A stretch of 63,445 nucleotides of DNA, filler included, from Bipalium vagum (taxonomy: Eukaryota): the NCBI GenBank assembly GCA_037834085.1. It is 3 parts of 3 records of this genome, joined end to end, with 100 filler letters (N's around TTAATTAATTAA, not from the genome) between each part and the next. Parts side by side here need not be neighbours in the genome. Positions count along the whole stretch, not along the records: positions 1 to 26,581 come from JBBMKC010140564.1; 2 more parts are not named here. One strand, 5' to 3'. How positions within the stretch are numbered: the first letter of the stretch is position 1; each line of letters opens with the position of its first letter. The notes below the pieces were generated by a model. That model saw only the letters and a list, made by a program, of their open reading frames with translations. It did not search any database and was not told the origin of the DNA. A program made the position numbers and the translations under genes. Shown piece after piece: positions 1 through 63,445 of this stretch.

Positions 1-69
<69 letters not shown>

Positions 70-70
70 T
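1..70. repeat. (ATT)n microsatellite at window/contig start
   Basis: Perfect ATT triplet run. Confidence 0.95.
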
Positions 71-74
71 TATG

Positions 75-660
75 AAACCGGAAATTCATGTGCACTTTTT
101 TAATCTGCTTAATTTTATTAAGAAAATTATTGTAAAATAGTCCACTATGAATAGGTACCGCGTAGCTCGATGATCAAAGCTAGAAAATATATCTCTCTCA
201 GTTAGCAGATTGTACGGCTGCAACTGATTTCATATGACCGAAACTGTTTTCATCGAAAATTTCAAATCGTATGTTTCATTGATTGTGCTCAATTAGTCCA
301 TGATTATGCCTGGGACCTTGTGGTTTATTCGACATACTCACATGACATTGCGTCGCCGAATTCCCATTTATTATATTTATTCCAAACGGAAGAGAGTTTG
401 ATTCAATGGAAGCCATCAAAACCACAAATAGATAACTTTTTCACCAATAGGCAAGATAATCTCTTTCAACGAGCGATTCTCAGTTGTCTGACAAAAGCGA
501 AGGGTAATTCAAAAGAATGGGTCACAATTTCTTTAATAAGTGCTTTGATTTTTCAAATAAATTATGTTTCTCAAAATCCAAAGAACTTTCCGGGACATAT
601 TTATACAATATCATCAAAGAAAACACTGAATCTAATTACATCAATTAATCCGTTTCAATC
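75..660 (-). mobile_element. Highly degenerate Ty3/Gypsy RNase H-integrase relic
   Basis: Minus-strand fragments such as DIV*ICPGK (cf. IxYxPGK) and DIFSSFDHRATRYLFIVDYFT (cf. integrase DLF...YLxxVDYFS), broken by stops and frameshifts. Confidence 0.3.
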
Positions 661-2048
661 GTTAAACGTTTACAGTTGCCAATGGCAACGATCAGTTGAA
701 AGATTTAAATAATAAATTTGAGTCATTGAAGAAAAATTGAACGAGATAAAACGACAATAGAAGGCGAAGAAAACGAAAACAATGATAATAAACAAAATCC
801 AACCTTATTTTTTGAGACACATGAACAAGCATTTCCCATGACAATTTCAATTGAGTTTCTTTTACTGAAAAAAACCAAAATTAAAAACCGTTTTAATGAG
901 ATAATTCGCTAATTAACAGCAAAAAATGTCTTCTTAATGTCCCCGTGTATTCCCTTAAACAGTGTACAATTTAAATATATAGATCCCATTTATTTATTCA
1001 CTTAAACAAATCAATAAAGTGTGTGTGTGTCACGTTTAATGATAGGAAATTATTCCATACTGCCAATACTCAGACAACCCAGTCAAATCTGATTGAGCGT
1101 GTGTGTGTGGGTCTGTGACTATGCCAGTGACTGTGTGTATTTTGGGACTATTTTCATTGGAAACATTTCCTTCCGAACTGCGTTGTGGTAAAATCAATAG
1201 CATAAACAATAATGGGAAAATGCTCCACATTTTGTGTTATATATTGGTTATATAATTATATACCTCGACAGCAACAACGGCAACAGCGACCAACACAGCG
1301 ACCACCACAACAAAAACAGCAACAGAAATCCCCTTTATTTATTTACCTTTTACCAATTGTATTCTGCGCCCATTCAATGTGGTATCGACTGTGTCTTCAT
1401 TAGTCTCAAGACTGAACAATTTTCCCACTTGAAGATTTATCATATTGTTATGGTGGAAAGATCTCGCATAGTGTAGTTCTCGTGTGCTTTTTATGGTTAT
1501 ATATAAAAAGGGTTATTTATACCGTTTAGAAGTTTTTTAACAATTCGTCTCAAAAAGGGATTATTTTTAGTTTAGGAAGTGTACATAGAAAACAACCATA
1601 GACATTTGTTGCTGGCCTAAAACTCTGCAGACAGAACGGAATTTGGACTAGTACAATTCCATTGCCGGAGTTGAAACGATAAATATTTTATGCCGAAAAT
1701 CTATCAATGAAATTTATTCCATAATTTATATTGTCTTTAGTCACAGTACAAGTAATGAAAACAATAAAGGGTTGCAGAAGTTAAATAGATCAAAGTTTGA
1801 CTTTTTTATTGTCCCGAGTGGGGTCTCGGCTTAATCTAAATCTCAGTTCTGGGTATAATCTCCTACAAAAATCCAGAACTTTATAAATAAATCCAAATAT
1901 TGTGTTGTCTGTGTATATAATAAATTATTATTTGTAATATTAAATAATAATATATTTAAATAATAATTATATAAATATAATATTATATATACCTATATTT
2001 TATTACTATAATAATATAAAAGAAATAATAGAAATTAGAAGATAATCA

Positions 2049-2118
2049 ATATTATATTATATTATATTATATTATATTATATTATATTATATTATATTAT
2101 ATTATATTACATTACATT
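2049..2118. repeat. (ATATT)n pentanucleotide microsatellite
   Basis: Tandem ATATT units. Confidence 0.9.
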
Positions 2119-2879
2119 ATTTTATTTTTATGTAGTATTATTATTATATTATATTATTTTTTTATTATACAATATTATATTTTTTAGCTTAAAGATCGGT
2201 ATATTATAAAAATAACAATTTTCTTTTCTTTTTAATTTAAATTATAATATTAAATAATAAATTAAATTAAATATCTTTTCGAAAACTTTATTTTACGCGC
2301 AATTAATAAAATTTTAATTTCAGCACAGTGAAAATCTTTCGTTATTTAGAATTTTCTTCTTTAATGCTTCTTACTAAATATTTTATTTACCCCTCTTCCA
2401 TAATTAGACAATCTCACCAAATTCCTAACGAATGAATATGAGACAAATTATCACCACCACCAATTAAGCTGTGCAAATATTAATTAATTAATGTATTGGA
2501 CAATTTCTCTTTTGAAAAATGTTTGCTGAACTCCTCATTTAATAAGAAAAATTAAAAAAGAACTCCAAATATTACAAATCTATTAAAACCGGTTGAATTT
2601 CGCTGATCAAGGCGAGCTTCTCGCTAATAAAAGAAATAAGATTGAAGTGGTTTGTGGACTTAACGAGAATTTTATCCCAAAGTCATTAAGGCAAATTGTA
2701 CAGAAAACCTTAGAAATATAATACAATCAATAGTAAACTGAAAAATCTTCAAATGTTAATCGGTGAGTGTCAGAAGAGTTCGTCATTTGGACATTAGACT
2801 CCTCGGTATTACTATATCAATAAAATAAAATGAGTTGTGGCGAACAACAGCACTTCAAAAAATAACATAATGTCTGGCT

Positions 2880-3420
2880 GTAAAAAGTCTAAATTTTTAA
2901 CCAAACGTCAAAATTTATTTTACAAAATATGTCATAAACTTTTCAGTCAAAGTATTCACTATTGTTATTGGTCACTTTAAGCTATCTGACAAGCAGTTGA
3001 TGAATTCCGTCTGGAGAAAATTATAGCCATTTTCGGATTTCATCCATTGATTTTGAAGTATGTATCTTACAAGTTGTTCTGCACTGATCGGAATAAATGA
3101 GCGATGTTTGGTCAATAGGCCGAGTGCTTCATAATTTTCCAGTCAAACTTCATTTTGGTGTCCTTATTCTTTGAAACAATATGCGACCTGTCGTTGTCAT
3201 GTAACAATTTAACAGGAAGTTTTCCTTTACCAGAATACATATGTTTCAAATCCAGATTTTGAATAATTGGTCTTGACTACGATTGGCAGTAACTGTTTCA
3301 ACAGTTCCTAATATAGAACTCATTTTATATCCCACCAGATACCTACCTTATGTCCTAAACGATTGGGCTTTACGACCGATTTTGATAATTCTCCATTCAA
3401 TATAAATTTTAAAAATCAGT
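2880..3420 (-). mobile_element. Mariner transposase relic (3' part)
   Basis: Decayed IWWD, LHDN-like and PDIA...LFRSVQNNL segments on the minus strand. Confidence 0.55.
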
Positions 3421-6400
3421 TTATTATTTGGTTCCTGGAACAAAAGACTTCCTGGGGCTGATTGATCAGCTTTCATGTAATTAATAAAAATCCCAAGAAT
3501 AATTTTATCATAAATATATAATTCATAATATTACATATATATAAAATAAATAAACCATACAAATACTAAAAGAAAAAAATGTGTCCTTGCGCTCAGTTTG
3601 GTGATATCAATAGTTTTACTACTTAATATCGATTTATTCTTTTCTCATAATCTCTGAAGGCTTTAAGGGAAAATGTGTTCACAAAATAGCCGGACGGCAG
3701 TAACAACATTTCCATATGTAAATTTTCATTAACAGAAAGAGGAAAATTCCGAGAATAAACAATAAAAAATTAATATTTAAACGATTATTACATTTTTTAA
3801 TAACTTATAATGATCAATAGGTAACATGCCAATCATTTTATTTAATTATTTAATTTAAACAATTTTATTTTTAACGTTAATTGACAAGAGAAATAATTTC
3901 AAAGGAAAATGAAGGAAAATAAAAATGGAACTATGGGAAAAAATTGAAATAAATAATAAAAATTATTGATTTTTCGACATTACTTAATTTAATATTCATT
4001 GTGACAAAGGTTTTAAAAATTGGAAAATATTTTATAAAAATTATTTATTATGAATATAAAATAATAATTAATATTTGCAAAAAATAATAAAAAATAAATA
4101 AATAAATTTAATTAATTTTTTTGGTATAAAAACTTTTCAAGAGGTCGCCGAATTTTTTCTCTTTTCTCCTGTTTACTCTCTCTCTCTCTTTCCAAATTTG
4201 TATTCATCTCAGAATGATATAATGTTGATATTAAACTCGAAACGATTTTTTAAAAATTTATTTTCATTTATTTTGAATTTATTTGACTATTAAAAATAAA
4301 AAATATTTAATTTTCACGTTTAAATTACCGCGCAGCGGGTATTAATACTTTTTCATCTGTTGGGATCTGTGATTTTAATTCTAGATTTTTTTCTAATATT
4401 TTACTAATTTTTCCATGAAACTGCACTTAAATAATCAATTTATCTATCGAATTTTGCTAAAACTTTGATTTTATTTTAATGATATAAAACTTATCTGAAC
4501 GTTACCAATGTTTTATAAATAAAAAAATATAAAATGTTATTATACGAAATAATATATTTTGTGTAAATAAGAGAAAGACACTTTTCACATTTGATTGGTA
4601 GATTATTTTGTTTAAATGTCTCTGTTAAAATTGTTTATATTTGAAAATCGGATAATTATTTTTTATTTGTGGAAAACTTATAAATACAAAACTGGTGATG
4701 AACAGAAAACCCCGTTTTCAGATGTCGATCATGATCTTATTAAAGTCAAATGATTTTCAATTAATTATTCCAGGAAAAGAATATATAAACTTTTCTTTCT
4801 TTTTGCATTTTGATAAATAATAATTTTGTTTTAAACAAGCTTTAATAAAAAAAATAAATATGACAAAAATTTAAATTCGCATCAAGCACATTATACAAAC
4901 ATCACTACGGCACTACGGCACTACTTTAAAACTGTTAGTAGTTTGTAAATTTTTTCCCCCCTTTCTTTGCACCTGAAATATAAAACATGTTTTTTAATTG
5001 GATTAAGATCGCATAATTGTAAATTTAATTAAATAATAAATTTAAAATGTTATGTAATAATTGATTTCCAAAAAATCTGCACAATTTTTAAATATTCCCA
5101 TTTATCTATTATAAAATGTAATCAACCAATTTTCGCGCATACTTTTCACTTTAATTAGTTTACCCACTATCACTATTTAAGTTGTTTATAAACGAAGTCA
5201 GACTAATTATAAACTTGACTTGTTTACAAAATGTCAACTTATTTTCCAGCTGAAAATTAAAATGTTTGACAGATTTTTTTGTTAACATTTTTCAGACATT
5301 TCAATATTAAAGAAAAAAAACTAATCCCAATTGTACCGTATTTAATTTCAATAATTTCCAAAGCATTTCAATTAGTTAAGTAATTTTTTTGTAATTAAAT
5401 TTGTCTTTTCATTCAGCTAAAAATTATTCCAAACTTAATTCTTTTAATCAATCAAAATGATTTACATCGCAGCGAGGGAAATTTGAATTGAATAGTTTTA
5501 AATTTCAATTGGAGCTAAATGGAAACATAAAATTACCTTTGTTCATACACCAGCTGACAATAAAAAATAATACTTCCTCACGCAGAATGAAAGCGAATAC
5601 ACTGAATAATTATCGTGAATATTTAAGTAACAAACCAATTATATTATTAGCATAAATTTATATTGTAGGCCAATTGTATATTGTAATTATGATATTAATA
5701 TGTGCAGTGAATGTGTCGTTAGACTGATAAACATATTTTTTTTATTTTCAATTAAATGCTAATTGGATCCTTTCTCTTCGACTGAGGCTCATTTTTTGTT
5801 TCGAACAAAATTCCTCAGAAATGTTAATCTATTTATTTTTATTGATCGCCGAAAAGTTCATTGCATCAACAAATGACGTTTAAGATTCAGAAATACTAAA
5901 AATACTACTGGAAATCTAGTTGAGATTAACTTAAGATAAACTGGCCGTCATAACATTGCATTAGGATAATGTGTGAAGTCTTGTTTAGGTCATCAATTCT
6001 TCAGATGTGCAACATCTTAATAAATTCAAGCCGATAATGTTAAAAAACATTAGGCAACCTTTACAAGCCCCGAATTATGCTAACTAACTTGTTCACGTGT
6101 GATTCATTTGACCATAACAAGTCATCCAGTTTGGCTGCATTTGACAGAATAAGCCTTGTGAAGGCCAAGCATTTTGTTGAATCAAATTATTAGATTTCCT
6201 GCTTTTTACGAACTGTATGGATGCAAACAAAGTCTACCACGGAGAATACGATGAATATTACTTTTTGATATATTTAGAGACATAAACTGTTCCAGTGACA
6301 CCAAATTTATTGTTGCTTTTATGTCTTTTGAGTTCATCCTCAACAATTGACTCTTCTTTCTCCAAAATAGGTCTAGCAGAACTATTTCTTTCACTCACCT

Positions 6401-7059
6401 ATTCTGCGTCTAGAAGTCTTTTACAAGGTTTTATGATTGGTGCTCTGGTGACTCCTGAGATTTGATTAGTACCATCAAATAAAAATAATTGTTAGTCATT
6501 TAAAAAGCAACAGACCCTCTGACCATACAAATAATTGGAATATATTTAACTTATTAAACACGAATTAAAATATGATAAAGGATTATCTGAACTTGAACGC
6601 AAGTTCGAAGCCTTCGGACTGCTAATGAAAATTCCGAAAAAGATATAAAGCTGAATTTACAGAGAAAATTAAATATTAAATGGGAGGATGGTGTATTTGA
6701 GATTTGACAGACGTGTGAAGAATGAACTCAGAACTAAACATAAGAATATTTTTTGAAAATTATTATAATTATGATTGGCCGTAATATAGTTGAGGGATTT
6801 TCTCCTAATAATGATAGAACTAACACAATAATTGGTTTTTCTTCTAATTATATTAGAATGATTGTGTTACTATTATACTTAGACGTAGAAACGTGTGCTC
6901 GTGTGTTCATGACTCCTCACTTTTTATAAATCATTGTGTCCGTAGCTCCTCTCAACCTTTTCGAATCAAACACCCACAACAATACTGTATCCGCATCCTA
7001 GGAACTGAATCAAGACGTCCACAATAAAACTTTATTGATGAAAAAAAACACAATGCCTA

Positions 7060-7690
7060 TTATGCTGATCTCCACTATGAATCTCTAATAAGTCCAATCA
7101 CTGAAAAATGTCACTAAATAAAAAATACAAAAAATGATTAAAATAAACAAAACTACTGCTTTAATGAAAGAGATAAAAGGAAGAAGATTTTTCAGAAAAT
7201 AACAGAAAAATAAATAAATCAATCAAAACGATCTCACCAAGAGCGACAAGGGGTCCCCAGGTCTCCCTCTAGACCCTTCTCAGGTCGCCTAGGCGTTCCC
7301 AAGCTCGCTGAGTCCCCTTGTAGAATCCTCCTGCGAAGTCAAATTCACTTGAAAATACCTTGAGGTCCTGTCTTCGGCTCGTAGTTGTTCCCTTGAATTG
7401 TCGTTCCCCTTTGTCGTATTCTCTGTTAGCGTATTGTCCTCTGTTTTTCCTTTTTCTTTTTAGTCGTCTCTTTATATACTCGTAGAGATTGGTTTACCAT
7501 CACCAATCCCTACACTTAGAGAAGGCTATTTTCCCTAATAGCCATTAACTATCTCCACGTCGAGATAGACTCATGTCAAGGCTAATGGAATCCTGTCAGG
7601 AAAACCATTAGCCTAATCTGGTGAAAAATCCCCACGGTGGGATTTTGTCATAAAAATGACGAAAAATGTTTTTAAAAATTTATTAAAAAA
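7060..7690 (-). mobile_element. Possible solo LTR / retroelement terminal repeat
   Basis: GC-richer non-coding block with a minus-strand GTATATAAAAGAG TATA-like box and a short inverted repeat near 7625-7645; no partner LTR seen. Confidence 0.3.
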
Positions 7691-8219
7691 ATTCTAATTA
7701 TTATTATTATTATTAAGTTGCAAAACAAAATAATATAATTATTTTTATTATTATTACTAATTATTATTTTTTATATTTTTTTAATTACTATTACTATTAT
7801 TATTATCATCATTATTATTTCTCCAAAACCCAACAATTGAAAGAATAAATTTTTCCCATTTTTAAATATGTATTGCATGTTTTCAATATGTTTTGTTTCG
7901 CCCAAAGGCACCTCTCAAAACATATGCACTTAAAAGGACCATATAAGGTCCTACTTTAATAATAAAAGAATGATAATAATAATTATTATAATTTTTTACT
8001 TTTTATCACTATGAAATCCTCATAATGTTTAACTCGTGATTTTACTGACTCTTTCTTTTAAATCAATTACATGTTCGAATCAAAACAATAACAATAAAAT
8101 TTTATTTGATCAGTACAAGAGTACACAACCCAAACAATTCTAATTATGTTTATTTGTAGTACAAGAATTAGATCGTAGGATTAATAAATAAAATTTGAAA
8201 CATACTGGACAAGAAACAA

Positions 8220-8640
8220 TTAAAAAAGGAAATCATTGTTCATAGGTGTCTATATTTTAGAATCCAGGCAAAAATTAAAGGAGGCAAATTATGCAACTCA
8301 GAAGAGATATTCGTATCAATTAAAGCAAATGACGAAATAAAGAATGATCTGAACGAGACAGACAATATCAACGCAGTTCAGAGATACGGTGATATTTTGA
8401 GAAGGCCAGAAATTAAAAACAAGGTCATTGAAGACCACGACCTCAAAATTTTTTTCAACAAAGAGTTGCAAGTTGGTCTTGTCAAAAGATAGATCATATT
8501 AGTCAAAGATATCTGGAAAAAATAAGTCGTTTTACGAATGTGGAATCGATCAACACTTGAGAAATAATTGTCTTAGAATAAGATATACAAGATGTGATAG
8601 AAATGGACATCGTACATAAGAATGTTACACAGATAATTAT
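8220..8640 (+). mobile_element. LTR-retrotransposon gag relic with two decayed CCHC knuckles
   Basis: FYECGIDQHLRNNCLRIRYTRCDRNGHRT*ECY at about 8530-8630. Confidence 0.5.
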
Positions 8641-9399
8641 TAAAGTTATAATTATTTTATGATTTTATTATTTTGAAAGTGTAGTTCCATGAATTTTTAA
8701 ATACATATGGAAGCATAGCCCCAGTGGTCGATTATATTGAAAAATTAAACAGTGATTATTGATCAGTTTATTATTAAGGAGCGTATGTTATAGAACTAAT
8801 TCAAAATTATGGATAAAATTAAGATACTAAAAATAAAAGAAAACGATATACCTCTGTAAAGAGATGAATTTTAGTAGCGAGCACTGAATGCGATTCAGAA
8901 ATTTGTTGACTATTTGTATAGTGATATTATTAGCAAATAAAAACGATTTAAATTAGACTAAAATTGTTTTGTTTGTTCTATATTTTTCTTTTAAAATTAT
9001 AATTTTTGGCTAATTTTAATAATTATTTTCTAAATTTCTTTTATTAACCCGTTTTAAATGTATTTAATTTATAAATACATTTAGCAATAAGCACTAAGTC
9101 GATTTTGTGGAAATTTATTATGCAAAAAAAGTGATCTTTGTTTCTTAAACAAAAAGGTGTGTAAAATACAAAATTAATTAACAAAAATTCGACTTATTTG
9201 TTTTAATATTTTAAATATGTATTTATAAATTATAAAAAATTAGTTATATTATATATCGCATCAGTATAATGTAAATATCCGATTTTGGAGCTCAACAAAA
9301 AATATATAATTAAATATATTCAATTTACATTTTTCTAAGAAATAAAATTTCCGAAAATTAATTTAAGTATTTGATTTTTTTTTAATGAGTCGATTTATC

Positions 9400-10059
9400 G
9401 AATTTAGTTGTAAATTAAAATTTTAATAATCTTCTCTATTGAAGAAAGATTATATATTATCTTAATAATATCTAAGTTTGAATCAATCAATTTATTAAGA
9501 CAAAAAAGAAGATTAGCAAAATTAAAAGAGACTGGGAGTGCTATTGATCTTTGAAAGTCTGGAAGACCATCAATTGAAGATAAAATATGCGAAATAAGTC
9601 AAATTTATTAAGAAAATTTTGAGACATTGCTAAGAACCTTTAAAACTGAACACAATATAGTAAGAAAAGTTCATCAACTTTATCCTCATAGGATCCAAAT
9701 TATCTATATGTTACATGATGGAGACTATATTGGAAAGATTGCAATGTGCGAAAGCCTAATTAATGAAATCAAAAATAATCCATCTTTTCCTCGAAAACTG
9801 ATTTTAACTGGTGAAGCAACCTTTTCCTAAAATGAATATGTCAACAACCAAAAGATATCCAAGACCTGCAATATTTATTAGGATATCATCAGAAATAAGA
9901 TAAGATGTTATTAACGACCTTTATAATCGCTTAAATAAGTGTACTAGACCAAAGGTCACTGCAGAAAAATACTAAATCGTAATAAATTAATGTTTTCTGT
10001 CGAATATATTTTACGGTATTAAATTTTAAAATCGGATTCTTACTTTTGAAACACCCTGC
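9400..10059 (+). mobile_element. Tc1/mariner-superfamily transposase relic with right TIR
   Basis: ORF 9627-9830 LYPHRIQIIYMLHDGD...NNPSFPRKLILTGEATF resembles HPYKIQ..QEL...D...F..IxFSDEATF; the element ends in CTTACTTTTGAAACACCCTG. Confidence 0.65.
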
Positions 10060-10333
10060 AGAATAACTGAATTAAAAAAATTTAAATTTGAAGCTCAAAA
10101 AATAATTTACTTTTTAAATAGGAAAGTACAATCTCCGTATTTATGTTCTATTCATTGTTCAATTGTAAGGTGACACCAACGTCTATTTATTTTCATGTCA
10201 TTACATTTATTCACAAAAATTTTTAATATTGATTTAATTTAGAAAAATTACACTATTTAATGTTTCGGTTCTGATTTAAGAACAGTGAGAATTCCGTAGA
10301 AATAATAACACTCAGACACGACTTTAATTAACT

Positions 10334-10339
10334 TTTATT
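10334..10339 (-). terminator. Polyadenylation signal of the neuropeptide gene
   Basis: AATAAA on the minus strand a few nt after the TAA stop; weak evidence in AT-rich DNA. Confidence 0.45.
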
Positions 10340-10343
10340 CAAT

Positions 10344-10777
10344 TTATATTCCGACAAACTTTGGGGCACCTTTCAACTGAACTCCGTTGGCTTTTCCAAT
10401 AATTTCTACATAACGTTTTGATTTTCCCACGAAACTATGAACGCGTTTGGCTGAACGCGGAGTGTCTGAATCATCTTTTGCTCTTCCAACAAAGTAAGGA
10501 GCCTCCTTTCCAACAAATTCTCGAATACGTTTCGCCCTTCCAACAAAGTAAGGGGCCTCCTTTCCAACAAATTCTCGAATACGTTTCGCCCTTCCAATAA
10601 TTTCTATGTAACGTTTCGCTTGAGCTTTGCATTCGTCAGAATCACAGTCCTCGTCAGATTCGTCATAAAAGCTTTGAACCGCAATGACCAAAGTAAACAA
10701 TGCGAAAAGAAAGAATAACTGAAACAATGAAACAGAGATAAGAAGAAAAATAAATACCATTGATATACCTTGTTCAT
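10344..10777 (-). CDS. Amidated neuropeptide precursor (PxFVamide / xREFVamide / YxEIIamide); exons 10777-10769 and 10718-10344
   Basis: ATG AAC AAG, then a 50-nt GT..AG intron (10768-10719), gives the signal peptide MNKLFFLFALFTLVIAVQS. It is followed by an acidic spacer and short peptides flanked by KR/K/R with Gly amide donors: YIEIIG, IREFVG x2, EAPYFVG x2, VHSFVG, YVEIIG, GAPKFVG. TATA box upstream and AATAAA just past the stop. Confidence 0.92.
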
Positions 10778-10816
10778 TTTGATGGTTGTGAATGTTTTTG
10801 GAGTAAGAGGTTTGGG

Positions 10817-10824
10817 TTTATATA
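10817..10824 (-). promoter_or_regulatory. TATA box of the neuropeptide gene
   Basis: TATATAAA on the minus strand about 40 nt upstream of the ATG at 10777. Confidence 0.6.
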
Positions 10825-11733
10825 GAGATTTGAGAAGGGCTCTAAATGGCCCAACGTAAATATTTGAGTGTTTGGACATTTTATTTATTTTTCATTAGCA
10901 CTTTGAATTGCCTAAAAAGCAATTGTCTTTTATTGACTTAGGAAAAGAGAATCTTGCTAGTCAATTTTACATGGTACAAATGTTAAGAAGAGTAAAAGTA
11001 AGAGGTTTTATAAATCGCAAATAAAATTTAATCTCTTCAAATTTGACTTATAAACCAGATTTGTGCTTTCATTTATAAATTGTAATGAAAATTTAGAACA
11101 AAAGAAAGTCATTTTATATTTTTGGAGGTTTCAAAAGTTTTATTTGGTTTTAATTCACTTTGTGACTTCTCAAGTGCTTCTCTGTCCTATCCCTATAATC
11201 AACATTTTAAACAAAAACCTGTACAAAATGTTGATAAATTCCGTCTTGTTTTATTATTTTTGGTTCTCCTTATCTTAAAACATTGATCTGACTTGTGCTA
11301 ATGAAAAATAAATTAAATTTCCAAATTGTGAAATTTATTTATTATTATTTTATTTGGATAATTTAAATCGCTTTTCAAATCATATATGTATGTGAACCCC
11401 AACTTCTTATTCTCAACCACCTAAATGAACAAGTAATCTCATTGATCCGAATTAATTTATTTCTAACTGTTTCAGCCATTCTTTTTACATCTTTTATTAG
11501 TTTACTAATTTGTTACAAAACTAGTTATAGTAAAATGGATAAAAAAGACCAACTCCCATTATCAATCTTCTGCTTTCTACATCATAAGATTTTGGAGGGG
11601 TGAATTTTTTGTTCATCAAGCTTAGTACTTCCACATATATTTTAAATAAAATTAATTAATATTAAATAAAAAAGCAGTAAATATTATTGGCTTATTTTAT
11701 ATTTAAATCAATATTTAACAATAATGAAAAATA

Positions 11734-12296
11734 TTAGGTTGAGGGGAAAGTAAATCAAAAGTCGGTAATTCACTATAGAAAAAATTTATTAATCAAAATA
11801 TGGACCATTGGCATTTACAAGATGATCGCAAACTGTGGTGTTGTCTACTCCAAATATGTCTGCAAGTGAACGAGTTGAGTGTTGGACTCGACCTTGGGTT
11901 TTAAAGACCTATTATTAATCGCTGATGGTCGACCTGAAAGACAGTGGTCTTCAATGGATATGTTCCCAGAATCGAACCCTTGAAACCAACGCTAAGCATC
12001 TCGTTTAATAACTGAATCCTTACCCAGTACTTGGCAAATATATCACGCAGCCTCTGATTCTTTAACTTATATTCATAAAGTAAGTAAGTTCTAATTTTCG
12101 TCGTTGTCATTGTCTGTTAAATAGCGTTTAATATTAATTAAAAAACCTAAAATAATAAAAAAAATTTAATTTAATAGAGGCTTACTTGACTTATTATTAT
12201 TTATCAATAAATACTAAAATATTAGTCAATATTTTAAAATACTTTTGGTTTAAAATTAGTATATGAAAAAGCGTCAATACTTTTCCCTCAACCAAA
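11734..12296 (-). mobile_element. Internally deleted mariner element with both TIRs and TA duplication
   Basis: TA-TTAGGTTGAGGGGAAAGTA ... TACTTTTCCCTCAACCAAA-TA; N-terminal HTH remnant MTTTKIRTYLLYEYKL...RWFQGF...SGRP. Confidence 0.85.
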
Positions 12297-14569
12297 TATA
12301 AAAATATTTGGAACAACAGATGCAAATGATTTAAAAACATAACAAAATTAACAAACCGCCAGGAGCAGGTAAAATAACTGAAATATCTTTTTTTCCAAAA
12401 ATGAACGAACTAATATTACATATACATAAGAAATATTATAAGAGAATTTTATATTATATACTTAACGGGTGCAGAATAAGGAAATGTAAATCTTTAAGAG
12501 AAGTTTGACATCAATTGGATAATTATAAATTATTATCATTAAAAGAATTTTAAAAAGAGTAAATCCAGTTTGCTATTAAAACTGTTTAATATTGAATCTC
12601 CTTGATATCTCTCTATTGCCAAAACCCTTTGTCGAAAGGAATCAGTGGTCTGTGAATCATATTTATTCAAATTTTTGTAATTGATTTTTTTTTCAAAAAG
12701 TTGTGCACCGTTTCGAAAATTTTTGCTTCGTCCCAATAATATAATCAAGGCAACTAAATATGATGAATTATGTATGTGGCAAATTATTCGGAGAAATAAT
12801 TAAAATTACTATCTTTTTAAAAGCTGCATCTTTTTTTCGTTTGTCTGACAGCTGACATTATCCAGCTCAATGATAAAATTGGTTCCAGTTGGTAACCTTC
12901 CATATTTAACATAGGTTGAAAGCATATTTTCTTTTTAAAATCTTTTCTTTAATGTTTTTTGTAGGCATTTATAATATAATTGAAAATTTTACTTTCCTAG
13001 CTGACCTCAATCATATTGGTTGTTTTTTCTAGGATTCAAGCAATAATCAACACAGTAAAAACCAGTAAGCTTTTTTGATATCACAATAAAAATCATAAAA
13101 TTCAGTAGATGCAATCGCTTAACAAAAGTCACTAAATGTTCAGTTTTGTTTGTCAGAACAAAAGAGTAGTTCAACAGTGATCACTAATAAGATTGTTAAC
13201 AAAACTCAAACCTACCCAATTATCAATCAATTAAAATGTGCAAATATGATATATGAACAATAATTGAAAACAAATATTACTGAAAAATCAGATTAACTAA
13301 TCGACTGACAAGATAGAGTTAAAGATAAATAAAATAATTAAATTACAAAGAAATAAAAGATATAACTGGTATAAAGATGGGTTCCTGGGCCGGCAATCAA
13401 TATCTTAGGGATCAAAGTGCAATCCTGCTAAACCATTGAAAAACAAAAAGATTTTTTCCAAAATGAGTTTCTGTTCAACAATTCTTCACCAAGTTTTTCA
13501 ATGCAAAATCTTTTTCGACAAATCTCGGTAACCAAACAAAAAGAAAAACTATGAACTTTTTATAATGATTTGCGCGGTAAGCCTTCCAACCCGGCTGTTG
13601 GCTGTCAAAAATTGAACCTTATAAGCAACAAAATGATTCTGCTTCATTGTATAAAAAGAAATTATAGAGTATTAGAGGGTCAATGAAGAGAATAAAGAAT
13701 TGTAAGAAATTGTTAAATCTCCATATAATATATTTGGTTAAAATTCTATTGTAGTACCCCAAGGTCATTTTTGTTTATTTATTCTAAATAGATTATTATG
13801 TGACTGTGTAACTTTAAATAATTTAGAAAATTTTTAAAATCTACTAAATTTTTGATAAAATTCACATTTTGACATAGAAATTTGTAAATATATCTTTGAT
13901 AAAATTAGATGGGTAAAAAACTAATCACATATTCTCTTTACCGTTAATCGATGAACTAACATGTAAATCACGATAATAAAATAGTGATCAACCACAAGAT
14001 CTGGAAATTATGGTGAAATAACCCAGGTCCCAAGGTTTTGGAATTAATGTCGATTTTGTTTCCATTTTTGATTTTTAATCGAAGAAATTTTTTATATGGC
14101 TTGGTTTTTCCGCATAAAGACAATCATAAATTGTTTCCATGAACTAGAATCTTTTTTATTGTTCATTTTAAAAAGATGTTTACGAAAGTCTACATGTTTA
14201 TCTATCATAAATAAGCAGTTAGGATTGCTACAATGATAAATTTTCTTTCTTCCTATCTGACTGATTTTTTAATTAGGAACCATAATATTATTTGGAATAT
14301 CTAATGAGCAAATATTGCATAAGTTTTTATTTGTTGAAGCTATAACTTGAATATCATCTCTAAAAGTTTTAATTTTAATATTGTAACTAAATTAAAAAAT
14401 TATAAAGATATTAAAATTTTTAAATATTAAAAGGACATGACTGGAGGAAAATTGGTTTTCACATCGTTTTCAGTCTAGTGTATTCAACTTGATCCCCTAA
14501 ATAAAGCTCTCAGTGCTCTATTAGTTAATAGAAAAGGGAAATAAACGGAAATAAATAGTTAATGAAAAG

Positions 14570-15200
14570 GAGAGAAAGAAGACATCCCTGATGGAGATTA
14601 TGAGTTTGCAATACAGCAATGGCTGTTCGGGGCAGAAATGATTGACGAATCGCAGGAAATCGGAAAACTTCTATTTAATGGAATAGTAAAACTTCTAGAA
14701 TCACAATAAAATACAAATCAGAGTTGCCTAAACGAAATTTGGGATTACTCTTCAACAATTACTCTTCTGAAACTACTTTAAATTGAATATAAAACAAGAT
14801 AGCAATGCCACCGTACATTCTCTACTGAAATAATATCGTTTTTATGGTGTTCCGGAAAGATATGCTCTTTCCATGATCATTTCCTGACTAAGATTAGACC
14901 CGTTGCTTCGAACAATATTTTATATAGAAAACCCTTTGACTGTGAATAACACTAAATTCACAGTGCTTGACTATGCTGACGACCTAGTTATCTTAGAGAT
15001 CATCTCTAAACAAATTAAATTAATTATAGATAATCTCGTCGAGCTAACTAATAAAAATTATTTAAAATTTAAACCACCTAGGTGTGGATATTATTCAAAT
15101 AAAAAATTGAAAACAGATTAGATTTCAAATTATATGATAATATTATTCCAAAGATTGAAGAAGATAATACTTATTCTTAGAAGTCCCATTTGGCTAACTT
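14570..15200 (+). mobile_element. Non-LTR (LINE) reverse transcriptase relic
   Basis: GVPERYALS..LDPLLR followed by LDYADDLVIL and LKFKPPRC (ORF 14903-15121). Confidence 0.7.
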
Positions 15201-16339
15201 AACTGAGCAGAAAACAAGCTTTTTGAGGAAAAATGTGTCAAATCAATTTGAAATCAGCTTTGAAAATTAGATTCAAATAAGGGGACCCAAAAATTGGTTA
15301 CTATTTCACAGAAAGTAACATTATTTTATGACGTGAATTTATCGTTTGTCTCTATGCATAATTTAATCACTTGTTTCTCTTTATTTATTATTTCATTATA
15401 AAGATTCTAAATTCAAAATATTTTCATACGAATATAGTGGATAATAAAAATTTTAAATGAGAATTCTAATACAAACATGTACTCGTAGTAATAAAATTGT
15501 AATCGAATCACTCAGGCTAAAAAAAATAAATGAAAATATAATCTTACTTACCTTAAATAATGATCAGTTAAATTGGTTTCTCTCTAATCAATGTCTATAA
15601 AGGATGAGAATGATGATTAAAACAATAAATAAAAATAATTTACTTTTCATAAAATAAATTAGTTTCAAATAAAAATAAACGATATCATTACGATATTGAT
15701 TATCATCATTCATTTTCATTATTAAAAAAAACATTTTTAACTACTTTTAAAAATGCCAAAAAATATTCATGTAATAAGTGTCGCTTGCAATTTTATGTCA
15801 GATAAATTATTTTGTGATATGGGAAACGATAATATAACAGTTTATTGAATATAATGAAGTCAAAGTAATAATTTCATAAAAGTACCAGTACACAAAACTT
15901 ATATGATCGGTGTTATCAACTATTACAACAATTACAACATCATTGTGTGAGTGATGAAATGGATGTGGCTTTCTCCATTCTTAATTGAATGAAGGCACTT
16001 TAAAGCTCCCCTCTCGTTGGCTATCAAAAACAATTCATTGCAGAAAAATAAACAACGATTTTAGCACAACTAAATTTCGCGACCACGCCAGAAACCAATG
16101 GAATACTTTTAACTGTACAATTTCAAACCCAGATAAGCTAGTGATTGGGTCTCATCAACAGTTGAGAAAATAATTGACCAATGTACCAAAGATACACTAA
16201 CTTCAACTGCTAATCGGCTCTGCTCCCACCGTGCTCCACCCTCTTAAATTGACGATTGTAACACTACACTCACCATTATTATTTCGTATTTAATTATTCA
16301 TTCCTAATTATCGAATCCAATCCGGCCTCTGGAATGAAA

Positions 16340-16865
16340 TTATTTTTACTGAGAAATGTAGATTAGAACTACTCTCAAGGATTCAGATATAGTCATAAAT
16401 ATACCACGAAAACTGTGAAATTCCGAAATAATAGTTTAATGGTTTTTTTTTTATAAAAGAATATGGCACCAGAATTCTAATAATGTGACCCGATCGCATG
16501 GATTCTTTTGCCTATCAGAATGTATTAAAGAAAGAGTTACTACCAATATATGAGTCACAAAATAGATTTCAGCAGGACGGAGCTCCATGCCATAAATCAA
16601 GATTCTTTGATAAGTTAAAATTATGTTTACTCAGTAATTGACCAGCTCAGTACTAGATCTAAGTATAATTGAGCTGTTATGGGTTGATGTTAAGCCAGGG
16701 TTGTTAGCTGTAAACCGGTCAATATTGAGACACTTTGGAGGATTTCGGAGGAGCAGTGAGCAATCATTCTAGTTTCTAAAATAAAAAATTTGTATGAAAG
16801 CATGCCAAGAAGGAATAAGGAGGTAATAAAAAAAGTAAAGACATGAATACAAGTCATTGATTTTA
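16340..16865 (+). mobile_element. Tc1-like DDE transposase relic
   Basis: FQQDGAPCHKSR and a decayed WPxQSxDLxIIExLW. Confidence 0.7.
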
Positions 16866-17091
16866 AGTAAGATAAGGCTTTTCTGGGGTAATCCACGCCA
16901 AAACAATCCGGTTTCGTCTAAATTCCAAATGTTGCATGGTTCATACCCATGTGTAATATTTGGCAAACAGTGTACAGGTTTTCAATTAACACAGGTGACA
17001 ATAACTTATATTTACAGTGTACGGAATTAAATGTTCAATCAAAAGAGGTGTTCAGCTAACAAAGGTGTTCATTTATACAGGTTTCAGTGTA
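16866..17091 (-). mobile_element. pogo/Tigger transposase fragment with terminal sub-repeats
   Basis: NIWNLDETGLFWRGLPQKSL; adjacent repeated AGGTGTTCA units ending in ...GTTTCAGTG-TA. Confidence 0.65.
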
Positions 17092-17998
17092 TGTCTAATT
17101 AGACTACTTATTGATATGCGTAACATATCTGTAAATTTTAAAAAATATGTTTCATTGTCTTACAATCTTGTGTTTAAAATAACTAACAACATCATGTTTT
17201 CCAAAATTTAAGTTTTTTACAATTGAAAAAATTTTACTTTCAAAATTTTTTTGTTGAAAAATGTGCTTTAACATATTCTCTAATATATTTAATATAGTTT
17301 AGATTAAGGTACTTATGATTATGTATTTCCATCATTTATGTAAATTGGGTGACTCCAAACTTATGGATGACATTATATTAACAATTATTGTATGTTAGTA
17401 TGAATTGTTAGATGTAACACCGGAATTACTTGTTTTATATTTATCTTTAAAAACGGATAAGGTAAATATTCTAATAAAATATTAAAAATATAAATACAAT
17501 ATAATTTTATAATTATTTATACTGCAATAACTACTACTATAAAAGAATCCAATAATAAAAAAGTTGAACCTTTGTACATTTTTAAAAGGGGACCCAATAT
17601 TTTAGCACTTATTTATTTTGATTACTTTTTTATTGTATTCTTTGAGGCATGTAAATAGATATTTAGAGAAACCTAACATTTAGTTATTTTTTAAATGAAA
17701 AAACTTTCTATTGCAGACTTAATAAAAATTTTCTAGAATGAAAATATTATAAATTATATTTTTCAAAATTATATAAAATGAAGAGTAAAATATATTAAGT
17801 TCTTCAATTCATGCTTTAACGAAAATGTATAAAATTAATCTTAATTATAACGATTAGTAAATGTTTTTTTATTATTAGATTAGTAATTGTTACGCAAATT
17901 TTTCCATAAGACTTTTTCATAATTTTTTTATATAATTTATAGATAGTCATCCTTATTTCTTTAATCAAAAAAGATATTAATAAACTAAAATAAACATT

Positions 17999-19447
17999 AT
18001 GTGTTTTAATGAATCAAATAAATCATTTCTAAAGAATATCTTTTTTGATTATTACAATAACTCATTTATCGAAGTTTACAAATATTTTGTGAATATGGAA
18101 AATAGTAAAGAGTATGTTGATGGCGATGACTATGGCAAAGTCTTGGAAGCAAATTTAAAAATTCATGTAACAAATTTCTTTAAGACATTTTTCATTCATC
18201 ACGAAGGAGCAAGTGTAACCAGCTTGATCTCATTTAGTCTAAACGATCAGTCAAAGGATTACTTTGTAAAAGTAGATTTGACATCAACGAAAAATAAAAT
18301 TCTGACATCAAATAACTCTTATCAATCTGAAGTCGTCAGTGAGTCGTCTATCAAAGAAAACTACAAACCAGTCAATGTCATCAAAACTGAAATGGTTGAC
18401 AATCCCATCAACAATAAACTGTCAGCAAATCAAAAAAATTTTGACAACGAGTTCAAGAACATTTTTTTGTCCAACAACACATGTGATTTGAAAATAATTC
18501 CCAAGAGTGACAGAAGAAAATCCAAAAGACCTCAGCGAAAAATTATCGAAAACACCAACGAAACGTCTGACTTTATAGCCAAATCGAAGATTCAAAAGTT
18601 GATATATACCAATGTTAATTGCAGCAAAGTTATCGTCAAGTCCGAAGAAGCAGAAAACCATGAAAACTATGAAAACAGTAACAAGGATAAGCCGGACAAA
18701 GAGACTTCCAATTCCATAATAATAAGCAACGATCACAAGATCTTGCCCAGTATTCTTGCTCTTAATGGCATTTCCGGCGACAATAGCATCCTCATGTCTC
18801 CATCCAATGGTCTGACGATCCTCAGTCCCAATGCATACAACATTCTACGATCTGTCGGCTCACTGACGGTTGCAGCCCAATCGAATTCCATTCCGTTTCT
18901 GAACACGTGCGTCAATGTACCCGGCAACGCTACCCCGTCCAATGGAATGACCAAGAATAAGGGGCTGGTAATATCGTCCTCGAACATTGCCTCGATCTCC
19001 ATCAACCAGCCGATCTCTCAGGCCGTCTCCAATAACAATAACAATAACAACCTGTCTCTCATCTCCACTGATTCCAGCGCAGCCACTCCAGCCACGTCCA
19101 TCAGCACTGCCTCGACCCAGAACTCGTTGCGCGCCATCTCCACGATCACAACGTCGAGACAATCCGTTCCGTCCCAGGTGGTCCAAGCGCACAGCTCCAA
19201 GCTTTATAAATGTCGATATTGCTGCAAAACATTCAATCGCAAATTCTGCCGGGAGCGTCACGAACGATTGCACACGGGCATCAAGCCATACACCTGCGAA
19301 ATTTGCAACGACAAATTCATCAGGCTAGAGGACAAGAAACGCCACGTCCGATCGACCCACAACGGTCGTGACTCGTCGACAGAACTCAACAACGGGAGCT
19401 ATTTGTCGCGAAGCAATTCTCCGGAAACACCGTCAACGAAAATCTAG
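17999..19447 (+). CDS. Intronless C2H2 zinc-finger protein (two fingers); likely start at 18095 (MENSK) or 17999
   Basis: 482-aa ORF; YKCRYCCKTFNRKFCRERHERLH-TGIKP-YTCEICNDKFIRLEDKKRHVRSTH; S/N/T-rich low-complexity middle; basic RRKSKRPQRK NLS-like patch. Confidence 0.9.
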   Translation: MCFNESNKSFLKNIFFDYYNNSFIEVYKYFVNMENSKEYVDGDDYGKVLEANLKIHVTNFFKTFFIHHEGASVTSLISFSLNDQSKDYFVKVDLTSTKNKILTSNNSYQSEVVSESSIKENYKPVNVIKTEMVDNPINNKLSANQKNFDNEFKNIFLSNNTCDLKIIPKSDRRKSKRPQRKIIENTNETSDFIAKSKIQKLIYTNVNCSKVIVKSEEAENHENYENSNKDKPDKETSNSIIISNDHKILPSILALNGISGDNSILMSPSNGLTILSPNAYNILRSVGSLTVAAQSNSIPFLNTCVNVPGNATPSNGMTKNKGLVISSSNIASISINQPISQAVSNNNNNNNLSLISTDSSAATPATSISTASTQNSLRAISTITTSRQSVPSQVVQAHSSKLYKCRYCCKTFNRKFCRERHERLHTGIKPYTCEICNDKFIRLEDKKRHVRSTHNGRDSSTELNNGSYLSRSNSPETPSTKI

Positions 19448-19706
19448 AGAACAATGATGACCATGATATGATGATGACTTTTATCTCAAATCGATATTTT
19501 ATTTCACTGGGTTCTGAAAAAATAATGTGTTTTTGTGAAATTGTCCCATTTGTAATTGTGTGTTGATGTACAATTTTATCGATTATGTTAAATAAATTAT
19601 TATTCCTTTGACTTCTAATTTGGTGTGGAAAATAAAAGAAATACAACGGGTTTTGGAAATGGTTAAAACTATTATATTCCTCAACAAACAAATTCAACTG
19701 CCACCC

Positions 19707-19719
19707 GTTGCCAGGCAAC
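19707..19719. promoter_or_regulatory. RFX X-box-like palindrome
   Basis: GTTGCCAGGCAAC matches the GTNRCC-N(0-3)-RGYAAC consensus. Confidence 0.45.
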
Positions 19720-19894
19720 TGGAATAGATGAATCAGATGGCATCCCTTTGGGAGCTGTACCTGTGCTTGCACACACACACTCACATCAAGAATCTTTATT
19801 TTGTAAAGACAGTGCAAAAAAAAGTTTTCCAAGTTGCTTTTGTTTTCCAATTTCGGTCTTTGTAACACAGAGAAAAAAAACCACCAAGAAAAAA

Positions 19895-20015
19895 CGAACG
19901 ACGATGACCACAACGACGACGACGACGACGACGATGATGATGATAACAACAACAACAACGACAACCAGCAACAAACAACAAACGACGACAACAACAGAAA
20001 CAACCACAGCCACCA
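19895..20015. repeat. Compound (ACG)/(ATG)/(ACA) triplet microsatellite downstream of the ZNF stop
   Basis: Runs of acg, atg and aca triplets; these explain the spurious overlapping poly-S/T/V/D/R ORFs. Confidence 0.9.
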
Positions 20016-22341
20016 TCGCTGAACAATGTTCAATCATAACAACACACAAATTTTGAGACTGTTTCAGTCGCGGTGTAGCCTAACAGAATACAAGCAAAGA
20101 AAAACGAAAGAGAATAAAGGAAAACATTTTCCCTTGATTATGCGCAAGAGGAGATTGAATCACACCATTGAGTCGACTACACAAACCGAAATACGGGTTT
20201 TAGCACATCGAAGTATACAAATTTTTTGCAGGAAATTAATTGCAGGTCATGCAGAGCACTATGCAGCTGACGAGAGAGAATATTTTTCACTACACGAAGA
20301 AGCACAGCTTTATTATCGATGAGAAGACGGTTTGATTTTTGTTACAGACTACTTTCGCTTGAACACAATTCATCTGTTAGGTAATAATGATAATAGAACA
20401 GAAAATATACCCAGTTGAAAAAAAGAAAACATCTCTCACTCACCTAGATTTGACTTCGATGTAAAAATCAATCGAAGAATTTACACGCCTACATTGTTGC
20501 TTATTGTAATTATGAGAGAGTGCTGTTCGCAATTTTAGTTTATTTTTATCCCGAAAAATAATTTTTGAATTATTTTCTGTAATAATAACGATTTTTATTG
20601 ATAAATAATTCACGATAATTCAATAAAAACAAATTGATAAAATCTTGGAGAAAAACCCTCTTTTTTCATTTTAAAAAAGAAGTTCTCGTGATTTATCAGT
20701 GCCGTTTATATTTAATTTGAATTTTTTTATTATTATGATTGTTTTTTATTTTTAGAATAATTGATAATTTTTTTTAGTAATACTTTATAAAAAAAAAGTA
20801 AAAATCAATTTTTAAAAAATCAGTTTATTTAAAACATAACCTATTGGAAAATTATTTCATTGGTAAATTTTTATGAAATTAAAAAAAATAGATTTTAATA
20901 CTTCAAAAATTATATATTGGCAATCTTATTTCAATTGACACAAAAACGCAACAGTAACAGATACCGTAACTTAGGAAACCGAAACCGGGCCCATTTGATT
21001 TGTAAATATTCAGTGTTTTTTTTTCATCTTATCACTATTTTAATCAAAAATGGAAGTAATTTTTTCTGGTGAAATGGAATTCAGTGTGAAATTCATTTGT
21101 TTTCCTTTTCTCAAAGTGAATCATGATTGATATTTGCAAAATATGCTTCGGTTTGGAATGTAACACGTCTCAAAATCATTGCTAGGCAACAAAAGCACAA
21201 CTCAGCAGAGGGATAAAGAAAAAGAAACTGACGCAGCTTTTGGGCATTGGGTGGTAGACAGCAATGTTATGTGCTTGGCCAAAGGAAAATAATTCACTGC
21301 TGAGTCTGTATGAGAGAAGTGCAAGCACTCGCTCATTTTTCCTTCTCCCAGATGTAAACGTAATTTCTGGGATAGCACACGTTCTTCCTTCACTCACAAA
21401 ATTACCCATGGCTGCATCCAATAAAATTTATTATGCATTTTGAGCTGCTCACATGGTGTTGTCAGATTCACAATAATGAATTAAATTATTATTTGGATGC
21501 AGAGTCGATTTGGGTTTTCACTTGGATTTTATTTTCCACTTTTCGATGTTTATTATTGTTATTAATTAGTATTTATGTTGCTCGTTATTTCAATGAATCC
21601 TAAATCACCATTAATCTATGATAGCAATGTGAAATAATCTTGTTTTACGAAACGAATATTTGAGAGAAATCATGACCAAGTGCAGAATGATTCGTTTGTC
21701 GATTTCAGATACATAAAAGTTGTTAGTAAATTTTTGCTCAGGTGAACACACCATCAAATCAAGCTCAAAATTATTTTCCTTTTTATTATTTACAACATAA
21801 CTAATGAAAGTCGTAATAAATCTATTATAGATCAATTAATAAAATTGAATTTTTATGTGGAAAAAGATATTACACTTTGAAACCCTTCTCCTAAAAAATG
21901 TAAATCATTTAAACGGACTTGTGGTGAATTTCTAACTAAATTTTTCGGTTTTCTTAAATAAGATATTTGCAAGGTTAAATTCAATAATAACACTACTACT
22001 AGTACTACTACTATAAACCCTTCATATTTAAATTTCTCAAAAAAGAATTATAATCTCCCAAATTCAGACCCTTAAATTAAACAATAACAAAATTGGATAT
22101 TAATAATTTTTTACACATTAATATATTTTATTGATCATTAATTCAATTGGAGAATTTAAATTAACAAAACATAAAATAACTACATCTGATAAATTTATTG
22201 AACTCAAGAGAAAAATTAATATAAATTTGAAAGCAATGTAACGAACAGGGTCTATTATAAACTCAAAGTACAATACAAATTCAATACAAGGTTTTATCAG
22301 ATAAAATAATGAAATCGAGAAGCAACTTTTATTTATATTAT

Positions 22342-25300
22342 TCACCAAACACAAGAAAAGGAGTCTCGTTCATTCCGGTACAGTGATGGATTCGTTAGAG
22401 GATATAGCAAAACAGTCCATCCAATTAGTCCGACAAAATAACAAAATATCAAAAGATATCGTATTCCACGATTCTCGTGCGTAAAAGCCTCGACGAAATT
22501 CGGGAATCCCATCGCATTACAGAAGGCGTGCACCACAATGGCGGACAAAATGTTTCCTGAAAAAAAGTTTGAAAAAATGAGTTCAGTTGGACAATTTATC
22601 TCAATTTCTAACACTACTCACAAATAGTTAGTAACATACCAACGTATAAAATAATAAAAAATCTTTCTCTCATTCGTCGTTGACATAATAAATAGCGATT
22701 AATATCAAATGAAATCTTTTCGAAGTCGTTATAAATTATCTGTAACGGTAAACAACATAAGTAACATCATTAATTACTTGTTAATATAAATAAATTTTAA
22801 ATTAAAGCTAATTTCACTTAAATAGATAAAAATATTTTAAAAATTATCAATATTAATTAAATTGTTATCAATAATTATTGGCTCAAAAATAAATATTGAT
22901 TAGTAAAAGTATTTTTAATAATAAATTATTGATTGATTAATATTTTTTAAATATCAATAGTTTAATTAAAAATTATGATGAATTAATAATTGATTACTAA
23001 AAAATTAATACTAGCTATTAATAATTTGATAAAAAATGATTATTGATTAATTTAGTGTAGAGAAGATAAAGTGAATTCGGTCTTTGTTCCCACTCATTTG
23101 ATTGAGGCTATTTTAAACAAAAATTATTCAATACTTGAGCACAGAAAGGAAGCTTTGTCTGACTTAAAATGTTCAAGTAAACGTTTTGATGAGTTCCTCT
23201 AACTCAATCTGTTTCTCTTTCCTTCGTTCCCTCTCTCTCTCTCGTCGTTTCAATGTACCTGTGAACCGAACGCTAATTCCAAACACGTGAACAGAGAGTC
23301 TTTATGTTTCACCAAGAAGAAACATAAAGGATCCCTGTCAAACTATTAATTCCGACTTTCGCTGTGACGGGAACCGGTAGTGAGACGAAAACGAAGCAAT
23401 TTCAACACACTACACAGACGGAGCCGGAAAATCACGTGATCACAATTTCTCATACTCTCAAAGATGACCGTGACACTCTGTGACTCACACGTCCATCTCC
23501 ATCGCCACTGTCCCATCACCGCTCTCGTCACTCAAGCTCAACACCATCGAGTTTTGCGATGAAGTGCACTTTGTTTTCCAGTGCTCATATAAACTGGTAA
23601 TTTCATAAAAATAATCCATCCGGCAAATCTTTCATATGCAAATCGATAAATAACGTTAAAAAGGATAATTTGAGCACATTTATATTCTTAATAAATCGAT
23701 TTTTTATTTATTCAATAAATTAATAATCAGCTCGAGATTTTTGTGTATCGATTTACAAAAAAGATTTCAATGATGCATTTGATAAATGAAAATTTGAGCA
23801 CATTTTAAAGAATCAATTTTTTTTATTAATAATTAATCAACAATTCATTCATTTTACGATATAAAATAATTGAATTAATACCAATTTCATTTAAGATGCT
23901 AACATAAAATAACATTCAAAATAAAATCGATAATTATTATAGAAATCAATAAAACAAGACAAAACGTGTGACTTAAAAAATAACTTTGAAAAAAGAATCA
24001 TTTTATTATTAAACCCCTAGTTTAATTTGTAAAATAAAATTATTTTTAAAGAAAAAAAAATCAGCTTTCAAATTATGACTGAAATTTAACTGTTATATAC
24101 TTTGAAGAAAAAGGAGCGAAAGAGAGCACCTACTAATCAATCACCAAAAATATGAAAAAAGATAATAGATACGATCTGGTATAATTATAACGAAAAATAT
24201 CGATTTCAGAAAAAATTTCATATTTCCTACTGGTTCAATAACTTTTTCACTATAATTCAGTTTTCTCATTAATTTTGTGATAATCGATAAATGTGCAAAT
24301 AAAAAAAAATAAAATTGTCTCCTAAATTCTAAAATTGAAAACAAATCGTCAGATCAGTTTTCGGTTTTTCAGAAGAATCAGAAAAAAATCAATTTCTTTA
24401 AGTGACCACAATTCGCCATTGTAATTTTTAACCAATCAAATTCAATTTTCGTTCTATATAACGCACACATAAAACTGAGAAATATTGAAATCAATTTGGT
24501 GACAGTTACCTGTTCTGAGAGTAAGGAAGCCGGAATAAATGCCGAAAATCGTCGTGTATGTCATCTGGAACACTGAAAAGAAAAAAACAATAGATTAATT
24601 TTTCCCGGATCCTGTTGTGATTGGCCATATAAAAATGAAGTTTTTACTGCACACAATCAGGGCATTGGAAAACGAGCTGCCTTCTCTCAACATTTCGATG
24701 ATGTGGTGTAAGTGAGCTGAAGATGAAAAGGATTACGGTCAAGTACGATTATCAGTCGAACGAAAATTTTTTACCGATTCCGAAAAAGATCGGTCCGATA
24801 AATATCGCCGTAACACATGACCATAATTTGCACAAATGAACGAGCAGAGCACTTCGGAAGATTATCTCTTCATTCAAAGGGGCAAAGAAAATATTTCTGG
24901 CCATATACAAATTCCATGGAGAGAGTATAATCGATTTTTTGAAATTGAAACGAAATTCTATCCATTACAATAAACCAGGACAGGGGGGATTCAAAGAGAG
25001 TACCTGTGATAAAGTACTGAATGATCGGTCCGAAAAACAATATCTGTTTAAAATAAGACGATATCGATTATCAATATACAATTGTTAATATGATCAAAAT
25101 AACCGTTACCGTGGTAATAAAAAGTGGAAGAATCAAAGACTCTATTACATTATCTAACCTGAAAAATAATTTTCTTAAAACTTCTCCATAGGAGCTCTAA
25201 AAGTTTATTAAATAATTTCCAGTCGATATAACTAACGTTTTTCATTGATAAAGTTTTCAAGTTTAATATTTCAAACAAAAGAATACACCCAGTAACGCTT

Positions 25301-25462
25301 GACATGGAAATTATCCTTCTCACTATTGTTTTCGGGTGATCTCTAAACTATGAAGTTAAGTTATATGGATATCATAACATACCTGGGTAGTTTCGTTGGA
25401 TAAATATAAAGTGAAGCTACACATATAATTGAATAGAAAAAACATAGAAATATGTCAAACAT
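22342..25462 (-). CDS. RCE1: CAAX prenyl protease 2; exons 25462-25383, 25342-25237, 25196-25110, 25043-25004, 24957-24775, 24716-24648, 24572-24510, 22556-22342
   Basis: All introns are GT-AG and phase-compatible. Spliced protein has SLYI..RDHP.TI.RR, RNIFFAPLNEEIIFRS, FFGIAHLHH, FQMTYTTIFG.YSGFL.LRTG and HAFCNAMGFP, the catalytic motifs of the Rce1/Abi family. Confidence 0.95.
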
Positions 25463-26581
25463 AAGTATTGAATTCGTTAAAAATTTTTTTGATAACAAAT
25501 TATTTATTTCAAGATTTTGAATCTTATCTTTTGTCACAATATATATAAACAAACCAAAATAATTCTAAATTACAATAAAATTTAGTATGAACACAAAAGT
25601 ATATAAAAATAAATTGATTTTCAACTATTAAGTGAATTATTAATAATACAATCTTATTTTTCAATATTCATATATATGATTTTATTAAAAAAATTTTAAT
25701 TTTAATACTCAGCAATTTAAATTAAAATTAATTATTCGTATAAAATATCTTAATACTTATCCAATTTTCTGATTGAATATTATTTTTCAGTAATTTTCTC
25801 TAAAAAGTACAATTAATGAAACTAAGATGTTTTAGTTTATTTATCAGCATAAATTCCAGTTCCTACTCAGGGCGACATTTCTCGCTTAGATAGGACCTAC
25901 ATTGTGCCAGAGTACAATATATAACAAGTGTAACTGGAATTTCCATGTCTACTCCTTGACATCAAAAGATTATTTGTAAATGATTATGATTTAAGCAAAA
26001 CCTTAAATCATTAAGACAAAATATGTCCGATTTGTCATCAACTTCATCATCTTTTTATTTAAAACAAACCTGAAGAGACTGTAGACCTCAGATATCATTA
26101 ATGCTTTATCGATAAGTGGGTGAGCACGAAAATGAGCTTTGTCACAAACAGCTATTTCAAAGCGACCATTTCACAATCAAGACCGCAAAAAAAATTTGAA
26201 GTATCTAGCTCTGTCACCATCTTTCTTTGGGTTATTGAGATCGTGTCTCTACAGTAATCACGACTATTTTTTCAATCCTTATTTATCCATATCTAAATCT
26301 ATATATTTTGATGTTGACTGTGAAGATTCCTTCATTGGTTAAGAACATTCAAGTATATATAAATCGGTTAACAAACTGAACAACTACTTTATACTCAAAA
26401 TATTTAGATTTTTAAAAGTTTCGTGATCTTTTATATCTGTTAAGTGTTTGGTTTTGGGTGATGATTGTTATTATGGTGGAGCGAGTAGTGCTGGTTTGTT
26501 TGTACTATCAATTAACTTCAGTTTCTAATTTACCTAACCAAACCTTAACACAAAGCTCGTTTCAAGTTCAGAAGGATTTAC

Positions 26582-26681
26582 NNNNNNNNNNNNNNNNNNN
26601 NNNNNNNNNNNNNNNNNNNNNNNNNTTAATTAATTAANNNNNNNNNNNNNNNNNNNNNNNNNNNNNNNNNNNNNNNNNNNN
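26582..26681. other. Artificial contig spacer N44-TTAATTAATTAA-N44
   Basis: Exactly 100 nt; the central 12-mer has stops in all six frames; identical to 47512-47611. Confidence 0.97.
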
Positions 26682-26715
26682 ATAATAATAATAATAATAA
26701 TAATAAGAATAATAA

Positions 26716-26757
<42 letters not shown>
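26682..26757. repeat. (ATA)n microsatellite at contig start
   Basis: Triplet run with two AGA variants. Confidence 0.9.
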
Positions 26758-26758
<1 letters not shown>

Positions 26759-26772
26759 GTTTATATTAACAG

Positions 26773-29700
26773 GATGACAGTTGGAAAGTTTATTTTGATC
26801 CTCCAGCCCAAGAGATTGTTGATGAATTCGCTATTCGATATGGCATTGAATCAATATACCAAGCAATGACGTAATTTATAACGTTACTTCAAATTAATTT
26901 TTTTTCAAAATGAGTCTTAACAAAGGCTTTTACTGAGAAAACAAAGATGATCAAATTGAAAAATATTATTATATTTTCTTTACATATTTCTATATTATTC
27001 ACTAAATTAATGAAAAAGATATTTATATTTATACTGAAAATATCAGTTCGTCAGTGTAAAACAATTGCGAAATTCAACCCAGCTGTAACTGTTTCCTATC
27101 ACTTTGAAGACTTTGAAACGAAATGAAATCATTTGAGATTGATTTTATGAAATCTTTTGCAATGAAATATTTTTTTTGTATAGCTTTATAAGTTTGGGTT
27201 TTACTTGGATTTTTATATAATTGACTGTTTAAAGATCCTATTACAAATTTTCATTATATCCTTTGGACATTAAAGGACTTTATAATTCCACATATGGCTT
27301 GTTAAAAAGTGAAAATTTTAGCTAAAAATATCGATAATGGGAAAAATAATATTTTCTTTTAATTCAAAAGGGTTTTTTCAAAATCCAGAAATAGGATCGA
27401 AGGAAACACTTAACTGATTTGTAAAGTGTGTGTGATTTTTTAAATGTCTGTGTGCATAGTATACATAATATCAAACTATAAATCAATGCTAAATAATATT
27501 GATTTCATATTTTAGTCTTGTTTTCCTTTCAATGACTTGGAAAAGTACAGAAATAGATTTTTCCGTTAAACAACCTTTCAAGATCATCTTTTTCATTCTT
27601 AACCTTTTCATTAATGTCGTATAGAATGGATGGACAATAAAGTATTTCCAATAATTTTGGAAACATTTTCTTATTTCAGTCATTTCTCATGTCTGACAAC
27701 GAAATATATGTGCCTTGGAGTTCCAGCTGTAATGAGCACTTTGTTGGCTAATATTAATGCATTCTACGCCCATACATCGGCTTCAAGTAATCAATCGGCC
27801 AGTGAGAGATTCAGTGCCAGCAATTTCGGGGTAATATAAAATATATTCTGTTATTATTTTTTACTCTGGCTTTAGAAAGAAAAATTTGTGAAGTTATTAG
27901 ATCAGCTACATAATTCGTTACGGATTAGTCTTTCAGTGTATAGAGTACGTACATCATCTCTTAATTAATTATTAATATTCATAATAATAAATTAGTTATA
28001 AAGAAAAGCAAATAAAAGACGATTGTTTTTATTTGAAAATAGAAACAATCAGAAATCTCTTTTAAATCACTTTTTATTGAAAATTTTTATGAACTGATTT
28101 TATGTGAATAAAAGATTTGTTGGAATCGAATTATTATTGAAACGAAATAAAAATAAACGAAAATAGATCATCTTCTATTATTAAATAAATAATAATAATT
28201 AAAATAATTCGGTTAATTATTCAATTAAGAATATTATATCTGAAAGATTATTTTGAAAAGGTTATAAATCGGATATCCTGTTTATATCAGATTATTGCAA
28301 AAATTCTGGCTCGATTTCAGTCAGCTTAACTTATGTGAGCACTCAAACGTTAAATATATTTTTTGTATTAAAGTTACAATATGAACATAATAATATTAGG
28401 TAATATTTCAATACAACGATTTGTTTAAATACGATTGTTTCAGAAATATTTCAAAATACGTGGTGAAAAGACCCGGCTTAACATACTTAGATGCATGCAG
28501 CAAACATAATTTATTTAAATATTCCACATTTATGTTAAATTTAGAAAACATAAACAGTGGTATTTATAGTTATTTATAGGTATTTATAGAAGAGTTACTC
28601 GCTTCTTAGTTTTGCGATAAGAAAGCACTGTACAAATAACAGAAGAACTGCATTTGGCGTACGGAGATAATGCTCCATCACGTACCGCCATGTATCAATG
28701 GATAAGGGAATTCCAAAGAGAGCGTGTCTCTGTTGAGGAAGGAAAAAGTACTGGAAAACATGCGGAAATTGGCGAATCGCATAAAGAAAAATTTTAAAAA
28801 TATTTGTTAAAAAGAAGAAATTTCGAAAGAAGAAATACACAAACAGTGTTATATGAGTGACTGAATATATCTTATGGATCAGTACACTACATGCTGAGGG
28901 GTCTTGGCATCCAAAAGTTGTGTTCCAGATTTTTACCATACTTCTTAACACACGATGTGTAAACGTCGGTTGGAATGCTGCGAACACAATATCCGTGTTT
29001 TGCATGAAGTAGCCGTTAGAATATTAAAATCGAGAACATCTCAACGTAGAGCATTGATGTTAACCATCTTTTGGGATGCTGCTTAAATCATCCATATCGA
29101 TTTTGCAGATAAAGATGTCAAAATTAATGCAGCCTACTATGCGAAACTACTCGAGGAAGCTAGCTAGTAAACAGACATAAGCCTCTTGGTCAAAAGCTTT
29201 ACCTTCTTCATGACAATGCACCAATCCATACCGCTCAACAGACCATACAAGCAATTGAGCTCACTTCAATGGTCATCCACCTTATAGCCCAGATTTGGCA
29301 CCTAGCGACTTCTGGCTTTTTCGTCATCTAAGGCAACATTTGCAAGGGCAGCACTTTACAAATAAAGAAAATTTGCGTCATGAAAATATTGATTTTCTCA
29401 ACGCATAACCATCGCAATTCTACTAAAACGGTTTTTTCCAACTTGCTGAACGATGGCGCAAATTTGTGGAGAGTGAAGAAAGTTATGTTGAAAAACTTTG
29501 AATATTTTGTACCTATATACTATGATTTTTTTAAATAAAAATTTGAATTAGAAATTCTTATTTCTTTTTATCGAGTCCGGGTCTTTTTTGGCGTCACCAC
29601 GTATGAACATAGAAATAATGCATTTGTCACATGTAATATTTTATGAGTTCCGGAAATGTTGGAACCACTTGTATAAACATTAAAAACTTTTTTTACTCTG

Positions 29701-32700
29701 AACCATTAAAAGGTTGTCTGTAAGATTTTGTTATGAGGACTTCAGCATGGATGATAAGCGCTGCTCTAGACAGCATTTCGTCACCAATGAGAATTTGATT
29801 TGTGCATTAAAAAGCCAATTGATGGATTTCAGCAGATGAGATAGTTGACATTTCGCCATTTGAGAAATCTAGGATAAATATCCATTCTCGACACATGGGT
29901 TCCACGTGTGTTAACGGAAATTAAACCGTATGAATCTCGCTATTTCACTCATTTCACGCAATAAAAGAATCGATTTTTCGACAGATTAGTAACGTATAAT
30001 GAAAAGTGAATTTAATTTTTGTAAAATATAAATTAAATTCGTTTTTTTAAAATCGGGCCAATAAATTTGCAATGATCTAATAAATTAATAATGCTGGACA
30101 TTGTAATATATAATTGATATTTTAAAATATATAATAAAAATAAAATTCTCCATGCGTTCTTTTGTCATTATTTAAACTTTCAAGTCAAAATTATCTAAGT
30201 CTTTAAAGTGTTAATTTATGTTGATCTCATTTATTATTAATGTGAAATTAATATATTTATTCTTTCCCGTTTCAAGAAAATATAGAGAATTTCGATACTC
30301 TTTTGAATATAACCAAAATTGGAACATGACTAAAACAAGAAGTGGTAAGCTCAGATTCAAAGAAAAAATTAATAACAAGAAAAATTTTTAAAAATGTACT
30401 ATTATTATTATTATTATCATTATTATTATTATTACTATTATTAGTATTAAAAAGTTTGGAAATATTGATATTAATTATACCCCAAATATAACAATATAAA
30501 ATTTCTTTTACAAATGATTAGTTTGTGCTGTTACAATTATTGTAATAATTATTAATTTCTTTTCCTAACAATCAATAATATCAGTAAAAAAATTTTCAAA
30601 ACAAGTAAAGAATAGAAAATTTTATTAAAACTTGCGTTGCATAAAATATTTAAGTAATTATTTCTGTTTCCATAGTATTAATTATATTTACGACATTTGA
30701 TATACTGTAAAATTAAGAACTTTCTGTTTCTGACATCTCTCAAAGATGTTTGTTGAGAGATGGATGTGGTATTACACTGTCTCTTAAGATAAATTTGACA
30801 TTTGATTACAAAAGAACGAGTCTCTAAAAGCTCCCCCAATCTTCAAATAATCCCCTGGTCAAAACAACGAATTTTTCGTTGATACTAATCCACTATCAAT
30901 AACATTCTGAAGAATTTTAATTTAGTCTTTTTATCAATCAAGACCAGGAAGTATTTCACAAAATATTTTGATCATTCAATTATATTTTTTATTTCAGAAC
31001 TCCTTCCCTGCTTCACAAAACGAAAAACTCCAGGACCTGAAGTCTACGGTTGATTTGCTGACCAGCATCACATTCTTTCGGATGAAGGTTATGATTTTTT
31101 GTTGTGGATATATTTTCGAGTGATTTTCACGTCAATACTCTATTATTTCACTCTAATCTTGCTAGTTGAAAAAAAGGTGCCATGCTCTGATAAAAAATTT
31201 TTTTCTTCTTTCCTTAATTATCCAACAAAAATGTAATTGTGATTGAAATGTACCTTTAAAAGGAATCACAAGCGTAATTGAGTTTTTCTAGCTTGCCTTG
31301 AGAAAGAAATAATTGATTTAAACAATTTCTTTTTATTTAAAATTAATCTCAATTTTTAATAATCTTATTGATTTTGTGATACAACAAAGTTTGGCTGGAC
31401 GATGTAAGGAAAACTATCTTAGCTCTGACTTTCTTGTTTTTGGAAATATTTTCTGATGAACCCCTGCTTTTATAGAATTTTCTAAAATAAAATAATAACT
31501 CAATATTTAATTAGGTACAAAAGACGATAATAAAAGTAATATCTAAAAGTTTTCGCCGTTTTCATTATAGTCGGTTTTAATTTGAAAGGAATAGTGCACT
31601 ATGAACTGCTGGAACTTTATCAAACAATTGATTCCATATTTTATTGTCAGTAACTTAAAAGATTAAATCAATCAATGAAAAAATCCGACCTGGTTTACTC
31701 AACATAGAGGTCGTTTATTTTTCATCACAACAACGTCCGACCAAATAACTAGTCAAAAGTTGAAAGAACTTGACTGGGAAGATCTGATGCAACCAGGCCT
31801 TGCACCGTCAGACTGGTTGCGCCATTTGTTTCTGTCTCTGCAGAATATTCTTAGTGGAATTCCAATGGTTTCAAGAGGAGACTGTGAAAAGTACATTGCA
31901 TGGTCTTTTGATCATAAATTCCAGAAATCTCACAGTTATTGCATCTTGAATTTACACGATAAATAGCGAAAGATTATCGAACAAAATCGAGCATATTTGT
32001 TTCACTAATGTTTATTCCTTATACTTATATATAAAAAGTTGTTTACTTTTACTTTCTAATATATATAATATATAACTATAAGATATCCTTACTTTTATGA
32101 CAGTCTGGTATTTTTTTTAATATTCCTGTAGATGTTGAGGAATTAAACAAAAAATAATATTTATTTAAATTTAATAATTAAAAATTGATATTTTAAGTAT
32201 TTTTGCTTATATTTTTAATACTTTAATCTTCAGGTTCAAGAACTGTCTAGTCCTCCTCGTGCAAGTCAGGTTGTCAAAGAATGTGCACAGGCTTGTATGC
32301 AGACCACATATCAATTTCTATATGATAATGTCAACGAACTCTATAGTCGACAGTATCAAGTGGGTCATCTTTTATATTTTAAGACTGTGCTACATGTTTT
32401 ACATGGTAAAGTTTTCTAACATGAGACCATTTTTATTTTTCAGGAAAATATTGATGTTACAGCAGAAGATAATTCCAATGGTCTGAAAACTTTGGAATTT
32501 TGGCACAGACTAATCACGTTGGTGGTATCAATAATTGAAGAAGACAAAAAGAGCTATGGACCAGTGTTAAATCAGTAATTATTGGAATTTGTATTATATT
32601 AATAATTGAATGAAAAATATGTTCGATGATTGATTATATTTGACGACTGTTCTCAAATAATAATAACAAGGAAATACTTTGTGGTTTAACAAAAAAAATG

Positions 32701-35544
32701 AAAACCTTAGATAAAAAATTAATACTGATTTATAAAATGACACTTAATTAATGTGTTAATTTATATTGAATGTTTTAGATTTTTTTCTACAGAAAGATCA
32801 ATATCGATATTAATATTCTTATATGCTCACTTGAAATAATATGTGATTTCAAAAAAGAGAAAATTGATATTGTTTGTTTAGCTGAAGTAAGTATTTCAAA
32901 GATATATCAACATTGATGTATTAACTGAAGAACAAATATTGAGTAACATGCTACTTCACATAAATGGTTATATTCACTAGGAAACTTGAGAGATCAGTCG
33001 ACTTTAAAAGATTTATAAAGATCATTTCTCCTGCAAAATCATAGAGAAAAGTTAAATGAAATTTAATCTTAGAAATTGGAAATTCGACTCATTAATATAA
33101 AGTTATATATTATCAGTAATATAATAATCATGATCTAAGAATGAATTATAAGGATAAAAATGGATTTTCAAATTGGAGGCTTTCAGCATATTATCTAGTA
33201 TAATTTATAGCCCATTTCATTCTGGCAGAGATCGAGATTAGTTTTCAGTTGGCATCAATATTGCAAAATATTAAATATAATTAATTTTTCGCATGGCATA
33301 ATTTTAATTTTTTAAGTGAAAACTTCATAAATTAAAATATGATTTCCTTTGGGCCTATGGCTTATCAATGAGATAAAAATCCAATTTTTGTACAATCTTT
33401 TTGTTTATACAAGAATTTTTTTTTAAAAACGATTTTGATAATACATTAACAAATCTTCAAAAATCGTTATTTGAATTTAAATTATCTACTTTTCCACGAG
33501 GATTGGGAACATAATATTTTTTAAACAAATTAATAATTTAATCTAATTAATAATACTTTATTTAATTTCTTTCAGTTTCATGTCAACATACACAGTTTTG
33601 TTTAAATTAACTATTTTAAGCAATTACGATATTATTTTAATCCTGACAAATTAATTTAATCTTCAATTTATAATTGCATTTTGAATAAACTCTGAATAAC
33701 AGATTTACTGAATATTAGCAGAACATTTTAATTCTAAAATTTATTTATGTCATAAGAACTATTCATTGTGTATTTCTATATGAAAATACATGCACACTTT
33801 TGTTCAAAAATAAATAATCAACGTGATTAATACATGTATTAAATACTTTAAAAAACATTCTAGAATTGCACATGCACCTTTGAAATGATTCTCAAAGATC
33901 AATGATTATATTATTTAAAAATAAATATTTTGGTGGGTCAAAATTAGTTTCCTTTTATGTTTAACTATCACAGAATTTGAATTTGTTCAGTTTGTACTAC
34001 ATCCAGCATATAGTCCTGACCTTGCTCCATCGGATTATCATCTTTACTGAACAATAACCTATTTCCCCAAAAGTTGTACTTTTAATGATTTGGACGAGGT
34101 TGAAAAGAGATGTCAAAAATCTTTCGCGTTAAAAGACAAGGAATGATATAATCGCGGGATGGAAAAACTGACAGTAGATTGGTTAAGTCCATTGAGTTTA
34201 ATGGTTTTTACTTTGAGATTTAATAAAAAATTTTACTAACTTGATTTCGTTCTACAATATATCAAAAACGAAAAGACTTATGAATACTTATCACCCTAAT
34301 AATGCAACTATGATTTCATTCGTAATTTTAAAATATAATCTTTTTTAATTAAAACTATGTAAACCTAAGATAAAAATATTATCTTAGATTTCCTCAAGAA
34401 GTCAACATTGGTCATATTAGTGCCGCCTGTATGTGGCAAAGATTTGGAGAGGATCTGAAGGCATCTCTCGAACAACATATCCAATCTAAGCCCTGCAAAT
34501 CATCTGATTACATGAACTTGCTGTTTAAAGTTAAATGGTTTTATAATAAATACATTTCAGATGTTCCAACATTTAAATCGGTTGTCCCTGATTATCCAAG
34601 GTTTGTTCATAATAGTTCTTTATTTTCATGATCCTATATTTCTTAGATGGTTTGAACCATTAATAATGCAGTGGTTAAATGAGAATGATGATGTTAGTAT
34701 GGATTACTTAAGAAATGCTTACGAAAGAGATAGAACTGATGGATTTGAACTTTCAAGTGATCAATCACGTTTTTCAACTTCAGTGGTGGATGTTTTTACT
34801 CAGCTCAGCCAATGTTTGGAAGTATTAAGAAAATTAGAATGTCCAGATTCCCAGATACAGGCCAATTTCATGCATCGATTTGCAGCGGTTAGAATTATAC
34901 ATTAATTACTTGTTAAAGTTATTTTTATTTTTTTATATAAGTTTAATTTTAAATTTAGAAATCTATTAAAAGATTATATCTTATCAACTAGATAAAAATA
35001 ATAATAATTATAATAATAAATAATAATCATAATAATAAAAAGTAAAATAAATCAATTTGAAAAGTTAAAAAATTTTATTAATGTGTGGAAATATTATGTA
35101 AACTCGTACCATATAACTGGTTAATGGTAATCAAAATTATATATATTTACCAATATATTTTATAAACCTATTAAAGTTTTAACTAATGCTAATGAAAATT
35201 ATATCATTATATGTTGTCATGACAATTATCCATATTTAATTCCTTCTAAATGAACTTGTTATTTTTTGATACAATGTTTTATTTTTAATGTGAAGGACCT
35301 CGGTGAAGAATTGTGTCAGTTATAGTTGGATTTTATTTTTAATTATTAAGTTTCCTGAATAATTTGGAAAACTTATTATTTTTAAATAATTATTTTTATT
35401 AATAATTTAATTTTTTCATATATGATTTTTTTCTAAATTGAATTTTTTGTAAAGAAATTAATTTCTTAAAACTAAGAACCATTTCCATTTGAAGTAAATT
35501 ATATTTGCATTTGTCTAAAATATAAATTCAAAAAATATTATACC

Positions 35545-35585
<41 letters not shown>

Positions 35586-38500
35586 CTTCCTTAAACCTTT
35601 TGGTGAGGTTGTATATTGCTGTCTTGCAGTAACCAAACCAATTGATAATTTGTTGTGGTGTTTTTCTGGCGAGAAACGATTCAAGTATTGTGCTGCTCTT
35701 AATAAAAATAATAAATAATTTTCTTTATTTTGGATCTATTGTGATTATTGATATTTTAGCTTACTTAAACAATTAAAAGTCAGATGGATTTTATAAAAAT
35801 ATTTAGATAATATTAGTTTGAGAATATTCTCGATTAATCTTGAATACCCTGTTGTAATTTAATTTATTGTTAAACATTTAAAATTAAATAAAATATAAAA
35901 ATATAAAGTATTCAATGTTAATTAAATTGAGTTTATGATTAATTTAATTGAATATAAAAATGTAATATTAAAGATATTTATTTAATAATTTGTTCGTTTG
36001 TTTACCAGATTTAATATTTGTTCAAAAATTTACAAATTATTTTTATTTTAAAAAATTCCTTTCTTTTTTCATTATAAATTTGATAAATTCAAAATTTTAA
36101 TCTCTTAAGTATGTTGAATCTCAAAGAACCCTTTATCTGGATAATATTATGAAGATATTATTGAGCTTCCTTTGAACGACATTGAATTATTATGAAACCA
36201 GATTTCAGGTAGACATTTGAATTCTCTTTACATGATGCATTTTGTTGAAAGCAGATGTCACCAATAAATTATATTCTCGAATGATAACTTCCATAATAAC
36301 TTTTAATTAAACCAAATCTTATTCTGCTCCATCTACATGTCTCTCATTAGATGAGGCACCAAGAGTCATAATTTTATAATTTGCTTATTTGTCAAAATTC
36401 AACTGCTATTTTGGGTGAAGATTTTCTTATCAGAAAAAATATAAACAAGTCGATTTTATTTGTGGCAATTTCTGGTAGAATAAAAATTTTTTTTCACATC
36501 TTCGTGAATTATTTTTCTGAACCGTTAAGTGTCTTCTCTTGTCATTGACCTGCCATTATTCCCATTTCTTATTTCAATTAACTTTTGGACAATTTCGGTA
36601 CAGGTTAGTCAGAATGAGTTTTGTGTTGTCTTTTGAAAATATAGAATTTTCTTTATCTTCAGATTTTCAGAATATTAGAGATTTGTAGATTGCTTTTTAA
36701 CTGTTTCTTTCTAATTAAAATTGTAGACAACGTTCTATTTGAGTTAGCATTAATAAGTTTTAATTTATTAGATTTGAAAATACCTTCAAGTGCTTTTTAA
36801 TAAAGAGATTATATATTTCAATTATTATTATATATTATTCAATTATATATTCACCATACGTAATTATGAATGACTTCTTTTAACTAGACTCATTATTCCA
36901 TACCTGTAAACATTAAGGGGTTTACTGACAAAATGTAAATGTGACTTTTATCTGATTCCTCGTCAATGACTGCTTTCCGGGTCAAGGAATTCTCTAGTGA
37001 CTGAACCAAACGGTAATAGGTATTAAATAAATCCAGGGAGAATGAAGTAAAACCCCCAGCTAAAAACCACTATTTTGTTCACAGTGATCAATTATATATG
37101 TCGTAAACAATATATGCCCTTTTGATTTTCATATTTTGGACTTTTTCTTTATTTCATTGTTCAACTTTGTTAATTTCGATCATATTTCGTTATCCACAAA
37201 ATTATTACAAATTATTTAACTACAATATTATTTAAAGAATAATTGAGCATATATCTGGTGGGAAAAATGGCGAATTTCCTTTGTAATTATATTTTTAAAA
37301 CCCCACGAACGTCTTTGCCAACTCAATATTTTCCTTTTTCGAACTTTTTTCATTAAATAATTTTATATTTTTTATATTAAAAGGTGCTTACTAATATTTG
37401 AATTTAAAAATTATTTTTTTAGTTTTTGGCATTAGTTCTTTTGCAAATATAATCTTGATTCAAGTAAAATGATTACTTTTGTTTTTATATTACTCTCATC
37501 AACAGTCAACATTGCTTATTTAAGCAGAAAACTAATGTTACGTATATAAAATATAAAAACCTAGCCATAAAGCGTGTTTCAAAATAAATCATACTCGTTT
37601 TTTCTTTATAATTTTATTACAATAACAGAAATAAAAAAAGGAACAACGAATAACATTTAAGTATGTTTTTGGGTATCTCGCGAGTAAATAGGAAACCTTC
37701 TGTTTAGGTACCTTGAGGAATCACGCGATTTCAATCTGACGCTTTCCCTTCAGTGCATTGCGAAAATATCAGATCGCTCATTTGTCATCTATTAACAAAA
37801 ATATTAAGAAATCAATTAAAATAAATTAATATACATTCGATAGATTGGAATTTGTATATTACGCTGATATAAAAAAATTATTCATGCAGTAAAACAAAGT
37901 GTTTATATAACGTTTTGAAATTTTTCTGATTTATTTTGTAACAGCCTGTATAAACAATATACAACCTTAAGTTTTTGAAAACATTAGTGAAGTTCTGAAA
38001 TGTTTTAGTCCATTATGAAATTAAGGTGTAAAATAGTTGTACAATCAACAGATTATATTTGTGTCGAAATAAATCTAAAGTAAACTAGAATTATTAAAAA
38101 ATAATAAAGAATTAAATAAGATTGAAAATGATATTCATTGTGATTAGTTTTCTGCATCGGCAGAAGAGACTAAAATAAAATAGTTAAATAAAGATTAAAT
38201 GATAATTTAATTCCGCTTCAATTTATGATGTATAAAACAATATTTTTGGTTTTTTTTTTGAACATCTTTTTTATTTTTTTTAATAATTACATCATTAATT
38301 TGAAGATTAAAATTTTGAATTATTGTATTTTTTGCCATTCCTCGTTCTAACTATAAAAGAAAATTCAATTTGTCATTTGACAAATTATAAATTAATTATA
38401 AATTGGATTAACTCATTAATTATCATCAAAAATTACACTCTGCATTATTCCTTTTTATCTTGTTGTTGGCAAGCTCAGACGTTTGGAGATCTTTTAATTT

Positions 38501-41500
38501 ATGAGATTTCTGTTCAGATTGAGTTCATTATTTCATTAATCATTTTATTGAAAATAAAGAATTAAAGAAATTCTCTTGTTTTCAGACCGTTAGTAAAGTC
38601 TTACTGACTTATGCGGAAATTGTTAAAGGCGACTTCAAGCAATATGTTTTACGTCAGGAAAAAGCTTGTATTCTTATTAACAATATCCAACAAATGAGAG
38701 TTCAATTGGAACGTTTGTGGGAAGCAATGGGGGGCCAAAATTTAGAGGCAGAGACCAAGGCCAGCTTGGATGAGTTGCAGCAAATGCTGAATATTGTCAT
38801 AAACGATTTGGCCAAAATATTCGCCGACAGTCTTCAACCACAGATTGTGGCCAGCATTTCAGAGCTGGCTAAACTGCTGCAAAATGTTGTTATTTTTATT
38901 TATTTATTTATTTTTCTTAATTTAAAGAAAATTTTATTGTATTATTCCGTTTTACTTTCAGAGGAAATATTTTGATATTTTATATTCAGTAAAATTAATG
39001 TACTGTGCATATAACGTTAACCATAGACTTAATTTGAAGAGAGTTTTCCGAATGAATAAACGTTTATCGTGTCTTTCAAGTACAGAAATATATGTAAATT
39101 ATTTATATAAAATAATACTAATTAATTCTCTTCAGTCTGGCTATTAATTATGAACGTATGGTCTATTAATTTTCCCTATGTATAAATACATATATTTATA
39201 TATATATACATAAAAACAATTGTATTCCAAGTTTATTTATATTTCAGAACAATAGTGTGTTTTTTTGCTGAACGCTAGTGGGAAATAAATTAATGATTAT
39301 TTTTATTGTTATTTTAGAATATTTGTTTATCAAAATAAATCATTAATTATATTCATTTGAGACTTTTAATAGCGCTTTTTCAATTTGTCAAAAAATTCTA
39401 TTTAAAATATAAACAATTTGATATTAGAAATAATATTGTCAAGTCTGAACTTTACTTGAATGAAAAAATTATAAACATTCGTTGGGAAAAGACGTTATAT
39501 TATAAATTTTTAATATTTATTGATCTGAAAATCTCAAAAATTTTCGTTCACATTTAATTTATGAATATTTAATTTTAAAATGGTTTAATAATAAATTTTA
39601 TGGGGAAAATATTGGAGACGTTTGAAATTATTAACTAGGGACTTTTCTTTAGTTTTTATGCAATTTTCAAAGATTTAAAATATTTTTATCAGTTTCTCTT
39701 AAAACCAATTATTATACTGATATATATGATCTGATAGTCTTTTTTTATTTCAATAAACCTAGAACAAATTTCCACGAATTTATCAATTCAAATATTGAAT
39801 TAATAAATAAATTAACCTAAATATAGACCCATATCTGAAGTATTACCCGATAATTAATTTAATTTAACTCCTTTTTGTCAGTCTAAATCAATTTTAATTA
39901 AAGGAAATTTAATAAAAAAAAATTATATTCTATTTTAGATATAATGTGCTTGAAAATCTCGGTTGGTAAATTTAGGAAATTATCGTGTTTTTATTTAGAA
40001 ATTTATTTTATATTTAGACTTGTTTTAATGTAAAAGTATTATAAATTTAAGAAATTTTCAATTAATTAAATTTATATTCTTCTTTTACATATTTCAGTTT
40101 TTTAAGGTTTTATTTGAAAATTATTATTTTTAAGTAATTGAATTTCATATTTTTTATATTTTTTTTTCATTAATTATTTATATTTTTCAAAATATTAGAC
40201 TCAATGGAAAGAATTTTTTCACAAAGCTCATAAATTTTATTCAATTAAAATTAACTCGTTAGTAAAATATTCTGAGATAATTCTAATTTAGGCAACATAT
40301 TCAAAGTACGTTTCTTTAATTATATATCCTCTAAAAATTATTTATTATTATATTATTTCATAATAAATATAAACATCATAACTAAAACGACGGAAATTTA
40401 ATTAAATTAAATTTTCGTAAAATTTAGGTATTATTTATTTTAATATGTTAATAATGGTTTTTCATTGTGATACTTTTGATTGATGTTAATCAAGACAATT
40501 CGTCATTGTTTAACAAAAATAAATCATTTTAGACTTTCAGGCATTTGAAAAATTAAAATTAAAATTTTGGAAAAAATAACCATTTATAATAATAATGATA
40601 ATAATAATTTCAATATAAATAATTTTTATCAAATGTGCCAGTCAGAGAATATTTTTATTTTTTTAATAACATTTATGTATAAGTATTTTATTTGTACTTA
40701 ATGTATTAAAACAAAAAGTACTAGAAAATTATTTTTGTTTATTTATAATGAATAATAAATTCATAAATTAAGTGCAAAAAATAAATCGATGTAATTATTA
40801 ATAATATTTGGTTATATTTTTTATTTTAAAATTATTTTGAAAATTTGTCACATTAATTGTTCAAATATTCTTTTTCCAACTGGATTTCTTAATTACAACA
40901 ATTTTAAACTTTATTTATTTTTCCTTCTTGGTAAATATTTATTGTTTCTCTGAAAATGTTCAGCTCAAAGGAAATCAGAATAATCAGAAAGCACATATAG
41001 AACAAGAATCAGAAATAATTCTTCGACCTCTTATGGACTATTTTGAAGCAAGTTTGTCCACTTTAGCGTCAATTTGTGAGAAAACAATTTTCAAACGTCT
41101 TCTGAAGGTACTAGCTTAAGTTCTGTCACATACCTAATTTCATAACTCTTCAGGAGCTGTGGAAAATAACAATGCACAATTTGGAAAAACAAGTGGTACT
41201 GCCTCCACTAAGTGATCCAAGACAAGTAATTTGAATTTCTTCATTAAAAAATATGAGTATCTATTGATTATTATTATCCATTCTAATAAACCTATGAAAT
41301 TTGTTGTACTTATTGAAAATATGCCTCACTGTGATCTCAATTTTCTATCTATATGACTGTCCATAAATAATGTACTATGTGTTAAAAAATATTTATACAT
41401 TCACCTATTGAGCACCAAAAAGTAATCATCATCTTTACTGAGCGAAGACTTGGCTTTGAAATATATATCATTTCTATCTCATCATCCATCCATTGTATGG

Positions 41501-44500
41501 AGCACCTTAACTTGACCAAACTATTTAAGATGGTTTGAAACTGTTGATTTACAGCAACGAAGTTCTTAAGCGACTGTTTTATGTGACATCTTCAATGTTT
41601 TTTACCAATTGCTGTTATTTGACCAAATAACAGATCATTTATCTTTTCTTTGGCAATGATACCATCCTAATTTGATAATTATAACAAATACTTCAAAGAA
41701 ATATTGTTGATTTCTTTTTATACGACTGTGCTGTTAATGTATTTTTGAAGATTGTCTTCTATCAGAATAATTATCCACATTTATTTCAAAGGAAAATAAA
41801 ACAATTAAAAACAGAACAATATATGAAAAGTCAGTTTATAAAATATATTGGAACCATTACAGACCTGCTATGAATTTCGTGTCAGATTTTTATTGCAATT
41901 CAAAGTGACTGGAACCAGTTTAGGGACTTGACCATTTCCAAATTCATCTCCATATTAAGTGGAACTTTTGTCTTGTCAACATAAAACAACATATTATTTG
42001 AAGAGTCTCATCCTAATTTTAACATGAAAATCGTTTCTGGATGATGGAATTTCAGGAGAAAAGATCTCAATCAGCTATAATTTTTTATTTTAAATACTTT
42101 GTTAAAAAAACAGATGATTTAAGAGTTGGAGATGCAAAATTATACGGTTATATAAAGTATTTCCAGTTATGTATGTAAAGGGAGTAAAATTTTCCTTTGA
42201 AAAACCTGATTATCACCTAACATTTGCGTATCAACAATTGTATCAGGCTAAGTACAGTTGGCAGTTTGGATGAAAAGTGCATTAGGAAACTTCGCTGAAA
42301 AAAAGAAAAAACCAAACACCCTTTATGATAGAAGGAACAAGGAATAAGAATATATATACCGTATACTACACACCTTACATCAAATTAATAATTATACAAT
42401 GTTTGTAAATTTTGTAATCAATAACGAGCTACTAACAGAACGTAACCAAAGGTTGGTAATATTCATTTATTATTTTCCTCTGTAAGAAAAATAAATAGTT
42501 TCCCAATGTGTTGTATATTTATCCAAAAACTGTCTTTAATAAAATCAATTTTGAACACATTAAAAAAATATATTAGTTAAAAATAACTATTTTGTTTTAC
42601 TAGACCAGCTCCATATCTAAACTGGCTTCAAGGTCCTAATAGAAAATAATTTTTTAAAAAGATATTTATCTGTTTCGTCATAATAATATAGACTAAATAA
42701 AATAGCTTAAAGTTGCGTAATGAAGTATAAATATTTTTCTAGAATCAAAAATTCCTACCATCTAATAGGAGAGATTTTTCTCCTGGTTGTCATAGAAAAA
42801 AAGATTTTTTAAATTTAATGTTATACCACATGATAAGCTTGATGAGCAATAAGAAATCTACTTAAGTTCACTATGTTTTATTATCAAATATAATATATTT
42901 TTATCAGGACCTCTGACATCCTTAAGAAAGAAAAAGATTAGTTATTAAAAAAAGAATTTAAGATCATCACAAAAATCTTAATTATGATTTTTAATTGATC
43001 ACAAAAAATATTCCTAAATATCTCAATATTTTTAAGAGCCTTTTATAAGAGACATTTTTTGTGTGTTAATTTAAGTTAAAAGGTTAAGAAAAACTCGCTT
43101 TAAGATTTTGTCAAATATCTGGGATTCCTGTGTATGTTTTTCTAAAATCATTTTATTCATTGAATAAAATTGTAGTTAAGAAATCAGAATATAATAATCA
43201 TCTAAGGTGAACATTTTAATCTCATTTCAATTTTAGAAGATATGAATTTATGAATCAATTTAATTTTTTGTTGCAACCTTAATATTAGGTTGTAAAGAAA
43301 CAAATGGCGATTTTTAACATTGAACTTCAAATGAACAAATCTTAAACAGCTTAAACAAAAATTTATTTATCAAATTAAAAACCATTACATACTGTACACA
43401 TTTCTCCCAACGAGCCACAAGCTTATTTTTCCCGATTCGATAAAATCTAGAGTTCTAGATGTTACAAAATCTTCAAAGGCTTTAATGACAGCATCATCAT
43501 TGAGAAAGATTCTTTCACTGAAGAACTTGTCCAAATGTTTGAAGAAATAATAATCAGTATGCAACAAGTCTGGTGAGTCGGCTGAGTGAAGAAGAATTTC
43601 AATATCAAGCTGTACGGTAGATTGCGTGACGTGAGTCTGGTGTTATCATGTAGAAGCAGTGGGCCTTTTCTATTGGCCAAAGCTGAATAGATGCACTTCA
43701 GTTTTTGATACATTTCTTCAATTTCCACACAATACTTACCTCATTTCAAGAATCAAGAAATTTTAGATAATTTTTCTTTATTAAAATTTTTTGTTGACTT
43801 ACCTATTTAAAAGATTTTGCTTTAAGATATGAACAAATTTATACTAAAAAAAACAAAATTTTATTTAAAAATTCATAATGCAAAAATGAAGTCATAAAAG
43901 CCGCCATTAGTTTCTTTACAACTTAATATAAAGTGATTATAGTGTAGCTGAAATCCAGTACGACTTAACTATCAGTAAAACAGTTTTTAAATTTTTCTTC
44001 AATGGAAAAAAATTATTAAAATTTGAATTTACTGAAATTAAATTCGTTAAACTGACTTATTAAAAGATTATATTAAATTTCGGAAATTCTATTTCTAAGA
44101 AAAATATTTATTTAATATATTTAAATAATTATAATATATATTGCTGAGTTCCAAAATCGGATATTTAGTTTATATACTCCTTGAATTATAAAATAAATTA
44201 TGAAGTATTTATTTCTCTAATCTCCACATTCATGATTTTCCTGTTTATATTATATATTTAAAGCAATTTTTGTTAGTTTGGGTGCTGCTTATTACCTTTT
44301 TAATATTTTTAGCTGTTTTTAAGCCTTAACATTCCTACAAATGCTCAAGCAAAAATTGTGGGGATGTCTCAAAGTATCATAAGTCATGTAAGCAATCAGA
44401 TGCCTTCTAGCAACTTTTTACAGGTGATGTGGTATATTTTCTCGGATTATTTAACATCAAATTTTAATTAGGATATTTCCAAAGAAGTTGAGAAAAATCT

Positions 44501-45965
44501 TACTCCTAGACAATGCCAAGTTATCGATATTGCGTTGGATACAATAAAGACATATTTTCATGCTGGAGGAATTGGTCTGAAAAAGAGTTATCTTGATAAA
44601 AGTCCAGAATTACAGTCTCTGAGATATGCTTTATCACTTTATACACAGACCACAGACGCTTTGATAAAGAATTTTGTTAGCACTCAAACTTCACAAGGTT
44701 GGATCAACATTGATTTATTACTCTAAATTATATACTAATTGAAAGAGAAAATAGATTTTTATTTAATTAAATTTGATTGTAATTTAGACAAGCCAGCGGT
44801 AGAAGAACAAGTTGGTGAGGTATCGATTCAAGTAGATATCATGAAACATCCTAGTAGTGGTGAATATAAAGTCAATGTAAAAGGTTGCTCATACCTTTTC
44901 TATAATTATTTTGCTTATTTCAATATTAATTTTAGTTGTGGCAGCAAATGAATTAAAATGGAACACCACGAATATGTTTAGACCATTTATAGAAGTTGTA
45001 TTAATTGGGCCCTCTTTAAAAGACAAAAAGAGAAAGTTTGCTACCAAGTCCAAATCTAATAATTGGTCTCCAAAATTTAACGAAACATTTACATTGTAAG
45101 TTTCAGACGATTATTATTGAAACATAGAATCTTTGATACTTTCGTTTACTTCGAAATTCAATTGCTGTGAACTGTTTTACAATTTGGTGATCTGATATCT
45201 GCCCTTGACGAAAGACGTTTGTCAAATAGAAATAAAATATTTTTTTTTAACTTTAAATCACACAAATCTTCTCAAACTCTTCGGAAATCTGGAAACTTTG
45301 GGCTCTTCTTCTTCATCCTCCATTATTAAAATATCTGTATTAACTATGAGTTGCTTAGGAATCATTTCAATTCATTTGACGCTTGTTAGGGTTGAGTGTG
45401 TTCCGGTCTTTTATAATAATAATATATTTCAAAGTTCTGCAAATATAGATTTATGAGATCACCTCAGAGATATATGAAGACTAAAGAAAATAGAGACCAA
45501 TATATTAATAAATATACTATGAAAACAAATGAGATTATTTTAATATCAAATTGGAAAGAAAATTCTTTTTATAAGTATAAAATCACAGAATGATCACTGT
45601 ATTTATTTTCTTTAATGCATGCAATAATGATATTTTTATTCATTTTTAACTGTTCAAATTGATTTTCCATCCCTTGCAGCCTTATAAATGCAAACGAGGA
45701 TCCAGAATGTTACGAATTGCATATTTGCGCCAAAGACTACTGCTTTGGTCGAACAGATTCTTTGATCGGCTTAACCGTACTACAATTGCGAGATGTACTC
45801 AGCCAATCTTGCTGTGCGTGTTGGTGTAGCCTTGGGAAAAAGCTTCATATGGATGACACGGGATGTACGATTCTCCGAATCCTCAGTCAGCGTACTAATG
45901 ATGAAGTAGCCAGAGAATTCGTTAGATTAAAATCAGAATTCCGTAGCCAAGAACCGAGTTCTTAG
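26773..45965 (+). CDS. unc-13: UNC-13/Munc13 vesicle-priming protein, 5'-partial (MUN + C2C); exons 26773-26870, 27680-27830, 27876-27944, 30998-31087, 32234-32359, 32444-32574, 34388-34600, 34647-34887, 38586-38885 (or 38888), 40964-41107, 41154-41225, 44313-44423, 44472-44697, 44788-44883, 44936-45095, 45680-45965
   Basis: Phase-consistent GT-AG splicing gives [130 protein letters not shown] and [21 protein letters not shown], colinear with Munc13. Confidence 0.96.
28459..29601 (+). mobile_element. Near full-length mariner element (pseudogenised) in an unc-13 intron
   Basis: TA-flanked TIRs (CGTGGTGA..AAAGACCCGG / CCGGGTCTTTTTTGGCGTCACCACG); [48 protein letters not shown] with stops. Confidence 0.92.
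29700..30082 (+). mobile_element. Mariner fragment
   Basis: WVPRVLT motif and a decayed RLVTxDEKW; TIR-like end ...GATCTAATA. Confidence 0.6.
31540..32110 (+). mobile_element. Mariner fragment (3' half)
   Basis: [32 protein letters not shown]. Confidence 0.7.
33840..34300 (+). mobile_element. Mariner fragment (3' half)
   Basis: [17 protein letters not shown] at about 33993-34045. Confidence 0.75.
35546..35583. repeat. (TA)n microsatellite
   Basis: Perfect dinucleotide run. Confidence 0.9.
43285..43926 (-). mobile_element. Internally deleted mariner with ~32-bp TIRs and TA duplication
   Basis: TA-TTAGGTTGTAAAGAAACAAATGGCGATTTTTA ... TAAAAGCCGCCATTAGTTTCTTTACAACTTAA-TA; [15 protein letters not shown] and [11 protein letters not shown]. 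Confidence 0.9.
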
Positions 45966-47511
45966 CATCAATAATTTTACCAAGCCAATGTGATGAATTT
46001 TTTGATGCAATTTTTTATACAACAAACATCAGTTTTTTCTACCAAAATTCCTCTTTTATTAGAATTTTATTAAATAAATATCTTTTTATTTTTTATGTTT
46101 ATGTATATTTGATTGTTTAATTTGGCTTTGTTTTATGTTGCCATCGGTTCAGAGATTTTTTGAAATGATGAATTAGATCTGCGTTATTACCTTTATTATT
46201 TAATTTTCAGAATCAAACGATGTAATTTTAAACTTCATTTTTATCGTAATTTTGGAAATAGAAATTATTAAAATGGTTCTCGTCATTCATTTTTAACGCC
46301 CGTGAGAGATGTTTTTGGGATCCGTTAATAATAATTCAGTAATTTACATGTTTGGTAAAAATTAATGAGAATCAATTTAAACAAATTTTGTAAAGATGTT
46401 TGTTTTAATTTCAAATTAATTTTAGAAAATGTGATATAATTTTTATTTATTGAAATTGTAAAGCTGTAAAAATATCTAGAAGTGAATTTGGAAAAATTAT
46501 GATTAAAAAAGTTAAAGAAAGATTGATGGGATTAAGTTTAAAGTTTGAAGTCAAAATTTTCCGAAACAAAGAAAAGGTATAACCCAAACTGGTTGATTTG
46601 ATTTATTGATTTGTTTAATGAGCAAAGGATACCTGAGAAATGTATGTATCTAGTTCTTTTGAAGGATAATCCATACTTTAAATGCCACCATTAAAATTTA
46701 ACAAAGGAGACTCCTTTCAATTTAAATCGAATAATAAGACTGATAAATTTATTCACTACAGTACCAGCGGTTGAGTTAATCCAAACCTTCTGCGTTTTAT
46801 TCTAAGGTAACTAATATATTCTTAATATATATTATCGATATAATACTACCGTGTTTGTTTAATTTATAACTTGATAGACAATGTGGATTTTATTAGGTGT
46901 TATTAAGTGAAATGCATATTCCTTTAAAATATTTCGACTTAACTAATTGGAGGAATCCTTGACTGAGATGGAAATTGTGGTTGATATATTTAATCTAAAT
47001 TATGAAGGAAATGAAGGAAAATTATGAAATGTTAGGCAAAACTCGGGCAAATAAATTTTGAGAATCATGGAGAAGCGTCTGCATCGATATTTCGTATGTC
47101 AGAGCCAAGAAGAAACGCTGCTCAATATTTTTGTACAGAAGGAAACTATCTAGTTACTCATTAAAACTCCATAACTATAGTCCAGACTATATTCAAAAAG
47201 GGTAGTAGGGAAGATTTGATAAGTTATTGAGTGGACGTGGGGTAATTTATCATATCTGACCCCTAATCACACTAATTACAAAGACTAAAAGAAAAATATT
47301 TGTTTTCAATTTTTTGTTATACTGTTAAGTCTCTTAAATTAGAGCAAAGACTAAGAGCTTAACGGTTAGAAGGTTGACTTTACGTGTTCGATTATGTGAA
47401 GTTAAAATAACTAAAATAACAAATTTAACTTTTTAAAGTTTTATTGAAACTACAAAATACTTTTTTACAAGTTTGAGAGTGATTGTTTTTACTACAATCC
47501 TCTTCAAGAAA

Positions 47512-47611
47512 NNNNNNNNNNNNNNNNNNNNNNNNNNNNNNNNNNNNNNNNNNNNTTAATTAATTAANNNNNNNNNNNNNNNNNNNNNNNNNNNNNNNNN
47601 NNNNNNNNNNN
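47512..47611. other. Artificial contig spacer N44-TTAATTAATTAA-N44
   Basis: Identical to the first spacer. Confidence 0.97.
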
Positions 47612-47689
47612 TCTAAATAAACTTTTTTAAAACAATAAATCCTTATGAAAATGATCTATTTGTATTATATTTAAAAATTCAAGTACCTA

Positions 47690-47716
47690 CCTGCCTAATA
47701 CTTTTGAGCGGTAGTG
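47690..47716 (-). mobile_element. Tc1-like terminal inverted repeat end
   Basis: Minus strand reads TA-CACTACCGCTCAAAAGTATTAGGCA, resembling Tc1 TIRs; no partner end visible in this contig. Confidence 0.4.
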
Positions 47717-48347
47717 TACGTTGACATTTTTGAAATTATAATTTTAATTTAAATAAACAAAATTGAAATTAAACTTAACAAAGTTGAAATTTAATGTCAA
47801 ACCATTTTCATTGTATAATATTAAAATAAAAATAATTAAAAATACAATTCAAATTAAAATCAAAATGAGAATATTTTGTTTTTTGTCTGAAGTAGCATTT
47901 TATTTTAGAATACAGAAACATTATATTCTCAAAACATTAATTCAAAAGTGAATTATCAGAATTTAAATTAAATTTTAAAGATAATGTATTACTCAAAAAT
48001 TTCGAATATTTAGATGCACAAAGGTTTTTTCAGTCGTTTAATTCAATTATGAAAATCATGTTCCGATTCTCAATAAAAAAAGATTTTTGATTTATATTTT
48101 TCCGGTATTAAAAAACTCATTAAGTTAACAAATAACAATTATACCACTTATTTGATTTGAAGTTTAATTATTTTATCGAGTGAGAAATGTTAATTCTATC
48201 AATTTAATTTATTAATAAGAACACTAAAATGTTTGAAAAGGTTTAATCATAAGTACTCAAATTTCTAACCTTAATAAATATATTGGTGCAAAAATAAATA
48301 AAAATAAAGTTAGTAATTGGAAATGGATAAAAATGAATAAAATCTAC

Positions 48348-51300
48348 CGATATAGTTAGCACCCCACTCTTGAGCCATTTCTTCGTTTTCTTGAAAATTC
48401 CCAATATCTTTCAATAAACTTATTTCTATGTAAGCTTGTTCAACATAATTACGCTTATTTTTAATGATCTTTATGGCAACAAATTCTCCAGATTTCAAAT
48501 CTTTAGCCCGAACTACCTTTTAAAAAAAATAAAAAATTACAACTCTTTCTTCGTCATGCACAATATATATATAAGATTAACAAAAAATTTGAAATTACCA
48601 AAAATAATGAGATTTCTAATTTTTAAAAATACATTCTGAATTTCAACCATCACTGTGTGTTTTGTATACTTATTGATTAATAAGTTTAAATGTATCAAGT
48701 TTTCAATAAAAGATTTAAACAATTAATATAAGCATAATTTTATAAATAATAAGATCTCTATTTTATATAATTTGAAGGATTTATATTTACAGAGTTTGGC
48801 AAGTTTTTGAAAAAAGCTATTAAAATGATTTTTCCAATAAGTGAAATTCGCAAAGTTCGAATTAAATGATAAATCAGCATAATAAAATGAACAAATATAA
48901 TTCCAAATCAAACTGCAAAATTTTTAAAATCACATCAATTTTTAGTCATAGATCGATTGTTGAACTTGAGTTTCACAACACATTTTACAATATTTTCGCC
49001 AAATGTATATCATATTAGACAGTAAGATTTTTCTTTTCCATTGTTTTCTACAATTGCCCTAGTTTGCTCCAAGATCGACGGAAACTATTTCATGATCGAA
49101 AAACTATACTTTTAGACATTGATTTGATTAATTTCGATTTCTTAATTCTAGAGATGCAGAATTATGTGCATAATGTTTCAAGTCTTAACACACTTATTTG
49201 AAATAATTTACTCTATCGCCATTTGTGCACATAAATAAAAATTTAATAATTATATGTTTATATATTCATACACGTCTTTTTATATTATAATTCTTACCAA
49301 TACTTAATAAAAAGATATTTTCCAACAATTACCAATAATTCAGGTCTTACCCAGAGTAATTTGCAAACCATTACATATTTTCAAGTTGATTAGTGATTAA
49401 GAATTCATTGTGGCAATAGATTTTTTTAAAATATGCGTTTAAGCATAATAGTGCTTTCTTTGTATTAAAGTCTGATAATTTTTATATTTTGTTTAATTAC
49501 AACTCAACAGAACAAAGATTAACTAAAAGATTATTTAACTAAAGAATTTTATCATATTTTTCATAATTTGGTTTAAATTTTAAATCGATTAGCATTACTT
49601 TGACTATAAACGTACTTCTGTACTTAAAAATCTCAATTATATAATCGAGAAAAGTTCTCGTTTAAAAAATGTGACCGTAGGAATAATAATTTTTTTAAAA
49701 CTTAGACATCAATAAAATCAAGCAAATCTAAATTAGAATTTTGCAAATCATTTATAACATGAGTATTATGAGAAATGATAAAAGAATTATTGAAGAACAA
49801 TTTTATTTAATAAATTTTATGTAATAATTTTAATTTTTTAATCTTTTTGTCTATATTATTTTATGTAACTATAAATATATTATTAATTATTAATTTTAAT
49901 ATTAATATATCATAAAATGGATATTAAATTTTTTTTAAATATACAAAAATGTAAAAATAATTTTCTAAGTAAATTTTTAAAAATATTAGAAATTTTTAGC
50001 TTTATATAATCTAACCTGACCGAAAGATCCTGTTCCAATTAATTTTTCAATACTATATTGACTTTTCCAAATTTCACCAGGTTTTATTAAATATTCGTAA
50101 CTTCCCGCGTCTCTCGATGAAATTACAGTATTCATATTTGACTGAGGTACATTTCCTAAAATAATGGGAAAATATATTTTAAACTAATCTGTCTAAAACT
50201 CTAGAAATAATTGATTAAAATAGTGGAACAAACTATTCTGCATTATATATTTATTTTTGATTATTTTATATTAAATAAGAATTTACATTAAAAAAAAATT
50301 ATTAATAATAAAGTTGACTTTAATATATCCATATTTTTTCATAAATAACAAATAAATATTATAATCATAATAGTATAATAATAATAAAATTGAACAAAAA
50401 TTATCATTTTTATTTTTGCGAGTAAATTTCTTTCAATAAAAGATATTTTAAGAATATTTTTACCGGCCAATATAAAATTTTCGAGTATAGGAACTTTAGA
50501 ATCGACATTAGTCTGAGATGCAATTTCTGATTTTTTGTTTTCATAGGAAGTGTCAGAGTTTTTAACTTGTGAAGCACAATCACCACTAAATAATCTCTGA
50601 TTAGATTTATTTAAATCACTGCTATCATCATTTCCACTGTTTCTTTTGCGATCTTTTTTCAGAAAACTTTCGTCTGTTGGTTCTTTAAGTCGTCTTTTTT
50701 TACGATAATATATCTGAAAAAAGTGTAACATGTAATCGCAAGATCAACTTTATTAACATTAAAAGTTATTATTATCTATAAAATTTACACATTATTATTT
50801 ACAATTATTTTTTAAAATTTATTTAATAAATATTTTAGTTTTATAAACTTTAATAATAAATTTTTTAGCTAATTATTTAAAAAAATATCGACCATTAAAC
50901 ATAAAATTGCCTTTACAAATTATAATTACTTTCACATTTAATAAGAATATTTTAGACAATAGGAAATCAAGAACCATACAGTAATAAATCAATGTTTAAG
51001 TTATTTAACATTTATTAAAAGCATAAATGCTTCAAAGACAGGTTTAATTGATTAAATAATTAAGGCAATATCAAAAATTAACTAAGAAAATCATCAAAAT
51101 TTTAACTTCATCTGGTTAGACAAATTAATTATATAATTGACCCGATAAAAAAAGTAGTTATAAAATGAATAATTAAGTCATATTTTAATTCATAATTATT
51201 GTAAAATAAAAAATTAAACAAATATTTAATTTTATTAATTTTCATAAAAATTTTAATATTTTATGTAATAAAATATTTATTTTCTATTTAAACTTGATTT

Positions 51301-54300
51301 CAGTTTTACGAATTTCAAAAAAATAATTACTTCATTAATATTTTTATAGGTTTTTATCAGATCAACAGACATTTTTACAATATGGTGAGTGTTGGAACAC
51401 CGAGGATTGTTTATTCTTACTACATCAGTTTCTATTGATAAATTAGTTAACTTCTGATTAGCAGTGGTTTTTTGATTTATCGCAACCTGTGGCTTATTGC
51501 CTATCGTCTTTGAAGAAGAGCTTTGGAGTGTTGAAGACAGGCCGTGAGACACATTAAAATTTTGTTGAGCACTTGAACCAAAAGTATTTACATAAAGCTT
51601 GCTAATGCCAGTATTTGCTTGACAATAACTAAAATCCGGATAGTGATAATATGATCCCGAAATATCTTCTTCGAGATTTTTCTCGCCCTTGGAACTATGA
51701 TAATTAGAAATTAGTGAGGACAGAGATTCAGACACCCGATTGGGGGAGCCCATTTGCTCCTCAGAAGAAACATTTGTAATATCCATGGGCTCATTAACAT
51801 TTCCAAGATTGGCGTAAATGGATTTCTCTGAGGACGTTTCTGGTGCAATGGTGATAGAGGATAAGATCGATTTCGATAAGGAATCAGTATGGTGAAGACC
51901 TAATAGGCCTTTGCGCTTTTCAATCTGATTTAGTTGATCAGCCGTTACTAAATGTCCATAAACCGGAACATTAGTTCCACACATTGTCTGTTCTTGAGCT
52001 AAATTTAATAAAAAAATTCAATAATAATAATTAAACTTAAGCATAAAGCTTATTTTAGAAAAATATATTTTTTGAAATCTAAAGGAAAAATAGTCTTAAA
52101 ACCCATTGTAAAAAATCTGAATTTTAGGGTATTCTCCTTATTAATTCTTAAGTGAAAATGCATTTCATGTTTTTTATAAATTATAAATATATATATATAT
52201 ATATTCATTAATTATTTCCAACTGTAATATATTAGAGAATTATTTTTTCTCGATTTCATCTGATACATTTTTAAAAAGTGTACACTGTCTATTTATCAAT
52301 TGCTGAAATCAGAAAAAGTTCTAACAATATAAAAATAAAAATTATCGATCTGAATCAACAAAAACCTAAAGTAAAAATTATAAACCTTTCGGATTCAGAT
52401 CATAATGTCCACTTTCAGAAATCCATTCTTAGTCGTAAAAATACAACAAAACCAGGTTTTTAAAACTTCTTATAAATAGTTCTTCTTCACTACACATTGA
52501 AAAGACGCCAGTTATAAAAGTATCTATTCAATCAAAACGTTACGTAACACGTGAATCCCCCTCCAATTAAATCTTCAGCCATTCAATTCTCTTCAGTTTA
52601 ATTCCTCCTGGACCTGTCAATTCAAATTGATGAGGGGATAGGAAGTTTGTGATCTTGTATGAACCTTCAAATTGGAAATCATACTTCTTTTTATTTTGCG
52701 GCTCTTTTAGTAGCAATACTTCTCCAATTGAAAACTCACATTGACCTCTGATAACCATTTCGAAATTCTTCATTTTATCGGCTGCAACGTCTAAATTTCT
52801 TCGAGCTTCTCTGATGATCTTTGTATCTGGATAGGTTTGATCACGCTGCCAGAATGAAGATATATATATATATATATATATGCTGTACTGCATATTAGAA
52901 TATCATCTAAATATACTAGTACGTTACTGGCAGCAAACTGTCAAGCAATTCGTGCTTAGTTTCTGAAAGGTGCCGTGGTCAGTTCGAAAGGCATCCAGTT
53001 GAAGCAAAATTAGCCTTGTTTGGTGCTAAATGCTGTAATTGAATTGATTTAGCATTATCCGTCAATTCCACCTGGTAATTGAATGGCCCAGATCTATTGA
53101 CGAAAAATATTTCGAATCAGCCAAGCAATCCAGCAGCATTTGCATTTCCGCGGCATTGGGAATGTGTATTTTTCTATTATGACGTTTACACGTCTGAAAT
53201 ACACACAAAATCGGATATTCCCATCCTTCTTTCCAAATGACACCCGCATCTAAAAGTTGCGTAACCATCTGATCAACTTTAGGTTCAAGATGCATTGCTT
53301 ATCTTCGTGGTGCCTGTGCAATAGGTTGGCAGGTGACGATTATGCCTGTTGTGCCAATATTAAATGGATTGGTCATGAATATTTTCCCATATCGTAATAA
53401 CATATTAAACACAAAGGCGCACTGGTTTATTGATTGAATGCCATTATTATTTGATTTCCCCTATCTATGTCAGATATTTTCTTAATCAAATCTGATGACT
53501 CAATATTATTTACCACACACAATTGAATTCCAAAATTCTTCATAATATCGACACTTCCAAAAAAGAAGACCTACAGCTTCTTCACGACAATAATATCAAC
53601 ATCGATCCTTTCCCTTCGAAAAGATATTTGCTTTGAAGTGGTCTTTCTCCTCCAGTCAAAAAAGACGCCACTCAAAAATATTTTTCTTTCCACTAAAAGT
53701 GGATTCCGAAGTGTGTTCCAACAATTTTTGTTCATCACAGTAACTGAGGCTTCGGAATCCCACAACATTTTGATCGTCATGCCTCTTACCTTCATCCAAC
53801 TTCACTGTCCTGGTTTTTTTCCTTATCTGATTCATAAACATCGTCTGGGTTTCGAGAATCATCTTCTACTCCGTCATGAATGCACCTTGGATCTTCGTGG
53901 AATTCTTGGATTTTAAATTACATCGGGCAGGAACAGAAAAGGTTTCCATCTTTTCCATAAATCAGGTATTTGTTTTTTAGTGAACAGTGCATTCGCACAT
54001 GATCTTCACCACCGCAACAAAAACATTGATTCGACCGCAGATATTTATCTCTGGTCATAGTTATAAAAGTATCCATTCAAACAAAACACAATTACATAAC
54101 ACGTAACTTAAATAAAAAAGAGTTAAATTGTTCATGAAAATATAATAATAAATTATAAGCCTTTCAAATTTTAATTCTCAAACTTATTTTTATCCATATA
54201 TTTGCAATTATTTAAAGATTTTTTTGAAAATCAACGTAATTATTATTAAAATAAAATCGAATGTTTCTTATATCTTTAATTTATATCTGTAACTGAATAA

Positions 54301-57300
54301 CAGATATACAACACATTTTCTGGTAGGATATATAAACTGAAGATAATTTCTTCCTTCTAATAGTTTATTTCTGACAGAAACTATTTTTATATAATTTATA
54401 TAGAAAAATATTTTAAACTTAAATAAAATTTTTAAAAAATCGATATGAAAATTTGAACCTCATAATAGTTATTTTATACAATTGATTGAAAATTCAACGT
54501 TGAACGAGCTTAAAAATGAAATTAATAAAAATTAAACCGAATATTTTTTCAAATGTTAAAAAAGAATAGCAGCCAGAAATCTCATTCAGTAAAGTTATGT
54601 GTAATAGTTACAACAAACGATTTAAAACATAATTTAAATTAAATTAAATATTAAAAAATCAATTTCAGTTACCTTTATAGTCACGAAAGAAAAGATTTTT
54701 AATTTTTTTAACGAATACAATACCAGAAACATACTGTTATCATAATAATTAAAAATATTGTAAAAAAATTGATAACTTCGTATAAAAAATTCAAAAATAT
54801 GAAAAAACAAAAATTCTGAAGTACTTAAAAATATCATTGAACCGATAAGGTATTTTTTATCGTATCATATGAAAAGATTTTAAGGCACTCATAAAAAATA
54901 ACTAGAAAAAGTAATTTGGTCAAATAAAACTGAGAAAAAGAATATAAAATATGATTGTAAAATAAAGGATTATAAATTATATAAAAATTAAATGTCATTT
55001 TAATTTAGAGCGCACTTGTTCAAATCTCTTTAAAGTGAAAATTTTTTTTAAATCAAAATATGATATGTTTATTTAATTTTCATATGAGCGCGTTAAATCA
55101 AATTAACACAAAATCTATTAAATTGTTTATTTTCTAGAAACATGTTTTTCTTTATTTTTTAGTTATTATTAGTTATTAGAAATGAAAAAGGGACTAATTA
55201 ATTGGCAACTAGTACATACAGAAAAGAAACTAATAATGGATTATATATGTCAAATAGGAGTTTCTGTGAGGAAAAATATATAAATGGCCTAATAAAAGTA
55301 TTTATACAGAATAATCAAGAGTAGTCATTACCATCCAATTATAAGCATATAGATAAAGAATTGGACATAATTACAGAAAGATTAATTATAAATACATATC
55401 CAGACAGAAATATATAGAAAATATATTAATTATATTATAATTATATTAATGATACTGTAACAAAATTAATTGCGTGAAACAATATTGAAAGAGATAATCC
55501 AAATCTAAACAAAAATAAAAAAGATGAGTTTAAAAAGGTCGTAAAAATACATTTTTCAAAATGACATAAAGCTTTCCAAAAAATACAGAAAAGGCTGCAC
55601 AAGTTGAGAATTTAAAAGTAATATCATTGATATCAAAAACGAAGAATTTATTTAAAATCAAAACCAGTGTTTTGGGTGTAATAAGCTATACATAGTAGAG
55701 GCGCAGCCTCATTAATAAGCATTTACAACCAAATAGAATTAGCAAAGCATTGGATCACTCATTAAACTGTGGTGAAAGAAAAGTAAGGTTAAAGAAGACG
55801 AATTCAGAATAATTATGGGAAATTTTGATAATTATGAAAGAAAGATATGCGAATCATTATTAATCAAAGAAAGGCAACTAAATATTAACATCCAAACTGA
55901 AGAGGGTAAAAATCAATGGGTCGCTATGTTTTCTGCAATTAATTAACAAGATAATTTTGTCAAATAACAAATAAGAAAAATAATTTGAAATTTATAGATA
56001 CCTTCATTTAGAAAGGTAAAATGTAAATATCAAATAAATGTTATTGACTGAAGAACTGAAAAGAAACGTTCGAGATATATATGTTTTAGAAAATAAATAT
56101 TTGAATAGATCTTGTGTAAATTTGATTAAACTCGCTTACATCAAAAAAAATTTTGTATATTCACAAGATAAATAAAAAATAGTCTAATGAAAGGATTAAT
56201 ACGAGTTTGGTCTTTAACATCGGATTATAAGCAGATCGACATAGAATTGAATGAATTTTAAGAAGGTTAAAATGTAATGCTTATCTAAATTGGAAAATCG
56301 AAGATGATAGAAGTTACTGTTGATAAATTAATGACTATGAAATTATAAAAATTCATTGTTAATAGGGATTCAAAAATATCAAAAGTAAAATATTGCAAAA
56401 ACGAAGAAATCAAAATATTGACTCCAATTTTATTGATGTGTTCACCTATACATAGGAGTGACACCTCAAAACGGGAATTAGTGAGCATTACAAAAAAAAC
56501 AAAAACAATTGTTAGATCATACTGTTGGTTGCAAAGAAAGAAAAAGAAATAAATATGCCAATAAAAATAAATTTAGTTTAGTAATGAACAACTTTGATAA
56601 TTATGAAAAACGAAAAATTTGTGAATCATTAGTAGTTAAAAAGCAGAAATCAATGAATAATCAATGTTTTCTTTATTTAAAATTTTAAAAAACAAGTTTT
56701 TAGAATTAAAAAATTATAGTTTTCTTTGGTCCAATAATAATAAAGATAATTTTATACAAATCATGATAGTGTTATCATTTGAAGATAACAGAATAGATTA
56801 TTAAAATAGACTGAAAAAGGTCTGAACTGAAAGAAAATATGTATCAAGATAGTATGATAAATAAACATTTTTTTTAAAAAGCAATATTTTAAAAATAAAA
56901 AATTCTTTTAATTACTAAAATAAATTTATCAAATTGTCGGTTAGAGACATAAAAACGCTTAATAAGTTCTAATGTGATTCAACAAAAAATATCAACATTC
57001 TCAACTTTCAAATATAAAACAAAAACCAAAAATTCCAAATAATACGATGATCGATAATTTTTTAAAAATTATTATTCTTTAAATAAATTGAAGATTTCTC
57101 GAGTCTTTCATTAATTAAAAATTATATTTTAACAGATAATCAATCTTTTAAGATTTTCTTTTGAATACAAATAAATAATTATCAATAAATTCAGTCAATT
57201 TTTATAAAATCATTAAAACCTAATAACGTGAAAATTAATTTAATTTTAATCATTTAAATATTAAAGCCTATATATAAAAAATCTTACTTTCTTTATATGT

Positions 57301-57387
57301 TAAAAGCTCTTCACATTTAGATTTAGATAAATTTGTATGAAACATTTTAGAGCCATCAACATTAATTGCAATATTGGATTGATTCAT
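48348..57387 (-). CDS. mnb: DYRK1/minibrain dual-specificity kinase, 3'-partial; exons 57387-57288 (probable), 51998-51331, 50713-50464, 50155-50016, 48516-48348
   Basis: [23 protein letters not shown] (DYRK1 signature, cf. [24 protein letters not shown]), YEYLIKPGEIW..QYSIEKLIGTGSFGQVVRA and VAIKIIKNKRNYVEQAYIEISLL; all junctions GT-AG and phase-compatible. The rest of the kinase domain is missing at the spacer. Confidence 0.88.
52223..54101 (-). mobile_element. Deleted Ty3/Gypsy LTR retrotransposon in the first coding intron of DYRK1
   Basis: Two matching LTR starts (TGTTATGTAA..TTGAATGGATACTTTTATAACT at 54101; TGTTACGTAA..TTGAATAGATACTTTTATAACT at 52549) and a PPT GGAGGGGGA before the 3' LTR. 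Internal remnants: gag CFCCGGEDHVRMHC, protease LWDSEAS, RT KYFSSIDL/WMPFEL, integrase GPY/F-like FEGSYKI. The lower boundary is approximate. Confidence 0.88.
55180..56860 (+). mobile_element. Two tandem Penelope-like (GIY-YIG) element relics
   Basis: SKALDHSLNCG...NYERKICESLLIKERQLNIN (about 55740-55890) and NYEKRKICESLVVKKQKSMN (about 56600-56660) resemble the PLE endonuclease C-terminus. Confidence 0.5.
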
Positions 57388-60300
57388 CTTGAAAAATTAA
57401 AATAAACAATATTTCATTGACAGGTATTTTCATTTTACGACAAAATGAATTTAAGAACTGTCCAAGATAGAATCATATATCCTCATTTATATCAATTAAA
57501 TTATTTTCTAAAATTGAAATTTTAAAAAATTAAAGAAAATATTTCTATGAGAATACAATAAATATTATTATACAATAAAATTATCTTTATATCGTTAAAA
57601 TATTAAGAAAATTAAAATAATAAAAAAGTAAATATTTCATTCCGAAATAGGGTATAAACAATTTAGTGCATGTTATAGTGTAAAACAAATATAGGTCATT
57701 AAGATTAAATATCCTTTTAATTTAAAAGTTTTAAAAGTTAACTCCTTAAAAGTATATTCTTTGAAAAATTATTCTAGATTTATTCCATAAAATATTTTAC
57801 ATTATTCCTGGTGTAATGAAATCAAATATTTATAATATGTAATTTAAAAATAACCTAAAGTTTCAATGAAAATCCGCGGAGATTATATACAAAGAGATTA
57901 TATATTTGTTAAATTTTTATTTTAATAACTTTTGACTCCAAATTCTTTTTAGTTACGTTTTCTTTTTGTTACTTTTTTATTTAAGTATAACTTTAAAAAA
58001 TTGCTTACTCTTAACTGTGTATTTATTAATGCGTTCTTCACTTTTGAATCAAATAATCCCAGTAATCCTTTTTATATAAGGAAATCAAAATAATCATAAT
58101 AAATCTTTATTTTCACTAACTATAATCACTTTAATTCAAAAAATAATCAAGTTAATCACACACAAAAATTCTGAGTCAAATAATAAAAAGACTGTAAGGA
58201 AATCATTATTTTTGTGGAATAATAAATTTGAATAAAAAATAATATTAATTTTGAAACAAGAAGAAAAGCAATAAAAAAATAATCTCACCCTAACCCAAAA
58301 ATGGGTCATTTGGATTACTGGTTGTCGCCTTACACATGATATAATCTTGCTCTATCATTATCATAAGGATCTAAACTCACGTAAAATAGAAATAGATTGA
58401 TGCAGCTGAAGTTCAAAAAAATAATCCTCAGAAGCTGGTAATAAAATTCTCCAATTCTTGTAAAATCTTCAACTTTTGCTAGAATAATGTTGGGATTTGT
58501 TCAATTAGAATAATATTTTCAACTATTTCTAACAAAACTTATTTGAAATCTAATTAATTAAAGTTTTCATACCTCACGACTAAAAACTTAAAAATTAATT
58601 TTATCATTATGAATATATAAAAATAATTGAAAAAGGAAAAAGAGTAAAAAAAAAAGAATAAACATACTCAGACCCTAGATTCTCGTTTAAGAACTCGGCC
58701 TAGAGATCCAGAGTATGTTTATTAATTTATATACTACTAGATTCTCGTTTTTGATTAGGAAATTTTGAAATAGGAAAAAAATATTAACTATTTTTTAGAA
58801 CTTTAAAAAACAATTTTTCATACAACTTAGCCAGTTTACACTCCGGCCGTGGCCTGGAACCACAGATACCCCGTTTGCGCAGAACACTCAACAAGGAAGT
58901 AAATATAAACTACTAACAACACCGACCCCATCCAGCACCAAACACCAAGCAGTAACAATTAAACGAAAAAATATATATATAACTTACTTAGCTTACCTGC
59001 CTCGGGCGTACACATCTTGACCAGGCCCTCTATCCTAGATCATAAATAACCTTGTGATTCCTACCCAATCCGACCATCGAATACCCGTACACTTTTTCCT
59101 CCCTGCTGATATAAAAATTCGAGTCCTTACGAGGGCTGTTACTTAAGGAGTCCGTACGGCCACTAATTCAGCCCATTGCACGCCGATCAGATCAAAATAC
59201 GGCATGCCTAAGCCGAATCATTGCAGCAGAGCTCTCCAAAGACCTCACAGTCAGTACCTTCAGGCCCCCGAGCGTGAACCCGACTTCTTTGAGTAAAAAT
59301 CATGTGCTATAACACCAAGTCTCCCTCTAATTGAGTGTTATACCTGTTAAGATCCTAAGATGATGGAATAAGTTGATGTTAAAAGTGGAGCTTGATATTA
59401 CTTAGGCCTTAACGGTTGAAGGTTGCTTATGAGTGTGTTCGGTTAGATTTATTTAATTTAACTAAGAAAAAAAATTATCCTTTAATACTTTTATTTTGGT
59501 TCAAACTAAAGTTTAATATTACAAATGGTGATATCGATTCTGACTGATTGGATTTTGTTAATTATAATTATTATTTATGAAAAATCCTCTCGCTCTTAGA
59601 CTCAGAGGTCCTCAATGAAGAAGAAAAATATATTTCACCGCCCTACTCAGCGTATGAAATATGAACAACAAAAAGAAAAAGGTAATAATAAAAAGGAACA
59701 AAAATGTTAAATGATCTTCAGATCCTGGCCTGAGTATTTAATTATTTATTTACTACAAACTGTGTCTTGTTTTAATTAAGGAATGAAATAAAAATATGAA
59801 TATAAGACTTATTTAAGATCGATCCTAGTCTTGTGAACCTTTGGTTCCAAGCTAGTTATATATTATATTATTAATATAAAACTTAATATTAGCGAGACTT
59901 TGTTACACGAGTGCAACAAGTATAAAGATTTAATTATTATTATTATAAATCAAACTCTTTTACTTAAAACTTTCCACAAATTATCTTTAAAATACTACTA
60001 ATAAAGAAAATAAAATAACAATGTATAAAGATACTAAAATTTATTATGATAGTAAAAACTTTGTAGTAAATGTGCAAAAAGTTTTAAAATAACGAAAATT
60101 TACTTATAAAATAAAAAGCATAAAGTTGTTCACTTGATATTTGAATGTTTGAATTCCACATACTGGTAATATCGTTTGGTTATTGGTATTAGGTATTGAA
60201 CTTTAGTTGTTTCTCCTGGCGGATTTGCGAGAGATGTTTTCAGTATAATCTTTGCTTCTGTTTATTTTTTTTGTTGGTTACTGTTCCTTAAATACTCTGT

Positions 60301-61089
60301 CGAGGCTGAGTTGGTCAGTCCTGGTAATAGTTTATCCGATGTGGGAGTGTTCTCTGTTTGAATGATGTTTTTCTTTGGTTGACTGATTTATGTTCAGTAG
60401 GTCAGAATTCCGAAAAAATTTCAGTAGGCTAAATTGTTGATAGAATTTGGTCTTGTCTGAGTCTGTTTGCTTAAAAAATAATTTAGCTTTTTTACTCCTT
60501 TATATTTTTTTGTCTGCCTTTCTTGCAATTTCTGCTTGCTTTTATATGCTTCTTAAATCCTTCTCTTTTAAAATTGGTAAGCCTTTGTTTCTTATTATAA
60601 TATTATTATTCTGCTTTTTTCTATTTTTATCATTTTTTTCATTTTTTTTTATATAAAAATTCTTATTAGTTTTCTATTAATGGTAACTTGATGTTACGAT
60701 ATTATTATTTTTCTTTAAAATATAATTTACAGGTAAATAAATAAATATGATCGCTACTTATACTAATACATGTTAATACTATATCTTATCTTATTTATTA
60801 ATGCTAATATTCATATGTCATTATTATACCTTTATTAAGCTATTTCATTTCCTTTTGTTTATTATTTATTATTATTTAATTATCGTTTTATTTTTAATAT
60901 TTCACATTAATCAGTCAAAATCGATTGATACATATATTTTTGATTATTAACCATTTCAAATAAAAAATAAAATTAAAAGAATACAATACAATACATGCTA
61001 TACATAAAAGAAAGAAGAATTTATCAATAATATCAAGGAAAATTGTCAAGACTTAAATCACAAATAATGTCAGAATAAATTATGTTAGA

Positions 61090-63010
61090 ATGTCAGTTTT
61101 TGGACTGCGCCGGGCTGGTTGGGACTGGTGGCGCTTGATTTGAACCTGTTTGCCTCAGTCTCCACAGTATGTACCATTTATTCACTTTACACATAAATTG
61201 AGTCCCGTGGTAACCTTTCAAAAAATAGTGCTACTCTCGTTTTAAACAATTTATTGGCTAGAAATCAATTTTAAAAATTCATTTTTAAAGATCACATTGG
61301 AGGTTCGTTAATAATCAGCGAACCTCTTGTAGTAAATGATTCTAATTTAATAAAAAGTTCTGTTGCTGGATTACGTGAAATCCTAAAAGCTCATATAGAT
61401 CCTCCTGTACATCATTTCACAGATCAAATTTTTGTTCAACATGTTGCCAAAAATAATAAAATTCAAAATGATACAATTTTGTGTGAAATGTTTATCAATT
61501 TGGGTCCCCGATCTAATAATACTTTTCTTGCACTTTTTATTATAATATTTTTTATTTCGATTACAAGCTTTATGTTTTTATTTAATAAAATATTTAAATA
61601 AGAAAAAATATTGTTGCTGTAAACATAATTATCAAACCCATATGGTAAATCCAGTTATGTATGAAATGACGGTATTATAGCGACTACAGTTAAACGTAGG
61701 GATTTTGATAAAATCCAATTGATTTAACATATTGCTTCTCATCAGTAACACACATCTATTGAACAAAATTGATAGAATGGTGTTCTTATTAATTATATTT
61801 TCAGTTGTATCAATGAATTCAAAATAGAATAATTCTCATGGGTTGAATACTGAACGTTCTATCAACCCAATCAAATCAGCTCCAAAATCAATCTCTTCAT
61901 CGATATCGATCAACGTTTTTTCATACACAATTTCTCTTAGTCAATATATGACTAGCGTCTCCCCAGATGCTGTTATTCACGTACAGAAGTTTAATAACTT
62001 TCTCTTCATTGAATCGATCAAATATCTGGAGGCATGGCCTATGCCTAATGATTGTTCAATATGTGAATTCTAAAACAAAAGAAATCCCCAAAGCCTTCAA
62101 ATTTGGTGTCAGAATTTTCTACATATACATGATAGTCAACTCAAAATATTTCTACCTCCATGAAGTTATACCGCATAACGAAACCAACATTTACCCCAAA
62201 AAACCCATTCATGAACATATATCTAACAATTCTGTTATTCTACGCATAGAATGAATTCCTGCACAACTTACAATCGAAAATTTTACCCAGATAAATGTGA
62301 AATTCTGATCGGCAGAGCTCAAACCTAATACTGTTCTTGTCATAGAAGATATAAAAGAACCCGTTTACAAATCATTTACCATTCTCCAACACAAACAGGA
62401 TTATATAAATCGTTCCTTGAGAGTCGAAAATCCTTATTTCCTTCCTACTCCCAAAAAATTAGGATACCCTTATCATCTTCATCGGAATGTTGTCTTTGCC
62501 AAAATAATCCGGCACCCAAGTTGATGAACAAGTCTTTCTTGCCATGCATGTTTTTGGATATGATGGCAAGGATATCTTTCAAGATATTTTATCTCCTAGT
62601 AGACGTTTCTAATCCAATTTTGAACAAACAGGCATCACGGACTTCGCTTTCCAAAACAGTTTATATGAACCCGAGGCATGTATTTTTTTCCAAGACTCAG
62701 TAAAAGGAAAAATACTAGTGGAATCCAGTTTGAGTATCTTTTAACTCAACGTGGTGCTTCAACAACACACATTTCAGGATACATCGATCTGCAGTTTATT
62801 TCCCAATTAAGAAATATGCTACACTTGAAACCCAAAGCCACATTACGCTTATTACCCTTGACCAATAGATTTAATATACCTGAAATGGTAACCCCTACAA
62901 AACAAGGTCCCGAATGGAGACAGGTGCAGTGTGTCAAACAAACACGTGCTCCGAGAAATATGGTTCAAAATTGAATTATCAGTAAGAGCTGACCTAACAT
63001 CCACAAATAC
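61090..63010 (-). mobile_element. Highly degenerate LTR-retrotransposon pol relic
   Basis: Scattered minus-strand fragments (CWRMVNDL; SIILDRGPN, cf. IxSDRG); no intact ORF. Confidence 0.3.
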
Positions 63011-63157
63011 ACAATGTTAACAAAATACTTTTTTAAACCTACTACCTACTTATATTGATTTTTTTTATTTACTGTAAATGAATTTTCCCCCAAATATAAA
63101 TAATAAATATCATTATTAGTATCATTATTGTTAACATTATTGTTAACATTATTGTTG

Positions 63158-63159
<2 letters not shown>

Positions 63160-63226
<67 letters not shown>
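63160..63226. repeat. (ATT)n microsatellite near window end
   Basis: Triplet run. Confidence 0.92.
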
Positions 63227-63227
<1 letters not shown>

Positions 63228-63445
63228 ATATATATAAGAAAATATATAAAATAATTACAAAAAATTTAAAAAGTAAATAAGAATTTCTAAAAATAGACTA
63301 TAAGTGAAAATAATAAAACATTATCAGTAAATAAGTATTTTGTGTATATATATATATATATATGTATGTATGTTACGATATTATCTCACTATGAACCCTG
63401 TCGTAACCTTAGCTCGGAACGTTACTGACCCCTTCACTTGTTCCT

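What the first reader, a model, noticed from the sequence alone, without database searches (positions are those of the whole stretch)
10344..10777. Mosaic neuropeptide precursor combining PxFVamide, xREFVamide and unrecognised YxEIIamide peptides
Seen: after a signal peptide and acidic spacer, predicted products are YIEIIamide, IREFVamide x2, EAPYFVamide x2, VHSFVamide, YVEIIamide and a terminal GAPKFV(G). Established: PxFVamide is the Mytilus inhibitory peptide family (GAPMFVa/GSPMFVa type). From memory and to be verified, xREFVamide pentapeptides belong to the separate Aplysia PRQFVamide precursor. I do not recognise YxEIIamide. Inference: one short precursor alternating three peptide classes could be an ancestral or fused FVamide gene and an undescribed peptide signalling system. 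This is the best novelty candidate in the window.
Basis: partly seen in the sequence, partly recalled or inferred. Interest (0 to 1): 0.85.

Follow-up and report, generated by a model that had tools for sequence, protein, structure and literature searches.

The report
Flatworm FVamide-type neuropeptide precursor gene
This is an intact small gene for a secreted precursor of short amidated peptides, a compact flatworm member of the FVamide peptide family known from snails, bivalves and annelids; it is a modest evolutionary find, not a new signalling system.

Summary
On the minus strand there is a two-exon gene: ATG at 10777, a 50-nt GT..AG intron at 10768-10719, and stop at 10346-10344. It encodes a 127-aa prepropeptide with a signal peptide, an acidic two-Cys spacer and seven Gly-ended units flanked by basic residues: YIEII, IREFV x2, EAPYFV x2, VHSFV and YVEII.

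A search of 1.84 billion protein representatives gave 51 hits, with a best E-value of 7e-18. Nearly all are multi-copy FV/FLamide precursors. They include named gastropod PRQFVamide precursors, nine hits carrying exact IREFVG, and a named MIP-related precursor carrying exact EAPYFVG. Shuffle controls show that the peptide cores drive the match, not the cleavage punctuation.

At least five further copies lie elsewhere in the genome. Copies differ by 5-6 synonymous and 0 non-synonymous changes over 66 codons, apart from a variable second-peptide slot.

The one marker tested, a mortalin gene on another contig, is closest to Dugesia japonica (89%), so the host looks like a planarian.

YxEIIamide has no exact match. 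It most resembles fulicin/fulyal-type [FY]xEF[ILV]amides, which share a gene with MIP peptides in oyster and annelids.

No RNA or peptide data were available. The verdict is a new member of a known kind, of moderate interest.

The parts
10233..10947 (-). Duplicated gene unit (promoter, both exons, intron, 3' end) shared with a paralogue on contig C85841
   Evidence: Homology to L002 is limited to this 715-nt stretch at 88% identity. Flanks beyond it do not align, so these are dispersed paralogues and not alleles.
10817..10824 (-). TATA box (TATATAAA), 47 nt upstream of the ATG
   Evidence: Read directly from the sequence. It is conserved in L002 and as TATTTAAA in L042.
10769..10777 (-). Exon 1 coding part: ATG AAC AAG (MNK)
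   Evidence: It is identical in L002 and reads ATGAATAAG in L042.
10719..10768 (-). 50-nt GT..AG intron; contains an in-frame ATG at 10760 that could serve if the intron were not spliced out
   Evidence: It is 12% diverged from L002, against about 3% for the adjacent exon. In L042 the interior is unrelated and carries stops while both splice sites are kept.
10671..10718 (-). Rest of the signal peptide (hydrophobic core, then A-V-Q-S with predicted cleavage after Ser)
   Evidence: Kyte-Doolittle 9-residue means reach 2.98, then fall below -1. Small residues at -1 and -3 are seen directly.
10611..10670 (-). Acidic spacer with two Cys, ending in KR
   Evidence: It is identical at the protein level in L002, L003 and L004.
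10593..10610 (-). YIEII-Gly unit (predicted YIEIIamide)
   Evidence: The unit is YIEII in L002 and L003 and YVEII in L004.
10485..10592 (-). Two tandem 18-aa units, each RAKR, IREFV-Gly, K, EAPYFV-Gly
   Evidence: TRF finds period 54, 2.3 copies, 95% identity. Exact IREFVG occurs in nine homologues and exact EAPYFVG in P0005.
10443..10484 (-). 14-aa spacer ending in KR
   Evidence: It is absent from L002 and L003, which carry further IREFV/EAPYFV units here.
10425..10442 (-). VHSFV-Gly unit (predicted VHSFVamide)
   Evidence: The degenerate copy L005 reads VHSL at this place.
10395..10412 (-). YVEII-Gly unit (predicted YVEIIamide), preceded by KSKR
   Evidence: The degenerate copy L005 reads CVEFI-Gly here.
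10344..10394 (-). K, then a 15-aa C-terminal tail ending in GAPKFVGI, then TAA
   Evidence: The tail is conserved in L002 and L003. No basic residue follows the Gly.
10334..10339 (-). AATAAA polyadenylation signal, 5 nt after the stop codon
   Evidence: It is conserved in L002.

Best explanation
An intact, selectively maintained two-exon gene encodes a 127-aa secreted prepropeptide of the spiralian FV/FLamide superfamily (the PRQFVamide, MIP and fulicin group). The host is an AT-rich genome that looks like a planarian flatworm.

Inferred mechanism:
1. The signal peptide is removed after A-V-Q-S.
2. Prohormone convertases cut at KR, RAKR and KSKR, and probably at the single Lys after IREFV-Gly and YVEII-Gly.
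3. A carboxypeptidase trims the basic residues.
4. Peptidylglycine amidating monooxygenase converts each C-terminal Gly into an amide.

This gives IREFVamide x2, EAPYFVamide x2, YIEIIamide, YVEIIamide and VHSFVamide. These then act on G-protein-coupled receptors as neuromodulators, most likely of muscle or cilia as in molluscs and annelids.

Shown here: the ORF, the gene structure, the homology, purifying selection and the gene family. Inferred: transcription, the cleavage pattern, amidation, the neuronal site and the receptors.
For: - Gene anatomy: TATA box, ATG, a 50-nt GT..AG intron and AATAAA, all conserved in paralogue L002. The splice sites are also conserved in L042, whose intron interior is unrelated.
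- Homology: 51 hits at E<=1e-3, best 7e-18. Named ones include Prqfvamide 1 of Deroceras, PRQFVamide of Biomphalaria and Plakobranchus, and MIP-related peptides-like of Gigantopelta.
- Exact peptide matches: IREFVG in nine hits, EAPYFVG in P0005, and a mosaic xRDFV + PPxFV arrangement in P0007.
- Controls: shuffled queries score 0 bits. Core-shuffled queries with the cleavage punctuation kept score at most 25.5 bits, against 65-81 bits for the real query.
- Selection: window vs L002 shows 6 synonymous and 0 non-synonymous changes. Window vs L003 shows 5 and 0. Against L004 the 13 non-synonymous changes are confined to the EAPYFV slots plus one I-to-V in YxEII.
- Family: about six coding copies sit on different contigs.
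- Processing capacity: the genome encodes Cu2_monoox_C and proprotein-convertase P domains. PC2 is needed for peptide processing in planarians, and cuts after a single Lys were seen there by mass spectrometry.
- FVamide immunoreactivity occurs in flatworm neurons.
- Host: the mortalin ORF is 89% identical to Dugesia japonica, against 83% or less for other named taxa.
Against: - There is no transcript or peptide evidence. The only run that holds the locus is DNA-like contigs carrying the unspliced intron.
- No FVamide-type gene is among the 51 S. mediterranea prohormones or in their MS tables.
- No orthologue of similar length was found in 5.8 billion proteins.
- Cleavage at the single Lys is assumed. 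The unit could instead remain a 13-residue amide.
- The flatworm assignment rests on one marker from another contig, and the assembly holds three divergent COX1 types.
- The 5' module is shared with a gene for a cationic Cys-rich peptide. That would suit gland-secreted products as well.
Confidence: 0.72

Rival explanations
1. The same gene, but its products are exocrine. On this reading they are gland-secreted peptides aimed at prey or enemies, mimicking the muscle-inhibiting or feeding-circuit peptides of molluscs and annelids, and not endogenous neuropeptides.
For: - IREFVG and EAPYFVG are letter-for-letter identical to gastropod peptides.
- The family is multi-copy, with one slot changing fast: EAPYFV to DAPVFL or GERVIL, carrying nearly all of the 13 non-synonymous changes.
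- Promoter, exon 1, splice sites and signal peptide are shared with a gene for a Lys/Cys-rich peptide, as in toxin superfamilies.
- The gene is absent from the S. mediterranea prohormone list.
Against: - The architecture is that of ordinary neuropeptide precursors.
- FVamide-type peptides are endogenous across spiralians, and FVamide immunoreactivity is neuronal in a flatworm.
- Identity over five or six residues can arise from shared ancestry and receptor constraint.
- Only three loci carry the 5' module, so there is no large toxin-like radiation.
- The species and its diet are unknown.
Confidence: 0.08
2. The same gene, processed differently. The single Lys between IREFV-Gly and EAPYFV-Gly is not cut, so the main product of each RAKR-flanked unit is one 13-residue amide, with IREFVGK as an invariant N-terminal half and a variable C-terminal half.
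For: - Only the outer sites are furin-like RAKR; the inner site is a lone Lys.
- The unit of duplication is the whole 18-aa block.
- Across paralogues the N-terminal half is invariant while the C-terminal half varies.
Against: - In all nine homologues with IREFVG, the Gly is followed by a cleavage site and the pentapeptide stands alone.
- Gly-Lys is a common amidation and cleavage signal.
- Cuts after a single Lys were seen by MS in planarian prohormones.
- YVEII-Gly-Lys uses the same punctuation.
Confidence: 0.15
3. The contig is not from the flatworm but from another organism in the sample, for example mollusc prey or a commensal. On this reading the gene is an ordinary FVamide gene of that organism.
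For: - The assembly holds three COX1 types only 68-81% identical to one another, and contigs of differing GC content.
- All named homologues are gastropod proteins.
Against: - The window has 28.9% GC, in line with the 24% GC flanks of the Dugesia-like mortalin contig.
- At 26.6 kb it is long for an assembly averaging 1.6 kb per contig.
- The precursor is 3-4 times shorter than the mollusc ones and uses RAKR and single-Lys punctuation that they lack.
- Copies lie on six contigs of similar composition.
Confidence: 0.04
4. It is a silent or decaying gene copy, or a chance ORF.
For: No RNA evidence is available. One family member, L005, is degenerate with stops and a frameshift.
Against: - The frame is intact, and promoter, splice and poly(A) signals are conserved.
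- There are 0 non-synonymous against 5-6 synonymous changes between copies.
- The similarity to precursors in other phyla is highly significant.
Confidence: 0.03

Closest known systems
Gastropod PRQFVamide precursors (first described in Aplysia, from memory; here Biomphalaria, Deroceras, Plakobranchus and Lymnaea proteins P0004, P0002, P0014, P0017)
   Same: Signal peptide followed by repeated xR[QED]FV-Gly-basic pentapeptide units. IREFVG itself occurs in P0004, P0008, P0010, P0012, P0017 and P0034, and 8-14 times in P0009, P0016 and P0026. phmmer E-values run from 1e-14 to 1e-15.
   Different: The gastropod proteins are 380-550 aa with 10-20 copies, KR on both sides and acidic spacers between units. 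The window gene is 127 aa with two copies. Each copy is fused through a single Lys to a PxFV peptide, and the outer sites are RAKR. There is no PRQFV copy.
Mytilus inhibitory peptide (MIP, PxFV/Iamide) precursors, e.g. 'MIP-related peptides-like' of Gigantopelta aegis (P0005)
   Same: xAPYFV-Gly hexapeptides, with exact EAPYFVG in P0005 (E 2e-14).
   Different: MIP precursors carry about 20 PxFV copies and no xREFV or YxEII units. Here there are two copies, and that slot is replaced by DAPVFL or GERVIL in paralogues.
Oyster MIP/fulicin gene (LOC105328755) and the annelid FVa/EFLGa gene
   Same: One gene gives both PxFV-type and E-[FL]-[FLV]amide-type peptides. The window gene likewise joins PxFV with xxE[FI][VI] peptides.
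   Different: In oyster the classes are separated by alternative splicing, and in Platynereis by a stop codon that is read through. Here they alternate inside one short ORF, and nothing peptide-like follows the stop.
Unnamed mosaic precursor P0007 (533 aa, from an ENA assembly)
   Same: It alternates LRDFV-Gly with APPSFV-Gly or APPGFV-Gly, the same pairing of an xR[DE]FV peptide with a PxFV peptide.
   Different: It has KR between all units, is four times longer and lacks a YxEII-type unit. Its organism is unknown.
Fulicin and fulyal of Achatina (FNEFVamide and YAEFLamide, sequences from memory) and fulicin-like precursors P0013, P0029, P0040, P0046, P0050
   Same: Amidated pentapeptides with an aromatic first residue and Glu at position 3. 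KR-FNEFV-G, KR-YTEFI-G, KR-YSEFL-G and KR-YVEFL-G are seen in the hits. YIEII and YVEII have the same length and the same Tyr and Glu positions.
   Different: Position 4 is Ile and not Phe, so the published core E-[L/F]-[L/F/V] is not met. No exact EII-Gly unit occurs in any true hit. Whether a D-residue is present at position 2 is unknown.

Membership tests
Spiralian FV/FLamide precursor superfamily (PRQFVamide / MIP / fulicin-FVa group) | N-terminal signal peptide followed by several short peptides, each ending in Gly plus basic residue(s) | tested here: met
   Seven such units follow a hydrophobic leader.
Spiralian FV/FLamide precursor superfamily (PRQFVamide / MIP / fulicin-FVa group) | Sequence similarity to named members that goes beyond shared cleavage punctuation | tested here: met
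   E-values from 7e-18 to 1e-14 for the top hits. Core-shuffled controls score at most 25.5 bits, against 65-81 bits.
PRQFVamide family | Repeated xR[QED]FV-Gly pentapeptide units | tested here: met
   IREFVG occurs twice in the window and up to four times in L002. It is exact in nine homologues.
PRQFVamide family | Peptides present in amidated form in neurons | not testable with these tools
   No RNA run or peptidome of this organism was available.
MIP (PxFV/Iamide) family | Hexapeptides x-x-Pro-x-Phe-Val/Ile followed by Gly | tested here: met
   EAPYFVG occurs twice and is exact in the Gigantopelta MIP-related protein.
Fulicin / EFLGa (protostome TRH-type) peptides | Core E-[L/F]-[L/F/V] before the amide (as stated in PMC8398477) | tested here: inconclusive
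   IREFV fits (E-F-V). YIEII and YVEII do not (E-I-I). The degenerate copy L005 has CVEFI at the same slot.
Fulicin / EFLGa (protostome TRH-type) peptides | Activation of a TRH-receptor orthologue; D-amino acid at position 2 | not testable with these tools
   This needs a receptor assay and chiral analysis.
Enterin family | Longer peptides ending in HSFVamide (motif recalled from memory); reported as mollusc-specific | tested here: not met
   VHSFV shares only the last four residues. No enterin-type protein and no HSFVG unit is among the 51 hits. The family is listed as restricted to molluscs.

The most novel reading that the evidence does not exclude
The peptides are not the worm's own neuropeptides. 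On this reading they are secreted mimics of prey neuropeptides: a predatory flatworm releasing exact copies of gastropod IREFVamide and MIP-type EAPYFVamide to relax or quiet its prey. Three observations fit but do not show it. The gene family is small, dispersed and fast-varying at one slot. Its secretion cassette is shared with a cationic Cys-rich peptide gene. And it is absent from the S. mediterranea prohormone catalogue.
Probability: 0.06. Interest if true: 0.8.

Novelty: new member of a known kind. Interest (0 to 1): 0.36.

Why it matters
In gastropods PRQFVamide, MIP and fulicin sit on separate genes. In oyster and annelids MIP/FVa and fulicin/EFLGa peptides share one gene. A flatworm precursor that carries all these peptide types, plus an HSFV end, in one 127-aa ORF supports a common origin for these spiralian families. 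It also extends them to a phylum whose best-studied peptidome lists none. It yields five short synthetic ligands for planarian receptor deorphanisation, including a test of whether E-F-V and E-I-I amides act on TRH-type receptors. The gain is incremental: the family, two of the exact peptides and the mosaic arrangement were already known elsewhere.

Tried and rejected
- Pfam on the ORF: no family.
- Word-indexed search of 5.8 billion proteins with exon 2: nothing at E<=0.01. That tool only sees proteins of 0.55-1.75 times the query length.
- Literature strings IREFVG, APYFVG, YIEIIG, YVEIIG, EFVamide and EIIamide: no paper.
- Expression: the single run found holds the locus only as DNA-like contigs with the intron present, so neither transcription nor splicing could be tested.
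- Nematode origin: the SL1 pattern is absent.
- S. mediterranea identity: a published npy-6 primer has no match within two mismatches. This is weak, because the assembly is fragmented.
- Exact-protein look-ups for window ORFs: none on record.
- Sample accessions of hits and of the closest mortalin relative appear in no paper.
- Species identification through COX1: the 209-aa piece of L011 hit only unnamed metagenomic COX1 at 88% identity or less.
- McVeigh 2009 could not be read. It therefore stays open which platyhelminth FVamides Conzelmann and Jekely 2012 had in mind.
- ESM Atlas was busy.
- Rfam: no match in the window. The bacterial-type promoter and terminator scan is irrelevant here.
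- Searches of the genome with mollusc MIP (P0005) and fulicin-like (P0040) proteins returned this same family as the best matches and no long canonical precursor. In so fragmented an assembly this is not proof of absence.
- The joined (spliced) protein was never sent to a search tool. Searches used exon 2 by reference. The three-residue exon 1 was added only in a local hydropathy calculation.

Full report
**1. What is there**

Between 10344 and 10777 the minus strand carries a small gene.
- A TATA box (TATATAAA, 10824-10817) lies 47 nt upstream of an ATG at 10777 in an AAAATGA context.
- ATG AAC AAG is followed by GT at 10768. Fifty bases later the sequence tgtttcAG ends at 10719.
- The frame then runs from 10718 to a TAA at 10346-10344. 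AATAAA follows 5 nt later (10339-10334).
- Without splicing, an in-frame ATG at 10760 would give a 138-aa ORF that also starts hydrophobically. The sequence alone therefore allows both models.

The spliced product has 127 aa. Its parts are:
- MNK plus a 13-residue hydrophobic core and A-V-Q-S. Hydropathy means reach 2.98 and then fall below -1.
- An 18-aa acidic spacer with two Cys, then KR.
- YIEII-G, RAKR, IREFV-G, K, EAPYFV-G, RAKR, IREFV-G, K, EAPYFV-G.
- A 14-aa spacer ending in KR.
- VHSFV-G, KSKR, YVEII-G, K, and a 15-aa tail ending in GAPKFVGI.

The two IREFV/EAPYFV blocks form a 54-nt tandem repeat, 2.3 copies at 95% identity. The joined protein was not sent to any search tool. Exon 2 (window:10347-10718:-) was used by reference.

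**2. Is the gene real?**

*Gene family.* The genome is 440.8 Mb in 272,664 contigs. It holds further copies on C85841, C227064, C184938 and C222094, and a degenerate one with stops on C256043. C85841 aligns with the window only over 10233-10947, and the flanks are unrelated. These are therefore dispersed paralogues that keep promoter, intron and poly(A) signal, and are neither alleles nor retrocopies.

*Conserved signals.* In the alignment with C85841 the TATA box, ATGAACAAG, both splice sites and AATAAA are kept. The intron is 12% diverged, against about 3% in the adjacent exon.

*Purifying selection.* Over 66 codons the window differs from L002 by 6 synonymous and 0 non-synonymous changes, and from L003 by 5 and 0. 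Against L004 there are 13 non-synonymous changes. All fall in the two EAPYFV slots (now GERVIL and DAPVFL) except one I-to-V in YxEII. IREFV, the spacer and every cleavage site stay identical.

*Support for the intron.* A third gene on C248821 (L042) shares the TATA-like box, ATGAATAAG, GTAT and TTTCGTTGTTTCAG, and the first 30 nt of exon 2. Its intron interior is unrelated and full of stop codons. Only the spliced reading works there. This is the best available support for the intron in the window gene.

*Missing evidence.* Direct evidence of transcription is lacking. The single public run that holds the locus consists of DNA-like contigs that run unspliced through the intron.

**3. What it is related to**

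Pfam gave nothing, and so did the word-indexed protein search. The full HMMER scan of 1.84 billion representatives gave 51 proteins at E<=1e-3 and 15 at E<=1e-10, with a best of 7e-18. Apart from four obvious false positives (P0020, P0027, P0035, P0044), all are multi-copy amidated-peptide precursors of 120-630 aa.

Named members:
- Prqfvamide 1 of Deroceras reticulatum
- PRQFVamide of Biomphalaria glabrata and B. pfeifferi
- prqfv-amide of Plakobranchus
- an unnamed Lymnaea protein
- 'MIP-related peptides-like' of Gigantopelta aegis

Exact and near matches:
- IREFVG occurs in nine hits, and 8-14 times in P0009, P0016 and P0026.
- EAPYFVG occurs in the Gigantopelta MIP-related protein.
- P0007 alternates LRDFV-G with APPSFV-G, the same pairing as in the window.

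Other hit classes are ARMFV, MRYFV (the scallop 'LRNFVamide' type), AKYFL (the Platynereis FLamide peptide), SEFL, and fulicin-like proteins.

Controls: shuffled queries scored 0 bits against these 51 proteins. Queries with the Gly-basic punctuation kept but the peptide cores shuffled scored at most 25.5 bits, against 65-81 bits for the real query. The peptide cores carry the signal.

**4. YxEIIamide**

No true hit contains EII-Gly, and no paper holds the strings. The closest shapes are in the fulicin-like proteins:
- P0013 (Candidula), P0029, P0040 and P0046 have KR-FNEFV-G, KR-FSEFV-G, KR-YSEFL-G, KR-YTEFI-G and KR-YAEFI-G beside many PYEFV or PYEFL copies.
- P0050 (123 aa) has YVEFL-G and YAEFL-G.

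From memory, fulicin is FNEFVamide and fulyal is YAEFLamide, both with a D-residue at position 2. The degenerate paralogue L005 reads CVEFI-G where the window has YVEII-G. F and I therefore interchange at position 4 within this very family.

I read YxEIIamide as a divergent fulicin/fulyal-type peptide and not a separate system. This rests on resemblance. The published core E-[L/F]-[L/F/V] is not strictly met.

**5. The 'mosaic'**

The literature already joins these classes.
- Conzelmann 2013: annelid FVa and FLa precursors are related to mollusc fulicins, and the Platynereis FVa mRNA carries EFLGa peptides behind a stop codon.
- Realis-Doyelle 2021: one oyster gene yields two MIP (PxFV/Iamide) precursors and a fulicin precursor by alternative splicing. 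The short MIP form had been annotated as PRQFV. EFLGa/fulicin peptides are treated as protostome TRH-type ligands.
- De Oliveira 2019: PRQFVamide and MIP are found across lophotrochozoans, and enterin only in molluscs.

The window gene fits as a compact version in which the classes alternate within a single ORF. That agrees with a common origin but does not prove that this arrangement is ancestral. VHSFV shares only its HSFV end with enterins (motif from memory), and no enterin was hit.

**6. Whose genome**

- GC is 28.9%.
- A nematode SL1 pattern is absent.
- An intronless mortalin gene on C136370 has flanks of 24% GC. It is 89% identical to Dugesia japonica mortalin and 93% identical to an unnamed Logan protein. 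All other named taxa score 83% or less. A triclad planarian or close kin is therefore likely.
- A published S. mediterranea primer has no match (weak evidence).

Caveats: the assembly holds three COX1 types that are only 68-81% identical. One of them could not be identified. The marker is not on the window's contig.

The 26.6-kb window is long for an assembly averaging 1.6 kb per contig. Its composition matches the flatworm-like contigs. Its precursor differs in size and punctuation from every mollusc hit. I therefore give contamination about 4%.

**7. Known in planarians?**

The 51 S. mediterranea prohormones of Collins 2010, including the sequence and MS tables, contain no FV-Gly, EFV-Gly, YFV-Gly or peptide EII-Gly unit. 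The family table has no FVamide class. Two later planarian peptide papers also mention none.

FVamide immunoreactivity does occur in Echinococcus neurons. McVeigh 2009 could not be read.

Searching this genome with mollusc MIP and fulicin-like proteins returns this family as the best match and no long canonical precursor. The gene is thus probably undescribed for planarians, but I cannot exclude an entry in resources I could not reach.

**8. How it most likely works**

The steps below are inferred from the sequence punctuation and from established prohormone biochemistry.
1. The signal peptide is cleaved after A-V-Q-S.
2. Convertases cut at KR, RAKR and KSKR, and at the single Lys after Gly.
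3. A carboxypeptidase removes the basic residues.
4. Amidation uses the Gly.

Supporting facts:
- The genome encodes copper monooxygenase and convertase P domains.
- PC2 knock-down alters planarian peptide profiles.
- Peptides cut after a single Lys were seen by MS.

Whether IREFV-G-K-EAPYFV-G is cut in the middle is open. I give about 15% to the 13-mer being the main product.

By analogy with MIPs (inhibition of muscle contraction) and FVa neurons that project to ciliary bands, a role in modulating muscle or cilia is the best guess. The receptors are unknown.

**9. A rival worth noting**

Several features would also suit exocrine, prey-directed mimic peptides:
- the shared secretion cassette with the Lys/Cys-rich peptide gene L042
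- the fast-changing second slot
- letter-perfect identity with gastropod peptides
- absence from the S. mediterranea catalogue

Only three loci carry the cassette, and nothing shows gland expression. I give this rival 6-8%.

**10. Verdict**

This is a new, compact, probably flatworm member of the known FV/FLamide precursor superfamily, not a new signalling system. Its interest is moderate: an evolutionary link between MIP, PRQFVamide and fulicin types, plus a small set of testable ligands.

Noticed in passing
L042 (G000:C248821) 480-790, + strand: This gene shares the TATA-like box, exon 1 (MNK), both splice sites and the signal-peptide start with the window gene. It encodes an unrelated 42-aa Lys-rich mature peptide with six Cys, including two C-x3-C pairs. 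The only Pfam match is a sub-threshold Moricin hit (E 0.026). It looks like a shared secretion cassette.
   Followed up: partly
L029 (G000:C164842) 1-232, - strand: A 232-nt contig of 42% GC encodes tandem NGGFI-Gly-Arg-Arg units. This is another candidate amidated-peptide precursor fragment, unrelated to the FVamide family. Its organism is uncertain.
   Followed up: no
L005/L008 (G000:C256043) about 120-480: A degenerate family member, 74-80% identical to the window gene, with a frameshift and stops. It keeps the VHS.. and xVEFI units, so the window-type architecture is older than the copies that carry only IREFV/EAPYFV units.
   Followed up: partly
window 22345-25564, - strand: Exons of a CAAX prenyl protease (Rce1-like) gene. 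ORF pieces at 25364-25564, 25153-25347, 24755-24964 (E-E-x-x-x-R motif) and 22345-22617 (H-x-x-x-N motif) were recognised by eye. Pfam did not call the last exon.
   Followed up: no
window 17999-19447, + strand: A single-exon 482-aa ORF with two C-terminal C2H2 zinc fingers (below Pfam cut-offs) and an Asn run. Locally GC rises to 39.5%.
   Followed up: no
window 9612-10050: A mariner-like transposase remnant (ORF 9612-9827). Next to it is a high-copy repeat, with contig depth in run X1 reaching the thousands and many loose ends. It lies just downstream of the peptide gene.
   Followed up: no
L009, L010, L011 (G000:C253947, C246471, C253320): Three different COX1 sequences, only 68-81% identical at the protein level, plus several decayed copies. 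Either more than one animal is in the sample or there are old nuclear copies. L011 matched only unnamed metagenomic COX1 at 88% identity or less.
   Followed up: partly
G000, many contigs: At least ten full-length HSP70 genes have no stop inside the match, so they are apparently intronless. One (L020) has 43% GC and may be foreign.
   Followed up: no
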